Of a stretch of 64,000 nt of DNA, positions 1-64,000 are shown piece after piece. This DNA is from Hyphomicrobiales bacterium (lineage in GTDB: Bacteria > Pseudomonadota > Alphaproteobacteria > Rhizobiales > NORP267), in contig JAJFHA010000002.1 of NCBI GenBank assembly GCA_021775875.1, forward strand, positions 230,228 through 294,227, in the 5' to 3' direction. The notes under the pieces were generated by a model. The model had not been told where the DNA came from and did no database searches. It saw only the letters and a list, made by a program, of their open reading frames with translations. The translations under genes and the position numbers were made by a program. Position 1 is the first letter of the stretch, and every line of letters starts with the position of its first letter.

Positions 1-5235
<5,235 letters not shown>

Positions 5236-5406
5236 GGTGCTTTCTGATCTTCTTTATTATGCTGCGATGCAAAATTTATCTCGCATATGCGAAATTGCAT
5301 TGCTGCCATGCAGCAAAATGTCTTCTTTTTTAATTCAAGATAGCTATCTTTAGCGCAAGTCAACGCGCCTGCAAGAGCGCACCCAAATAAACGAAAGGAC
5401 TGCTAA

Positions 5407-5628
5407 ATGTCAGTTACAACCTATTCAGAAGACAATTATGTTGGTCTTGGTTCCCGCATTGGATCATTCCTCAAGCGGACTTATGCTGCGATGATCCAGG
5501 CTCGTGAAGCCCAGGCACATCGCTATATCGCCCAGCACCTGTCGGTTTTTGACGACCGGACGATTGAAGGCGCAGGGTTTACCCGGGATCAGCTTATGAA
5601 GCGCCCACGCGATTTGGCGTCCTTCTAG
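5407..5628 (+). CDS. Small hypothetical protein, DUF1127-like C-terminus
   Basis: 73 aa with GGA-type RBS (aaaggactgctaaATG). The C-terminal HLSVFDDRTIEGAGFTRDQL resembles the DUF1127 pattern L..L.D..L.D.G..R. Assignment is by eye only. Confidence 0.4.
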   Translation: MSVTTYSEDNYVGLGSRIGSFLKRTYAAMIQAREAQAHRYIAQHLSVFDDRTIEGAGFTRDQLMKRPRDLASF

Positions 5629-5703
5629 GCTCCATATCAGACCTCCATATTTCCTCCCTAATAGGCGGTTCTGGCTGTAAAAGTCAGGGCCGCCTGTTTG
5701 TTT

Positions 5704-6600
5704 TTATCGTACCAATACCAGGGTTGCCCAGTTTTCATTGATCGAGCGGTATTTGAAGCGAAATCCGGCTGCCCGGTAACTGGCCTCAACTTTTGGTGCC
5801 TGGTAGCTAAGAATTCCGGACAGGATCAAGGTTCCGCCGCGAGCAACGCAAGGCCTCATGGCATTTGCCAGACTGATCAACGGGGCGCTCAGGATATTCG
5901 CCATGACCAGATCAAACGGCACGGATTGCCGGATGGCTGGATTTTCAAGCCCGTCGGCCAGTAAGCAATTTACGTCTCGTGCAACCATGTTTAACCGTAC
6001 ATTTTCTTTGGCTACTTCCAGCGCAACAGGGTCGATGTCGGTAGCGAGAACCGGTTTCTTTGTGGCTTTTGCAAAGGCGATCGCCAACACGCCGGAGCCG
6101 CAGCCAAGATCCATGCAATTGCGAAAATGAGTGTGACGGAGTTCGCGGTCCAAAGCAGCGAGGCATCCTGACGTTGTGGCATGATGGCCGGTACCGAATG
6201 CCTGCCCGGCATCGATCTCGATACCGATGGACCCTGACATTGGTTTTTCCCGGTCGTGGCTGCCATGGACGAAAAAGCGTCCAGATTCGACCGGGGCCAG
6301 GTTTTGCAGGGAGAGGGACACCCAGTCGCGGTTCTGCAGTTTTTCAATGTGAACCGATGGCGCAATCCCGATTCTGTTTTTGAATCCGGAAACCAAGCCT
6401 TGCACCCAAGCCGCGTCAGGCTTTTCCGCAAAATTTGCTTCAACGGCCCATTCAGGATCCTCACCAGCGCAAAATGCTGCAACGGCAAGGGGAGCATTGG
6501 TGGCGGTCTCTTCCAGATTTTCAAAAATATCTGAAATCTCTACAGCAATTTCAGGGGAAAGGTCAGTTATGCGTGCCAGCCATTGATTTGCTTGCTGCAT
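5704..6600 (-). CDS. prmA: Ribosomal protein L11 methyltransferase PrmA
   Basis: SAM motif MDLGCGSGVLAIAFAK and C-terminal LILSGIL. Start placed at the internal Met (MQQANQW, 6600) because the 6666 start would overlap the upstream helicase stop by 58 nt. Confidence 0.85.
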   Translation of the reverse strand: MQQANQWLARITDLSPEIAVEISDIFENLEETATNAPLAVAAFCAGEDPEWAVEANFAEKPDAAWVQGLVSGFKNRIGIAPSVHIEKLQNRDWVSLSLQNLAPVESGRFFVHGSHDREKPMSGSIGIEIDAGQAFGTGHHATTSGCLAALDRELRHTHFRNCMDLGCGSGVLAIAFAKATKKPVLATDIDPVALEVAKENVRLNMVARDVNCLLADGLENPAIRQSVPFDLVMANILSAPLISLANAMRPCVARGGTLILSGILSYQAPKVEASYRAAGFRFKYRSINENWATLVLVR

Positions 6601-6607
6601 GATCGGC

Positions 6608-8995
6608 TCAATGCTGCTCGACAAAGGAAGCCAGCACGCGTTTTGTGCCGGCTTTATCAAATTCAACAGTGAGCTTGTCGCCGTCTACGGCCATCACTTC
6701 GCCGTAGCCGAATTTTTGGTGAAAGACGCGATTGCCAAGCATTTGGCTGCTGCCGGACCCGGTATCGCGACCTACAATTTCGCCGTCAATTTGTTTTGGT
6801 CCGCTCCGCGCCATGGGTGTGCGCGGTTGGGCATGCTGCTGTTGGGCGCGTTGCCATCCGGGCGTATTGTAATTGCCGGAAAAATCGGCCGGGTTTCGGT
6901 CGAACCTGCTCTCCACATTGTTGTTGCCCATGGAGGCCCCGTAATTATTCTGGTTCTCCAAAATCTTCACATGGGCCGCCGGGAGTTCATCGAGAAACCG
7001 CGAAGGCAGGGCGGACTGCCAGAGAGCGTGGATGCGCCGGTTCTGGGCAAAGCTGACGCTGGCCATTTTGCGGGCGCGGGTAAGGCCCACATAGGCGAGG
7101 CGGCGTTCTTCTTCGAGACCGGCACGACCGGATTCGTCCAGAGTGCGCTGATGGGGGAAAAGACCTTCTTCCCATCCGGGCAGAAATACGGTGTCGAATT
7201 CCAATCCTTTGGCGGCATGCAGGGTCATTAAATTGACCTTGTCGGTTTCTTCGCTATTGGCTTCGGTGTCCATGACAAGGGAAATATGTTCGAGAAACCC
7301 GGCCAGGTTTTCAAAATCCTGCATCGAGCGGACCAGCTCTTTCAGGTTTTCCAGTCTGCCGGGAGCGTCCGCTGCGCGGTCTTTCTGCCACATTTCCGTA
7401 TAGCCGGATTCGTCCAGCACGATCTCTGCCAGTTCGGTGTGGCTGGAGGTCTCTTTCTGGTTTTGCCAGCGCTCGAACATGGCCATCAGGCTGGCAAGCG
7501 AGCGGCGCGACCGAGTGTTCAGCTCTTCGGTTTCAGCAAGAATTCGGGCGGCATCAAACAGCGATATGGATTGGCTGCGAGCCAGCGCATGAATGACCTT
7601 CAGGGTGGCATCCCCAAGGCCGCGCCGGGGAACGTTTATAATCCGCTCGAATGCCAGATCGTTCGCTGAACTTGAAATGATTTTGAGGTAAGCAAGGGCA
7701 TCGCGGATTTCCTTGCGCTCGTAAAATCGTGGTCCCCCAATGACCCGGTAGGGCAGGCCGAGGGTCACAAAGCGGTCTTCAAATTCGAGCATCTGGAAAC
7801 TGGCACGCACCAGAATGGCGATTTCGTTGAGGTTGTGTTTCTTGCGCTGGAACTGCTCGATATCTTCGCCGATGGCACGGGCTTCTTCTTCACCGTCCCA
7901 GACGCCGCGAACCGCTACCCGTTCGCCATCTTCGCCAACGGAATGCAATTCCTTTCCGAGCCTGCCTTCGTTATGCGAAATCAGGTGGGAGGCGGCTTGC
8001 AGGATATGGGATGTGGAGCGGTAATTGCGCTCCAGCCGAATAATTTTGGCGCCGGGAAAATCTTTGTCGAAGCGCAGGATGTTTTCTACTTCAGCCCCGC
8101 GCCATCCGTAAATTGACTGGTCGTCATCGCCAACGCAGCAGATGTTTTGGGGAAGCGTTTCCCCGTCTTCATCGGTTCTGGTCTGGGCCAGCAATCGTAA
8201 CCACAGATATTGCGCGACATTGGTATCCTGATATTCGTCAACCAGGGTGAAGCGGAACCGGTTTTGATATTCCGCCAGAATATCCGGGTTATCCTGAAAC
8301 AGCCGGATCATTTCCAGCAGCAGATCGCCGAAATCAACTGCGTTCAAAGCTTTCAACCGTGACTGGTAAAGCCCGTAAAGTTCGCCGCCGCGTCCACCCG
8401 CAAACGAGAAGCCATCGCCACCGGATATATCTTTTGGTCGTTGACCACGGTTTTTCCAATTGTCGATCATCCAGGCAAATTGCCGGGCAGGCCAGCGTTT
8501 GTCGTCGATATTCTCAGCGGCCAATACTTGTTTCAAAAGCCTGATCTGGTCATCGGTATCGAGAATTGTGAAATCGCTTTTGAGGTCTACAAGTTCCGCA
8601 TGGCGGCGCAGGATTTTCGCCCCGATCGAATGAAACGTACCAAGCCATGGCATGCCTTCGGCAACGCCACCGATCAACTTGCCGATGCGGTTTTTCATTT
8701 CCCGAGCGGCTTTGTTGGTGAAGGTGACCGCAAGAATTTGCCCAGGGAACGCCCGCCGGGTTGTAAGAATATGTGCGATCCGGGTTGTCAGGACGCGGGT
8801 CTTGCCGGTGCCCGCTCCGGCTAACACAAGCAGGGGGCCATCAAGGGTGGTGGCGGCTTCATATTGTTCCGGATTAAGCCCGTCGAGATACGGGGGCGTA
8901 GCGGCCGCTGCCGCACGCGCAGAGATGCTGCCTGCTGCTGGTTCAGGCGGGTCGGTATCTGGCCGGGGCCATTTTTCCGGGCTTGTGCTGTTCAC
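6608..8995 (-). CDS. uvrD: UvrD/Rep/PcrA-family ATP-dependent DNA helicase (SF1)
   Basis: 795 aa. Walker A AGAGTGKT, VDEYQDTN (motif II), GDDDQSIYGWRGA, NYRST, MTLHAAKGLEFD, VGLTRAR, and a C-terminal Tudor-like FGYGEVMAVDGDKLTVEF. Confidence 0.9.
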   Translation of the reverse strand: MNSTSPEKWPRPDTDPPEPAAGSISARAAAAATPPYLDGLNPEQYEAATTLDGPLLVLAGAGTGKTRVLTTRIAHILTTRRAFPGQILAVTFTNKAAREMKNRIGKLIGGVAEGMPWLGTFHSIGAKILRRHAELVDLKSDFTILDTDDQIRLLKQVLAAENIDDKRWPARQFAWMIDNWKNRGQRPKDISGGDGFSFAGGRGGELYGLYQSRLKALNAVDFGDLLLEMIRLFQDNPDILAEYQNRFRFTLVDEYQDTNVAQYLWLRLLAQTRTDEDGETLPQNICCVGDDDQSIYGWRGAEVENILRFDKDFPGAKIIRLERNYRSTSHILQAASHLISHNEGRLGKELHSVGEDGERVAVRGVWDGEEEARAIGEDIEQFQRKKHNLNEIAILVRASFQMLEFEDRFVTLGLPYRVIGGPRFYERKEIRDALAYLKIISSSANDLAFERIINVPRRGLGDATLKVIHALARSQSISLFDAARILAETEELNTRSRRSLASLMAMFERWQNQKETSSHTELAEIVLDESGYTEMWQKDRAADAPGRLENLKELVRSMQDFENLAGFLEHISLVMDTEANSEETDKVNLMTLHAAKGLEFDTVFLPGWEEGLFPHQRTLDESGRAGLEEERRLAYVGLTRARKMASVSFAQNRRIHALWQSALPSRFLDELPAAHVKILENQNNYGASMGNNNVESRFDRNPADFSGNYNTPGWQRAQQQHAQPRTPMARSGPKQIDGEIVGRDTGSGSSQMLGNRVFHQKFGYGEVMAVDGDKLTVEFDKAGTKRVLASFVEQH

Positions 8996-9095
8996 AATAA
9001 CGAATCTGATCTCAAGAGAATCTGGATATGGCCTGTTTTATAGCACTGGAATGCAAGGGTCTGTCGATTGGTTTGATTTTGTTGCAAATCGCAAC

Positions 9096-9139
9096 TTGAC
9101 AAGTTTGACATCAAACTATAAATAGTTCGATATCAAACT
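9096..9139 (+). promoter_or_regulatory. Candidate sigma70-type promoter with two tandem palindromic operators upstream of the nitroreductase-marR operon
   Basis: TTGACA at 9096-9101 and TATAAA/ATAAAT around 9117-9123. Palindrome AGTTTGA-CA-TCAAACT (9102-9117) fills the -35/-10 spacer. A second near-copy AGTTCGA-TA-TCAAACT lies at 9124-9139, 22 bp centre to centre. Confidence 0.4.
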
Positions 9140-9167
9140 AACTGTACGTCAATCAGGAGAGATTGAA

Positions 9168-10322
9168 ATGGCCGTATCACGGAGACAGGTTTTAAAAATC
9201 ATTGGCTCGGGCGTTGTCATTACGGCAGCAGGTGTTGGCGGATTTGCGTTGACACGGGCACCAACGGTAGCGCTGGCCCCATGGGGTGCGGCATCGCGAA
9301 TTGAAGGCGATGTGCGTATCAAAGCGCTTGCCCATGCCATTCTCGCGCCCAACCCGCATAATCGCCAGCCCTGGCTGGTAGATCTGGATACGCCTAGCGA
9401 AGCTACGCTGTATTGCCAGCTCGATCGCCGATTGCCAGAGACCGACCCGTTCGATCGACAAATTACCATTGGCCTTGGTTGTTTTTTGGAATTGATGCGA
9501 ATGGCAGCAGCGGAAATGGGCTATCAGTTGGAAGCCACGCCTTTCCCGGAAGGCTCAACAGGCGCGCGGCTGGACGCCAAGCCAATCGCCCATATCAAGT
9601 TTATCGAAGATCCTGATGTTGCGACCGATCCGTTGTTTCGGCAGATATTTGTACGCCGGACCAACCGGGAATTATTCGACATGGCCCAACCGATAAGTGC
9701 CAACCATATTTCGGCACTTGAAGGAATTGGGGACGGAGATGCCGCACTTATTGGCAATAACGACGCGGCGAAGCTTGATGAGATGCGTGCTCTCACATCG
9801 TCCGCGTTTCAGATCGAGATTGATACGCCGCGAACCTATATGGAAAGTGTTCATCTGATGCGGATTGGGAAAGCCGAAATCAACGCCAACCCGGATGGTA
9901 TTTCTCTACGCGGGGTGATGATAGAAGGGCTTTATGGTGCGGGTATAGTGTCCCGGGACATGCTGTCGGATCTGGATGATCCCAATAACCGGGCAGTTAT
10001 TGCTGATATGCGGAAGGCAATTGAAAGCGCAATGGGGCATTTCTGGATCACTACACCGGATGACAGCCGTATTAGCCAACTGGAAGCCGGCAGGGTCTAT
10101 GTTCGCGCCAATTTGAAGGTCGCTGAAATGGGTCTGGCCATGCAACCACTTAGCCAAGCTTTGCAGGAATATCCTGAAATGGACGGACATTATTCTGATC
10201 TGCACAATATGCTTGGCGTGGCATTTCCGAACAGGGTGCAAATGCTGGTGCGCCTTGGATATGCCGATGAGACTTGGCCAAGTCCGCGCTGGCCGGTTGA
10301 GTCCAGGATCATTACCCATTGA
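9168..10322 (+). CDS. Tat-exported nitroreductase-family (Acg-like, double nitroreductase fold) protein
   Basis: 384 aa. Twin-arginine leader MAVSRRQVLKIIGSGVVITAAGVGGFAL. PNPHNRQPW and RRTNRELF motifs typical of nitroreductase-like folds. AGGAGA RBS at 9155-9160. Confidence 0.7.
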   Translation: MAVSRRQVLKIIGSGVVITAAGVGGFALTRAPTVALAPWGAASRIEGDVRIKALAHAILAPNPHNRQPWLVDLDTPSEATLYCQLDRRLPETDPFDRQITIGLGCFLELMRMAAAEMGYQLEATPFPEGSTGARLDAKPIAHIKFIEDPDVATDPLFRQIFVRRTNRELFDMAQPISANHISALEGIGDGDAALIGNNDAAKLDEMRALTSSAFQIEIDTPRTYMESVHLMRIGKAEINANPDGISLRGVMIEGLYGAGIVSRDMLSDLDDPNNRAVIADMRKAIESAMGHFWITTPDDSRISQLEAGRVYVRANLKVAEMGLAMQPLSQALQEYPEMDGHYSDLHNMLGVAFPNRVQMLVRLGYADETWPSPRWPVESRIITH

Positions 10323-10768
10323 GTGCCAGGGACACTGATCCGCTGGTCTATCGGTTCTTTACCGAAGTCGGCATTATCGAGCAGCTTGTCCGCAACAAGC
10401 TTGAGCAGGAATTGCCCGAAGGGATCACCATGGCGCAATTCACGGTGCTGCAACATTTTGCGCGACAGGGGGGTGAGAAAACGCCCCTCAACCTGGCACG
10501 TGCAATGCAGGTCACCAAAGGAACCATGACCAATACGATTCAGCGGTTGGAAGCGCAGGAATTGATCAAGATCAGGCCAGATCCGTCAGATGGGCGCGGT
10601 AAGTTGGTCAGTTTAACCTTGAAGGGGCGAAATTTGAGAGACCATGCCGTGGACCAGCTTGCGCCGGAACTTAAACGGTTCGCCATTGCTTTTGGTGAAA
10701 GTTCAATTGAAGACGCGTTGCCTTTTCTACAAAAAGTACGCACTTTTCTGGACGAAGACCGGAATTAG
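10319..10768 (+). CDS. MarR-family transcriptional regulator
   Basis: 149 aa. Winged-HTH region ITMAQFTVLQHFARQG...LARAMQVTKGTMTNTIQRLEAQELIKIRPDPSDGRGKLVSLT. TTG start overlaps the upstream stop (TTGA). Confidence 0.85.
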   Translation: MSARDTDPLVYRFFTEVGIIEQLVRNKLEQELPEGITMAQFTVLQHFARQGGEKTPLNLARAMQVTKGTMTNTIQRLEAQELIKIRPDPSDGRGKLVSLTLKGRNLRDHAVDQLAPELKRFAIAFGESSIEDALPFLQKVRTFLDEDRN

Positions 10769-10783
10769 ATCGAGGCTAAATGG

Positions 10784-12418
10784 TCAGCTATGTTCTTCAT
10801 GGCTGGCACGAATAAGGGCCGTATTGTAAGTCTCCAGCGCGTCTACATGAACCGCCCAACCGACAAACTTATCCGCATTGCCTCTAGCAAAAACTGGTAC
10901 CCTTGAGTGGCCCGCTGCGTCGATTGTGCGCAACGCCGTTTCCAGGGAATCGCTCCTCAACAGCCAATTGGTACTGGTCTCCAGATTGATCTCTGGCGGG
11001 GCTTCGTCAGCCTTGGCGGGGCGTAGAAAATCACGCACCCGGATGCTGTTTAACAAGGCATTTTGCTTGCCTTCATGGAGGAACAAACCACGCATGGCCA
11101 ATTGCCATTTGAAGAAGGAACCGGAAAACACCAATTGGGTCAGCGCATAGCTGATTGAAACGGTCACCAGTAAGGCGACCGACATGGCGAGGCCGCCGGT
11201 CAACTCAAACACGATCAGGATTGTGGATAGCGGTGCCCCCAACACGGAGCCCGCGATTGCGCCCATACCGAGAATGGCGTAGAGGCCATTGCTCGACGCC
11301 ATTTCCGGGTAGGCGCTGGCCGCAATATAGCCAAAGGCGCTGCCGGTCATCGCACCAATATAGAGTGACGGACTGAAGATGCCGCCACCAAAACGGCTGG
11401 CGAGTGTTATGGCGGTTGCGGCGCTTTTTGCGGCAACAAACAGGATCAGCATTAGAAACGGAATTTGCTGATGCAGGGCCTTGTCTGTGGCTTCATATCC
11501 AACACCTAGCACTTCCGGAATCCAAAGCGCGATTACGCCAATCATCAGGCCGCCGATGACTGGACGGGTCCAAAGCGGGACGACGATATTCCGGGCCGTC
11601 TTGTCGGCGATCACAATGCCGTACTGGAACAGGATAGCGACAATGGCGCAGGTCAGGCCCAGCAAGGCGAAGGCCGGAAATTCCCAATAGGATGTGATCT
11701 GGTAGGAAGGGATGATAAAGGCCGGGAAATCCCCGAACCACAATCTCGAAATGATCGCGGCGGTGGCGCTTGAAATAGCGATTGGGATAAAAGCCGCGCG
11801 CGAATAATGCCCCAACACAATTTCATGGGCGAACACGACACCCGCGAGCGGTGCGTTGAACGATGCCGAAACGGCTGCCGCCGCGCCGCAGGACAAGATA
11901 ATGCGCCGGGCTGCGATGGTCAGAGTGAACATGCGCCCGACCGCAGATGCCAGCGTAGCGCCAAGATGCACCACCGGGCCTTCGCGGCCAGCGCTGGCGC
12001 CGCCGCCCAGCGAAATCGCGGTAACGACAGCGCTTGTTAATCCAGCTCGAAGCGAGATTTCTCCGCCCTGCATCATCTGTGCTTCGATAACGTCAGCGAC
12101 GCCTTCGGCGCGGCGAGACGGCATCAGCCATTGTAAAATTATACCGACCACTAGCCCGGCCAGGGCCGGGGCCAGCAAAATGGTCCACCAGGGCAGTGCG
12201 CGGGCAATGTCTAGAATTGTTTCCGACATTGTGCCAAGCCAGAGAAGCTGGGTGCCTGAAATTGCAAACCGGAACAGGATTGCGGCGCCAGCGCATGCCA
12301 GCCCGAGAATGATTGCCAGCCCCCAGAGCAACGCCCAGCGCTCGCCGCGAAATTGCTGCAGGTTGAGAGTCACCTGTCCGCTCAGAAATGAGGTGATCCG
12401 GGAGGAAAATTGGAACAT
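10784..12418 (-). CDS. ClC-family voltage-gated chloride channel / H+-Cl- antiporter with C-terminal CBS region
   Basis: 544 aa, polytopic. Selectivity motifs GREGPVVHLG, GVVFAHE and GAPLSTILIVFELTG. Confidence 0.9.
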   Translation of the reverse strand: MFQFSSRITSFLSGQVTLNLQQFRGERWALLWGLAIILGLACAGAAILFRFAISGTQLLWLGTMSETILDIARALPWWTILLAPALAGLVVGIILQWLMPSRRAEGVADVIEAQMMQGGEISLRAGLTSAVVTAISLGGGASAGREGPVVHLGATLASAVGRMFTLTIAARRIILSCGAAAAVSASFNAPLAGVVFAHEIVLGHYSRAAFIPIAISSATAAIISRLWFGDFPAFIIPSYQITSYWEFPAFALLGLTCAIVAILFQYGIVIADKTARNIVVPLWTRPVIGGLMIGVIALWIPEVLGVGYEATDKALHQQIPFLMLILFVAAKSAATAITLASRFGGGIFSPSLYIGAMTGSAFGYIAASAYPEMASSNGLYAILGMGAIAGSVLGAPLSTILIVFELTGGLAMSVALLVTVSISYALTQLVFSGSFFKWQLAMRGLFLHEGKQNALLNSIRVRDFLRPAKADEAPPEINLETSTNWLLRSDSLETALRTIDAAGHSRVPVFARGNADKFVGWAVHVDALETYNTALIRASHEEHS

Positions 12419-12424
12419 TGTTGA

Positions 12425-12913
12425 TCAGGTCGATTTTTTAGGAATGCCGATAACATGCCCGACCTGGGGTTTGCGGCCCAAAACCTTGTGAGCAGTATGC
12501 ATGCCTTCAATGCGGGATAAAATATCGCGCGGAAAGGGCGCGGACTTCTTTACAGTCATGTCCACATGCATGGATATGTTTTCAGAAGTTGCGGCCAGAA
12601 AATTCTCTTCGGCGTGATAAATTTCCTGAAAACAATGTAACCGCTTTTCGTCATAATCGAGCAATTGCGTGGTTACCCGCAAAGGGGCGTCAAGTTTCAG
12701 TTCCTGGAGATATGTTACATGCGCTTCCAGGGTAAAATAGGAGGCATTGGCTTGGTTGAGATATTCAATTCCCAATCCCAGTAATTCAACTGCCTCGTCT
12801 ATGCCGCGATCAAAAATAACATTGTAAAATGCCATATTGAGATGCCCGTTATAGTCGATCCAGTCCTTTTCGACCCGCTGCAATGATGATGTGAATGGTG
12901 CCTCAATTGTCAT
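12425..12913 (-). CDS. Hotdog-fold acyl-CoA thioesterase (4HBT/YbgC-like)
   Basis: VEKDWIDYNGHLNMAFYNVIFD is typical of 4HBT thioesterases. Start placed at Met37 (MTIEAPF) behind GGTGGA. The 36-codon upstream extension has no support. Confidence 0.7.
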   Translation of the reverse strand: MTIEAPFTSSLQRVEKDWIDYNGHLNMAFYNVIFDRGIDEAVELLGLGIEYLNQANASYFTLEAHVTYLQELKLDAPLRVTTQLLDYDEKRLHCFQEIYHAEENFLAATSENISMHVDMTVKKSAPFPRDILSRIEGMHTAHKVLGRKPQVGHVIGIPKKST

Positions 12914-13114
12914 AGTTTCCACCGCCCCTCCCTTGAACAAATTTTGGTGAAGTCTGGCACATTGCGGTGCATATTCCAACGCACCGTGTTTAGGTAGCAA
13001 TGTTTGTACAGTCGGGATCATGAATTTGGGTGTTGGTCTCGTATTCTCGGAAACAAGAGGCTAGGGTGGCATGAAGCCAAATGCCTCGAATGTGGAATTT
13101 AGGAGACACCATTA

Positions 13115-14512
13115 ATGGAAGCCCGGCAGGAAAAAAATGAAAACGCGGTTGGCGAAGCAATAGCGGTACTGACCCAGCGTTTTGGCGACCGGGTATCGAC
13201 AGCCCAGGCGATGCGCGAGCAGCACGGTCACACTACGACATATCATAAGAATTTACCGCCGGATGCGGTTGTATTCGCGCATAGCACCGAAGAAGTAGCG
13301 GAAATTGTTCGGGTTTGCGCCACCCGTGATGTGCCGATCATCCCTTTTGGCGCCGGGTCTTCACTTGAAGGCCAATTGAATGCGCCTTTTGGTGGAATTT
13401 CCATTGATCTCAGCCAGATGGATAAAATTCTTTCAGTAAATGCCGAGGATCTGGATTGCACTGTTCAGGCTGGCGTGACGCGGGTCGAACTCAATGAATA
13501 TTTGCGCGATACCGGATTGTTCTTCCCGATTGACCCTGGCGCTAATGCCAGCATTGGCGGTATGGCCAGTACCCGCGCGTCGGGCACCAATGCGGTGCGC
13601 TATGGCACCATGCGCGAAGTAGTTATGGGGGTTACAGTTGTGATGGCCGATGGACGGATTGTAAGGACCGCACGCCGGGCTAAAAAATCTTCCGCAGGCT
13701 ATGACCTGACCCGGCTGATGGTCGGGTCCGAAGGCACCCTTGGTATCATGACTGAAATCACCCTGAAGCTGTTTGGTATTCCTGAAGTGATAGCTGCTGC
13801 GGTCTGCTCGTTCGATACGCTGGAAGGCGCGTGTGATGCCACCATCATGACCATTCAAACCGGAATTCCAGTTGCCCGGATAGAATTGCTTGATGAAGTG
13901 ATGGTGCGCGGCAGCAACGCTTATTCCCATCTAGATTTGGCTGAAAAACCCACTTTGTTCCTGGAATTTCACGGCAGCGAAGCCTCCGTCAAAGAACAAT
14001 CCGAACGGTTTGCTGAAATCGCGTCGGAATTTGGCGGTAGCGATTTTGACTGGGCGACCCGCGCCGAAGACCGGACCAAACTCTGGACCGCGCGCCACGA
14101 CGCTTTTTGGGCCGCCAAACAGATGGCACCCGGCAAGGAAGGTGTCGCTAGCGATGTTTGTGTGCCAATCTCCAGACTCGCTGAATGCGTCATGGAAACC
14201 AAGGCCGATATCGATGCGAGCGGCCTGATCGGGCCGATCGTCGGCCATGTGGGGGATGGGAATTTCCATGCTTCCCTGATGGTAGACCCGGGCGACAAGG
14301 AAGAAACGGCCAAGGCGCAAGGCATTCTCGACCGGATGGTCGAGCGGGCGCTGGCCATGGATGGCACTTGCACCGGGGAACACGGTATCGGCCAGGGCAA
14401 GATCAAGTTTCTGGATGCGGAACACGGCCCTGGGGTCGATGTGATGAAGGCGATCAAGGTGGCGCTTGATCCACAGAATATTTTCAACCCGGGAAAAATT
14501 TTTCCAGTCTGA
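13115..14512 (+). CDS. FAD-linked oxidase (D-lactate/glycolate dehydrogenase, GlcD/DLD family)
   Basis: 465 aa. FAD_binding_4 region IIPFGAGSSLEGQ and C-terminal GTCTGEHGIGQGK...DPQNIFNPGK. Confidence 0.85.
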   Translation: MEARQEKNENAVGEAIAVLTQRFGDRVSTAQAMREQHGHTTTYHKNLPPDAVVFAHSTEEVAEIVRVCATRDVPIIPFGAGSSLEGQLNAPFGGISIDLSQMDKILSVNAEDLDCTVQAGVTRVELNEYLRDTGLFFPIDPGANASIGGMASTRASGTNAVRYGTMREVVMGVTVVMADGRIVRTARRAKKSSAGYDLTRLMVGSEGTLGIMTEITLKLFGIPEVIAAAVCSFDTLEGACDATIMTIQTGIPVARIELLDEVMVRGSNAYSHLDLAEKPTLFLEFHGSEASVKEQSERFAEIASEFGGSDFDWATRAEDRTKLWTARHDAFWAAKQMAPGKEGVASDVCVPISRLAECVMETKADIDASGLIGPIVGHVGDGNFHASLMVDPGDKEETAKAQGILDRMVERALAMDGTCTGEHGIGQGKIKFLDAEHGPGVDVMKAIKVALDPQNIFNPGKIFPV

Positions 14513-14567
14513 TTTCTGACACGGGGCTGGTGCGGCGGACGGTTATTTTGTTGGGTAAGGCGTTGAG

Positions 14568-18733
<4,166 letters not shown>

Positions 18734-18737
<4 letters not shown>

Positions 18738-18982
18738 CCGCCGGATTCTTCAAGCTTTTTTTGCAAAGACTTGAGAATAAATATCCTGATCGACGAGGAT
18801 AAATTCGCGCCGGGCCGTGCCGCATCGATTTCGCCGACCAACTGGTTTACCGAGATGTTGCGGCTTTTGGCATTTGCCTTCAATTCCAGCCAAAAGGCGT
18901 TTTCAAGAGCGATGCTGGTCGCGTGGCCGTTGATAATGACCGAACGCTTTTTGACGGAAATGTCTTCTCTCGCCTCGCTCAT
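18734..18982 (-). CDS. Small ribbon-helix-helix domain protein (RHH_4-like)
   Basis: 82 aa. KRSVIINGHATSIALENAFWLELK...NISVNQLVGEID. Sits 8 nt downstream of fumC on the same strand. Its stop overlaps the asmA-like stop convergently. Confidence 0.55.
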
Positions 18983-18990
18983 GAAAAATC

Positions 18991-20382
18991 CTAGCGTGGG
19001 CCAACCATATTTTCAGGCCGAACGGTTTCATCATATTGCGCGGCGGTTACATAACCAAGGCGAAGCGCCTCTTCTTTCAGCGTGGTCCCGTTCTTATGAG
19101 CGGTTTTCGCAATTTCGGTCGCTTTGTCATAACCGATCAGGGGCGCAAGTGCGGTGACCAGCATCAGGGAACGTTCCATCAGGGCTGCGATCTGCTTGCG
19201 GTCTGGTTTGATATCCTTGACGCATTTGTCGGTGAAGGAGACGGAGGCGTTTGCGATCAACCGAATTGATTGCAACACGTTGAACACCATAACCGGCTTG
19301 AACACATTCAGCTCAAAATGACCCTGGCTGCCGGCAAACGTAACGGTTGTATGGTTGCCCATAACCTGGGCGCAGACCATGGTCATGGCCTCGCACTGGG
19401 TCGGGTTGACCTTGCCGGGCATGATCGAAGAGCCGGGTTCGTTTTCAGGTAGCGCCAGTTCGCCAAGGCCGGACCGGGGCCCGGAACCCAGCAGGCGGAT
19501 ATCGTTGGCGATCTTGAACAGACCCACGGCGATTGTATTGAGGACGCCGGAAACTTCCACCAGTGCATCATGGGCGGCGAGGGCCTCGAATTTATTTTCA
19601 GCGGTGCGGAATGGCAATTTGGTGATTTTTTTCACATGGCTGGCAAATTTCTTCGCGAATTGTGGCTTGGTATTCAGCCCGGTGCCAACCGCAGTGCCGC
19701 CCTGGGCCAATGCATACATTCTGGGAAGGCTGTCGTTGAGGCGGTCGATACCAAGAGCGACTTGTGCGGCGTAACCGGAAAATTCCTGACCCAAAGTCAG
19801 CGGTGTCGCGTCCTGCAAATGGGTGCGGCCGATCTTGATGATGCTGTTCCAGCTGCGTGCCTTTTTCGATAATTCCCGCTGCAGGATTTTCAGGGACGGG
19901 ATCAGGCTGTGATGAATTTCTTCAACAATCGAAATATGCATCGCGGTTGGGAACGTATCGTTTGACGATTGTGACTGATTGACATGATCGTTCGGGTGGA
20001 CCGGGTTCTTGCTGCCAAGCTCGCCGCCGAGGCTTTCAATTGCGAGGTTGGCGATTACTTCGTTGGCATTCATGTTGGATTGGGTCCCGGAGCCGGTTTG
20101 CCAGACAACCAGCGGGAAGTGATCATCATAGTCGCCGTCCGCTACGCTCGCTGCTGCTTTGACGATGGCGTTGCCGCGCTTCTTGTTTAGATCACCGAGA
20201 TCCATATTGGTCATGGCGGCGGCTTGTTTGATGATACCAAGCGCCCGGATCATGGGTTTGGGCATGGTTTCGGAGCCGATTTTGAAATTGATCAGGGACC
20301 GCGCGGTCTGGGCACCGTAATATTTGTTTGCGGGAACTTTCAGGGGGCCGAACGAGTCTGTTTCGGTGCGCGTTTTAACCAT
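18991..20382 (-). CDS. fumC: Class II fumarate hydratase FumC
   Basis: 463 aa. Fumarate lyase signature [16 protein letters not shown], plus [12 protein letters not shown]. Confidence 0.95.
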
Positions 20383-20645
20383 TTATCGAATCTCTCACCA
20401 ATGTAGATGTTTCATAACTACCGGCATTAGCTACTCAACACGAGATTGGTCAAGGGTTTCAGCCTTGGTCTTTTGTTTGGATCATTACGGTTTGCAGTCG
20501 TTGGCCGGGGATAAATTTTAGCTGCCTTTAAACTGGCAAGTCGCCAAGCATGACCAATTGATTAGGAATGTTGTCGCAAAGTTGATGCACATAATTTCGA
20601 TATTGTGCTATCAGAAAATTGTAAAAACAGATCTGACGAGAGCAA

Positions 20646-21034
20646 TGTTTGTATTCTTGAAGAAATTTTTTCTGACAGGATTTGTCCTTTTCGCCATGTT
20701 TGCGGCGTCGGGAATATTGCATTCGGCTGCATTTCGCGCAGTTTCTGCTGATAGCCAGATCAGTTTTTCTCTGAACGTTGATGACTCTGCCGGGGCTGCG
20801 TCTCTGGAAAATCATACGACGCCGTCTGGATTAGCTCACGTCGTTGCGTTCGAGCCGACCCCTTGCCAATCAGAAAATGCCTGTTCCAGTCCAACCTGTA
20901 CCAGTCTTTTCCTCATCGAGGTTATGGCTTTTGCGTGCCATTTAAATTCTGATTTGAATGTTCAGGCCGGGTTGGCACTTATGACCGGGCTGTTTGTCTC
21001 TCCTCCTTCGGGTCCTCCACGCATCTATTCCTGA
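20646..21034 (+). CDS. Hypothetical small secreted Cys-containing protein
   Basis: Start placed at the internal Met of ORF 20558..21034, giving signal-like MFVFLKKFFLTGFVLFAMFAASGILHSAA. No family recognised. An overlapping minus-strand ORF (20528..20815) looks less protein-like. Confidence 0.3.
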
Positions 21035-21112
21035 TCTTGATTTGATACAGGCGTGTCGCCTCTTGCTGCATGCGCCTTGTGACCAATTTTTTTGACCAGG
21101 AGTTTATGAGAG

Positions 21113-21730
21113 ATGACTATCTCAAGAAGAATGATTTTGGGTGGCGGGATGGCAGTTGCTGCAGTAGCGCTGTTGCCCGGCCAAGCATCGGCTGGATTTT
21201 TCAGCCGGACCACTCGCTTATATGCTGATCCGAATGAAGAATATCAGATCCGCACCCGGGGTCTCGCGATGATCCCGCGGGAGTTCCGCAAACGTGACGT
21301 TCGTCACGACACCGGATATGCGCCGGGAACCATCGTGATCGATACCGCAAACAGGTTCCTGTATTTTCAGCAGGAAGATGGCCGGGCATTGCGCTACGGT
21401 GTTGGTATTGGCCGCCAGGGCTTTTCATGGAACGGAACCGCTACAATCCGGCGCAAGGCGAGATGGCCCGATTGGCATCCGCCGGCAGCGATGCGTCGTC
21501 GTCAGCCATATCTGCCGCGCCACGTGGCAGGCGGGTTGGAGAACCCATTGGGGGCGCGTGCGCTTTATCTCTATCAGGGCGGGCGTGATACGCTTTACCG
21601 TATCCACGGCACGATTGAGCCTGAGTCGATTGGACGAGCAATGTCGTCGGGCTGCGTGCGCATGGTGAACGAAGAAGTCGTTGACCTTTACGAGCAGGTT
21701 CCGATCGGGACCAAAGTGGTCGTAATTTAA
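21113..21730 (+). CDS. L,D-transpeptidase (YkuD domain), secreted
   Basis: 205 aa. Signal peptide ending in ASA, and catalytic motif HGT...SSGCVRM. Confidence 0.85.
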   Translation: MTISRRMILGGGMAVAAVALLPGQASAGFFSRTTRLYADPNEEYQIRTRGLAMIPREFRKRDVRHDTGYAPGTIVIDTANRFLYFQQEDGRALRYGVGIGRQGFSWNGTATIRRKARWPDWHPPAAMRRRQPYLPRHVAGGLENPLGARALYLYQGGRDTLYRIHGTIEPESIGRAMSSGCVRMVNEEVVDLYEQVPIGTKVVVI

Positions 21731-21790
21731 AGATGATTGTTTTCCGGGTTGTGGCTGGTGGCAGTGAATTTGTCACCGGTTACAGCCGGG

Positions 21791-22351
21791 TCAGCTTTTC
21801 TTGCGGAATGAGTCCAGCTGTACGACTTCGCCGGTAGCGTTTTTTTCCTGCTCGACCGGTTCTTCTTCCGGGGCAGGGGTGTCGCCCAATAATTGTTCAA
21901 GGACGTCGGCCGTACGCTTGTCGTCGCCGATATCGGCGCTTTTTATCGGTGATACCGCTTCAATTTTCTCCGCGCCATCAATATCAGAGTTGGCGCTTTC
22001 CACATCAAACTGAAGTCCAAACTGGATGCTTGGATCGCTGAAGCCGGTAATGGCGGCATACGGTATTCGTAATTTCTCAGATTTATTGTCGAAGGACAAT
22101 TCCACCTGAAATTCGTTTTCCTCCACCTTCATGCCCCAAAATTGGTGCTGGAGGACAATAGTCATTTCATCTGGATATTCTTCCTGGAACCGCTCGGAAA
22201 TCCGTACACCGGGTGCATCGGTCTTGAATGAAATGAAAAAATGATGTTCGCCCGGAAGGCCGTTTTCAGCGGCCTCCAGGAGAACTTCGCGCACGACACC
22301 GCGCAACGCATTTTGTACTTTTAGATCATAGCGGAAATAATCGTCAGCCAT
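21791..22351 (-). CDS. sspB: SspB-type ClpXP adaptor (alphaproteobacterial stringent starvation protein B homologue)
   Basis: Start placed at Met42 (MADDYFRYDL). N-terminal domain ALRGVVREVL...GEHHFFISFKT...VLQHQFW resembles the SspB substrate-binding fold. Acidic linker and C-terminal VVQLDSFRKK resemble a ClpX-binding tail. Confidence 0.7.
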   Translation of the reverse strand: MADDYFRYDLKVQNALRGVVREVLLEAAENGLPGEHHFFISFKTDAPGVRISERFQEEYPDEMTIVLQHQFWGMKVEENEFQVELSFDNKSEKLRIPYAAITGFSDPSIQFGLQFDVESANSDIDGAEKIEAVSPIKSADIGDDKRTADVLEQLLGDTPAPEEEPVEQEKNATGEVVQLDSFRKKS

Positions 22352-22469
22352 CGGCTTTGCCTCAGTCCCTGCATTCGAATTTGCTTGTCCAGATTGAGAA
22401 CAGATTCTCAACGGCCGCACAATCCCGTTTTTGCCCGTTTTTGCCCTGTTTTCTGCGAAAGGGCCGCTC

Positions 22470-22800
22470 CGCAAACGAACCGAGAAAGTGGAGGCTTCTG
22501 TTGCCAGGTGCCTCCGGACCCCGCCTGACCTTGCTAAAGACCAGGACTTAAGTTCGGTTTTTCGCGCTAACTATGCAGCGAGAGCAACCTCAGCGTTGTT
22601 GTCATTTGCAACTACTGTTTTGGTCCGATATCGGTGGTACCATGCCGAGCGAAAACAAGTCTTTTACACCCTCGTCGATCCTATTTCGCCCCCACAGATG
22701 CCGTCAAAATTTGACTAACAGCATGTGGTGGAGGCGCCGGGTACCGCCCCCGGGTCCGAATGGCTTATTGCAACCGTCATTTATCGCCATAGTCAGAATG
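22470..22800 (-). ncRNA. ssrA: Circularly permuted two-piece tmRNA gene (ssrA): acceptor piece, about 32-nt intervening segment, coding piece
   Basis: On the minus strand the acceptor piece ends CCGGGGGCGGTACCCGG-CGCCTCC-ACCA (CCA at 22726-22728). The coding piece starts GGGGGCGAAATAGGATCGACGAGGG (5' end at 22693). GGGGGCG pairs with CGCCTCC, giving the G3:U Ala identity pair. Tag frame 22609->22571 reads GCA AAT GAC AAC AAC GCT GAG GTT GCT CTC GCT GCA TAG = ANDNNAEVALAA*. The outer ends are approximate. Confidence 0.8.
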
Positions 22801-22882
22801 AACTGACAGGGTATATATAGGCCCGAAAGGTGTTGAAATAAAGTAGTGAAAAATCGAATTTCCAAAACGGGAGAATTATCGC

Positions 22883-23302
22883 ATGGTCCAGACCCTCAAT
22901 CCTACGAAGATTTTTACACCTGTGAGCGCCTATAGCCACGGGGTTTTGATCCCTGCCGGGGCGGAAATAATTGTAACGTCCGGTGCGGTCGGCATGGACC
23001 GGGACGGTAATGTGCCGGAGGACTTTGAATCCCAGTGCCGGCTGGTTTGGTCGAGCATCGAGCATATTCTCGGTGAAGCCGGCTGGGGTCTGGACACGAT
23101 TGTGCGTATCAATGGATTTTTGAAACGGCGCGAAGATACACCTGCGTTTCGTGCGATCCGGGATGAAATGGTGCCGCAAAAACCGGCGGCGACAATTGTA
23201 CTTGCCGAGTTGATAGATCCATCCTGGTTGATCGAGGTGGAAGTGACGGCGGCACGGGTTTCTCCCGGAGCAGGCGAAATAATGCACGAAGGTAGCCGGT
23301 AG
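22883..23302 (+). CDS. RidA/YjgF/UK114-family protein
   Basis: 139 aa. YSHGVLIPAGAEIIVTSGAVGMD...IEVEVTA pattern is typical of the RidA fold. Confidence 0.75.
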   Translation: MVQTLNPTKIFTPVSAYSHGVLIPAGAEIIVTSGAVGMDRDGNVPEDFESQCRLVWSSIEHILGEAGWGLDTIVRINGFLKRREDTPAFRAIRDEMVPQKPAATIVLAELIDPSWLIEVEVTAARVSPGAGEIMHEGSR

Positions 23303-23349
23303 AAACCGGCGGCGCTGAAATGTCTGACAGAATCAGTTAGAACAAGGCC

Positions 23350-24144
23350 ATGCAGACTTATCTTGATTTGTTATCGCGCATCGTCAACGAAGGCGCCGAC
23401 AAGGGTGACCGGACCGGCACCGGCACGCGCTCCGTGTTTGGCCATCAAATGCGGTTCGATCTGAGTGAAGGGTTTCCGCTGCTGACCACCAAGAAGCTGC
23501 ATCTGAAATCCATCGTCCACGAATTGCTCTGGTTTTTAAGCGGCGATACCAATATTGCTTATCTCCAGAATGAAGGCGTTCGTATCTGGGATGAATGGGC
23601 CGATGAAAAGGGCAGCCTTGGTCCGGTCTACGGTCATCAATGGCGCTCGTGGCCGGATCATGACGGGCGGGGCATTGACCAGATTTCATGGCTGATGCGG
23701 GAATTGAAGGAAAATCCGAATTCCCGGAGGCTGATCGTTTCCGCATGGAACGTTGCGGACGTCGACAAGATGGCGTTGCCGCCGTGCCATTGTCTGTTTC
23801 AATTCTATGTGGCGGACGGGAAACTGTCCTGCCAGCTTTACCAGCGCTCAGCCGATGTGTTTCTGGGGGTTCCGTTCAATATTGCATCTTATGCCTTGCT
23901 GGCGCTTATGGTGGCGCAGGTGAGCGGGTATGAGCCGGGCGAATTTATCCACACCTTTGGTGACGCCCATCTTTATTCAAATCATCTTGAGCAAGCGGCG
24001 GAGCAATTAAGCCGTACGCCGCGGGCTTTGCCTGAAATTGAACTCAATGGTGATGTGCAATCGATTTTCGATTTCACCTATGAGGATTTCAAACTTCACG
24101 GTTACGATCCCCATCCCCATATCAAGGCTGAGGTGTCTGTATAA
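23350..24144 (+). CDS. thyA: Thymidylate synthase ThyA
   Basis: 264 aa. DRTGTGT, catalytic-Cys motif [14 protein letters not shown], and [17 protein letters not shown]. Confidence 0.95.
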
Positions 24145-24401
24145 TGACAGGCTGGTGGCTTTCGGTTTTCATGTTCGTCAACGGTGCCTGGGTGTCCGGG
24201 GCGTCTTTGGAAGTGGATGGCTGGGCGCCGCGTGAATATGAAACCAGTGAAATTTGCGAAACCCGCAAGGCCTTTACCATCGGCTCCCTCGCTCAATCGG
24301 CGGCGGCGGGACGCGCGGTGACGCCAACCCATTGGGTTTGCAACGAAGGCGCGGCCCTGACCGAGGTGCCTGCCGATCTGCCGCCGCCGGTCGTGGAATA
24401 G
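24144..24401 (+). CDS. Hypothetical small membrane-anchored protein between thyA and folA
   Basis: 85 aa. The ATG overlaps the thyA stop (TAATG) and the ORF ends 10 nt before the folA start. N-terminal hydrophobic WWLSVFMFVNGAWVSGA. No family recognised. Confidence 0.45.
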   Translation: MTGWWLSVFMFVNGAWVSGASLEVDGWAPREYETSEICETRKAFTIGSLAQSAAAGRAVTPTHWVCNEGAALTEVPADLPPPVVE

Positions 24402-24411
24402 GGTTGTCCGG

Positions 24412-24930
24412 GTGATATCTGTATCGATCATCGTTGCGGCATCAACGAACAACGTGATTGGCTCCAATGGCGGGATGCCCTGGAAATTGCCGTCAGATTT
24501 GAAGCGGTTTCGGCAATTGACCATGGGCAAGCCGATTGTTATGGGGCGCAAAACATTTGAATCGATCGGTCGTCCGCTGGATGGGCGCGAAAACATCGTG
24601 GTGACAAGGGATGCAAGTTTTTCAGCGCCGGGCATAATTGTTTGTGCCAATATCGGTGCGGCGATTACGGCGGGACACGAAGCTGCGGAAAAGACCGGTG
24701 CCGACGAGGTGATGATTATTGGTGGTGGTGAAATTTATCGTGGCGCTCTCGAATTTGTGAGCCGGATTTATCTCACGCGCGTGCATCGTGATATTCAAGG
24801 TGATACGGTCTTCCCGGACCTTGATCTGGATGTTTGGGAGGAGATTCTTTCTGAACCCCAACAACGCCCGGAGACAGATAGTGATGATACCAGCTTTCAT
24901 ATTTTCGAACGGCGCGGGCTTTCTGATTGA
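24412..24930 (+). CDS. folA: Dihydrofolate reductase FolA
   Basis: 172 aa, GTG start. IIVAASTNNVIGSNGGMPWKLPSDLKRFRQLTMGKPIVMGRKTFESIG. Confidence 0.9.
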   Translation: MISVSIIVAASTNNVIGSNGGMPWKLPSDLKRFRQLTMGKPIVMGRKTFESIGRPLDGRENIVVTRDASFSAPGIIVCANIGAAITAGHEAAEKTGADEVMIIGGGEIYRGALEFVSRIYLTRVHRDIQGDTVFPDLDLDVWEEILSEPQQRPETDSDDTSFHIFERRGLSD

Positions 24931-24951
24931 CCACGCATTGAATACATCATC

Positions 24952-26331
24952 ATGAGCGGCCCGGTCTATCATTCCGTCCTTGAAGCCATCGGTGATACGC
25001 CTCTCCACGAGGTAACCCGTATCGATACGGGTAAGTGCCGGTTATTCCTGAAACTCGAAAACCAAAATCCCGGTGGGTCAATCAAGGATCGGATCGGGCG
25101 CTCGATGATTGAGGCGGCGGAAACATCTGGCGCGCTCAAACCGGGTGGGACGATTGTTGAAGCGACCGCTGGCAATACAGGTCTGGGGTTGGCTGTTGTT
25201 GCCGGTCAAAAGGGTTATAAACTTATTCTGATTGTGCCGGACAAGATGGCACAGGAGAAAATTTTCCATCTGCGCGCCCTTGGCGTCGATGTACGGTTGA
25301 CGCGCTCAGATGTGGGCAAGGGGCATCCTGATTATTATCAGGATATCGCGGCCAAGCTTTGTGCTGAAAACCCTGATTATTTTTACGCCAACCAATTTGA
25401 AAATCCGGCCAACCCGGCGGCGCACGAAGAAACCACCGGCCCGGAAATAGCGGCTCAACTGGCCAGTATAGGGCTTGCTGCTGACGCGATCGTTTGCGGC
25501 GTTGGTTCCGGCGGCACCCTCACCGGATTGTGGAATTATTTCTCCAAATCAGGAGCAAGCACCGAGATGGTTTTGGCCGATCCTGAGGGGTCTATTCTCG
25601 CGGAATATGTGGCTACAGGAAAGCTTTCCAAGGACGTCGGGTCGTGGATGGTTGAAGGGATTGGCGAAGATTTTATTCCGCCTGTCCTTGATTTGAGGGG
25701 GGTAAAAAATGCTTACACAATTGATGATGCCGAGAGCTTTGCCACGGCGCGGGAATTGCTGAAGGCGGAAGGTATTATTGCTGGGTCTTCCAGCGGAACG
25801 CTGATCTCGGCGGCGCTTCGCTATTGCCGCGAACAGACACAAGCCAAGACAATTGTCAGTTTCGTTTGCGATTCAGGAAACAAATATTTATCCAAAATTT
25901 ACAACGACTTCTGGATGGCGGACAACAATTTTCTTGAGCTGGATATGAAGGGCGATCTGCGCGATCTGATTCTGCGTAAACATGCCGAAGGCAATTCCAT
26001 AATTGTCGCCCCGAATACCGATCTGAAACGGGTCTACGGCCAGATGAAGCTCTATGATGTTTCGCAGGTTCCGGTGCTTGACGGAGATGAATTGCTGGGT
26101 CTGGTTGACGAAGAGGATATCCTGCTGCGGGTTTATCAGCAGAAAAATTTCAACGGTGTAGCATCAGATATTATGACTACTGATCTGGTGACCGTTGATG
26201 CCGGTGAAGAGCTGACACGACTGCTAGATCTGTTCACTCATGGCATGGTCGCGCTGATCACCCACAAGGGTAAATATCAGGGGTTGGTGACAAAAATTGA
26301 CGTATTGAACCATTTGCGGATGACGCAATAA
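24952..26331 (+). CDS. Cystathionine beta-synthase-type PLP enzyme (CysK/CBS fold with C-terminal tandem CBS domains)
   Basis: 459 aa. PLP-Lys motif NPGGSIKDR, GNTG, GVGSGGT, and a C-terminal CBS pair (VSQVPVLDGDELLGLV...GMVALITHKGKYQGLVT). Confidence 0.85.
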   Translation: MSGPVYHSVLEAIGDTPLHEVTRIDTGKCRLFLKLENQNPGGSIKDRIGRSMIEAAETSGALKPGGTIVEATAGNTGLGLAVVAGQKGYKLILIVPDKMAQEKIFHLRALGVDVRLTRSDVGKGHPDYYQDIAAKLCAENPDYFYANQFENPANPAAHEETTGPEIAAQLASIGLAADAIVCGVGSGGTLTGLWNYFSKSGASTEMVLADPEGSILAEYVATGKLSKDVGSWMVEGIGEDFIPPVLDLRGVKNAYTIDDAESFATARELLKAEGIIAGSSSGTLISAALRYCREQTQAKTIVSFVCDSGNKYLSKIYNDFWMADNNFLELDMKGDLRDLILRKHAEGNSIIVAPNTDLKRVYGQMKLYDVSQVPVLDGDELLGLVDEEDILLRVYQQKNFNGVASDIMTTDLVTVDAGEELTRLLDLFTHGMVALITHKGKYQGLVTKIDVLNHLRMTQ

Positions 26332-26343
26332 AATTAGTAACGA

Positions 26344-27477
26344 TTATTTTCCTCCACCCAATTCTGCTTGAAGCGAAAATAGCACCAGCATGTCCTTGAG
26401 CGAGACAACGCCTGCCAGGTTTCCGTTTTCGGTCACGATAAGACGGCTGATTTCCGCACTCTGAACACGCTTGATCATGTCTTGTGCGTCCAAATTCGCG
26501 TCGATTGTATTGTCATCGGTGCACCGAATCATGATCTGGCGAACCGTCATGGTCTGCCATTGCGGGCGAGGGATATTTTTGATCTGTACGGTTGTAACCA
26601 ATCCGGCGAGTTGGCCATTTTCAATCACCGGAAACAGCTTGTGGTGATATTTGTAGACATAGTTTTCAACCAGATCGTGAATACTTATGTCAGGCGTTAC
26701 ACTGATCGGATCACTGGTCATGAAATCGGCGACGTGCTTGCCTTCCAGTACGCTCTGGATGCGAGTTTGTAAAAGCTGCGCGGCGGCGGCACCGCGGACA
26801 AAAAGCCCCATTAATATCCACCAAAGTCCGGGCACGAAGCTGCCACTTAACATGCTGAAAAGTCCCAACCCCATCAGAATGTATCCAAATGTAATCCCGC
26901 CATTGGCAGCGACCCCCGTTGCCCATTTCAAATCACCTTTCCAGTGCCACAGGGCAGCGCGAAATACGCGTCCGCCATCAAGGGGAAATGCCGGTACCAG
27001 ATTAAACACTGCGATCAGGATGTTAAAAAACGCCAGATACGACAAAATGCCGTAAAGCGCCTGGTTGAATGCCAATTCCCTGGCAAACACGTAAACAATA
27101 TAAAAAGCGCCGGAGAGAAACAGGCTCGCGATTGGCCCGGCAATGGCAATCATGAATTCCGCGCGGGCACTCCTGGGTTCAGATTCCATCTCGGCAACGC
27201 CGCCGAATACAAAAAGCGTGATCGATTTGATTGAAACGCCGAAGAGCCGGGCGACCAGGGAGTGGGAAAATTCGTGGAAAATGATTGAGAAGAAAAGTCC
27301 GAATGCACCAACGATGCCCATCCCCCAATAGGTTGATTTGGGCAATCCCTCATAAACAGTCGGGAAATATCCGTTTGCAAGGGACCATGCAATGAGGACT
27401 GCTATAATTATCCAGCTCCAGTCGATTTTCACATTGATGCGAAATAAATTGAATAAAGTTATTTGCGGTCCAAACAT
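26344..27477 (-). CDS. M50 site-2-protease-family membrane metalloprotease with C-terminal CBS pair
   Basis: HEFSHSLVA (HExxH), downstream NLVPAFPLDGG, and CBS domains at the C-terminus. Start placed at Met15 (MFGPQ) to avoid overlapping the upstream gene. The ORF as listed extends to 27519. Confidence 0.75.
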   Translation of the reverse strand: MFGPQITLFNLFRINVKIDWSWIIIAVLIAWSLANGYFPTVYEGLPKSTYWGMGIVGAFGLFFSIIFHEFSHSLVARLFGVSIKSITLFVFGGVAEMESEPRSARAEFMIAIAGPIASLFLSGAFYIVYVFARELAFNQALYGILSYLAFFNILIAVFNLVPAFPLDGGRVFRAALWHWKGDLKWATGVAANGGITFGYILMGLGLFSMLSGSFVPGLWWILMGLFVRGAAAAQLLQTRIQSVLEGKHVADFMTSDPISVTPDISIHDLVENYVYKYHHKLFPVIENGQLAGLVTTVQIKNIPRPQWQTMTVRQIMIRCTDDNTIDANLDAQDMIKRVQSAEISRLIVTENGNLAGVVSLKDMLVLFSLQAELGGGK

Positions 27478-27496
27478 ATCAAATGCTCCTGTTGAT

Positions 27497-27946
27497 TCAC
27501 ATTCTGATGAAATCCACAAAATGATCAGGAAGGTCGTGGATGGCGACCTTTGTCAGGTCCTTGTTCAAGGTATTGATTATCATGTCGGATACAGGCTTCG
27601 TGAATTCAGCCCGCAAATCACCCAGTGTTTTTGGCGGGGCAACAATTATCAGTTGCTCATAGGATTTTTTAAGCCGATGCTCTTCCAGAAGATGGGCAAG
27701 GCTTTGGGCAAATACCTGTTGTTCATGGCGATGCGGGTCGGTGGGGGATTCCATGGCATGGCGACCTTGCCCCCCACGATCAAAAGTTCGGCCGGGCCGG
27801 TCGCTCGTCAGTTCGCCGCTTGGTCGGTTGTCAGCGATGAATTCTTCGCCAAGCGCTGGTTCCAGACCTGAACCGTATCCCTTGTTGACCAGCATCCGCG
27901 CGCGGGCACCGTCGGCAATCAATATCCATGTGATTTTATTTTTCAT
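27497..27946 (-). CDS. Host-attachment-protein family protein
   Basis: From Met12: MKNKITWILIADGARARML...PTDPHRHEQQVFAQSLAHLLEE...LIIVAPPKTLGDLR matches my memory of the 'protein required for attachment to host cells' family. The start is inferred from ORF-track arithmetic. Confidence 0.65.
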   Translation of the reverse strand: MKNKITWILIADGARARMLVNKGYGSGLEPALGEEFIADNRPSGELTSDRPGRTFDRGGQGRHAMESPTDPHRHEQQVFAQSLAHLLEEHRLKKSYEQLIIVAPPKTLGDLRAEFTKPVSDMIINTLNKDLTKVAIHDLPDHFVDFIRM

Positions 27947-28163
27947 CGTTCGACCTTCCCAAATATATTGTTCAGCCAAGCCGATATTATAGACCTTTCA
28001 GGGCAGGGCGGCTTGATCTAGGCCAAGTCGAAAGGCCTTTTCTGAGATTTTCCTTTCGCAATTCCGCCAGCCCAGCAGATATCCCTGCGTCATTTATTTC
28101 AGGTCTTGACCTCCGGGATTCTAGTGCCCAATTTGGTTGCAAATATGAATTCAGGAGAGAGAA

Positions 28164-29342
28164 ATGAGCAAAACTGGTCGACAAAATCGCCAGGGTTTCG
28201 CGACCCGCTCCATTCATGCGGGCCAGGAACCGGACCCGACAACCGGGGCGATCATGACGCCGATCTATGCGACTTCGACGTATGTTCAGGAAAGCCCGGG
28301 AGTTCACAAGGGCTATGAATATAGCCGTACCAAAAACCCGACCCGGGCGGCCTATGAAGCCTGTCTGGCCGATTTGGAAGATGGCACCCACGGATTTGCA
28401 TTCGGGTCCGGATTGGCGGCGACCGGGACAATTCTCGAATTGCTCGATGCCGGCGCGCATATTGTGGCCGGGGACGACCTTTATGGCGGTACTTATCGGT
28501 TGTTTGAAAATGTTCGCAAGCGCACCGCTGGTCTCGATTTTTCCTTCGTTGATTTTTCCAGTGCGGAGGCGATTGAAGCCGCGATCCGTCCCGAAACCGC
28601 GATGATTTGGCTGGAAACCCCGACCAACCCGCTGCTCAAGGTATATGATCTGGAAATGGTTGCCGGTATTGGCCGCAAGCACGGCATCCTGACGGTTTGC
28701 GATAATACCTTTTGCAGCCCGGTGGTGCAGCGCCCGTTAAATCATGGCATCGATATCGTCATGCATTCTGCGACCAAATATCTCAATGGCCATTCTGATA
28801 TTGTTGGTGGCATTATTGTGGTGGATGAGGGTGGTCGCAACCCGGATTTGGCCGAGCGGTTGGCTTATCTGCAAAATGCGGTTGGCAGTGTGCCAGGACC
28901 ATTTGACTCGTTCCTTGTTTTGCGGTCGCTGAAAACACTTTCCTTGAGGCTTGAACGGCATTGTGAAAACGCCCTAGAGGTCGCCCATTGGCTGGAGGCG
29001 CACGAAAAAATAGACCGGGTTTATTATCCGGGGCTTGAATCCCACGCCAGTCACGATCTGGCCAAGCGGCAGATGCACGGATTTGGCGGCATGGTAACGG
29101 CCGTCATCAAAGGCGGGCTGGAGCCTGCGCGCAGATTCTTGGAGCGGTGCCAGATATTCGCGCTGGCGGAAAGTCTCGGCGGTGTCGAAAGCCTGATCGA
29201 ACATCCGGCAATCATGACACATGCCTCGATCCCGGCTGAAATTCGCGCCGACCTTGGCATTGATGATGGGCTGGTGCGGCTCTCGGTCGGCGTTGAAAAT
29301 GTAGAAGACCTGATTGACGATCTGGCGCAGGCTTTGGCCTGA
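28164..29342 (+). CDS. Cys/Met-metabolism PLP enzyme (cystathionine gamma-lyase / gamma-synthase family)
   Basis: 392 aa. YSRTKNPT and PLP-Lys motif HSATKYLNGHSD. AGGAGAGAGA RBS. Confidence 0.85.
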   Translation: MSKTGRQNRQGFATRSIHAGQEPDPTTGAIMTPIYATSTYVQESPGVHKGYEYSRTKNPTRAAYEACLADLEDGTHGFAFGSGLAATGTILELLDAGAHIVAGDDLYGGTYRLFENVRKRTAGLDFSFVDFSSAEAIEAAIRPETAMIWLETPTNPLLKVYDLEMVAGIGRKHGILTVCDNTFCSPVVQRPLNHGIDIVMHSATKYLNGHSDIVGGIIVVDEGGRNPDLAERLAYLQNAVGSVPGPFDSFLVLRSLKTLSLRLERHCENALEVAHWLEAHEKIDRVYYPGLESHASHDLAKRQMHGFGGMVTAVIKGGLEPARRFLERCQIFALAESLGGVESLIEHPAIMTHASIPAEIRADLGIDDGLVRLSVGVENVEDLIDDLAQALA

Positions 29343-29423
29343 TCGACTCTGCTTCTTGTCTTGCGTGTGCTTTAATGGGTAATCCATAATTCAGGCGCGG
29401 GCAAAAAGAGGGCGTGCCAGGTC

Positions 29424-30599
29424 ATGAAAAATCTTCGCTTTGCGATTTCGCCGCTATTGCTGATAGTCACCATTGGAACCTTTTTTATCGGTGGTTACTG
29501 GCTTTGGACAGGGTTTCTGTTTGTGACAATGTTACCCCGTTTGGGTGATTTGGTTTTGGGCGATGAAGCTGAAACACATGATTCCGGACCCAAATGGCTG
29601 ATGGAAATCTTCCATTTTTCCATAATACCGCTTTTGGCTATTCTATCTTTGATGCTGCTCTATTATGTAGGTGGAGCTTCCATGAATTGGCTAGAAACAC
29701 CTGCCGGGTGGATTGGCGCTAACATCGCAAGCGCTCGCTCGCATACCGGGTTTGGAGGCTTACTGGGCGGCGTGCTGTCGCTTGCCTTTTTTCAAGGGTC
29801 TGCCGGGGTGATTGTCGGGCATGAATTTATGCACCGCGCCGCCAATCCAGTCTTTCGGTGGTTGGGATTATGGATGATCGCGCCGACGGGGTTTGTGGCT
29901 TTCGCGCTTGAGCATGTCAGAGGGCACCATCTCAATGTGGGTATCCCAGGTGATCCTGAAACCGCGAACCGGGGCATCGGGTTTTGGCGTTTTATGGTTG
30001 AGAATATTATCGCCACCAACCGCGATGCGCTGGTTCGGGAACGCGACCGCTTGCGCCGGGCTGGAATTCATTGGTTGTGTTTCAGAAACCGGCTGTTCCA
30101 TGGGTTCGCGTTATCATTTTTGATTGCGGGCCTTTTTGCGCTGGCTGCCGGTTGGTCCGGGCTTTTGGTCTTTGCCATAATTGCAGGCATTGGTTCGATC
30201 TGTATAACGCTCTTTGCTTATATCGCTCATTACGGTCTGGTCCGGGTTCCGGGAACCCGGATCGAAGCGCGGCATTCGTGGAATTCATATAAATTCTGGT
30301 CGTCAAGTTCGATGTTCAATCTGATGCGCCATGCCGACCATCATCAGCACGGCAATCGGCCATATTGGAAGTTGGAATCGAGGACTGAATGCCCGGTTTT
30401 TCCTTACGGGGCGACTATAATGGCTGGAATTGCACTTTTCCCACCACTCTGGAGGCGCGTTCTGGCTGGTCCTTTGGCGAACTGGGACGCACATTTAGCG
30501 ACGGGCGATGAACTGCGATTGTTGCGGCAAGTGGAAATCATTCGAAATGCTTGCGCCGAAGCCCATGATTTGCAAGGTTTCGGCAACAAAATACATTAG
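29424..30599 (+). CDS. alkB: AlkB-family integral-membrane alkane 1-monooxygenase / fatty-acid-desaturase-type di-iron hydroxylase
   Basis: 391 aa. His boxes HEFMHR, EHVRGHH and [10 protein letters not shown], plus the HYG-type motif AYIAHYGL. Several TM helices. Confidence 0.8.
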
Positions 30600-30615
30600 G
30601 TACGGGGAGCGAATA

Positions 30616-31725
30616 ATGGACGTCAAGGCAGCGATTGCAACAAAAGCGGGTGAACCGCTTGAAATAACCACGGTCCAGCTTGAAGGCCCGCGCGAAGGCG
30701 AAGTGCTGGTTGAAATCAAGGCAACCGGCATTTGCCATACCGATGAATTCACGCTGTCCGGGGCTGATCCGGAAGGCATATTCCCGGCCATTCTAGGGCA
30801 TGAAGGTGCTGGTATTGTCGTTGACATCGGCCCCGGCGTGACCAGTCTCAAAAAGGGTGACCATGTTATCCCACTCTATACGCCGGAATGCCGGGAATGC
30901 GATTATTGCACTTCGGGCAAGACCAATCTCTGCCAGAAAATCCGGGTTACCCAGGGCGCAGGCGTGATGCCTGATGGGACCTCACGGTTCTCGATCAATG
31001 GCGAAAAGATTTTTCATTATATGGGCACGTCGACCTTCGCGAACTTCACGGTCGTGCCTGAAATTGCTTTGGCCAAGGTGCGTGAAGACGCACCTTTCGA
31101 CAAAATTTGTTATATCGGTTGCGGGGTGACAACCGGCATTGGTGCAGTAATCAACACAGCCAAAGTGCAACCCGGTGACAATGTGGTCATTTTCGGCCTT
31201 GGTGGCATCGGTCTCAATGTGGTTCAGGGCGCGCGGATTGCCGGCGCTGACATGATTATCGGGGTTGACCTGAACCCGGCCCGCAAGGCGATGGCCGAGA
31301 AGTTCGGCATGACCCATTTCGTCAACCCGAATGAAGTTGAAGGCGATCTGGTTCCCTATCTGGTGGATCTGACCAAGGGCGGGGCGGATTATTCGTTTGA
31401 ATGTATCGGCAACGTCAATGTTATGCGTGACGCACTTGAATGCTGTCACAAGGGGTGGGGCACGTCGATCATAATCGGGGTGGCACCGGCGGGGGCTGAA
31501 ATTTCAACCCGCCCGTTCCAGCTTGTTACAGGGCGTAATTGGCGCGGCACCGCGTTTGGTGGTGCCAAAGGGCGAACCGATGTGCCTAAAATCGTTGACT
31601 GGTACATGGACGGCAAGATCAATATCGATGATTTGATCACCCACACCATGCCACTGGAAGATATCAACAAGGGGTTTGATCTGATGCATGCCGGCGAGAG
31701 CATTCGCTCCGTGGTGATTTACTGA
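30616..31725 (+). CDS. frmA: S-(hydroxymethyl)glutathione dehydrogenase / class III alcohol dehydrogenase
   Basis: Start placed at Met37 (MDVKAAIA) behind GGGGAG. The listed 30508 start would overlap alk[15 protein letters not shown], CxxC..C structural-Zn cluster [22 protein letters not shown]. Confidence 0.9.
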
Positions 31726-32132
31726 TGACCCGGGCGCTCAAGGTTTTTCTGGTTGCTGCAAGTTTTGTATTCGCCGCAACCGGTGTTTTCGCAAGTCCGG
31801 TTGGCATCTACGATGTGGTTGGGACCAACCCGGATAATAATGGTGAATATACCGGAATTGTTACCGTAACTCGGACCGGTGAAACCTATCAGGTTATCTG
31901 GGATGTGTCCGGGACCCGGTTTATCGGCACCGGGCTTGGTGCGGTCATTCAAAACAACCAGTTTTTGATTGGCCCGGCGGACAAGAATGATATCGCCATT
32001 TCGGTTGGCTATACATCTGGAAACTCGTTCGGGATGGCGATGTATTTTCTAAAAGAGGATGGACGTTGGGAAGGCGTCTGGACATCGGGTGGCAGCAGGA
32101 ATATCGCTACAGAAACCTGGTATCCGCGGTAA
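31725..32132 (+). CDS. Hypothetical secreted protein embedded in the frmA-frmB operon
   Basis: 135 aa. The ATG overlaps the frmA stop (TGATG). Signal peptide [23 protein letters not shown]. No family recognised. Confidence 0.5.
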   Translation: MTRALKVFLVAASFVFAATGVFASPVGIYDVVGTNPDNNGEYTGIVTVTRTGETYQVIWDVSGTRFIGTGLGAVIQNNQFLIGPADKNDIAISVGYTSGNSFGMAMYFLKEDGRWEGVWTSGGSRNIATETWYPR

Positions 32133-32135
32133 ATC

Positions 32136-32981
32136 ATGACACAAGACCTTGAAACCATATCCCGCTGGCGGTCCCATGGCGGGTGGCAATCGGTATATTC
32201 GCATCAGTCAGAAGTTTGCGCCTGTCCGATGACTTTTGCAGTTTACGAGCCGCCTCAGGCGAAGGACGGGCCGTGTCCGGTTCTTTATTATCTGTCGGGG
32301 CTGACCTGCAGCCACGCCAACGTCATGGAAAAGGGCGAATATCGCCGCGCTGCTGCCGAGCATGGCATAATAATCGTATGCCCGGATACCAGCCCGCGCG
32401 GCGATCACGTTGCCGATGAAGACGTATATTTTTTCGGCTCCGGTGCCGGCTTTTACGTCGATGCGACGCAGGCCCCGTTCAGCGCCAATTACCAGATGTA
32501 TTCCTATATTGTGGATGAACTCCCAGGAATTATCGCTGGCTTTAACCAGGCGGACACCGCGCGAACTTCGATCTTTGGTCATTCCATGGGCGGCCATGGC
32601 GCCATTACGATGTCGCTGAGAAACCCCGGCAAATACCGCTCGGTTTCGGCCTTCGCGCCGATTTGTGCCCCAAGCGGTATTGAATGGGGGCGCAACGCCT
32701 TTTCAAAATATCTCGGTGCTGATGAAACCAAATGGCGGACCTATGATTCCGTGGCGCTGATTGAAGATGGTCACCGGGTTGATGAAATTCTGGTTGACCA
32801 GGGGTTGGGCGATGAATTTCTCGACGCGGGCCTGCATCCAAATCTGCTGGAAGACGCCTGTAAATCCGCTGGAATTCCCATGGATCTCAATTTGCGGGAT
32901 GACTATGACCATTCGTATTTTTTCATTTCCAGCTTTATGGCAAGCCATATTGCGTGGCACGCCGAGCGGCTGAGGGGATAA
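32136..32981 (+). CDS. frmB: S-formylglutathione hydrolase (esterase D)
   Basis: 281 aa. YLSGLTC, nucleophile elbow GHSMGGHGA, and C-terminal DHSYFFI. Confidence 0.9.
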   Translation: MTQDLETISRWRSHGGWQSVYSHQSEVCACPMTFAVYEPPQAKDGPCPVLYYLSGLTCSHANVMEKGEYRRAAAEHGIIIVCPDTSPRGDHVADEDVYFFGSGAGFYVDATQAPFSANYQMYSYIVDELPGIIAGFNQADTARTSIFGHSMGGHGAITMSLRNPGKYRSVSAFAPICAPSGIEWGRNAFSKYLGADETKWRTYDSVALIEDGHRVDEILVDQGLGDEFLDAGLHPNLLEDACKSAGIPMDLNLRDDYDHSYFFISSFMASHIAWHAERLRG

Positions 32982-33172
32982 ATTTCAAAATCAGGAATTG
33001 ACTTCTCCGCCTAGGCACCCCAAATCAGGCCAATAGACACGGTTCACCATGCTTTTAGGCCGTGGCCGAGTATCGTTGAAATGGCGCGCCAAGACGCCTA
33101 TAAACGGCAACAGAGTTTTTAATACGGCCCGTGCGGGGCTGTGTGATAATTGAATTCCAAAAAGGAAGATAT

Positions 33173-34297
33173 ATGCCCTGGAACAATCAAAGCGGTGGTA
33201 GCGGCGGCGGCAATGGCGGCGGCGGTTGGAAAAGCGGCGGCGGCGGTGGTGGCCCGTGGGGCGGCGGCCAGGGTGGACAAGGTCCAACCCCTCCTGATTT
33301 GGAAGAAATGTTGAAACGCGGCCAGGAGCGCCTCAAAAGTGCGCTGCCCGGTGGCTCGATCGGCGGCAAGGGAATTATCATCCTGGCGGCCGTTCTTGTG
33401 CTTGTTTGGCTTGGAAGCGGGTTTTACCGCGTCCAGACAGATCAGCAGGGTGTGGTTTTGCGGTTCGGTGAATTTGTAAAAACCACAACGCCGGGTTTGA
33501 ATTATCATTTGCCCTATCCGATTGAAACGGCGCTCACGCCGAGCGTTACCAATGTCAACCGGCTTGATATCGGCGTGCGCGGCGGCAGTGACCGCAATTC
33601 AGGCGCTGGCAGGGATGTGCCGGAAGAAAGCCTGATGCTGACCGGTGACGAGAATATCGTCGATGTGGATTTCACGGTATTCTGGGTTATTCGGGATGCG
33701 GGCGATTTCCTCTTCAATATCCAGAATCCTGTAGGCACAGTTAAAGCTGTTGCTGAAAGCGCGATGCGTGAAGTTGTTGGCCGTGCCAATATTACACCAT
33801 TGCTCACCAGCGACCGGCCGATCACCGAAGCTGAAGTACAGGAATTGATGCAGACGACGCTGGATGGTTACGGTGCCGGAATTCTGATTACCCAGGTCAC
33901 CTTGCAGAAAGTGGATCCGCCCAGTCAGGTGATCGATTCTTTCCGCGATGTTCAGGCAGCCAAGGCCGACCAGGAACGTGCCCGGAACGAAGCCCAGGCC
34001 TATGCGAACCAGGTGGTTCCTGAAGCCCGTGGTGCAGCAGCACGCGTTGTGCAGGAAGCCGAAGCTTACCGCGAACGCTCAGTTGCCGAAGCCCAGGGTC
34101 AGGCAGATCGTTTTCTCGCAATTTATGAGGAATATGCGAAAGCGCCGGAAGTGACCCGCCAACGCATGTTCCTTGAAACCATGGAACGGGTATTTGGTGG
34201 CATGGACAAAATCATTATCGACGACGATGCGGGCGGGTCTGGTGTTGTGCCTTACCTCTCGCTCAATGAACTCAACAGAAACCGGGGAGACCAGTAA
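33173..34297 (+). CDS. hflK: FtsH protease modulator HflK
   Basis: Start placed at Met15 behind AAGGAAG. Gly-rich N-terminus GGSGGGNGGGGWKSGGGGGGPWGGG, TM helix, SPFH/band-7 domain, Ala/Glu-rich C-terminus. Confidence 0.9.
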   Translation: MPWNNQSGGSGGGNGGGGWKSGGGGGGPWGGGQGGQGPTPPDLEEMLKRGQERLKSALPGGSIGGKGIIILAAVLVLVWLGSGFYRVQTDQQGVVLRFGEFVKTTTPGLNYHLPYPIETALTPSVTNVNRLDIGVRGGSDRNSGAGRDVPEESLMLTGDENIVDVDFTVFWVIRDAGDFLFNIQNPVGTVKAVAESAMREVVGRANITPLLTSDRPITEAEVQELMQTTLDGYGAGILITQVTLQKVDPPSQVIDSFRDVQAAKADQERARNEAQAYANQVVPEARGAAARVVQEAEAYRERSVAEAQGQADRFLAIYEEYAKAPEVTRQRMFLETMERVFGGMDKIIIDDDAGGSGVVPYLSLNELNRNRGDQ

Positions 34298-35202
34298 TGC
34301 GCAGCATTTTTCTTGTTCTGATCGCCGCTTTGGCTTTCCTGGCCTATAATTCGGTATTCATCGTTCAGCAGACTCAACAAGCTTTGGTGCTTCAGTTTGG
34401 TGACCCAAAACGCCAAATCACGGAACCCGGGTTGCAATGGAAAATTCCGTTCGTCCAGAATGTGGTTTTTCTTGATAACCGGATCCTGGATCTGGACTCA
34501 CCAGCCCAGGAAGTCATTGCTTCTGGCCAGAAACGGTTGATTGTGGATGCGTTTGCCCGCTACCGGATCACCGATCCGCTGAAATTTTTCCAGCGCGTTG
34601 TGAGTGTTGAACGAGCTTCAAGTCGGCTCGCTCCTATTTTGAATTCGGCAGTGCGTCGAGTTCTTGGTAACTCCACGTTTGAAGCAATTGTTCGAGACAA
34701 TCGACCGAACTTGATGCGGTTAATTACCGATCAGGTGAACCGCTCGACGCAATCGGGCGAATCTGATTTCGGTGTGACCTTCATTGATGTCAGAATTCGC
34801 CGTGCGGATTTGCCGGAAGCCAATAGCCAGGCGATTTATCGCCGGATGCAGACCGAGCGGCAGCAGGAAGCTGCAGAGCTACGGGCACAAGGCCACGAAT
34901 CTGCGCAACGGGTTCGGGCGCGTTCTGACCGTGATGTGACAGTGCTTTTGGCTAATGCCGATCGTGAATCCCAGCAAACCCGAGGTGAAGGGGATGCTAC
35001 CCGGAATGCGATTTTTGCTGATGCATATGGTAGCGACGCGGAATTCTTTACATTCTATCGCTCCATGCAGGCATATGAAAATGGCCTTCAATCGGGTGAT
35101 ACCCAGATGATCCTTTCGCCAAGCAGCGACTTTTTCCGCTATTTCGGAAATCCAACTGGCGCGGCGTCTGGTGCTTCGGGAGCGCCTATTCGTAGCGAAT
35201 GA
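34297..35202 (+). CDS. hflC: FtsH protease modulator HflC
   Basis: 301 aa. The start overlaps the hflK stop (TAATG). SPFH domain; RRMQTERQQEAAELRAQG. Confidence 0.9.
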   Translation: MRSIFLVLIAALAFLAYNSVFIVQQTQQALVLQFGDPKRQITEPGLQWKIPFVQNVVFLDNRILDLDSPAQEVIASGQKRLIVDAFARYRITDPLKFFQRVVSVERASSRLAPILNSAVRRVLGNSTFEAIVRDNRPNLMRLITDQVNRSTQSGESDFGVTFIDVRIRRADLPEANSQAIYRRMQTERQQEAAELRAQGHESAQRVRARSDRDVTVLLANADRESQQTRGEGDATRNAIFADAYGSDAEFFTFYRSMQAYENGLQSGDTQMILSPSSDFFRYFGNPTGAASGASGAPIRSE

Positions 35203-35384
35203 CCGATTTTCTGGCGGCACTCGGACTTGTGCTCGTCTTTGAAGGGCTGCTTTATGCAGCCTTTCCTGTTTCGATCATGAAAATGCTTGAAGCTTTGAAG
35301 GAACAACCGGTCAGCCGCCTCCGAATTACCGGAATTGTGGTTATGGGTATCGGTATCGCAATTGTGTGGCTCGTGCGGGGCTAG
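35199..35384 (+). CDS. DUF2065-like small membrane protein
   Basis: 61 aa, two TM helices (LAALGLVLVFEGLLYAAFP ... ITGIVVMGIGIAIVWL). ATGA overlap with hflC. This position after hflKC is typical. Confidence 0.6.
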   Translation: MTDFLAALGLVLVFEGLLYAAFPVSIMKMLEALKEQPVSRLRITGIVVMGIGIAIVWLVRG

Positions 35385-35406
35385 GTAGCAGGTAAATTTT
35401 CAGGGA

Positions 35407-36897
35407 GTGGTGCAAACCATGATGACTATTCGAAACCGAATGAATTTTTTGCCTGTCTGGGCCTTGATGCTAACTTTGGCTGTTGGCCTTATGGTCTTTG
35501 CCAATAGTGAAGTTCGGGCGCAGGAACCGGACTCTGTTGCTGACCTCGCTGAAGGATTGCTGGGTGCGGTCGTCAATATATCCACGTCGCAATCTGTTGA
35601 AGGGTCCGGCGGGGTGGAACTGCCTCAGGTGCCGGAAGGATCTCCGTTTCGTGAATTTTTCGACGAATTTTTTGATCGCCAGGAACGCGGCAATGGCCGC
35701 CCCCGTCAGGTCCAGTCTTTGGGCTCAGGATTTGTAATTTCAGCCGATGGTCTCATCGTCACCAATAATCATGTGATTGCGGAAGCCGATGAAATTACCG
35801 CCAATTTCAGTGATGGTCGCCAGCTTAAAGCCGAAGTTGTTGGGCGCGATACCAAAACCGATATTGCCGTTCTGCGCGTAACCCCGGAAGCGCCGTTGCC
35901 GTTTGTTAGCTTTGGAGAATCTGACAATCTCCGCGTTGGTGATTGGGTGATGGCGATCGGCAATCCGTTTGGCCTTGGCGGCACGGTAACGGTGGGGATT
36001 GTTTCCGCCCGTAACCGCAATATCAATTCCGGTCCGTATGATGATTTCATCCAGACCGATGCCGCGATCAATCGTGGCAATTCCGGCGGACCGTTGTTTA
36101 ACTGGCGCGGCGAAGTTGTTGGTATTAATACCGCAATTTTTTCACCTACCGGGGGTTCAGTCGGGATCGGGTTTTCGGTACCGTCGAAAATTGCCGAAGG
36201 TGTTACCCGGCAATTGATCGAATTTGGTGAAACCCGACGCGGTTGGCTCGGGGTTCGCATCCAACAGGTGAATGAGGAAATCGCGGATTCACTCGGCATG
36301 GATCGTGCGCGAGGGGCCCTTGTTGCGGGCGTCAATCCAGATGGACCTGCTGCTGGAACCGGGCTGGAATCTGGTGACGTCATCATCACATTTGCCGGTG
36401 AAGACGTTGCTGAGATGCGCGATCTGCCAAAGATTGTCGCAGCCACAGCGCCAGGGCAAACGGTAGAAGTTATCGTTTTGCGGGATGGAACTGAAATTTC
36501 ATTCAATATTGAAATTGGCCGTCTTGAAACCAGTGATGTGGAACTTGCTGCAAATGAAGAAGTTGAAGAAGACAATCAAAATACGGAACCTGAAGTGGTT
36601 GAAACGCTTGGTCTGAAGCTGGCGAACATATCCAGCGAATTGCGGGCGCAATACGAGATCGGCGAGGATATCACCGGTGTTGTTGTGACTGAAGTTGATC
36701 CGAACAGTGCAGCTGCCGACAAGGGCATTGTTGCAGGTACGGTGATCGTTGAAGTGTCTCAGCGCGAAGTTTCCGCACCTTCTGAAGTTGTGAAACGGGT
36801 TGAAGAGCTTGGCGAAGACGGCCGTCGTTCGGCGCTGCTGCTGCTCTCAAACGGTGTTGGTGATATGCGGTTTGTCGCGGTTCGGTTAGAGAACTAG
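35407..36897 (+). CDS. DegP/DegQ (HtrA, Do-family) periplasmic serine endoprotease with two PDZ domains
   Basis: 496 aa. Signal peptide, catalytic triad contexts TNNHV, DIAVL and GNSGGPL, then two PDZ regions. Confidence 0.9.
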   Translation: MVQTMMTIRNRMNFLPVWALMLTLAVGLMVFANSEVRAQEPDSVADLAEGLLGAVVNISTSQSVEGSGGVELPQVPEGSPFREFFDEFFDRQERGNGRPRQVQSLGSGFVISADGLIVTNNHVIAEADEITANFSDGRQLKAEVVGRDTKTDIAVLRVTPEAPLPFVSFGESDNLRVGDWVMAIGNPFGLGGTVTVGIVSARNRNINSGPYDDFIQTDAAINRGNSGGPLFNWRGEVVGINTAIFSPTGGSVGIGFSVPSKIAEGVTRQLIEFGETRRGWLGVRIQQVNEEIADSLGMDRARGALVAGVNPDGPAAGTGLESGDVIITFAGEDVAEMRDLPKIVAATAPGQTVEVIVLRDGTEISFNIEIGRLETSDVELAANEEVEEDNQNTEPEVVETLGLKLANISSELRAQYEIGEDITGVVVTEVDPNSAAADKGIVAGTVIVEVSQREVSAPSEVVKRVEELGEDGRRSALLLLSNGVGDMRFVAVRLEN

Positions 36898-36909
36898 TTG
36901 CTTTCGCGT

Positions 36910-37800
36910 CTAGCTGGCAAATTCGGTAATCTCGTATCCTTGCAGATAGAGGAGTGCGGTCAGGTCGCCATGAATGATGCTGACCTGCGCTTCTTTTGCA
37001 ACCAAAGGTTTGGCGTGAAAGGCAACGCCTAATCCGGCTTCTCTGATCATCGCCAGGTCGTTTGCGCCATCACCAACAGCTAACGCGGATTCAAGACCGC
37101 CACGGCCCTCTACCAACTCCAAAAGAGCCTGTTTCTTGGCGGTTGCGCCGAGGATTGGTTCCAGCACCTTGCCGGTCAGGGCGTCATCCTTGAATTCAAG
37201 CCGGTTGGCGCGGTTTTCATGAAAGCCGAGTTGCTCCGCAATCGCCTGAGTGAATGGCGTGAACCCGCCTGAGACGAGGGCGCACAAAGCGCCGTTGGCG
37301 GACATTGTGGAGACCAATTGCTTGCCGCCGGGGGAATATGTAAGCCGCGTTGCGATAATCTCGTCGATATCCTGTCGGGAAACGCCACGCAAATGGGAGA
37401 CCCGCTGGCGCAACGCTTCGTTAAACGGGATTTCACCGTTCATCGCTCGCTCTGTAATCGCAGATATCTCTTCACGCAGGCCCAGGGTGGCGGCAATCTC
37501 GTCGATGCATTCCTGTTCGATCATGGTTGAATCCATATCAGCGATCAGGAGTTTTTTACGTCGACCTTGCTCCGGTAGGATTGCCAGATCAATCTGGTGG
37601 GTGCCAACCGCTTGTTGGACCTGTTCTTGCAATCGCTCAATATTGCCCTGTTCGGCATTGATCGGCATCTCACATGCAATATCCGGAGCCAGCCAGCGCA
37701 CTGGTCCGTCAACAGGGATTTCGCGCGTGACCAGATCAATCAAGGATTGATCGAGCGCAGGTGTTGCGGGGTTGGAAATCAGAACCAGAATGTGCGACAT
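36910..37800 (-). CDS. serB: Phosphoserine phosphatase SerB (HAD superfamily)
   Basis: Start placed at Met47 (MSHILVLIS). HAD motif I LIADMDSTMI, motif II VSGGF, motif IV GDGANDL. The listed N-terminal extension would run across the miaA start. Confidence 0.85.
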   Translation of the reverse strand: MSHILVLISNPATPALDQSLIDLVTREIPVDGPVRWLAPDIACEMPINAEQGNIERLQEQVQQAVGTHQIDLAILPEQGRRKKLLIADMDSTMIEQECIDEIAATLGLREEISAITERAMNGEIPFNEALRQRVSHLRGVSRQDIDEIIATRLTYSPGGKQLVSTMSANGALCALVSGGFTPFTQAIAEQLGFHENRANRLEFKDDALTGKVLEPILGATAKKQALLELVEGRGGLESALAVGDGANDLAMIREAGLGVAFHAKPLVAKEAQVSIIHGDLTALLYLQGYEITEFAS

Positions 37801-37825
37801 GTTCGTTGGGGCCGAAGAGGTTGGC

Positions 37826-38707
37826 ATGGAACAGAAACGAGCAATCCTTATTGCAGGACCAACCGCCAGCGGCAAGTCGGCGGTGGCTATTGAATTGGCG
37901 CGCCAACATGATGGCGTGATCATCAACGCCGATTCCATGCAGGTCTATCAGGTGTTACGGATCATCACAGCGTGTCCTGATGACGAAGACCTGAAAGCAG
38001 CCCCGCACCAGCTTTACAGAATTGTATCGCCTTCAGTTCGTTATTCGGTTGGGGCATGGCTAACAGACGTTGCAGCGATTTTGGAAACCGTATTTACGGC
38101 AGGCAAGACGCCCATTTTTGTGGGCGGTACAGGGCTCTATTTGAAGGCCTTGACGGAAGGCCTTGCGGCGATCCCGGATATTCCCGCAGATATAAACGTG
38201 GCTTGGCGAGCGCGAGGAGAAACTGAAGGATTTGAATCACTTCACAAGCTTCTCTCAGAACGTGATTCAATAGCAGCGGCGCGGATAGAACCCGGCGACG
38301 GGCAACGCATTGTCCGGGCATTGGCGGTGCTTGAGGCGACGGGGCGGACTCTGGATTCCTGGCATCAAGAGGAACCTTCGCCGCCTCTGCTACCGCTTGC
38401 TGAATGCGACGCCCGGTATCTCTTGCCGGACCGGGCTGTGCTTTACGCCCGTATTGAGCAACGGCTTGACCACATGGTGGAGCAGGGGGCGCTGGCTGAG
38501 ATTGAAGCGCTTATGGCTCTGGAGCTCGACCCCACACTGCCTGCAATGAAGGCGCTTGGAATTCCTCGGTTTATCGCCATGCTGCGCGGTGACCTTGATC
38601 AGGAAGACGCCATGCGTTTGGCCAAGACCGATACCCGCCAATATGCCAAGCGGCAATTAACCTGGTGCCGTCACCAGATGACGGCGTGGCAGAAACAGGA
38701 AATCTGA
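37826..38707 (+). CDS. miaA: tRNA dimethylallyltransferase MiaA
   Basis: Start placed at Met19 (MEQKRAILIAGPTASGKS) behind GAAGAGG. P-loop GPTASGKS, ADSMQVY, GGTGLY. Confidence 0.9.
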   Translation: MEQKRAILIAGPTASGKSAVAIELARQHDGVIINADSMQVYQVLRIITACPDDEDLKAAPHQLYRIVSPSVRYSVGAWLTDVAAILETVFTAGKTPIFVGGTGLYLKALTEGLAAIPDIPADINVAWRARGETEGFESLHKLLSERDSIAAARIEPGDGQRIVRALAVLEATGRTLDSWHQEEPSPPLLPLAECDARYLLPDRAVLYARIEQRLDHMVEQGALAEIEALMALELDPTLPAMKALGIPRFIAMLRGDLDQEDAMRLAKTDTRQYAKRQLTWCRHQMTAWQKQEI

Positions 38708-38736
38708 TCCAGATGGAGGTCTGGTCGGATATTTAC

Positions 38737-38765
38737 TTGACGCAAAAAAAGTGTCTGTCTATTGT
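38737..38765 (+). promoter_or_regulatory. Candidate sigma70-type promoter of the ilv leader
   Basis: TTGACG (38737-38742), 17-nt spacer, TATTGT (38760-38765), about 35 nt upstream of the leader ATG. Confidence 0.35.
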
Positions 38766-38799
38766 CCGCAGCGAAGCAGACAAATTGGAGCGCTTTATT

Positions 38800-38856
38800 A
38801 TGCGCAAGGAAATTGTGGTACTCGTTATAAGGCGCATCGCCGTGTCCAGCAGATAA
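38800..38856 (+). CDS. ilv operon leader peptide (branched-chain-amino-acid-rich)
   Basis: GGAG RBS 9 nt upstream. Encodes MRKEIVVLVIRRIAVSSR*, with 8 of 18 residues Ile/Val/Leu. Followed by an intrinsic terminator before ilvB. Confidence 0.55.
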   Translation: MRKEIVVLVIRRIAVSSR

Positions 38857-38878
38857 GCTGACACGAATGGTGATGCGC

Positions 38879-38903
38879 AAGGGCCCTTCGGAGGCCCTTT
38901 TTT
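38879..38903 (+). terminator. Rho-independent terminator / attenuator between the ilv leader peptide and ilvB
   Basis: AAGGGCC-cttcgga-GGCCCTT followed by a T run (ttttttatt). Upstream GCGCATC (38832-38838) can alternatively pair with GATGCGC (38872-38878), which abuts the terminator stem. Confidence 0.6.
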
Positions 38904-38992
38904 ATTGCCTGCTTTAGACCGGCGTTTTGTGCGCCAGATATCAGTAATGGGTGGATCGAAATTGATCCAACCCTGGAATTGGAGCCTTGGAG

Positions 38993-40765
38993 ATGAGCAC
39001 GGGTGAGCAGCTGAATGGCGGTCAAATTGTCATGCGGGCATTGGCCGACCAGAAAGTGGAGCATGTTTTTGGATATCCGGGCGGTGCGGTGCTTCCGATT
39101 TACGATGAAATCGTTCAGCAGGATATCGTCAAACACATTCTCGTGCGCCACGAACAGGGTGCCGGACATGCTGCCGAAGGTTATGCCCGTTCAACCGGAA
39201 AACCGGGCGTTGTGCTGGTAACGTCAGGTCCAGGCGCCACCAATATGGTGACTGCTTTGGCAGACGCCATGATGGATTCAATTCCGCTTGTATGCCTGAC
39301 TGGTCAGGTCCCGACCGCCTTGATCGGCAATGACGCGTTTCAGGAATGCGATACCATTGGTATTACCCGGCAATGCACCAAGCACAATTGGCTGGTGCGC
39401 GATGTCAACGATCTGGCGCGGATCATCCACGAAGCTTTTTATGTGGCGACCAGCGGACGCCCGGGTCCGGTTGTTGTTGATATCCCCAAGGATGTGCAGT
39501 TTGCGACCGGGACTTATGAAGGCCCGCGCAATATTCGGCACAATACCTATCGACCGAAAATGAAAGGTGATATTGCCAGCATTCGTCAGGCCGTTGATAT
39601 GCTTGCAGAAGCCAAGCGACCGGTTTTTTATACAGGTGGCGGGGTTATTAATTCAGGTCCTGAAGCAAGTCATTTGCTGCGCGAGCTGGTTAGCGTAACG
39701 GGCCATCCAATCACGTCGACCCTGATGGGGCTTGGGGCGTTTCCGGCGTCCGGCAAGGAATGGCTCGGCATGCTCGGGATGCATGGAACGTATGAAGCTA
39801 ACATGGCGATGTATGAATGCGATCTCATGGTTTGTATCGGCGCGCGCTTTGACGACCGGATCACCGGACGGGTTGATGCGTTTTCGCCCAATTCAAAGAA
39901 AATCCATATCGATATTGACCCGTCTTCGATCAACAAGAACATCATGGTTGATCTGCCGATTGTTGGTGATATTGCCCATGTGCTGGAAGATTTTTTGCGG
40001 ATCTGGCGTGACCGGTCGTGCATGCCCGATAAAAAAGCGTCGAAGGCATGGTGGTCGGAAATCGACGCATGGCGCGGGCGCGACTGTCTGAAATACAAGC
40101 CCAACGATGATATCATCATGCCGCAATATGCAATCCAGCGGCTCTATGAAAAATGCAAGGGCAAAGATACCTACATCACCACCGAAGTTGGCCAGCACCA
40201 GATGTGGGCGGCGCAGTTTTTTGGTTTTGAGGAGCCCAACCACTGGATGACGTCGGGCGGACTTGGAACCATGGGGTATGGCTTGCCGGCGGCAATTGGC
40301 GCACAGATGGCACACCGCGATGCTTTGGTAGTGGATATTGCAGGCGACGCTTCAATTTTGATGAATATGCAGGAACTTTCCACGGCAGTTCAGCATAAAT
40401 TGCCGGTCAAGGTTTTCATTCTCAACAATCAATATATGGGTATGGTTCGCCAATGGCAGCAATTGCTGCACGGCAACCGGCTCTCTGAAACCTATATGGA
40501 ATCTCTGCCGGATTTTGTGAAACTTGCAGAAGCCTATGGCGGACACGGTATCCGAGTGGAAAAACCGGGTGATCTTGATGAAGCGATCGAGGAAATGATT
40601 GCGGTGGACAAACCTGTTCTGTTTGATTGCCGGGTGGCCAATCTGGCCAATTGTTTCCCGATGATCCCGTCCGGTGAGCCCCACAACAAGATGATCCTTG
40701 GTGCTGACGTTAGCGACGAGGAAGTTGGTTCCGCAATTTCGGAAAAAGGCAAGGTACTTGTTTGA
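38993..40765 (+). CDS. ilvB: Acetolactate synthase (acetohydroxyacid synthase) large subunit
   Basis: ATG at 38993 behind GGAG (the listed ORF begins at an upstream TTG, 38987). ThDP motif GGLGTMGYGLPAAIGA...GDASILMNMQELST. Confidence 0.95.
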   Translation: MSTGEQLNGGQIVMRALADQKVEHVFGYPGGAVLPIYDEIVQQDIVKHILVRHEQGAGHAAEGYARSTGKPGVVLVTSGPGATNMVTALADAMMDSIPLVCLTGQVPTALIGNDAFQECDTIGITRQCTKHNWLVRDVNDLARIIHEAFYVATSGRPGPVVVDIPKDVQFATGTYEGPRNIRHNTYRPKMKGDIASIRQAVDMLAEAKRPVFYTGGGVINSGPEASHLLRELVSVTGHPITSTLMGLGAFPASGKEWLGMLGMHGTYEANMAMYECDLMVCIGARFDDRITGRVDAFSPNSKKIHIDIDPSSINKNIMVDLPIVGDIAHVLEDFLRIWRDRSCMPDKKASKAWWSEIDAWRGRDCLKYKPNDDIIMPQYAIQRLYEKCKGKDTYITTEVGQHQMWAAQFFGFEEPNHWMTSGGLGTMGYGLPAAIGAQMAHRDALVVDIAGDASILMNMQELSTAVQHKLPVKVFILNNQYMGMVRQWQQLLHGNRLSETYMESLPDFVKLAEAYGGHGIRVEKPGDLDEAIEEMIAVDKPVLFDCRVANLANCFPMIPSGEPHNKMILGADVSDEEVGSAISEKGKVLV

Positions 40766-40825
40766 TCGGGCCGGGCGCAGTATTGAGCAGATGCCGCAGT
40801 GCAAAACGAGTAGGGTTGGGCAGAG

Positions 40826-42426
<1,601 letters not shown>

Positions 42427-42427
42427 T

Positions 42428-43309
42428 ATGGCGCGGATCGCTTTTCTCGGCATTGGCAATATGGGGCGAGGCATGGCGCTTCGCCTCGCTGATGCCGGGC
42501 ATGAGGTGATCCTCTGGAACCGAAGCCGGAGCAAAGCTGAAGCGCTTGGTGACCGGTTCCAAATTGCAGATACACCAAAAGATGCTGCAGTTGGCGCTGA
42601 AGCCGTCTTTGCAATGGTGGCTGACGATGAAGCCGCTTCGAGCATCTGGTACGGCGAACAGGGCGCATTGGCAGGAAGTGTGGCGCCCGGATGCTTTGCC
42701 ATCGAATGTTCCACAATTTCCCACCAACATGCCAAGGAATTTTCAGACCGTGCGCGCGAAGCCGGGTTCAGGCCGATCGATTGCCCGGTTACGGGATTGC
42801 CAGACAATGCCGCTGCGGGGGAATTGACTTTGCTTGTTGGCGCGGATCCGGATGACCTTGCTGCCGCAAATCCATTTCTTGATCCGGTATCAAACGCGAT
42901 TGTGCATTTTGGCCCACCCGGTGCCGGGACAGTTTACAAGTTGATGATCAATCTGATGGGAGCTGTGCAAATTGCGGCGGCTGCTGAAGGCCTGCTTCTG
43001 GCTGAGAAAGCCGGGCTTGATATTGCCCGGGTGACAGATACGATTGCAACGGGCCAGGCAGCGAGCCCGCAAGTGGTGCGCAATACTCAGCGCATGGTCG
43101 CCAATGATCATGATCAGAATATTACTTTTTCAGGGGCATTACGGACCAAGGACGTGCTCTATGGCGTGACGCTGGCCACGTCACTGGGTATTGAGCCGGG
43201 GCTTGGGGAGGCGGCGTTAGCGGCTTACAAATTGCTCCAGAAGCAGGGCGTCGATGATCTGAACGAAAGTCATATTTTTGAAGCCATGAAGCTTGCGTTG
43301 AAAACATGA
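42428..43309 (+). CDS. NAD(P)-dependent beta-hydroxyacid dehydrogenase (3-hydroxyisobutyrate / 6-phosphogluconate dehydrogenase-like)
   Basis: 293 aa. Rossmann motif IAFLGIGNMGRGMALRL and the central GAGTVYKLMINL. Confidence 0.8.
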   Translation: MARIAFLGIGNMGRGMALRLADAGHEVILWNRSRSKAEALGDRFQIADTPKDAAVGAEAVFAMVADDEAASSIWYGEQGALAGSVAPGCFAIECSTISHQHAKEFSDRAREAGFRPIDCPVTGLPDNAAAGELTLLVGADPDDLAAANPFLDPVSNAIVHFGPPGAGTVYKLMINLMGAVQIAAAAEGLLLAEKAGLDIARVTDTIATGQAASPQVVRNTQRMVANDHDQNITFSGALRTKDVLYGVTLATSLGIEPGLGEAALAAYKLLQKQGVDDLNESHIFEAMKLALKT

Positions 43310-43319
43310 CAATTGGAAC

Positions 43320-44984
43320 TTAGGGATTGGCACGCAACACAATTTCGGTTTCCTGGCCGTTGATTATCTGAAATTCGAAAAGATCAAATTCTCCCAAATG
43401 ACTCCATCCTTTGGCGGTATATTGACCGGCGATCAACGGGAACCGTTCGCCGGATTGGCGATTGCGACTGCGCCGTCCACCGGCTGCCGTAATGCCGACC
43501 CGGGCATCGTCCATGGCCGTCCCGTCTGAATTTTCATACCGGACAATGGCCCAGCCAACGGGCATAATATATTCGAAAATTTGCTCCGGTTCATTGGTGA
43601 TCGTGATTTCAGCAACCGCAAACGGGTTGAGGGCGTCCGGCACGCGCATGGCGTAAGTGCCGGGCAACACTTCTTGACCATTGTTGGCATGAACCACGTA
43701 TTTGCGCTCGTTACCCTGCCACAATTCGGTATGTCGTCTTACGCGCTCATCCGACCCTTGGGGGAAGACGCGGAAATAGACATGGACTGTTTTCTGGACG
43801 GTATAGATCAGATCGTGATGTTGCCCGGTTTCGATTGTCAGGTTTTCGGAGAGGGTGTTTTCGTCGCCCAATACGATCCGGAATTCGTAATTGCCTTCGT
43901 CGATAAAGACCAGATCTTTGGACCGGAAACTGAGCACCTGCGCTCCGTTCTGGAAACCGCGCACGATGCCGGTGCGGGGACCGGAAAATTCACCTTCGAC
44001 CCGAACCTTGACGGAAGGTGGGCGGACGACTGTAACATCGATCATGGTATCGCCGGTACTGCCCACCTCGATATCCATTGAAACCGGGTGGTAGATATTT
44101 CCGTTTTCGGTCTCGACCCCGATCTGCAAGGTATAGTCACCGGAAAGCATCTGGAAGCGCCCGTTGCTGGATACAGGGATTGCTTCACCACCACCTAAGG
44201 GAATAACAGTCCCCTTGGCGCGCATGGTTGCGCCGTTTTCGTCAAATGCGCTGATCAGCAAAGCAACCGAAATAGGTTCGTTAGTCGGCTCCGGGTCCGG
44301 TGTCGGGGGAACCATTTTGGGTTCTGGTGCTGGCGGCATCGGGGGCGCTTCAGCGGTTTCCTGAATGTCCTGCAGGGAGGCGCCAAGATCGCTTGCTGAA
44401 TTGGCATCGTGATATTTGGTTCCTGCGGCGTCCGCGATACATTGCATAGCCGTGCGGGCCTGATCTTCAAGGCCAAGGCCAACAACATGGATACGGATTT
44501 CTACATCGCGATTCCGCCATTCACGAACTAGCGAGCAAGGGTCAGCGTTGCAGGTCTCGATCCCGTCGGAGATCAGAATAATTTCACCGGACCGGTCGCC
44601 AAAATCCTTCAACGCTTCGGTCAGCGACAGCGTGATTGGGGTTTTGCCCCGGGGTGTAACGTTTGAGACAATATCTGTTAGCGGGCCAGTTACCGTTGCT
44701 TGCGGCCCAAACGGCACAGCCAGTTCGGTATCAGTGCAGCTTGATCTGGAGCGGTGCCCGTACAGCCGCAGAGCGATATCGTGGTTTGGAAATTCGCCGG
44801 AAATGAAATTGGCGAGCACCTCGCGGGCAACTTCATATTTCCGGCTCTGGTCAGGCAATTCGCCCCACATGGAATTCGAGACATCATAGATGATGTAGAT
44901 GCCGGGTCTGGCTTCTTGGGCGAGCGCCACAGACGCGCCGAAAATGATCAGAATAAAGGCATAAGCAAATTGCAGGAGTTTCAT
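43320..44984 (-). CDS. Secreted von Willebrand factor A (VWA) domain protein with long beta-rich C-terminal region
   Basis: Start placed at Met23 (MKLLQFAYAFILIIFGASVALAQE signal peptide). MIDAS motif IYDVSNSM and later ILISDGIETC. Confidence 0.75.
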   Translation of the reverse strand: MKLLQFAYAFILIIFGASVALAQEARPGIYIIYDVSNSMWGELPDQSRKYEVAREVLANFISGEFPNHDIALRLYGHRSRSSCTDTELAVPFGPQATVTGPLTDIVSNVTPRGKTPITLSLTEALKDFGDRSGEIILISDGIETCNADPCSLVREWRNRDVEIRIHVVGLGLEDQARTAMQCIADAAGTKYHDANSASDLGASLQDIQETAEAPPMPPAPEPKMVPPTPDPEPTNEPISVALLISAFDENGATMRAKGTVIPLGGGEAIPVSSNGRFQMLSGDYTLQIGVETENGNIYHPVSMDIEVGSTGDTMIDVTVVRPPSVKVRVEGEFSGPRTGIVRGFQNGAQVLSFRSKDLVFIDEGNYEFRIVLGDENTLSENLTIETGQHHDLIYTVQKTVHVYFRVFPQGSDERVRRHTELWQGNERKYVVHANNGQEVLPGTYAMRVPDALNPFAVAEITITNEPEQIFEYIMPVGWAIVRYENSDGTAMDDARVGITAAGGRRSRNRQSGERFPLIAGQYTAKGWSHLGEFDLFEFQIINGQETEIVLRANP

Positions 44985-45199
44985 CGAAGATACCGCCATC
45001 TCGTGTCGAAACATGACTGTTCTTATGGCAGATTTTAATTTCGAGAACAATTATAGCGATACAGGTTGCCTGCCGCCAACAGACCAGGAACTTGCTGTTA
45101 CGCAATCAACCGGGCCTATGATCCGGTATTTTCACGTTATTGGGCATTTTATTACTGGTATTTCTGTGAAATCTTACGGCCAATGGGGTATATTTTGTC

Positions 45200-47359
45200 A
45201 TGCAGATTTTTTCAGGCAAAGACCGCCCTGTCCATTTGGGCCCTTATCCGGTCGAGCGATTGCGTCGCGCGGCCTTGTCTCCTGCGGCACAAACCGCGCT
45301 GACAGGTGAAGGGCGTAGCCCGGCTCCTGGCAGGTTGTCGGGGCATATTTTCGATTATTATGAATTGTTCGCGCCGCTTCGCGATGGCGATGTCGCTCCA
45401 GCCAAAGCACCGCTTCCTGACGATGCACAGGCAGTAGCGAACGAAATCAAAGCAAGCGGGATTTTTCTTGGAGCAACAGCAATTGGCATTTGTGCGATTG
45501 CCGGCGCCAACGGATCCAAACAGCCGCAAAAGGCAATTGTGTTAGCTGTCGAAATTCCCCGTTCGATTGAAGTTGATAACCCAGCCTACGCCTGGACCAA
45601 AAATAGCGGTCGCGATATTGCTGCACTCCGGGCAGGAGAGGTGGCGATTTCACTTGGTGGTTATATTCGCAGGCTTGGCTATGAAGCGCGAACCCACTCG
45701 GAATATGACACGGAAGTTGATCTGGAAACGCTGGCGGTACATGCAGGCGTTTGTGTTCGAAAGGGCGATAGACTTAAGTTGCCATACGCGAAGAGAGACT
45801 TTGCACTAGCGGTGATAGTCACGACGTACCCGGTGTCTGTGGATGCGCCGATCATTCAGCGCAACGGATTGGCGCGGATGTTTGCCGAACGCCTCCCCTG
45901 GTGGTTGGGAATGTCAGGCGTTCAATCCAGCCCGACCCGGGCTAAATTGGCGCGGCGGCGAACCGATTTAAGTGCTTATGCCATGGAGACAATCAAGCGG
46001 GTTGAAAAACCAACCACGCTGATTTTCGAAGATGAAATTCCAGGAGTGCCTAAACGCGCCGCCTTCTTTGAACGCGCCCTGCAGGGTGATCTTGGTGCGA
46101 AATCACAGCGGGAACGGTCGCGGTTTGCGTTCAAGCACCCGCTCTCCGCCAGCATGGTGAGCCAGATCCGTACCATGGTGCCGCACCAGCGTGGCGCTGT
46201 GGCCAAAACTAAAAGTGCGGATACGAATGACGCGGCTGCAAATTCACGGGCGCTCAAATCGCTATTTTATTTTCTCGGTGCTGATCTGGTCGGCATCTGT
46301 GTCGCCAAACCCTATACCTGGTTTTCCCACAAGGAAGACGGCACGCCGATTAAACCGTATCATAAATACGCCATCGTGCTGCTGATCGATCAGGGTTACG
46401 AGACCATGGAAGGAGCGTCCGGCGACGATTGGGTCAGCGGGCAGCAAAGTATGCGTGGCTATATGCGCGGCGCTGAAATAGCCGGCATCGCGGCCGCTCA
46501 TATCCGCGATCTTGGCCATGATGCGGCGTCGCATTCAAATGCCCTGTCAGATGTATTGCAATTGCCGTTGGTGCTCGAAGCCGGGCTTGGCGAACTAAGC
46601 CGGATCGGCGAATTGGTGCTCAATCCGTTTGTAGGGCCGCGCTTCAAATCTGCGGTTGTGACGACGGACATGCCGCTTGAGGTTGATATGCCGATTGATT
46701 TCGGCCTCCAGGATATGTGCACCAAATGCAATAAGTGCGCCCGGGAATGTCCGTGCGATGCAATTTCCTGGGGCGACAAGGTTATCTTCAACGGTTACGA
46801 GATTTGGAAGCCGGATGTTGAACGATGCACACGCTACCGTTTGACCAATCCTCGCGGTTCCTCTTGCGGGCGCTGTATGAAAATGTGTCCTTACAATAAT
46901 GAAGGCCTGCTGCATCAGAAATGGGCGCTCTGGGCCTCAATCAAATGGCCCTGGACCCGGCAATCAATTGTCAAATGGGACGACCGGCTTGGCCACGGGA
47001 CGATAAACCCGGTCAAGAAATGGTGGTTTGATCTGGAAATTACTGACGAAGGCGTTGTTACCCCGAAGGGCGCCAATGCGCGCGGGTTGGATGTTGATCG
47101 GGTGCTGGAACCGGAAAAGCAAAAAATGGCTTATTATCCCGCCAGCATGATGCCGCCGCCAGACCATGGAGACCCGGTGCCGCTTGATCGCAAAGCGGCG
47201 CTGGCAGTGAAAGAATTTATCGAAACGCGGTCGGAGGCGCTTGTGCGCCGTGCGGCAGGATTGAAGAAACCTGATATTTTTATTCCGACGCCGCCCGTTG
47301 GGACTGAAAACGATACCGGCAAACCTGCGCCGAACCCTTATCTGCCGTTGGATTCATGA
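45200..47359 (+). CDS. Cytoplasmic reductive-dehalogenase-like protein (catabolic RdhA / NpRdhA-type, 2x[4Fe-4S])
   Basis: 719 aa with no Tat or signal peptide. C-terminal CTKCNKCARECPCDAI plus C-x12-CGRCMKMCPYN is the RdhA/QueG-type double-cluster pattern. The length fits the long self-standing catabolic RdhA class, not QueG. The cobalamin-binding core could not be verified by eye. Confidence 0.55.
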   Translation: MQIFSGKDRPVHLGPYPVERLRRAALSPAAQTALTGEGRSPAPGRLSGHIFDYYELFAPLRDGDVAPAKAPLPDDAQAVANEIKASGIFLGATAIGICAIAGANGSKQPQKAIVLAVEIPRSIEVDNPAYAWTKNSGRDIAALRAGEVAISLGGYIRRLGYEARTHSEYDTEVDLETLAVHAGVCVRKGDRLKLPYAKRDFALAVIVTTYPVSVDAPIIQRNGLARMFAERLPWWLGMSGVQSSPTRAKLARRRTDLSAYAMETIKRVEKPTTLIFEDEIPGVPKRAAFFERALQGDLGAKSQRERSRFAFKHPLSASMVSQIRTMVPHQRGAVAKTKSADTNDAAANSRALKSLFYFLGADLVGICVAKPYTWFSHKEDGTPIKPYHKYAIVLLIDQGYETMEGASGDDWVSGQQSMRGYMRGAEIAGIAAAHIRDLGHDAASHSNALSDVLQLPLVLEAGLGELSRIGELVLNPFVGPRFKSAVVTTDMPLEVDMPIDFGLQDMCTKCNKCARECPCDAISWGDKVIFNGYEIWKPDVERCTRYRLTNPRGSSCGRCMKMCPYNNEGLLHQKWALWASIKWPWTRQSIVKWDDRLGHGTINPVKKWWFDLEITDEGVVTPKGANARGLDVDRVLEPEKQKMAYYPASMMPPPDHGDPVPLDRKAALAVKEFIETRSEALVRRAAGLKKPDIFIPTPPVGTENDTGKPAPNPYLPLDS

Positions 47360-47364
47360 ACCGG

Positions 47365-47946
47365 TCAGGCGGATGTTTCAGCCGCGATATGGGCCTGAAC
47401 CTCTTCGATGGTCTTGAAGACATGCCAACCGGATTTTGTTTCCAGTTCAATCTCACCGCTTTCATAAATGCGGAATGAATAACCGCGAATTTCGCCTTCC
47501 TGAACGATCTTGCCCAGAGAGGAGAGGGCGGTGTCGTCCTGGGGTTCGGCAATATCTTCGGCGATTTCGGGCTCTTCCGCAATTTCGGGCTCAACCGGTT
47601 CATCCGCTTCGGGCGCAGGTGTTTCTGGTATCGGTTCAACAATTGGTTCCGGAATCATTTCCTGTTTTTCAAGGTCTGGCTGTTCCATCACAGGTTCATC
47701 CGGTTCAGGCGTTTTAATCGATTTCAATCCGGCGGTTTCGGGCCGGATGGACGCGCCGCCCTGAAGGTTTTGCAAAAGCTGGATGCAGCGTCCAATGCCC
47801 ATCATGATGAAGCCGATGGTGATATTGGAGACCCCGCCATAGGTGACAATCAGGGGTAACACGCCGTTTTCGCTGAAATTCAGCGCAAAGTCGCTTACAC
47901 CCCAGGCGATTAAAATCGCGCCCAATCCGTACAATAAATAATGCAT
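47365..47946 (-). CDS. Hypothetical membrane protein with acidic Pro/Glu repeat linker
   Basis: Start placed at Met36 (MHYLLYGLGAILIAWGV). Two or three TM helices, then an acidic tract EPIVEPIPETPAPEADEPVEPEIAEEPEIAEDIAEP and a small C-terminal domain. No family recognised. Confidence 0.5.
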   Translation of the reverse strand: MHYLLYGLGAILIAWGVSDFALNFSENGVLPLIVTYGGVSNITIGFIMMGIGRCIQLLQNLQGGASIRPETAGLKSIKTPEPDEPVMEQPDLEKQEMIPEPIVEPIPETPAPEADEPVEPEIAEEPEIAEDIAEPQDDTALSSLGKIVQEGEIRGYSFRIYESGEIELETKSGWHVFKTIEEVQAHIAAETSA

Positions 47947-48111
47947 TCCACTTTCCTCGATTTGCCACCGCGCTATCGATTGGCCCAGTGGACCTTGCCT
48001 ATGGTTAATACATCGTTTACGAAGTCCATACAGACTTGTTGCAACAGACATTCTGAATCGGATAGTGCGGCCCTTATGTATAGCCAGAACAGAAACAGCA
48101 AAGCAGCGGCG

Positions 48112-48222
48112 ATGCGCATTGATGCGCAGCAGCGGGCTATTGCGATTTCGGGTTTTGGTCTCGTCGCCCTTCTAATTTCCCTTCTTTCAGCCAGTGCGCT
48201 TCTAGGCCTTATCAGCCCCTGA
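48112..48222 (+). CDS. Candidate Leu-rich leader peptide upstream of leuA (speculative)
   Basis: MRIDAQQRAIAISGFGLVALLISLLSASALLGLISP*, with 9 Leu among the last 20 residues, mostly CTT/CTA codons. Followed by ccggttttttt and the 9-bp inverted repeat CCCCTGAAC (48216-48224) / GTTCAGGGG (48252-48260). No clean terminator hairpin found. Confidence 0.3.
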   Translation: MRIDAQQRAIAISGFGLVALLISLLSASALLGLISP

Positions 48223-48322
48223 ACGCCCGCCGGTTTTTTTCAATGCCAGGTGTTCAGGGGATGGAGTTCAACCCCGAAGAATTCATCGCGATTGAAATCG
48301 CGAAAGCCAAGGAACAAGTCAC

Positions 48323-49915
48323 ATGAGCGACAATCAAAATAACGATCCTGCAGGAAAAACCGAACCCCGCGACCCGAAAGACAGGGTCGTAATTTTCGAC
48401 ACCACATTGCGCGATGGCGAACAATCACCGGGCGCATCCATGACGCTGTCTGAAAAACTCCAGGTCGCCGAGATGCTTGACGAGATGGGTGTCGATATTA
48501 TCGAAGCCGGATTTCCGATTGCGTCCAACGGTGATTTTGAAGCGGTCAACGAAATTGTCAAGGTCATGAAAAATGCGGTTGTGTGCGGGCTGGCCCGCGC
48601 CAGCCTGAAAGATATTGATCGGGCAGGGGAAGCTTTGGAGCCCGCAAAACGATCACGCATCCACACCTTCCTGTCTACCAGCCCGGTACATATGAAATAC
48701 AAGCTCCAGATGGAACCGGAAGACGTCTATGACGCGGTTTGCTCGTCCATCGTGCATGCGCGGAAATATACGGATAACGTGCAATGGAGCCCGGAAGATG
48801 GCACCCGCACAGAGCATGATTTCCTCTGCCGGTGTGTTGAAGGGGCGATCAAGGCAGGCGCCGGCACCATCAATATCCCGGATACGGTCGGGTATACTGT
48901 GCCGGATGAATATTTCGATCTGATCACCATGTTGAAAACCAGGGTGCCGGGCGCAGATGACGTGATTTTCTCGGTCCATTGCCACAATGATCTGGGGATG
49001 GCGGTTGCCAATTCACTGGCAGGCGTTCGTGCCGGAGCACGCCAGATCGAATGCACCATCAACGGGCTTGGCGAGCGCGCCGGGAATGCGGCTTTGGAAG
49101 AGGCCGTGATGGCGATCAAAACCCGCCAGGACGTATTGCCTTATTGGAACAATATAGACGCGACCATGTTGGCGCGGGTATCCAAACTGGTCTCCAACGT
49201 TACTTCTTTTCCGGTGCAATATAACAAAGCGATTGTCGGTAAGAACGCCTTCGCGCACGAATCCGGTATCCATCAGGATGGTATGCTGAAACATACCGAG
49301 ACCTACGAAATCATGACGCCGGAAAGTGTTGGCATCAAGGAAACCTCGCTGGTCATGGGCAAGCATTCGGGTCGTCATGCCTTCAAGGACAAGCTGCAAT
49401 CGCTGGGTTACGATCTGGGCGATAATGCGGTTCAGGATGCGTTTCGCCGGTTCAAGGAATTGGCCGACCAGAAGAAGCATGTTTTTGATGAAGATATTGA
49501 GGCGCTGGTCGACGACGAGATGGCCCATGCGGATGAGCATATCAAGGTCATCGCGTTGACCATCATCGCTGGAACCGGTGGCCCACAAAAGGCCACCATG
49601 ACGCTGGATATTGATGGCCAGCATGTCACCAAGGAAGCCCATGGCAATGGCCCGGTCGATGCGATCTTCAACGCCATCACGGAAATGGTGCCGCACGAAG
49701 CGCGGCTGGATCTCTATCAGGTTCACGCCGTGACATCAGGCACCGACGCACAGGCAGAAGTCTCGGTCCGGATGAGTGAAGACGGCAAAACGGTCACAGC
49801 ACGCGGTGCAGACGTGGATACTATGGTGGCTTCAGCTAAAGCTTATGTTTCGGCGCTGAACAAACTTCTGGTGCGGCGCGAAAAGAGCAAACCGGCAGTG
49901 CTGGCTGCCGGATAG
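48323..49915 (+). CDS. leuA: 2-isopropylmalate synthase LeuA
   Basis: 530 aa. IFDTTLRDGEQSPG and HCHNDLGMAVANSLAG, plus a C-terminal LeuA dimerisation/regulatory domain. Confidence 0.95.
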   Translation: MSDNQNNDPAGKTEPRDPKDRVVIFDTTLRDGEQSPGASMTLSEKLQVAEMLDEMGVDIIEAGFPIASNGDFEAVNEIVKVMKNAVVCGLARASLKDIDRAGEALEPAKRSRIHTFLSTSPVHMKYKLQMEPEDVYDAVCSSIVHARKYTDNVQWSPEDGTRTEHDFLCRCVEGAIKAGAGTINIPDTVGYTVPDEYFDLITMLKTRVPGADDVIFSVHCHNDLGMAVANSLAGVRAGARQIECTINGLGERAGNAALEEAVMAIKTRQDVLPYWNNIDATMLARVSKLVSNVTSFPVQYNKAIVGKNAFAHESGIHQDGMLKHTETYEIMTPESVGIKETSLVMGKHSGRHAFKDKLQSLGYDLGDNAVQDAFRRFKELADQKKHVFDEDIEALVDDEMAHADEHIKVIALTIIAGTGGPQKATMTLDIDGQHVTKEAHGNGPVDAIFNAITEMVPHEARLDLYQVHAVTSGTDAQAEVSVRMSEDGKTVTARGADVDTMVASAKAYVSALNKLLVRREKSKPAVLAAG

Positions 49916-49931
49916 TCGCTCCGGCTTTGCA

Positions 49932-49974
49932 CTAAGATAAAAGGCCCCGGGTTTGCCGGGGCCTTTTATCTTAG
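49932..49974. terminator. Bidirectional rho-independent terminator after leuA
   Basis: Perfect inverted repeat CTAAGATAAAAGGCCCCGG-gtttg-CCGGGGCCTTTTATCTTAG. The GC core is flanked by an A run and a T run, so it can terminate on either strand. Confidence 0.7.
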
Positions 49975-50039
49975 GTTTCCCCGCTGGACTTGGACAAGGC
50001 GGTTTGCTACAGGACATGAATTCGCCAGCGGCGGATTTT

Positions 50040-50115
50040 AGGCGCGTAGCTCAGTTGGTAGAGCAGCTGACTCTTAATCAGCATGTCCGGGGTTCGAACC
50101 CCCGCGCGCCTACCA
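50040..50115 (+). tRNA. tRNA-Lys (anticodon CUU), CCA encoded
   Basis: Cloverleaf read by hand: AGGCGCG-TA-GCTC-AGTTGGTA-GAGC-A-GCTGA-CTCTTAA-TCAGC-ATGTC-CGGGG-TTCGAAC-CCCCG-CGCGCCT-A-CCA. Confidence 0.95.
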
Positions 50116-50133
50116 AACATTTCAATGACTTAG
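50070..50133 (+). repeat. attL-side direct repeat (tRNA-Lys anticodon loop to 18 nt past CCA)
   Basis: Aligns with 62662-62725 at 57/64 positions by my hand alignment, including the perfect blocks tccggggttcga and cccccgcgcgcctaccaaa. Confidence 0.8.
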
Positions 50134-50950
50134 CGGGTTATTGGCAATATTTCCGCTGAAATTTTCCACATGTGCTACGTCTATGCTACATGTCAAACTC
50201 CAATCCCCATTCTAGAATTTAGGGCGATTGGCGGTTTCATTGGTTCTTGCCATTAGTCGGATTCAACGAAACCTTCGAGGTGTGGTCTGTCGTTAACCGG
50301 GTTTCTTCTAATTAGGTTAGTTCTCTATTACCATCTCGAAGGGGGCGGCATTGATATCCCCATCATAATCGCGCCCCTTCATAAATAACGCCCCGTGCAG
50401 TACTGACAGTTCCCTACTGACAGTTCCCTACTACATCAACCATACGCCATGCGCACTAGTTATCTAACAGTACGCACTGGTAACCTCACGCGCGTATTCT
50501 TCCAGAATAAGAGACACCATTCTATCACTGTGTCACTCTTATAAATTCACCCCCCATTCCACCATTGCACCACCATAGAATAGATAGTCCTTCATAGATT
50601 GAACCCCATGCTTTCCCCTACCAACTAAACCGCACCCACGTTTTCCGGCTTGGACTTATCCCTGCGGGATCGTCCCGCCTACGTGGGCAATCACCACTTG
50701 CCTTTGGGCCAGCCGCCCGGCCACGCTCAAGCGCCCCCATCATAAAATGATATCGCTCTTATCGTAGCCCCGCGCTCGTTCTGTATGGGCACCCTTGTCG
50801 CGCGCCACCCCTATGGCTTTCAATCGCTCAATGGGTCCCATCTTTTACCCGCCGACCCCGACCCCGCGCTCGTACTAATACAAGCGTGCGGGGGTGCGTG
50901 GGTGAGCTTCCGGTTTCGCCAATAAAAAATTTGGAAGGAAAAAATTAGAA

Positions 50951-51283
50951 TTGCACCTGCCCATGAATTTCGAACACGGCAGCTTATATCCTGCACGCCA
51001 TCAATGGTGGCTAGTCAATTTACATATTCATTTGCTGCAAAGATCAGCGATCTCCTGTTTTCAGAAAGATAAGTATGGGCAAAAAAATCCTCTCATAAGG
51101 CGGGGAGACATTGAGGTAAAATTTAAACTCGTTCGCCTTGGTTTAAAAAATGAGTGCCTGGGCCTTCGGTATCTCGACGGTCACCTGGACTTGCCACGGT
51201 TTAGTTCCGCGTCCTTGAATGGAATAATTGCCATAAAGAAGAAAAATTATGTTGAGCAAACGCGGCGACGAATTTCATCATAA
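50951..51283 (+). CDS. Hypothetical ORF in the AT-rich island leader region (doubtful)
   Basis: 110 codons from a TTG, with GGAAGGA 11 nt upstream. No recognisable motif; composition is consistent with a random ORF in AT-rich DNA. Confidence 0.2.
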   Translation: MHLPMNFEHGSLYPARHQWWLVNLHIHLLQRSAISCFQKDKYGQKNPLIRRGDIEVKFKLVRLGLKNECLGLRYLDGHLDLPRFSSASLNGIIAIKKKNYVEQTRRRISS

Positions 51284-51887
51284 TCTTCTCATTGTTCCTG
51301 GGTAATTATGGCAGATAATAGTCCGCGAAATAATAGTCTGCGATGATCAATCTGTGAACAAACAAAATCAAATGGCAAACGATCACAAGGCTCGATATTT
51401 GCTACGTGCTCGCCGATTGCAGACGATCTTTCGTGCTTTGTCCATCACCAATTGCACTTAAAACGCCCATAGCGGACTCTCTAGGGTTGTTTGCAACATT
51501 GCTGCTTCCATCATGGTGCAATGACAATATCGCTCTTGTCAGCCTTCTGTGGCGCTCTGTCGCTTTGCTGCTATTTTGGCATTGTGGTCGGCAAAACAAT
51601 CTGAGCGAACCAAATCTTTGACCAAGAAACTGAATCCGATTGGCTAAAATTTGCTTTAGAGCTCAGTTGCTAGGCGTGTAAAAATTGAATTTGTTCGTCG
51701 CCGCGCAAAATTTATGCCCATCATTGAGGGGTGTTTCAGACGAAATTCTAAAATCAATCTGTGTCTGAAAATTACCAGAATAGGCCATTGCAGAAATTTC
51801 TGCTCTCTGCCCTGAGCTGCCGTTTGGCAGTTCCGCATATTTCAGAATGAAAATCAGCAAAGCGAACATTTATCGAATTTAAATGTT

Positions 51888-51915
51888 AATTGCCTTCACC
51901 ACCAGGTGGGCAATT
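51888..51915 (-). terminator. Possible terminator hairpin at the end of the three-gene island operon
   Basis: AATTGCC-N14-GGCAATT with an inner CACC/GGTG pairing, overlapping the stop codon of the 336-aa gene. The downstream tract is A/U-rich but not a clean U run. Confidence 0.3.
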
Positions 51916-52924
51916 ATTCGGCAGCAGAAACGCCAAGGTTTGGAATATCTCTAAACAAAAACGTATCGCGGGCACCAATGGAATACTTGTTAGGATAGTG
52001 CTGTTTTGGCGTCGAAGTGATAACTCTGATTTCGGGTCGCTCTTTTGCAAATAACCAACAACCAACTGTCTGCATTTTGCTTCCGAGAGGGGCGACTATA
52101 AAATTGAACCGGTAGCGGTTGTAGTTATTCTCATATTGAGCGCACAAAAAGTTGTAAGTCGCACGCCAATCAAGAGTCTCGACGTCATAAACAATGCTAT
52201 CGGACAACAGATCAAAATTTGGTATATCAACTGAATCACCGCGCCATTTTAAGTCATCGCGAACGGGTTGCCCTCGTACTAGAACTCTCACATTTGTTTC
52301 GAGCGCCTGTAAAATCGCACTTAATCTCCCTCTTTTGAACGGCAGGAACGTAATTAAAAAGAGCGGGTAATTGGGGAGCATCTGACCTTTCAGATCATCA
52401 AATTCTTCAATTTCACAATGGGATGAATGCAGTACTTTACTATTTTCAAATTCATTCATCTTTACGAAGGCCTTTTGGAGATCTTCCTCGTTCGCGATTT
52501 CTTCGAAGTCCCCAAAAGTTGGATAATACTCTTCTGCTTCTGTATACAGTAAGTCGAATTCCAAGCCAGAATCATAAAGGGTTGAGAGGACGTTCATCAT
52601 GATAGTTCTTGAACAACCTGTGATGTCAAAAATGACCAGATCTGACCCAGGAACGAGCGACTTGAGGAATTCCCTAAACCTGCTGAGCTCTGTTGTCATG
52701 AATTCTTGATATCCGTTTGGAGGACAAAGGCCACCTGAAAGCTGTTTGATAATTTTCCAGTTTTTTTCGTTCTCTGACCCGTCAAACTTAAGTAGGACAC
52801 AGTTCTTTGCGGGAACGCCGAGGTCATTCAATTTTTGCGCGGAGGTGATAGCCCTGTCTTCAAATCCGGCACAAAATATGAAGGTGATGTGCCGTGCTTC
52901 GTGTGTTAAGATCTCAAGCTTCAT
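51914..52924 (-). CDS. Island operon gene 3: 336-aa protein of unknown function with two Rossmann-like halves
   Basis: The ATG overlaps the upstream stop (ATGA). Strand-loop elements ITFIFCAGFEDRA / LVIFDITGCSRTIMMNVLSTL in the first half and LFLITFLPFKRGR / NFIVAPLGSKMQTVGCWLFA in the second. No catalytic motif recognised. Confidence 0.7.
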   Translation of the reverse strand: MKLEILTHEARHITFIFCAGFEDRAITSAQKLNDLGVPAKNCVLLKFDGSENEKNWKIIKQLSGGLCPPNGYQEFMTTELSRFREFLKSLVPGSDLVIFDITGCSRTIMMNVLSTLYDSGLEFDLLYTEAEEYYPTFGDFEEIANEEDLQKAFVKMNEFENSKVLHSSHCEIEEFDDLKGQMLPNYPLFLITFLPFKRGRLSAILQALETNVRVLVRGQPVRDDLKWRGDSVDIPNFDLLSDSIVYDVETLDWRATYNFLCAQYENNYNRYRFNFIVAPLGSKMQTVGCWLFAKERPEIRVITSTPKQHYPNKYSIGARDTFLFRDIPNLGVSAAE

Positions 52925-55491
52925 TGATCAACGGTCTGCGCAAGTTGATCAATGAAGCTTGACTGATCACTTGGCCCAACGCCACCCTCTGCAACACGGG
53001 TCCTGAGAAATTTATCTGGCTCAACAACAAATGCTTCAAAGCTCTTGGCAGTCATCGGTAACGTGTTCGCGCTGTTATATGTAGTTGGAAATGCCGGGGT
53101 AAAGATTTTTCGAAACCACAGTTTTCGTGCGGGACTGCCTTTGCCAGAATTACTGAAGCCTCCATCAATGAATACGCCACTTTGTAGCAACTCAACGATC
53201 GCTTCAGAAGTGCCATTGGAAATATCATCCATCTCAATTTCAATCTTCAGGTACTCTTTTGGCTTGTCTCGCTTCTGTTTACCAGGTCGACGCTCAAGTA
53301 ACTTAAATCTAGAAAATTTTCCGAAGATTAGTGCTATTTGATACAAATCTACACCGCCCGAAGTCGTTGCATCTCGGAGCCTGTAGAGCTCTCGCCAGGC
53401 GTACTGTCTGATTACTCTGTGTTGGGTGTTTACGGAGATTTGGCCTTCATTTGACAAACGCAGCATTTGCCCAAGCATGTCGATCAAGTAGCTGATATCG
53501 CCAGAGCATAGCTTCATCACGGTGTTTCTGCCACAATATCGGAAATGTCTTGCATTCTGCTTTTCACTCAACTCTCTGAGTCTCTCTGCAATAGGACCGC
53601 CATTATCCTCGCCAAGCAATTCTTTGAGATCGCGCCCTTTGTAGCTTTTTGAAAATGCGAACCTCCGCGCGAAAATGTCATCAACAAAATCAGTAACAGT
53701 TTCCTCTGAACTGCTCAGTGCTATAGCTTCGAGGTATGACCTGCCGAGGTTAATCTCTCTAAATTCTCGGTTTAGTTTGTAGTGATTTCCCCGCAAGTCC
53801 TCTGTTACTACGCTTTCGCTGTGTGCGCTTACGCGAAAACTATAATTCCCGCCCGAATTCCAGATCAGTGGTAAGAGTGTTCTTTGGACTTTAACAGGGA
53901 CCTTTGGGCTCGAGAAATCATCCAACAGGAAAACGATGTTCTTCCTTTCGAACAAATTAGAAAGTGCGTGCAGTTTCGCGACGAGCCCGGTGAAAAAATT
54001 CGAATTGAGTAGAGATCCAGAAGGAGGCTCCGATATTTGGTTTAGAACCAATATGTTTTGTTGTCGCTTAACTTGTGTAGCCAAAGCTGAGATTCCGCCT
54101 GATCGGACCAACCCCAGGCTGGTGGATACATAGTCACAAAGTTCCCACTCAGAGATTGGATCTAAGTTCCAAATATTGCGAACCTGCCCGTATTCGATCG
54201 CGTGGAGAACTTCTGTTACGAAAAGCAGGATAAAGTAATAAACAGTTAGTTCTTCAGATTGGGCCCAAGGTGGGAGCTTCTTCAGCGAACAATGGTTGCC
54301 GATGTCGATCCGCGCTGAAACAAAGAATGCAAGATATTCATCCCTGTTAAAGCGACTTTGTATGGAGCCCAATTTTTCGCCATCGAAGTGCGGTAATATC
54401 CTTGTGCTAAGCCTCATGCTACGAAGAATTATCGTTTTTCCGCAGCCTCTTGGGCCCGTGATCAGCGTCCCCTGGGACTCTGGGCTTGCGATGCTGCCTA
54501 TCCACGGAATTGACCCAGAAAAAAGATAGTTGATGTAACCATCATTCGGAAAATCGTTTGCGTTTAAGTAACCAAATGGATCGTCAAGTTCTACAACTTC
54601 GTTGTTTGCTAGCAACAACCTGCTTTCGAACAAGGATGTTAATTCTGCCATGAGCGTAGTTGCCGTGTCGATGCTACGGGCTTGGTTTTCATCAAAAAGC
54701 CTGGACACCAGAGTAGAAACACCATCCAGTATAAATTGCTCTTCACGTGTCGACTGCGGGCCCTCTGCAAGAGCTACTATTTTTAACTCATTCATGTGAG
54801 ATGCCAAGAATTGCAGATCGCTTAGTCGGTCTTCGTGCTTCTCTCCACGAAAAACAGCAGAACCGATATCGACAATTTTACAGATATAGGGGCTGCTAAT
54901 TTTCCGAGTTCTTATCTCCGTCGGATCAAGTTGTCGTACTAAAATGTTGTCCGAATTCAAGTCGTTGTGCCACAAGTTCTTGTCTTCAAACCGTTCTAAT
55001 CCCGCCGTAACATCGAAAATTACGCTAATGATTTCACTTGCTGTTTGTGGTTTGTTTTTGATAAACTCCGTCAGTGTAATTCCTTCTACCCATTCCATAA
55101 CTATAAAGTAGAAGTTCAATTCTTCTTCGAGTAATTTTAACGAAATGGAACCCGCGTCCTCCAGAGTCGCAATGTGAGGATGTTGACCTAATTTGTGATA
55201 TCGAGAAATTTCCGATTCGAATGATTTATCTACCTGTTCGTACAATCGAACGGGTACCAATTTCAGCGCAAACGATTTGCCAATGCGATTTATCGCTCGG
55301 AATACTGCGCCATAGTGACCCCGGTCGACACTTTTTTTGAGGGTATATATATCGACAGTTTGCCCCTCTAACAGAGGGCCAATGTCCAAGGGCTTTCCAC
55401 ACTCAGGACAAGTATCTTTTTGGGATTTTGATGTGCCCTTCGCGCAAAAAAAGCAGGGATAGTTTCTTTCTGACGGTCGTTGAATTGCCAC
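52921..55491 (-). CDS. Island operon gene 2: Zn-ribbon + Hanks-type Ser/Thr protein-kinase-like domain + P-loop NTPase fusion (856 aa)
   Basis: GTG start 3 nt after the upstream stop (TAA-CCA-GTG). C13/C16/C28/C31 ribbon. Kinase motifs RGHYGAV, FALK(77)LV, VMEWVEG, WHND(177)LNSDN(182)ILV, KIVD(208)IG. Walker A GPRGCGK(352)T and Walker B IVFLLDD(524-525). About 330-aa helical C-terminal region. Confidence 0.8.
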   Translation of the reverse strand: MAIQRPSERNYPCFFCAKGTSKSQKDTCPECGKPLDIGPLLEGQTVDIYTLKKSVDRGHYGAVFRAINRIGKSFALKLVPVRLYEQVDKSFESEISRYHKLGQHPHIATLEDAGSISLKLLEEELNFYFIVMEWVEGITLTEFIKNKPQTASEIISVIFDVTAGLERFEDKNLWHNDLNSDNILVRQLDPTEIRTRKISSPYICKIVDIGSAVFRGEKHEDRLSDLQFLASHMNELKIVALAEGPQSTREEQFILDGVSTLVSRLFDENQARSIDTATTLMAELTSLFESRLLLANNEVVELDDPFGYLNANDFPNDGYINYLFSGSIPWIGSIASPESQGTLITGPRGCGKTIILRSMRLSTRILPHFDGEKLGSIQSRFNRDEYLAFFVSARIDIGNHCSLKKLPPWAQSEELTVYYFILLFVTEVLHAIEYGQVRNIWNLDPISEWELCDYVSTSLGLVRSGGISALATQVKRQQNILVLNQISEPPSGSLLNSNFFTGLVAKLHALSNLFERKNIVFLLDDFSSPKVPVKVQRTLLPLIWNSGGNYSFRVSAHSESVVTEDLRGNHYKLNREFREINLGRSYLEAIALSSSEETVTDFVDDIFARRFAFSKSYKGRDLKELLGEDNGGPIAERLRELSEKQNARHFRYCGRNTVMKLCSGDISYLIDMLGQMLRLSNEGQISVNTQHRVIRQYAWRELYRLRDATTSGGVDLYQIALIFGKFSRFKLLERRPGKQKRDKPKEYLKIEIEMDDISNGTSEAIVELLQSGVFIDGGFSNSGKGSPARKLWFRKIFTPAFPTTYNSANTLPMTAKSFEAFVVEPDKFLRTRVAEGGVGPSDQSSFIDQLAQTVDQ

Positions 55492-55494
55492 TGG

Positions 55495-56694
55495 TTATTT
55501 TTCTTTTCTTAAGTTCATTCTTTCATTTCTTACGTATATTAAATTAATAATATTTTCTCTGTTCCATGACTTGTACTCTATCTGCCGCCTAGAACGCGGC
55601 ACGATCCATCGCTGCTTTGCTAAGGCACTTACCTCAGAAACTGAAAGTAATTTCGAAAGGTCCGGCGTACCTTCGCCGGTTCTCAGAATCTGGAAAGAAT
55701 TTGCTGCTAATTTTCCTAAGAATACTTGTCTCTTGATTCCATGATGCAATAAATTTTGCTGAAGGCCAAGAGCTTTGAATGCCGCTCTTATCGTACGCAG
55801 CCTCCAGTTCGGCCCTTGTCCGAAATCATTTTGGTTCACATATGGATGTTCTTGTTGGCGCAGATAATCGCGCAGTTCTTCGAAGAGTGCGTCGGGAATA
55901 TGAAAGTGACCCCACCCCTTTGTGTAACCGATCGGTTCTAAATATTTTTTTCCCCCAAGGTTCAACCTGTTGTAAACTGATGAACGCCCCATTGACGAAC
56001 TTGTGGTGATAGCAAGCAAACGCGCCGCTTTCTGTTTGCCCGAAATAATCCCCACAGTCTCGCCATATTTCCTTTGGAAGTCGTCATATACATCCCGTGT
56101 TTGAATAAGGCATGCGATCGCTTTGCCAACAAGCAGATGGTTGTACGGTGGCAGAGCACCAAGCACATATGCATCAAGGATATTGCAAAGTCGCGCTGAT
56201 CGGTCAGACGCATCCCAGTTTATCAACTGATCTCGCACATTCAGGTTAAAAACAGGATCTCCAAGCGCTATAATACCCGCTAGCTTTTCGTGGTACTTGT
56301 CCCAGACGAGATAGCGCATTCTTCGTCCAAATCCACTAGATACGGGCACAGACCAAGTCAGGCTTGCTAATCGAAAAAGCCGGGCCTCAAAGGTGTTCGA
56401 CTTGACTTGGATTAAGGATAGCTCAATGTCCTCGGGCGATAGTTCAGACCCATTGGCCACCACAGCTTCAAATTCAGAGTAACCCAGCGCAATCAATCGT
56501 TCGCTTGACGCAATTTTATCCGCGCGGTGCACTGAGTGCAACTTCCTGATAGTTGTCTTGTCACCAGTAGGTGGTGAAAGCAGGCCGCCCTCACCTTTGA
56601 TGAACCCAAGCGAACTAAAGTGTGAACGCAATTTTCGTTTCAGTTGTGCCTCTAAGCTTAAAACTGGAATAGAGCCATTTCGGGAAACAGTCAT
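55495..56694 (-). CDS. Island operon gene 1: DUF4338-like (Druantia DruA-like) protein
   Basis: Core GFGRRMRYLVWD...LAGIIALGDPVFNLNVRDQLINW...RLCNILDAYVLGALPPYNHLLVGK...LLAITTSSSMGRSSVYNRLNL...IGYTKGWG follows the DUF4338 pattern as I recall it (G..[LM]RYLV ... RD..I.W ... RL ... T.S..G.S.Y.R.N ... G.T.G.G). Start placed at Met79 (MTVSR). The listed ORF extends to 56928 but would then overlap the divergent gene. Confidence 0.65.
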   Translation of the reverse strand: MTVSRNGSIPVLSLEAQLKRKLRSHFSSLGFIKGEGGLLSPPTGDKTTIRKLHSVHRADKIASSERLIALGYSEFEAVVANGSELSPEDIELSLIQVKSNTFEARLFRLASLTWSVPVSSGFGRRMRYLVWDKYHEKLAGIIALGDPVFNLNVRDQLINWDASDRSARLCNILDAYVLGALPPYNHLLVGKAIACLIQTRDVYDDFQRKYGETVGIISGKQKAARLLAITTSSSMGRSSVYNRLNLGGKKYLEPIGYTKGWGHFHIPDALFEELRDYLRQQEHPYVNQNDFGQGPNWRLRTIRAAFKALGLQQNLLHHGIKRQVFLGKLAANSFQILRTGEGTPDLSKLLSVSEVSALAKQRWIVPRSRRQIEYKSWNRENIINLIYVRNERMNLRKEK

Positions 56695-56718
56695 CTTTAA
56701 GATTTTACCCTCAAATAT

Positions 56719-56747
56719 TTGGCACATATACCTGCTCAGGCTATACT
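56719..56747 (+). promoter_or_regulatory. Candidate sigma70-type promoter for the divergent oxidoreductase-GAF pair
   Basis: TTGGCA (56719-56724), 17-nt spacer, TATACT (56742-56747), inside the about 85-bp divergent intergenic region. Confidence 0.35.
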
Positions 56748-56778
56748 GAACTAAACGGAGAGGACATCCAAGAAAACA

Positions 56779-58095
56779 ATGGAACCAAATCGTTCGAGCC
56801 GAGCCATTAGTATCGAAGATAGTTTCAGTTTGTGCGATGGAATATCTGTCCTCGGCTGCTTGCAGTCCGGCGTTACAGTTTATAATCAACAGGTTAGAGC
56901 TCATAATTTGCTGTGGTCCATAAAGCAAATTGTAGATGATGGCGGGGCCGAACCAAATAGCATCGCCATTGTAGGCGGTGGGATTGGGGGGCTCACAGCC
57001 GCAGCTTGCGCACTTGCTCTCTTTTCTAAAATTGAAATCTCACTTTTTGAGAAGCAGTGGGAACTTTGCCCTCTTCAACTAGGTTCCGACAATCGTTGGC
57101 TTCACCCCAGAATTTATGATTGGCCAGATCCGGGAAGCCGAGCTCCGAGTGCATCTCTCCCGCTTTTAAATTGGACCGAAGGAAGAGCCTCCGATGTGGC
57201 GCGGCAGATTATCAGTGGTTTTGCCCAATCGACAGCGGCCACTTCTGGCACACTCAGTATGCATTTGGGAGTGAGGCATCTAAAAATAAATTCTGCAAGC
57301 CGGATGATCGAATGGATGGGCAACCGAGCTGTCCTTGATGGTGGATTTCTTAAGTTTGAAGAACCTGCCGGTAACTCGAAGAAGTTTGACAGAATAATAC
57401 TGGCGACGGGTTTTGGGCTAGAGTGCACCTCGGAAATCTCAGAAGCAGGGTCGTATTGGCAAAATGAACGACTTGGTCAGCCAGCATTCGACGGCCAACG
57501 CCAAACCTATCTGATATCGGGATATGGCGATGGAGCATTGGTTGATCTTTGCCGGCTTGTGATATCCAGATTTAGGCAAGATTCTATAGTTTATGAATTA
57601 TTTCCGAACGATATCGAAACGATGGAAGTCAAACTACTCAAACTCAAGCATGATATTATCTCGAACCCGAAGCAGGCGTTTGACTTGCTGGAGGACGCAT
57701 TTGACGGACCTCTAGCCGATGTTCCAAAATTATTCCAGCAAAGATTCCGAAACGATACTCGCGTGGTAATGCACCTTTCGGGCAAAACCTCTAACCCAAA
57801 GAGGTCAATTGCAGATTTGTTCTCTGGAGATGCATCTTTCTTGAATAAACTAGCCTTGTTTGCGCTCTATAAATCTGGTGGCTTCATACCATATTTTGGT
57901 AGTATTGATAATGCAGTAAATGAATATGGCATCGCTAAAGGACGTGTTCTAATTAGACACGGAACACAACCAACCGACGTTCTTCGGGGATTGTTTACTG
58001 ATGAAGCTGCAATCGATAAGGGAGTTTGCAGGCTTAGAGCAAAGCCAGTACAAACACCGGAGCGTTGTTGGGTACCTGGCATTTTTCCAACATAA
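56779..58095 (+). CDS. FAD/NAD(P)-binding oxidoreductase-like protein (two dinucleotide-binding motifs)
   Basis: 438 aa. N-terminal Rossmann fingerprint IAIVGGGIGGLTAAACALAL...EISLFEK, ATG-type motif DRIILATGFG, and a second GxGxxA motif YLISGYGDGALVDL. The start codon is uncertain. Confidence 0.65.
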   Translation: MEPNRSSRAISIEDSFSLCDGISVLGCLQSGVTVYNQQVRAHNLLWSIKQIVDDGGAEPNSIAIVGGGIGGLTAAACALALFSKIEISLFEKQWELCPLQLGSDNRWLHPRIYDWPDPGSRAPSASLPLLNWTEGRASDVARQIISGFAQSTAATSGTLSMHLGVRHLKINSASRMIEWMGNRAVLDGGFLKFEEPAGNSKKFDRIILATGFGLECTSEISEAGSYWQNERLGQPAFDGQRQTYLISGYGDGALVDLCRLVISRFRQDSIVYELFPNDIETMEVKLLKLKHDIISNPKQAFDLLEDAFDGPLADVPKLFQQRFRNDTRVVMHLSGKTSNPKRSIADLFSGDASFLNKLALFALYKSGGFIPYFGSIDNAVNEYGIAKGRVLIRHGTQPTDVLRGLFTDEAAIDKGVCRLRAKPVQTPERCWVPGIFPT

Positions 58096-58109
58096 ATTTT
58101 GAGGTCGAT

Positions 58110-58832
58110 ATGATGAGTGACAGGCCTGAACACCCAGAACCTGTGCCGACATCAACGCAGTTGGCGGTTCTTCCTTTCTTGGCTGCCTTAGAAGGATACC
58201 TGGCCCAAGCATCTGATGGAAAAGATTTGCGTGTCACTATGCACCGGGTGATGGCCCGTGAAAAACACCGCTATATTCAGCAAATATGTACATACTTAGG
58301 TAGCGAGTCGAACTTGGATAGCGTTGGAAAACAGAGAATAAGGGCCGGGCGACTTTTCCCCGCTAACACTGGCCTAATGGGCAAGGCGATTCATGAAAAG
58401 AGAGTGTTTCGGACTAAGCATTTTGAGAACGATCAAGCACTTGAAGAAGAATTGAAAAAAGACCTTGAAACAACAGGCTCTGGTCGCACAGTTGATGAGG
58501 TGGCAAAATCCTACTTGTCAATACCTTTTTTAGGTTCGGACCTAAGTCCAGTCCTAGTGCTATATGCAGATAGCCAGAAATTGAACTTCTTCGCCGATGA
58601 TGATCGTGTGTATGCAGTCTTGAATATGTGTGAGGGTTTTTGTCGGTTTTTCGATTGGCTTGCAACCGAAGAACCGTTCAGTACCCTAAGAAATTTTTTG
58701 ACACCGGATCAGGAATTCAAAACAACCGAGTCAACTGCATACGAAAACGTGCAAGAGCTGATTGACGTTGATTTGCCGAAATTCAAGTTTATACGGTCCT
58801 TCAATTACGAAACCACCTCTAGTCAGGCGTAG
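58110..58832 (+). CDS. GAF-like small-molecule-binding domain protein
   Basis: Start placed at Met16 (MMSDRPE) behind GAGG, 15 nt after the upstream stop. Pattern LRVTMHRV...FPANTGLMGKAIHEKRVFRT...SYLSIPFLGSDLSPVLVLYADS...FF is GAF-like by eye. Confidence 0.5.
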   Translation: MMSDRPEHPEPVPTSTQLAVLPFLAALEGYLAQASDGKDLRVTMHRVMAREKHRYIQQICTYLGSESNLDSVGKQRIRAGRLFPANTGLMGKAIHEKRVFRTKHFENDQALEEELKKDLETTGSGRTVDEVAKSYLSIPFLGSDLSPVLVLYADSQKLNFFADDDRVYAVLNMCEGFCRFFDWLATEEPFSTLRNFLTPDQEFKTTESTAYENVQELIDVDLPKFKFIRSFNYETTSSQA

Positions 58833-59120
58833 GTTAACGAAATCTCGCTATTTGAGACTGCTGTGCCCGCTGTGTTTTCTTGAAAATTGGGTTTGCAGTC
58901 CCTGTACCCTGGCCAAGCCCAAGTTGGACTGCATTACTCAAAGCGTCTTAGTATCAGTATGAAAGTCCAATTCTGGGAAGTGAAGTGTGGGTGTTGCATA
59001 TGCAGCCGAAGTCTCCTTTCCCACCATTTTGGTCACTATACGCATTACAACGAGAGACCGAATTGGGTCAGGAACTGCGCACGAATTGACCAACATCGTC
59101 CAGATGATCCGCACCCAAGA

Positions 59121-60335
59121 TCAAATGCAGTTACGTCCAATTAGGCCCAATGTTTGAGGGTCTTGAAATCCCATCATAAACCCGTTGCTAACGCTTTCAT
59201 TTGCATGACTGAATGGCCAGGATTCAACAAAACTGATGCTTCTGATATTTGACCATTCGCCTTCGTTAATAGGAATGCGCAACATGTAAACAGTATGGGG
59301 CTCGTTTTCATAGCTTACAGAACCCAGAACTTGAAATGTGCCAACGCGGGTAAAATTTCCGAGGTCGAATTCAAAACTTGCACCATTCCATCGATCAACA
59401 TTTGCACCGGATGGCATCGATACAGACACTGACATTGAATTGTCGCGACACTGGACTCGTCTGATAATTGGGCGGTTCAAATAATAGCCCGTGCTTTGTG
59501 CCGTCAGAACGCCTTGAAATTGCGTCAGGCCAAACGGCTCATCCGACCTAGTATTGATAACTCTCAATTCTTTTGCCTCCCCCACAGACAAGAGTCGAAT
59601 TCCACTGCCAGCGATCGGAGACGTTGCCGCCGCGAGCGCCGCAACGCGCGGGCTGGCACCCATTTTATCTACATAACCGACAACAATGCCGGTCAGTCTT
59701 TGCGTCTCAGCTAGGTCTTCGTAGGTGGCAACAGGGACCTCTGGATTCTCGATGATATCCAACAAACGTGGATCGTAAAATTGATGAATGCCGTATGAAT
59801 CAGCATTGTAAAAACTCCGTTCAAATCCACCGAGAAAGGCATAGGCGCAGGCCGAATAGCATTGCCCAGAATTCAGTTCTTCCAACTCCATGAAGCTATC
59901 CTCAGAAAGAGGAACAGAAATAGTTTCCCCGATACCGGTATTCAGGAAACGCTTCCGGATGATACTTCCCAATCTCAGTCCGCCCAAAAGATTCCCACCC
60001 GGTGAGTTAAAAAAGACTCTCGCTCTAAAATTAATGCCTGCATCATCCAGCCAATTTAAAAATTGATCAGGCGTGTCCTGGGTTATTTTTCCTTCAGCAG
60101 AAATCCATTCACTTCCAGCCATATTGCCACCGCTGCTGGCGTAACAGAAAGTCATTGGTGCACTGTAACGATTATCAGCGCGACAAACCTCTTTGTTGGT
60201 TTCCCACCAGCCATCACTTCTGGCCACAGCCAAGGGAGCCAAGATTGTGCTAAAAATACAAAAGAAAAAAAGCCGCGTAAATTTCAAAAGAACTCCATGG
60301 CTAGGGTAAAAAAACATTGTTGAATTCGTGAACAC
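59121..60335 (-). CDS. Secreted ClpP/SppA-fold (COG3904-type 'predicted periplasmic') protein with extra C-terminal beta domain
   Basis: 404 aa with an N-terminal hydrophobic signal. FFNSPGGNLLGGLRLGSIIRK and CYSACAYAFLGG resemble the ClpP/NfeD/SppA oxyanion and Ser regions. Confidence 0.55.
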   Translation of the reverse strand: MFTNSTMFFYPSHGVLLKFTRLFFFCIFSTILAPLAVARSDGWWETNKEVCRADNRYSAPMTFCYASSGGNMAGSEWISAEGKITQDTPDQFLNWLDDAGINFRARVFFNSPGGNLLGGLRLGSIIRKRFLNTGIGETISVPLSEDSFMELEELNSGQCYSACAYAFLGGFERSFYNADSYGIHQFYDPRLLDIIENPEVPVATYEDLAETQRLTGIVVGYVDKMGASPRVAALAAATSPIAGSGIRLLSVGEAKELRVINTRSDEPFGLTQFQGVLTAQSTGYYLNRPIIRRVQCRDNSMSVSVSMPSGANVDRWNGASFEFDLGNFTRVGTFQVLGSVSYENEPHTVYMLRIPINEGEWSNIRSISFVESWPFSHANESVSNGFMMGFQDPQTLGLIGRNCI

Positions 60336-60427
60336 TAAAACTCAGACCTATCCATTGTGGCGGCATCCTACTGTATTTTGGAATGACTATCAGACCGGCT
60401 AAATTATTAGAGAATAACTTAGCCGCC

Positions 60428-60673
60428 CTATTGACAATTTAGCCTTCTCCGCACTTCCAAACAGCCATCAACATACCCGTCAGCCCAACCCAAGCCAGCT
60501 TGGGCCTCCTTGCTATTATCCATACTCCAATAATTTGGATTGCAGCGGCACAATTGTGACTCTGCTTCAGCCCAACCACTATCATATTTTTCTTCAGATA
60601 CTTCGCTTTCGAGACAGGCCGCAAGAGGAAGTATTGCGATTGAAATCACAATTAACCGAACAAAAATTTGCAT
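60428..60673 (-). CDS. Small lipoprotein (81 aa)
   Basis: Internal Met of ORF 60428..60994. MQIFVRLIVISIAILPLAAC has a lipobox L-A-A-C. Four further Cys in the mature part. Confidence 0.5.
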   Translation of the reverse strand: MQIFVRLIVISIAILPLAACLESEVSEEKYDSGWAEAESQLCRCNPNYWSMDNSKEAQAGLGWADGYVDGCLEVRRRLNCQ

Positions 60674-60764
60674 ACTAGATTTTTCCCTTCTTGAGGTTGC
60701 TCCATATGCTGGACCATGACTTAAAGTGATTTCCGGCCTTATAGACACCATCAGCCGGTTGGGG

Positions 60765-60994
60765 TTGCCATTGGATTTGATGGACTCCATCGGCGTTTTC
60801 TGGCCGATTGAGCTGTGCGGGTGTTCGTAATTGCAGTCATGTCTGAACACCCCGCATTTTACCTGAGCATCGGCCAGTGACAAGAACCATTTCTGATCGA
60901 TGCATTCTGCCCTGACCTTGCCGTAGAGTGCCCCCAAAAAACTGGTGTCGGTGGGCTTGCTTGGTCGTGAAAAGTCCAGAATCACCCCATTCAT
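60765..60994 (-). pseudogene. 3'-terminal remnant of an IS3-family transposase (OrfB integrase-core C-terminus)
   Basis: SRPSKPTDTSFLGALYGKVRAECIDQKWFLSLADAQVKCGVFRHDCNYEHPHSSIGQKTPMES parallels the IS3 OrfB C-terminus (SRPG.P.DNA..ESFN...R.E......F.SL.DA......W...YN..RPHS.LG..TP.E). No DDE core, OrfA or frameshift site upstream. Confidence 0.7.
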
Positions 60995-61197
60995 GTAAGT
61001 CCTCGGTAAATATCTGGCCTTCTACAACACTTAGAGACCGCATTCATCGCATGACTGGCAGATGCCCGATCAGGCTAAGTTCAAACTGAGACACATCAAA
61101 ATTAATTATTTTGTCCTCACTCTGGATTGATTGAATGCAGAACACGTAGTGAACTCCGACACATATTTTAAATTGTATTGTCGAAATCCGCTCCTGC

Positions 61198-62439
61198 TCA
61201 TACGTCATCGCTAATTGGTGCCAAATTGGGCACGGAATGGGTATCCGGTGAGACACCAGTGTCCATGTTCATTTTACGAGCGATATCGCCGCTGACGCGC
61301 TCCCTTGCGGCTCTCTCGGGCGATTGCCCGATGTGGGCATACCGCTCTGTTGTGGATGATTGCGAGTGCCCTAGTAATTTTCCGATCATGGGAAGCGACA
61401 TGCCGCCAGCTGCCGCAGTGGAGGCATAAGAATGTCTAAGATCATGGATACGCAAATCGTCGAGGCCTATCTCAGAACGAAGCTTACGCCATATTTTTGG
61501 TAAACCTTGATAGAATCCATTTTTACCGGTGCCGGGCAGGAGAAATGGATTTCCAATCATTTTATGATGCAACTCCAGCTTGTTTAGGATGCTTGTCTCA
61601 GATTGCGACAGTTGTATGGTGCGAGCACCTGTTTTCGTGTCGGGTAGATAGAGGAGATGCTGCTCTTTATCCCAATCGTTCCACCGCGCTTTGACGATTT
61701 CGCTGTACCGGCAACCTGTAAGCAATAGGAGCCGGATTGCCGCTACAGCAAGTGGATAATTTTTTTCTGCTGTCATCAGAGTTTTGCTAAGCCGCTCGAA
61801 TTCCTCGTTCGACAAATAACGCTCTCTTTTGTTTTCGCGATACTTCTCGATATCGCTTACCGGGTTTTCGCCGGTATAGATCTTCGCCTTTCTCAAATAC
61901 GAAAACATCGAACTCAAGACTGACAAAAGGTAATTTGCCATGCGCGGTTTGCTGTTTAACTTCCGATGCAAAGCTGAGATGGCGGCGTGGTCAACTTTGT
62001 CAATTTTCATATTTGCAAACGCTGGCAGAAGATGATTCTTGGCGAGGTTCCGATAGTCCCGAATGGTTTTCGCCTTCCGCTTGGATTCTACATGCTGTTG
62101 CAGAAATATCTCCCATGCCTGCGAGAAATTCAGCATCAGCTTGTCTGCATCCCGTACGGCTTGCGGGTCTTCTCCCAACTCGGCCATCGATAGATAGTTT
62201 TTGGCCTTGCCCCGCGCATCTCGCGCCGAAACTAAATCCGCTCGACCGACCGATACCCATCGATAGGTGGTGCTTGGACGAACGCGGTATTTGACAACAA
62301 ATGTCCTGGTCGTTTTTCCCCTAATCGAAGTAATGCACCGGCACCCGAACCCGGCGAGATCAGTATCCCATGCCGTCAGGCGCTTCCCCGGTGGCGGGTT
62401 TAGATGGCCAATGGAGGTGTCGTTGAGTTTGAGTTTCAT
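61198..62439 (-). CDS. int: Tyrosine-type site-specific integrase (P4/DUF4102-type N-terminus)
   Basis: 413 aa. N-terminal arm-binding-like LTAWDTDLAGFGCRC...TFVVKYR, core-binding SAM-like region, catalytic LLLLTGCRYSEI, HDLRHSYAS, LGHSQSSTTERYAH (Tyr nucleophile). Confidence 0.9.
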   Translation of the reverse strand: MKLKLNDTSIGHLNPPPGKRLTAWDTDLAGFGCRCITSIRGKTTRTFVVKYRVRPSTTYRWVSVGRADLVSARDARGKAKNYLSMAELGEDPQAVRDADKLMLNFSQAWEIFLQQHVESKRKAKTIRDYRNLAKNHLLPAFANMKIDKVDHAAISALHRKLNSKPRMANYLLSVLSSMFSYLRKAKIYTGENPVSDIEKYRENKRERYLSNEEFERLSKTLMTAEKNYPLAVAAIRLLLLTGCRYSEIVKARWNDWDKEQHLLYLPDTKTGARTIQLSQSETSILNKLELHHKMIGNPFLLPGTGKNGFYQGLPKIWRKLRSEIGLDDLRIHDLRHSYASTAAAGGMSLPMIGKLLGHSQSSTTERYAHIGQSPERAARERVSGDIARKMNMDTGVSPDTHSVPNLAPISDDV

Positions 62440-62661
62440 TGGTCGAACCTGTTTTCTCGAAGTGGCTAGCTACGGCGCGCTTTTAGTCGCTCCAAATTTT
62501 TGGTGCTACGGACGGTGCTACGTCCATCATAGGCATGTTTCATCCATTTTATGAAGGGGCAATAATGGAGAATAGCTGAAAAAACGCAGAAATCCCGCGT
62601 AAAATACATCGCTGCGTCTAAATAATTGGGCTGGATCGCAACTAGAATGGGAGTCCTGCTA

Positions 62662-62725
62662 ACTCTTAATCAGCGGGTCCGGGGTTCGAGCCCCCGCGCG
62701 CCTACCAAAGAAATCAAAGACTTAG
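62662..62725 (+). repeat. attR-side direct repeat: displaced 3' half of tRNA-Lys (not a functional tRNA)
   Basis: aactcttaatcagcgggtccggggttcgagcccccgcgcgcctaccaaagaaatcaaagacttag. There is no matching 5' acceptor or D arm upstream, and the anticodon stem is broken. Confidence 0.8.
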
Positions 62726-62903
62726 GTCAATATGTTGTAGCATAGAAAGAGAACGAGAGACACTTTTGGGGTCTCATGGTCTCGGGTGAGATTTTTGTTC
62801 TTTACTTCTTCAAGTCGGCTCGGTCCAGATTGCAGGGGAGCTTGACGCTTTGAGGGCTCATATCAACCAGTTTCTCGAAGATATTGAGACGACCTGTCTG
62901 GAA

Positions 62904-64000
62904 TTAAATTGCGATTTTGATCGCGGTATCGAGTTTCTCCACCAGTTCCTCTATTTGTTCGGCCTTGATGATATAAGGCGGAGCGAGTAGCACGTGGTCG
63001 CCGCTGACCCCGTCCACCGTACCGCCCATGGGGTAGCAGATCAGGCCAGCTTCGAAGGCTGCCTGCTTGATTTTTTTGTTTATGCCCAATGCCGGGTCAA
63101 ACGGTGTCTTTTGCGCGCGGTCCTGTACCAGTTCGATGCCCCGGAACAGGCCTCTGCCCCGAATATCGCCGATATGCGGGTTCTGGCCAAAGGTTTCATT
63201 GAGCGCCATTTGAAGCATGTCGCCTATTTCGCGCACGCGTGAGACAAGATTGCGCTCAAGGATTGCTCTCAAAACCGCGTGAGATGCGGCGCAAGCAACG
63301 GGATGACCAAGATAAGTGTGCCCATGCTGGAAAAATCCGGAACCCTGCTCGATGGCAGCGTATATTTCACCTGAACAAAGCATGGCACCGATCGGCTGGT
63401 AGCCGGCGCCCAGCCCTTTGGCAACTGTCATGATATCCGGCGAGATATCTTCCTGCTCGCTTGCAAACAGTGAGCCGGTTCGGCCCATGCCGCACATCAC
63501 TTCATCCAGGATAAGCAATATCCCGTATTTGTCGCATATTTCGCGAACCCTTTTAAAATAACCGGGAACCGGTGGCACCGCACCCAGGGTCGCGCCGACA
63601 ACCGGTTCAGCCATAAAGGCCATAACGGTGTCTGGACCAAGACGCAGGATTTCTGTTTCAAGTTCGTTCGCCACGCGCTGCCCGTATTCGTGGGCCGTTT
63701 CCCCGTCATCCCGTCCCCGATATTCGTAACAGGGAGAAATATGTGTGGTCTCGGCCAGCAAGGGCGCGAACGGCTTGCGCCGCAAATGATTTCCGCCAGC
63801 CGCCAACGCTCCTAGCGTATTGCCGTGGTAGCTCTGTTTACGGGCGATAAGGCGGCACCGTTCAGGCTCTCCCTTTTCGATATGATATTGTCGGGCAAGT
63901 TTGATCGCCGCTTCTACAGCTTCCGACCCGCCGGATACCAGATATACCCGGTCAATTCCCGCTGGCGCATGTCCGATCAGAAGATCAGCCAGCATCTCTG
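62904..64000 (-). CDS. Class III (omega/aspartate-aminotransferase-family) PLP aminotransferase, N-terminus outside the window
   Basis: LILDEVMCGMGRTG, PLP-Lys DIMTVAKGLGAGYQP, SGGSEAVEAAIKLAR. The frame is open to the window edge. Confidence 0.85.
   Translation of the reverse strand, partial: EMLADLLIGHAPAGIDRVYLVSGGSEAVEAAIKLARQYHIEKGEPERCRLIARKQSYHGNTLGALAAGGNHLRRKPFAPLLAETTHISPCYEYRGRDDGETAHEYGQRVANELETEILRLGPDTVMAFMAEPVVGATLGAVPPVPGYFKRVREICDKYGILLILDEVMCGMGRTGSLFASEQEDISPDIMTVAKGLGAGYQPIGAMLCSGEIYAAIEQGSGFFQHGHTYLGHPVACAASHAVLRAILERNLVSRVREIGDMLQMALNETFGQNPHIGDIRGRGLFRGIELVQDRAQKTPFDPALGINKKIKQAAFEAGLICYPMGGTVDGVSGDHVLLAPPYIIKAEQIEELVEKLDTAIKIAI

What the first reader, a model, noticed from the sequence alone, without database searches (positions are those of the whole stretch)
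50040..62725. 12.6-kb island integrated into the 3' end of tRNA-Lys(CUU), with a diverged 64-bp att duplication extending beyond the tRNA
The intact tRNA (50040-50115) is followed by AT-rich DNA. A second copy of its 3' part plus 18 nt of downstream flank reappears at 62662-62725, matching 57/64 positions by hand alignment. The mismatches cluster in the variable loop (atg versus ggg), the T loop (a versus g) and the post-CCA tail. Perfect 12-bp and 19-bp blocks remain, and the crossover probably fell within them. The integrase sits at the distal end next to the partial copy rather than next to the intact tRNA. No excisionase-like ORF is visible, and there are no phage, conjugation or replication genes. 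It is therefore a minimal integrative element whose payload is almost entirely uncharacterised genes.
Basis: seen in the sequence. Interest (0 to 1): 0.55.

Follow-up and report, generated by a model that had tools for sequence, protein, structure and literature searches.

The report
Defence-gene island in a tRNA-Lys gene
A 12.6-kb piece of foreign DNA was inserted by its own integrase into a lysine tRNA gene of an alphaproteobacterium; this is an ordinary kind of genomic island, and its cargo is a rare, conserved five-gene set that looks like an unstudied anti-phage defence system.

Summary
tRNA-Lys(CUU) lies at 50040-50115. A second copy of its positions 31-76 plus 18 nt of flank lies at 62662-62725 (57/64 identical, spacing 12,592 bp). 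The DNA between has 45.9% GC against 53.4% outside.

It is a tRNA-targeting integrative island of a well-known kind.

1. The crossover most likely fell in the anticodon loop (identical block, tRNA positions 31-43), not in the 19-bp block. The displaced copy keeps the variable loop seen in 26 of 28 related alphaproteobacteria, so the working tRNA carries an element-derived 3' half.

2. The integrase position is normal for its clade. In 41 of 56 loci with homologous integrases, a tRNA 3' fragment starting at the anticodon loop lies 171-403 nt upstream of int, divergently (here 241 nt).

3. The payload is not featureless. Five genes form a module conserved in other mobile elements: DruA/DUF4338, a Ser/Thr kinase fused to an ORC/Cdc6 ATPase, a CARF-like protein, a Lamassu-effector-like FAD-binding protein and a GAF-fold protein.

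There is no excisionase, and an IS3 remnant sits where a related island has one. No empty site could be found, because no close relative is available.

The parts
50040..50115 (+). tRNA-Lys(CUU), regenerated at attL. The 5' part is host DNA. The part 3' of the anticodon loop is inferred to be element-derived.
   Evidence: ARAGORN and Rfam at 72.5 bits. Its variable loop ATGTC is absent from all 28 relatives' tRNA-Lys(CUU) genes.
50070..50082 (+). 13-nt block ACTCTTAATCAGC identical in both copies. It covers the last base of the anticodon stem's 5' strand, the anticodon loop and the 3' strand of the stem (tRNA positions 31-43). This is the proposed crossover region at attL.
   Evidence: Alignment. 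Perfect att repeats of the related islands L102 and L170 start at tRNA positions 32 and 31. The tRNA fragments next to integrase homologs start at the anticodon loop.
50120..50132 (+). TTTCAATGACTTA, one mismatch from the IHF consensus WATCAANNNNTTR. It lies within the post-CCA part of the repeat.
   Evidence: Sequence. The consensus is from general knowledge. Binding was not tested.
50172..50191 (+). Candidate arm-type integrase sites: GTGCTACG at 50172-50179 and a degenerate copy ATGCTACA at 50184-50191. This would be the P' arm.
   Evidence: GTGCTACG occurs only 3 times in 64 kb, and all three lie next to the att cores on the same strand. That these are integrase-binding sites is my inference.
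50134..51913 (.). Left end of the island, 1.8 kb, with no convincing ORF, no family hit and no similar plasmid DNA.
51914..52924 (-). CARF-like protein, 336 aa. Third gene of the DruA/kinase-ATPase/CARF-like triad.
   Evidence: PADLOC CARF6 models, E=1.9e-17 to 5e-15. Homologs of 37-60% identity sit directly after the kinase-ATPase gene in 7 loci.
52921..55491 (-). Ser/Thr protein kinase fused to an ORC/Cdc6-like AAA ATPase, 856 aa, with an N-terminal four-Cys motif.
   Evidence: Pfam Pkinase 1.9e-14 and ORC-CDC6-like 4e-32. PADLOC CARF_STK_AAA 8e-67. K77, E94, D177, N182, D208, Walker A (346-353) and Walker B (D524, D525) are invariant in 30 homologs.
55495..56697 (-). DruA/DUF4338 protein, about 400 aa from Met-78. 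The mechanical ORF runs up to 56928.
   Evidence: Pfam DruA 9e-77. PADLOC DruA 5e-184. Homologs are 394-410 aa. DUF4338 is read as a GNAT-like acetyltransferase in PMC10853773.
56779..58095 (+). FAD/NAD(P)-binding protein (GxGxxG motif), 438 aa. It is homologous to the N-terminal domain of a Lamassu LmuA model.
   Evidence: PADLOC LmuA PDLC03858, E=5e-68, model positions 17-350 of 827. Weak Pfam NAD_binding_8 and DAO hits. 2,242 representative clusters match, and many are about 700 aa with this domain at the N terminus.
58110..58832 (+). GAF-fold protein, 240 aa. Partner of the FAD-binding protein.
   Evidence: AlphaFold2 model at pLDDT 91. The top Foldseek PDB hits are GAF domains at probability 1.0. 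The family has 27 proteins and no Pfam domain.
59121..60335 (-). 404-aa protein with a hydrophobic, signal-peptide-like N terminus. No family assignment.
   Evidence: No hit in Pfam, NCBIfam, PHROGs, PADLOC or PDB sequences. The signal peptide is my reading of the sequence.
60428..60673 (-). Small lipoprotein-like ORF (MQIFVRL...LAAC), in frame with the IS remnant upstream of it.
   Evidence: My reading of the sequence. No Pfam hit.
60755..60994 (-). Remnant of an IS3-family transposase. Only the last 70 or so residues of the rve core are left.
   Evidence: Pfam rve_3 2.7e-14, profile positions 2-67 of 67. NCBIfam IS3 transposase positions 299-367 of 369.
61198..62439 (-). Tyrosine integrase, 413 aa, with the P4-like domain set (Arm-DNA-bind_3, SAM-like, catalytic).
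   Evidence: Pfam. PHROG 1 integrase 2e-61. R244, K269, H332, R335, H358 and Y367 fall in invariant columns of 28 homologs. The nearest homolog is 44% identical.
62503..62522 (+). Two direct GTGCTACG repeats (62503-62510 and 62515-62522). These are candidate arm-type sites of the P arm. A related GCTAGCTACG lies at 62466-62475.
   Evidence: That these are integrase-binding sites is my inference.
62662..62725 (+). Displaced copy of tRNA positions 31-76 plus 18 nt of flank (attR). Weaker similarity extends left to 62648. From the variable loop rightward it is inferred to be the original host 3' half.
   Evidence: Its variable loop GGGTC and T loop TTCGAGC match 26 of 28 and most relatives. It is not a tRNA by ARAGORN or Rfam.
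62712..62724 (+). AATCAAAGACTTA, a perfect match to the IHF consensus WATCAANNNNTTR, in the post-CCA tail.
   Evidence: Sequence. Similar motifs follow tRNA-Lys(CUU) in relatives L018, L038 and L039.

Best explanation
[quoted passage not shown] It entered by site-specific recombination, catalysed by its own P4-like tyrosine integrase, between an element-borne attP and the anticodon-loop region of the host tRNA-Lys(CUU) gene.

The attP carried a tRNA-like 3' part, so integration regenerated a working gene at attL (host 5' part plus element 3' part). The host's original 3' half and its flank were pushed 12.6 kb away to attR, where they lie 241 nt upstream of the divergently transcribed int gene. 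Short GTGCTACG repeats on both sides of the core are probably the arm-type sites bound by the integrase's N-terminal domain.

The element has no phage, conjugative or replicative genes and no excisionase. An IS3 remnant sits directly downstream of int, where a related small island carries an excisionase-like gene. The island is therefore probably a degraded, poorly mobile or immobile integrative element.

Its cargo is a five-gene module arranged as two divergent operons. One operon encodes DruA/GNAT-like, then Ser/Thr kinase fused to ORC-Cdc6 ATPase, then CARF-like. The other encodes an FAD-binding Lamassu-effector-like protein, then a GAF-fold protein. The module recurs on other mobile elements and is most plausibly an anti-phage defence system. 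The remaining cargo is two secreted or lipoprotein-like ORFs.

Shown: the repeat, the tRNA, the GC shift, the integrase domains and catalytic residues, the clade-wide fragment/int arrangement, and conservation of the module. Inferred: the crossover position, the origin of each tRNA half, the arm and IHF sites, loss of an excisionase, and the defence function.
For: Repeat and tRNA.

Composition: the island has 45.9% GC against 53.4% outside, with no overlap between one-kb windows.

Integrase: full domain set and the R-K-H-R-H-Y residues.

Clade-wide architecture: among 82 loci encoding homologs of 31-42% identity, 41 of the 56 with at least 300 nt of upstream DNA have a tRNA 3' fragment. It starts at the anticodon loop, is divergent from int, and has its T arm 171-403 nt from the int start (the window is 241). 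The same pattern is expected at most 0.04 times per region. Only two of these fragments are complete tRNAs.

L102 is a complete 6-kb island with the same layout: fragment, then int, then cargo, then an intact tRNA-Lys(UUU) with a 46-nt perfect repeat starting at tRNA position 32.

Crossover position: identity begins at tRNA position 31, as in L102 and L170. The displaced copy carries GGGTC, found in 26 of 28 related tRNA-Lys(CUU) genes. The intact gene's ATGTC is found in none.

Arm sites: all three GTGCTACG copies in 64 kb flank the cores.

Known class: Islander lists 2,083 of 3,919 islands as having an anticodon-centred attP (PMC4383910).

Cargo.
Against: No empty site, excised circle or island-free relative could be examined. 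The exact LeuA and integrase proteins occur only in short contigs from two sequencing runs, and the nearest species-level genome is 76% identical in LeuA.

The argument about the origin of each tRNA half rests on distant relatives.

The similarity beyond the CCA end, and an inverted TCTATGCTACA at 62735-62745, show that the 'host' flank right of attR also looks element-like. A remnant of an earlier occupant may therefore lie there.

The integrase has host-like GC3 (0.546), unlike the cargo (0.40-0.46). Integrase and cargo may have different histories.

The defence function of the cargo rests only on domain content and genomic context.
Confidence: 0.87

Rival explanations
1. The island is an old, fixed remnant. 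The seven mismatches between the two copies come from mutational decay after integration, not from two different tRNA alleles, and the crossover position cannot be recovered.
For: There is no excisionase. An IS3 remnant lies next to int. The left end has 1.8 kb without genes. The repeat is only 85-89% identical, whereas the related islands L102 and L170 have perfect 46- and 50-nt repeats.
Against: The mismatches avoid every stem: the T stem and the acceptor strand are perfect. Within the tRNA part they fall only in the variable loop and T loop. This is what two functional alleles would show, not random decay of an unconstrained fragment. The displaced copy matches the consensus of relatives at exactly the sites that differ. 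The integrase ORF is intact with all catalytic residues.
Confidence: 0.3
2. The site holds the remains of two successive elements. The sequence right of the displaced copy (62708 to about 62900) is the left edge of an earlier island that was mostly deleted, so the true host junction lies further right.
For: The tail after the displaced copy contains a perfect IHF-like motif. It also contains an 11-nt inverted match, TCTATGCTACA, to the putative arm site of attL. I estimate roughly 0.02 such matches by chance.
Against: Only about 180 bp separate the copy from the stop of a host-like aminotransferase gene (GC 0.555). There is no third tRNA-like copy in the window. IHF-like motifs also follow tRNA-Lys(CUU) in several relatives, so they may belong to the host site.
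Confidence: 0.12
3. The right-hand copy is a tRNA pseudogene left by local duplication, unrelated to the integrase. The low-GC segment arrived by another route.
For: Weak similarity continues left of the anticodon loop: 9 of 14 identities at tRNA positions 17-30.
Against: The copy sits at the clade-typical distance and orientation from an intact integrase. The GC shift coincides with the two copies. Putative arm repeats flank both copies. The copy starts at the same tRNA position as perfect att repeats in related islands.
Confidence: 0.03

Closest known systems
tRNA/tmRNA-targeting genomic islands as catalogued by Islander (Hudson, Lau & Williams 2015, PMC4383910), anticodon-centred attP class
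   Same: An intact tDNA and a displaced 3' fragment in the same orientation bound the element. A tyrosine integrase gene lies inside. The island sequence regenerates the tRNA. The crossover is in the anticodon loop, the class that holds 2,083 of Islander's 3,919 islands.
   Different: The two copies are only 89% identical and the similarity runs 18 nt past the CCA end. There is no excisionase. The nearest integrase homolog is 44% identical.
P4-like integrases (Arm-DNA-bind_3/DUF4102 N-terminal domain) of alphaproteobacterial islands, for example the loci L084-L165 retrieved here
   Same: The same domain set and catalytic residues. The same layout of tRNA fragment, a gap of about 170-400 nt, then a divergent int.
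   Different: The homologs found here mostly target other tRNAs: Met 20, Arg 12, Lys(UUU) 3, and Lys(CUU) only 2. From general knowledge, not tested here: classic P4-type islands of enterobacteria have int immediately downstream of the intact tRNA.
Druantia type I (DruABCDE)
   Same: The island encodes a strong DruA/DUF4338 homolog (PADLOC E=5e-184).
   Different: There is no DruB, DruC, DruD or DruE helicase. Here DruA is always paired with a kinase-ORC/Cdc6 ATPase and a CARF-like protein.
Lamassu (LmuA effector plus LmuB SMC, with or without LmuC)
   Same: The 438-aa protein matches the N-terminal 350 positions of a PADLOC LmuA model. It also matches many proteins of about 700 aa that carry this domain at the N terminus.
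   Different: The C-terminal part of LmuA is absent and there is no SMC-like LmuB. The partner is a 240-aa GAF-fold protein.
PADLOC 'CARF6--CARF_STK_AAA' fused protein model (PDLC01925, 1187 positions)
   Same: The kinase-ATPase aligns to model positions 3-796 and the next gene aligns to positions 893-1182. The two window genes together equal the fused architecture.
   Different: The architecture is split into two genes with a 4-nt overlap. The split is the rule in this subfamily, where all 30 homologs are about 855 aa.

Membership tests
tRNA-targeting integrative genomic island (Islander criteria) | An intact tRNA gene plus a displaced 3' fragment of it, downstream and in the same orientation | tested here: met
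   tRNA at 50040-50115 (+). Fragment at 62662-62725 (+), 57/64 identical, and the only such repeat in the window.
tRNA-targeting integrative genomic island (Islander criteria) | A tyrosine integrase gene inside the interval | tested here: met
   61198-62439 (-): Phage_integrase, Arm-DNA-bind_3 and SAM-like domains, with the catalytic R-K-H-R-H-Y residues.
tRNA-targeting integrative genomic island (Islander criteria) | Absence from related genomes (empty site), or a detectable excised form | not testable with these tools
   No close relative is available. The best LeuA identity is 76%. The exact proteins occur only in short contigs from two runs. The aminotransferase gene is not syntenic in the 80 relatives.
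tRNA-targeting integrative genomic island (Islander criteria) | Composition different from the host (typical, not strictly defining) | tested here: met
   45.9% GC against 53.4%, U=0, p=2.5e-7.
Prophage, ICE or IME | Phage structural or replication genes, or relaxase, T4SS or oriT functions | tested here: not met
   Pfam, PHROGs and NCBIfam give only integrase and transposase hits among mobility functions. No small ORF matches an excisionase or HTH family.
Druantia type I | DruA together with DruB, DruC, DruD and the DruE helicase in one locus | tested here: not met
   DruA is present at E=5e-184, but no other island ORF matches Druantia models in PADLOC.
Lamassu | LmuA effector plus an SMC-like LmuB | tested here: not met
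   Only the N-terminal domain of LmuA is matched. The neighbouring gene has a GAF fold, not an SMC fold. No SMC-like ORF lies in the island.
CARF-domain sensors of type III CRISPR or CBASS-like signalling | A CARF fold | tested here: inconclusive
   PADLOC CARF6 HMMs match at 1.9e-17 to 5e-15. There is no Pfam hit. The single-sequence structure model was unusable at pLDDT 34.
CARF-domain sensors of type III CRISPR or CBASS-like signalling | A linked nucleotide cyclase or Cas10 that makes the ligand | tested here: not met
   No cyclase or cas gene is present in the island or in the seven related loci. The rest of the genome was not examined.

The most novel reading that the evidence does not exclude
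The cargo is a previously undescribed anti-phage defence system. Its core is an obligatory triad: a DruA/DUF4338 GNAT-like protein, a Ser/Thr kinase fused to an ORC/Cdc6-type ATPase, and a CARF-like protein. In one clade this triad is joined by a divergent pair, a stand-alone Lamassu-type FAD-binding effector domain and a GAF-fold sensor. The system spreads as cargo of tRNA islands, integrase islets and conjugative elements of Alphaproteobacteria. DruA would then be a shared module used outside Druantia.
Probability: 0.45. Interest if true: 0.6.

Novelty: new member of a known kind. Interest (0 to 1): 0.35.

Why it matters
As an island, this is routine: one more anticodon-centred tRNA island with a P4-like integrase.

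Two things have some value.

First, the hybrid tRNA and the diverged displaced copy give a clear worked example of reading the crossover position and the origin of each tRNA half from allele differences. The survey of 82 integrase homologs shows that the layout of 'int at the far end, divergent from the fragment' is a clade-wide rule. This is useful for island-calling software.

Second, the cargo points to a rare, conserved five-gene module. Only about 30 kinase-ATPase homologs were found among 5.8 billion proteins. The module re-uses parts of Druantia (DruA), of Lamassu (the FAD-binding effector domain) and of CRISPR-type signalling (CARF-like). If it is a defence system, it would give a way to study the unknown role of DruA.

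Tried and rejected
Empty-site search:
- The exact LeuA protein occurs only in one 1.9-kb contig that ends inside the tRNA.
- The exact integrase occurs only in two short contigs.
- The genome-contig scan with LeuA returned nothing closer than 76% identity, and none of the 80 loci has the aminotransferase gene near tRNA-Lys.
- Single-protein scans for the integrase in metagenome and viral contigs found nothing.

Left 1.8 kb of the island (50116-51913):
- No ORF family hits.
- No similar plasmid DNA.
- No Rfam family.

Excisionase: nine small ORFs and the lipoprotein-like ORF gave no Pfam hit at E<=0.01.

Structure of the CARF-like protein:
- The single-sequence model was unusable at pLDDT 34.

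PDB sequence searches for the FAD-binding protein, the 404-aa protein and DruA found nothing meaningful.

Literature:
- A search combining DUF4338, kinase and CARF was swamped by carfilzomib papers.
- 'DruA' as a word start matched 'Druantia'.
- 'DruA' as a whole word together with 'kinase' found no relevant paper.
- Williams 2002 and Makarova 2020 are not held in the library.

Readings rejected:
- The right-hand copy as a second tRNA.
- A third att copy or tandem array in the window.
- The kinase/CARF split as a frameshift, because all homologs are split in the same way.

The 19-bp hairpin at the kinase/CARF junction is not conserved in homologs.

Full report
OBSERVATION

ARAGORN finds one tRNA in the window, tRNA-Lys(CTT) at 50040-50115 on the + strand. 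Rfam agrees at 72.5 bits. The repeat finder reports 50056-50133 versus 62648-62725: 78 nt, 85% identical, spacing 12,592 bp. This is the longest dispersed direct repeat in the 64-kb window.

A pairwise alignment gives 57/64 identities from tRNA position 31 to 18 nt past the CCA end. The mismatches fall at positions 44-45 (variable loop), 59 (T loop) and 79, 81, 82, 87 (tail). A 31-nt core pattern occurs only at these two sites, with none in 100 shuffles.

The right-hand copy is not a tRNA. ARAGORN does not call it, and Rfam finds nothing there even at E<=1. The GC content of the enclosed DNA is 45.9% against 53.4% outside. All 11 one-kb windows inside are lower than all 51 outside (U=0, p=2.5e-7).

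THE ORGANISM AND THE MISSING EMPTY SITE

The window carries a permuted alphaproteobacterial tmRNA. A scan of one genome per species with LeuA returned 80 alphaproteobacterial loci, none above 76% identity. The exact LeuA and integrase proteins occur only in short contigs from two sequencing runs. None of the 80 related loci has the class-III aminotransferase gene near tRNA-Lys.

WHERE THE CROSSOVER WAS

Three lines of evidence point to the anticodon loop rather than to the 19-bp acceptor block.

(i) Identity between the copies starts abruptly at tRNA position 31. The first perfect block, ACTCTTAATCAGC, covers the last base of the anticodon stem's 5' strand, the anticodon loop and the 3' strand of the stem.

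(ii) Related complete islands have perfect repeats that start at the same place. L102, at tRNA-Lys(UUU), has a 46-nt repeat from position 32. L170, at tRNA-Asn, has a 50-nt repeat from position 31.

(iii) Of 28 tRNA-Lys(CUU) genes from related alphaproteobacteria, 26 have the variable loop GGGTC and most have the T loop TTCGAG(C/T), as in the displaced copy. None has the ATGTC of the window's intact gene.

In a 3'-side integration, everything to the right of the crossover in attR is original host DNA, and everything to the right of it in attL comes from the element. The host-typical alleles are in attR, so the crossover lay to the left of the variable loop. The working tRNA is therefore a hybrid whose 3' half came with the element.

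The mismatches avoid all stems. Two functional alleles would look like this; random decay would not. Both copies share the unusual acceptor strand CGCGCCT, which pairs with the host's AGGCGCG. The element must therefore have come from a host with the same acceptor stem (inference).

Anticodon-centred attP sites are a large known class, 2,083 of the 3,919 islands in Islander (PMC4383910).

THE INTEGRASE AND ITS POSITION

The 413-aa ORF at 61198-62439 (-) has Arm-DNA-bind_3, SAM-like and catalytic domains. It matches PHROG 1 integrases. Its R244, K269, H332, R335, H358 and Y367 fall in invariant columns of a 28-sequence alignment. Its nearest homolog is 44% identical, and thousands of homologs lie near 40%.

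I retrieved 82 loci that encode homologs. In each I searched the 700 nt upstream of int for a T arm preceded by an anticodon loop. Of the 56 loci with at least 300 nt of upstream DNA, 41 carry such a fragment. It is always on the strand opposite to int, with the T arm 171-403 nt from the int start. In the window the distance is 241 nt. Only two of these fragments are complete tRNAs.

The same pattern is rare elsewhere in these loci. There are 62 hits in 1.13 Mb of strand sequence, and about 50 of them are the int-upstream ones. L102 shows the complete layout in 6 kb: fragment, int, cargo, intact tRNA. 'Integrase at the distal end, divergent from the displaced fragment' is therefore the rule for this clade.

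OTHER att FEATURES

GTGCTACG occurs three times in 64 kb (0.64 expected), all on the + strand. One copy is 57 nt to the right of the tRNA, at 50172. Two are 140-160 nt to the left of the displaced copy, at 62503 and 62515. Degenerate copies lie at 50184 and 62466. I read these as arm-type binding sites for the integrase's N-terminal domain (inference).

The similarity beyond the CCA end contains matches to the IHF consensus WATCAANNNNTTR. The match is perfect in attR and has one mismatch in attL. Similar motifs follow tRNA-Lys(CUU) in several relatives. The extension of the repeat past the tRNA may therefore reflect a functional motif rather than a longer exchanged segment.

MOBILITY

Pfam, NCBIfam and PHROGs find no phage, conjugation, relaxase or replication genes. 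No small ORF matches an excisionase or HTH family. Directly downstream of int lies only the C-terminal 70 or so residues of an IS3-family transposase. This remnant is fused in frame to a lipoprotein-like ORF.

In the related island L102, an HTH_17 (excisionase-type) gene lies about 1 kb downstream of int. I infer that IS activity removed such functions here, and that the island is poorly mobile or fixed. The left 1.8 kb has no recognisable gene or similar DNA. The integrase has host-like GC3 (0.546) whereas the cargo has 0.40-0.46. This hints at different histories for the two.

THE CARGO

The payload is recognisable.

On the minus strand are three genes.
- DruA/DUF4338 (PADLOC 5e-184, Pfam 9e-77). 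This domain is read as a GNAT-like acetyltransferase in PMC10853773.
- An 856-aa Ser/Thr kinase fused to an ORC/Cdc6-like ATPase. Its kinase residues and Walker motifs are invariant in 30 homologs.
- A 336-aa CARF-like protein (PADLOC CARF6 models, down to 1.9e-17).

Diverging from these on the plus strand are two genes.
- A 438-aa FAD/NAD(P)-binding protein. It matches the N-terminal 350 positions of a Lamassu LmuA model at 5e-68. It belongs to a large family in which many members are about 700 aa and carry this domain at the N terminus.
- A 240-aa protein from a 27-member family with no Pfam domain. Its AlphaFold2 model (pLDDT 91) matches GAF domains.

The kinase-ATPase family is rare, with 31 proteins at E<=1e-10, all about 855 aa. 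All seven contexts I examined have the DruA, kinase-ATPase and CARF-like triad. L166, L167 and L171 also have the divergent FAD/GAF pair.

The triad sits in several kinds of mobile element:
- an 11-kb tRNA-Asn island (L170);
- next to an integrase and a resolvase (L171);
- inside a conjugative element (L172);
- in L168, a 5.9-kb integrase-less islet bounded by tRNA-Lys(CUU) and a 32-nt copy of its 3' end, 2.4 kb from leuA.

This is the pattern expected of a mobile defence module. It is not Druantia, because DruB to DruE are absent. It is not Lamassu, because there is no SMC protein. No nucleotide cyclase is linked to the CARF-like protein. I found no paper in the held library that links DruA with a kinase.

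A working model, entirely inferred: the ORC/Cdc6-type ATPase and the CARF-like and GAF-fold proteins sense infection. The kinase, the GNAT-like DruA and the FAD-binding protein act as effectors that modify proteins or metabolites.

VERDICT

This is a real, ordinary tRNA island and a new member of a known kind. The crossover position, the significance of the integrase location and the description of the payload need correction. The most interesting part is the cargo module, which deserves its own follow-up.

Noticed in passing
window 51914-58832; loci L166-L172: A five-gene module recurs in other alphaproteobacterial mobile elements. One operon encodes DruA, a kinase-ORC/Cdc6 ATPase and a CARF-like protein. 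A divergent operon encodes an FAD-binding Lamassu-effector-like protein and a GAF-fold protein. The triad is present in 7 of 7 contexts examined and the pair in 3 of 7. It matches no named defence system that I could test.
   Followed up: yes
L168 9829-15799: In a soil-metagenome alphaproteobacterium, the same triad fills a 5.9-kb islet with no integrase. The islet is bounded by tRNA-Lys(CUU) and a 32-nt (94%) copy of its 3' end, 2.4 kb from leuA. This is the same tRNA target and the same neighbourhood as in the window.
   Followed up: partly
window 62691 (ends of L002 and L003); window 50068 (end of L001): Two assembly contigs from different runs both stop exactly at 62691. A k=31 graph would break there if another sequence shared the 31-mer starting at 62662 but had a different left neighbour. 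That could be an empty attB site or a second tRNA-Lys(CUU) gene. The leuA contig stops at 50068, which this does not explain.
   Followed up: no
window 62735-62745: TCTATGCTACA lies in inverted orientation just right of the displaced copy. It matches the putative arm-site region right of the tRNA (50180-50190). It may be a trace of an earlier element at the same site.
   Followed up: no
window 52914-52932 / 52944-52962: A perfect 19-bp inverted repeat with an 11-nt spacer spans the kinase-ATPase stop codon and the CARF-like start codon (ATGA overlap). It is absent at the same junction in five homologous loci. Its function is unknown.
   Followed up: partly
window 60428-60994: One ORF joins the last 70 or so residues of an IS3-family transposase in frame to a small lipoprotein-like sequence (MQIFVRL...LAAC). 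The real gene is probably the 81-aa lipoprotein-like ORF (60428-60673), upstream of the 404-aa signal-peptide protein.
   Followed up: partly
window 61198-62439 versus 51914-60335: The integrase has host-like GC3 (0.546) whereas the cargo genes have 0.40-0.46. Integrase and cargo may have been joined recently or may have different origins.
   Followed up: no
window 22487-22846 (-): A two-piece (permuted) alphaproteobacterial tmRNA with tag peptide ANDNNAEVALAA. No partial copy of it was seen in the window.
   Followed up: partly
window 18222-18317: A tandem hexanucleotide array, (GCACCT)n changing to (GAGCCT)n, about 16 units long. It presumably encodes an Ala-Pro / Glu-Pro repeat.
   Followed up: no
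L084 9770-9830; L085 9790-9840: Integrase homologs in long contigs have a tRNA-Lys(UUU) fragment (L084) or a tRNA-His-like fragment (L085) upstream, and no intact tRNA within 10 kb. These islands are longer than 10 kb. L084 carries restriction-modification and SNF2/PLD genes.
   Followed up: partly
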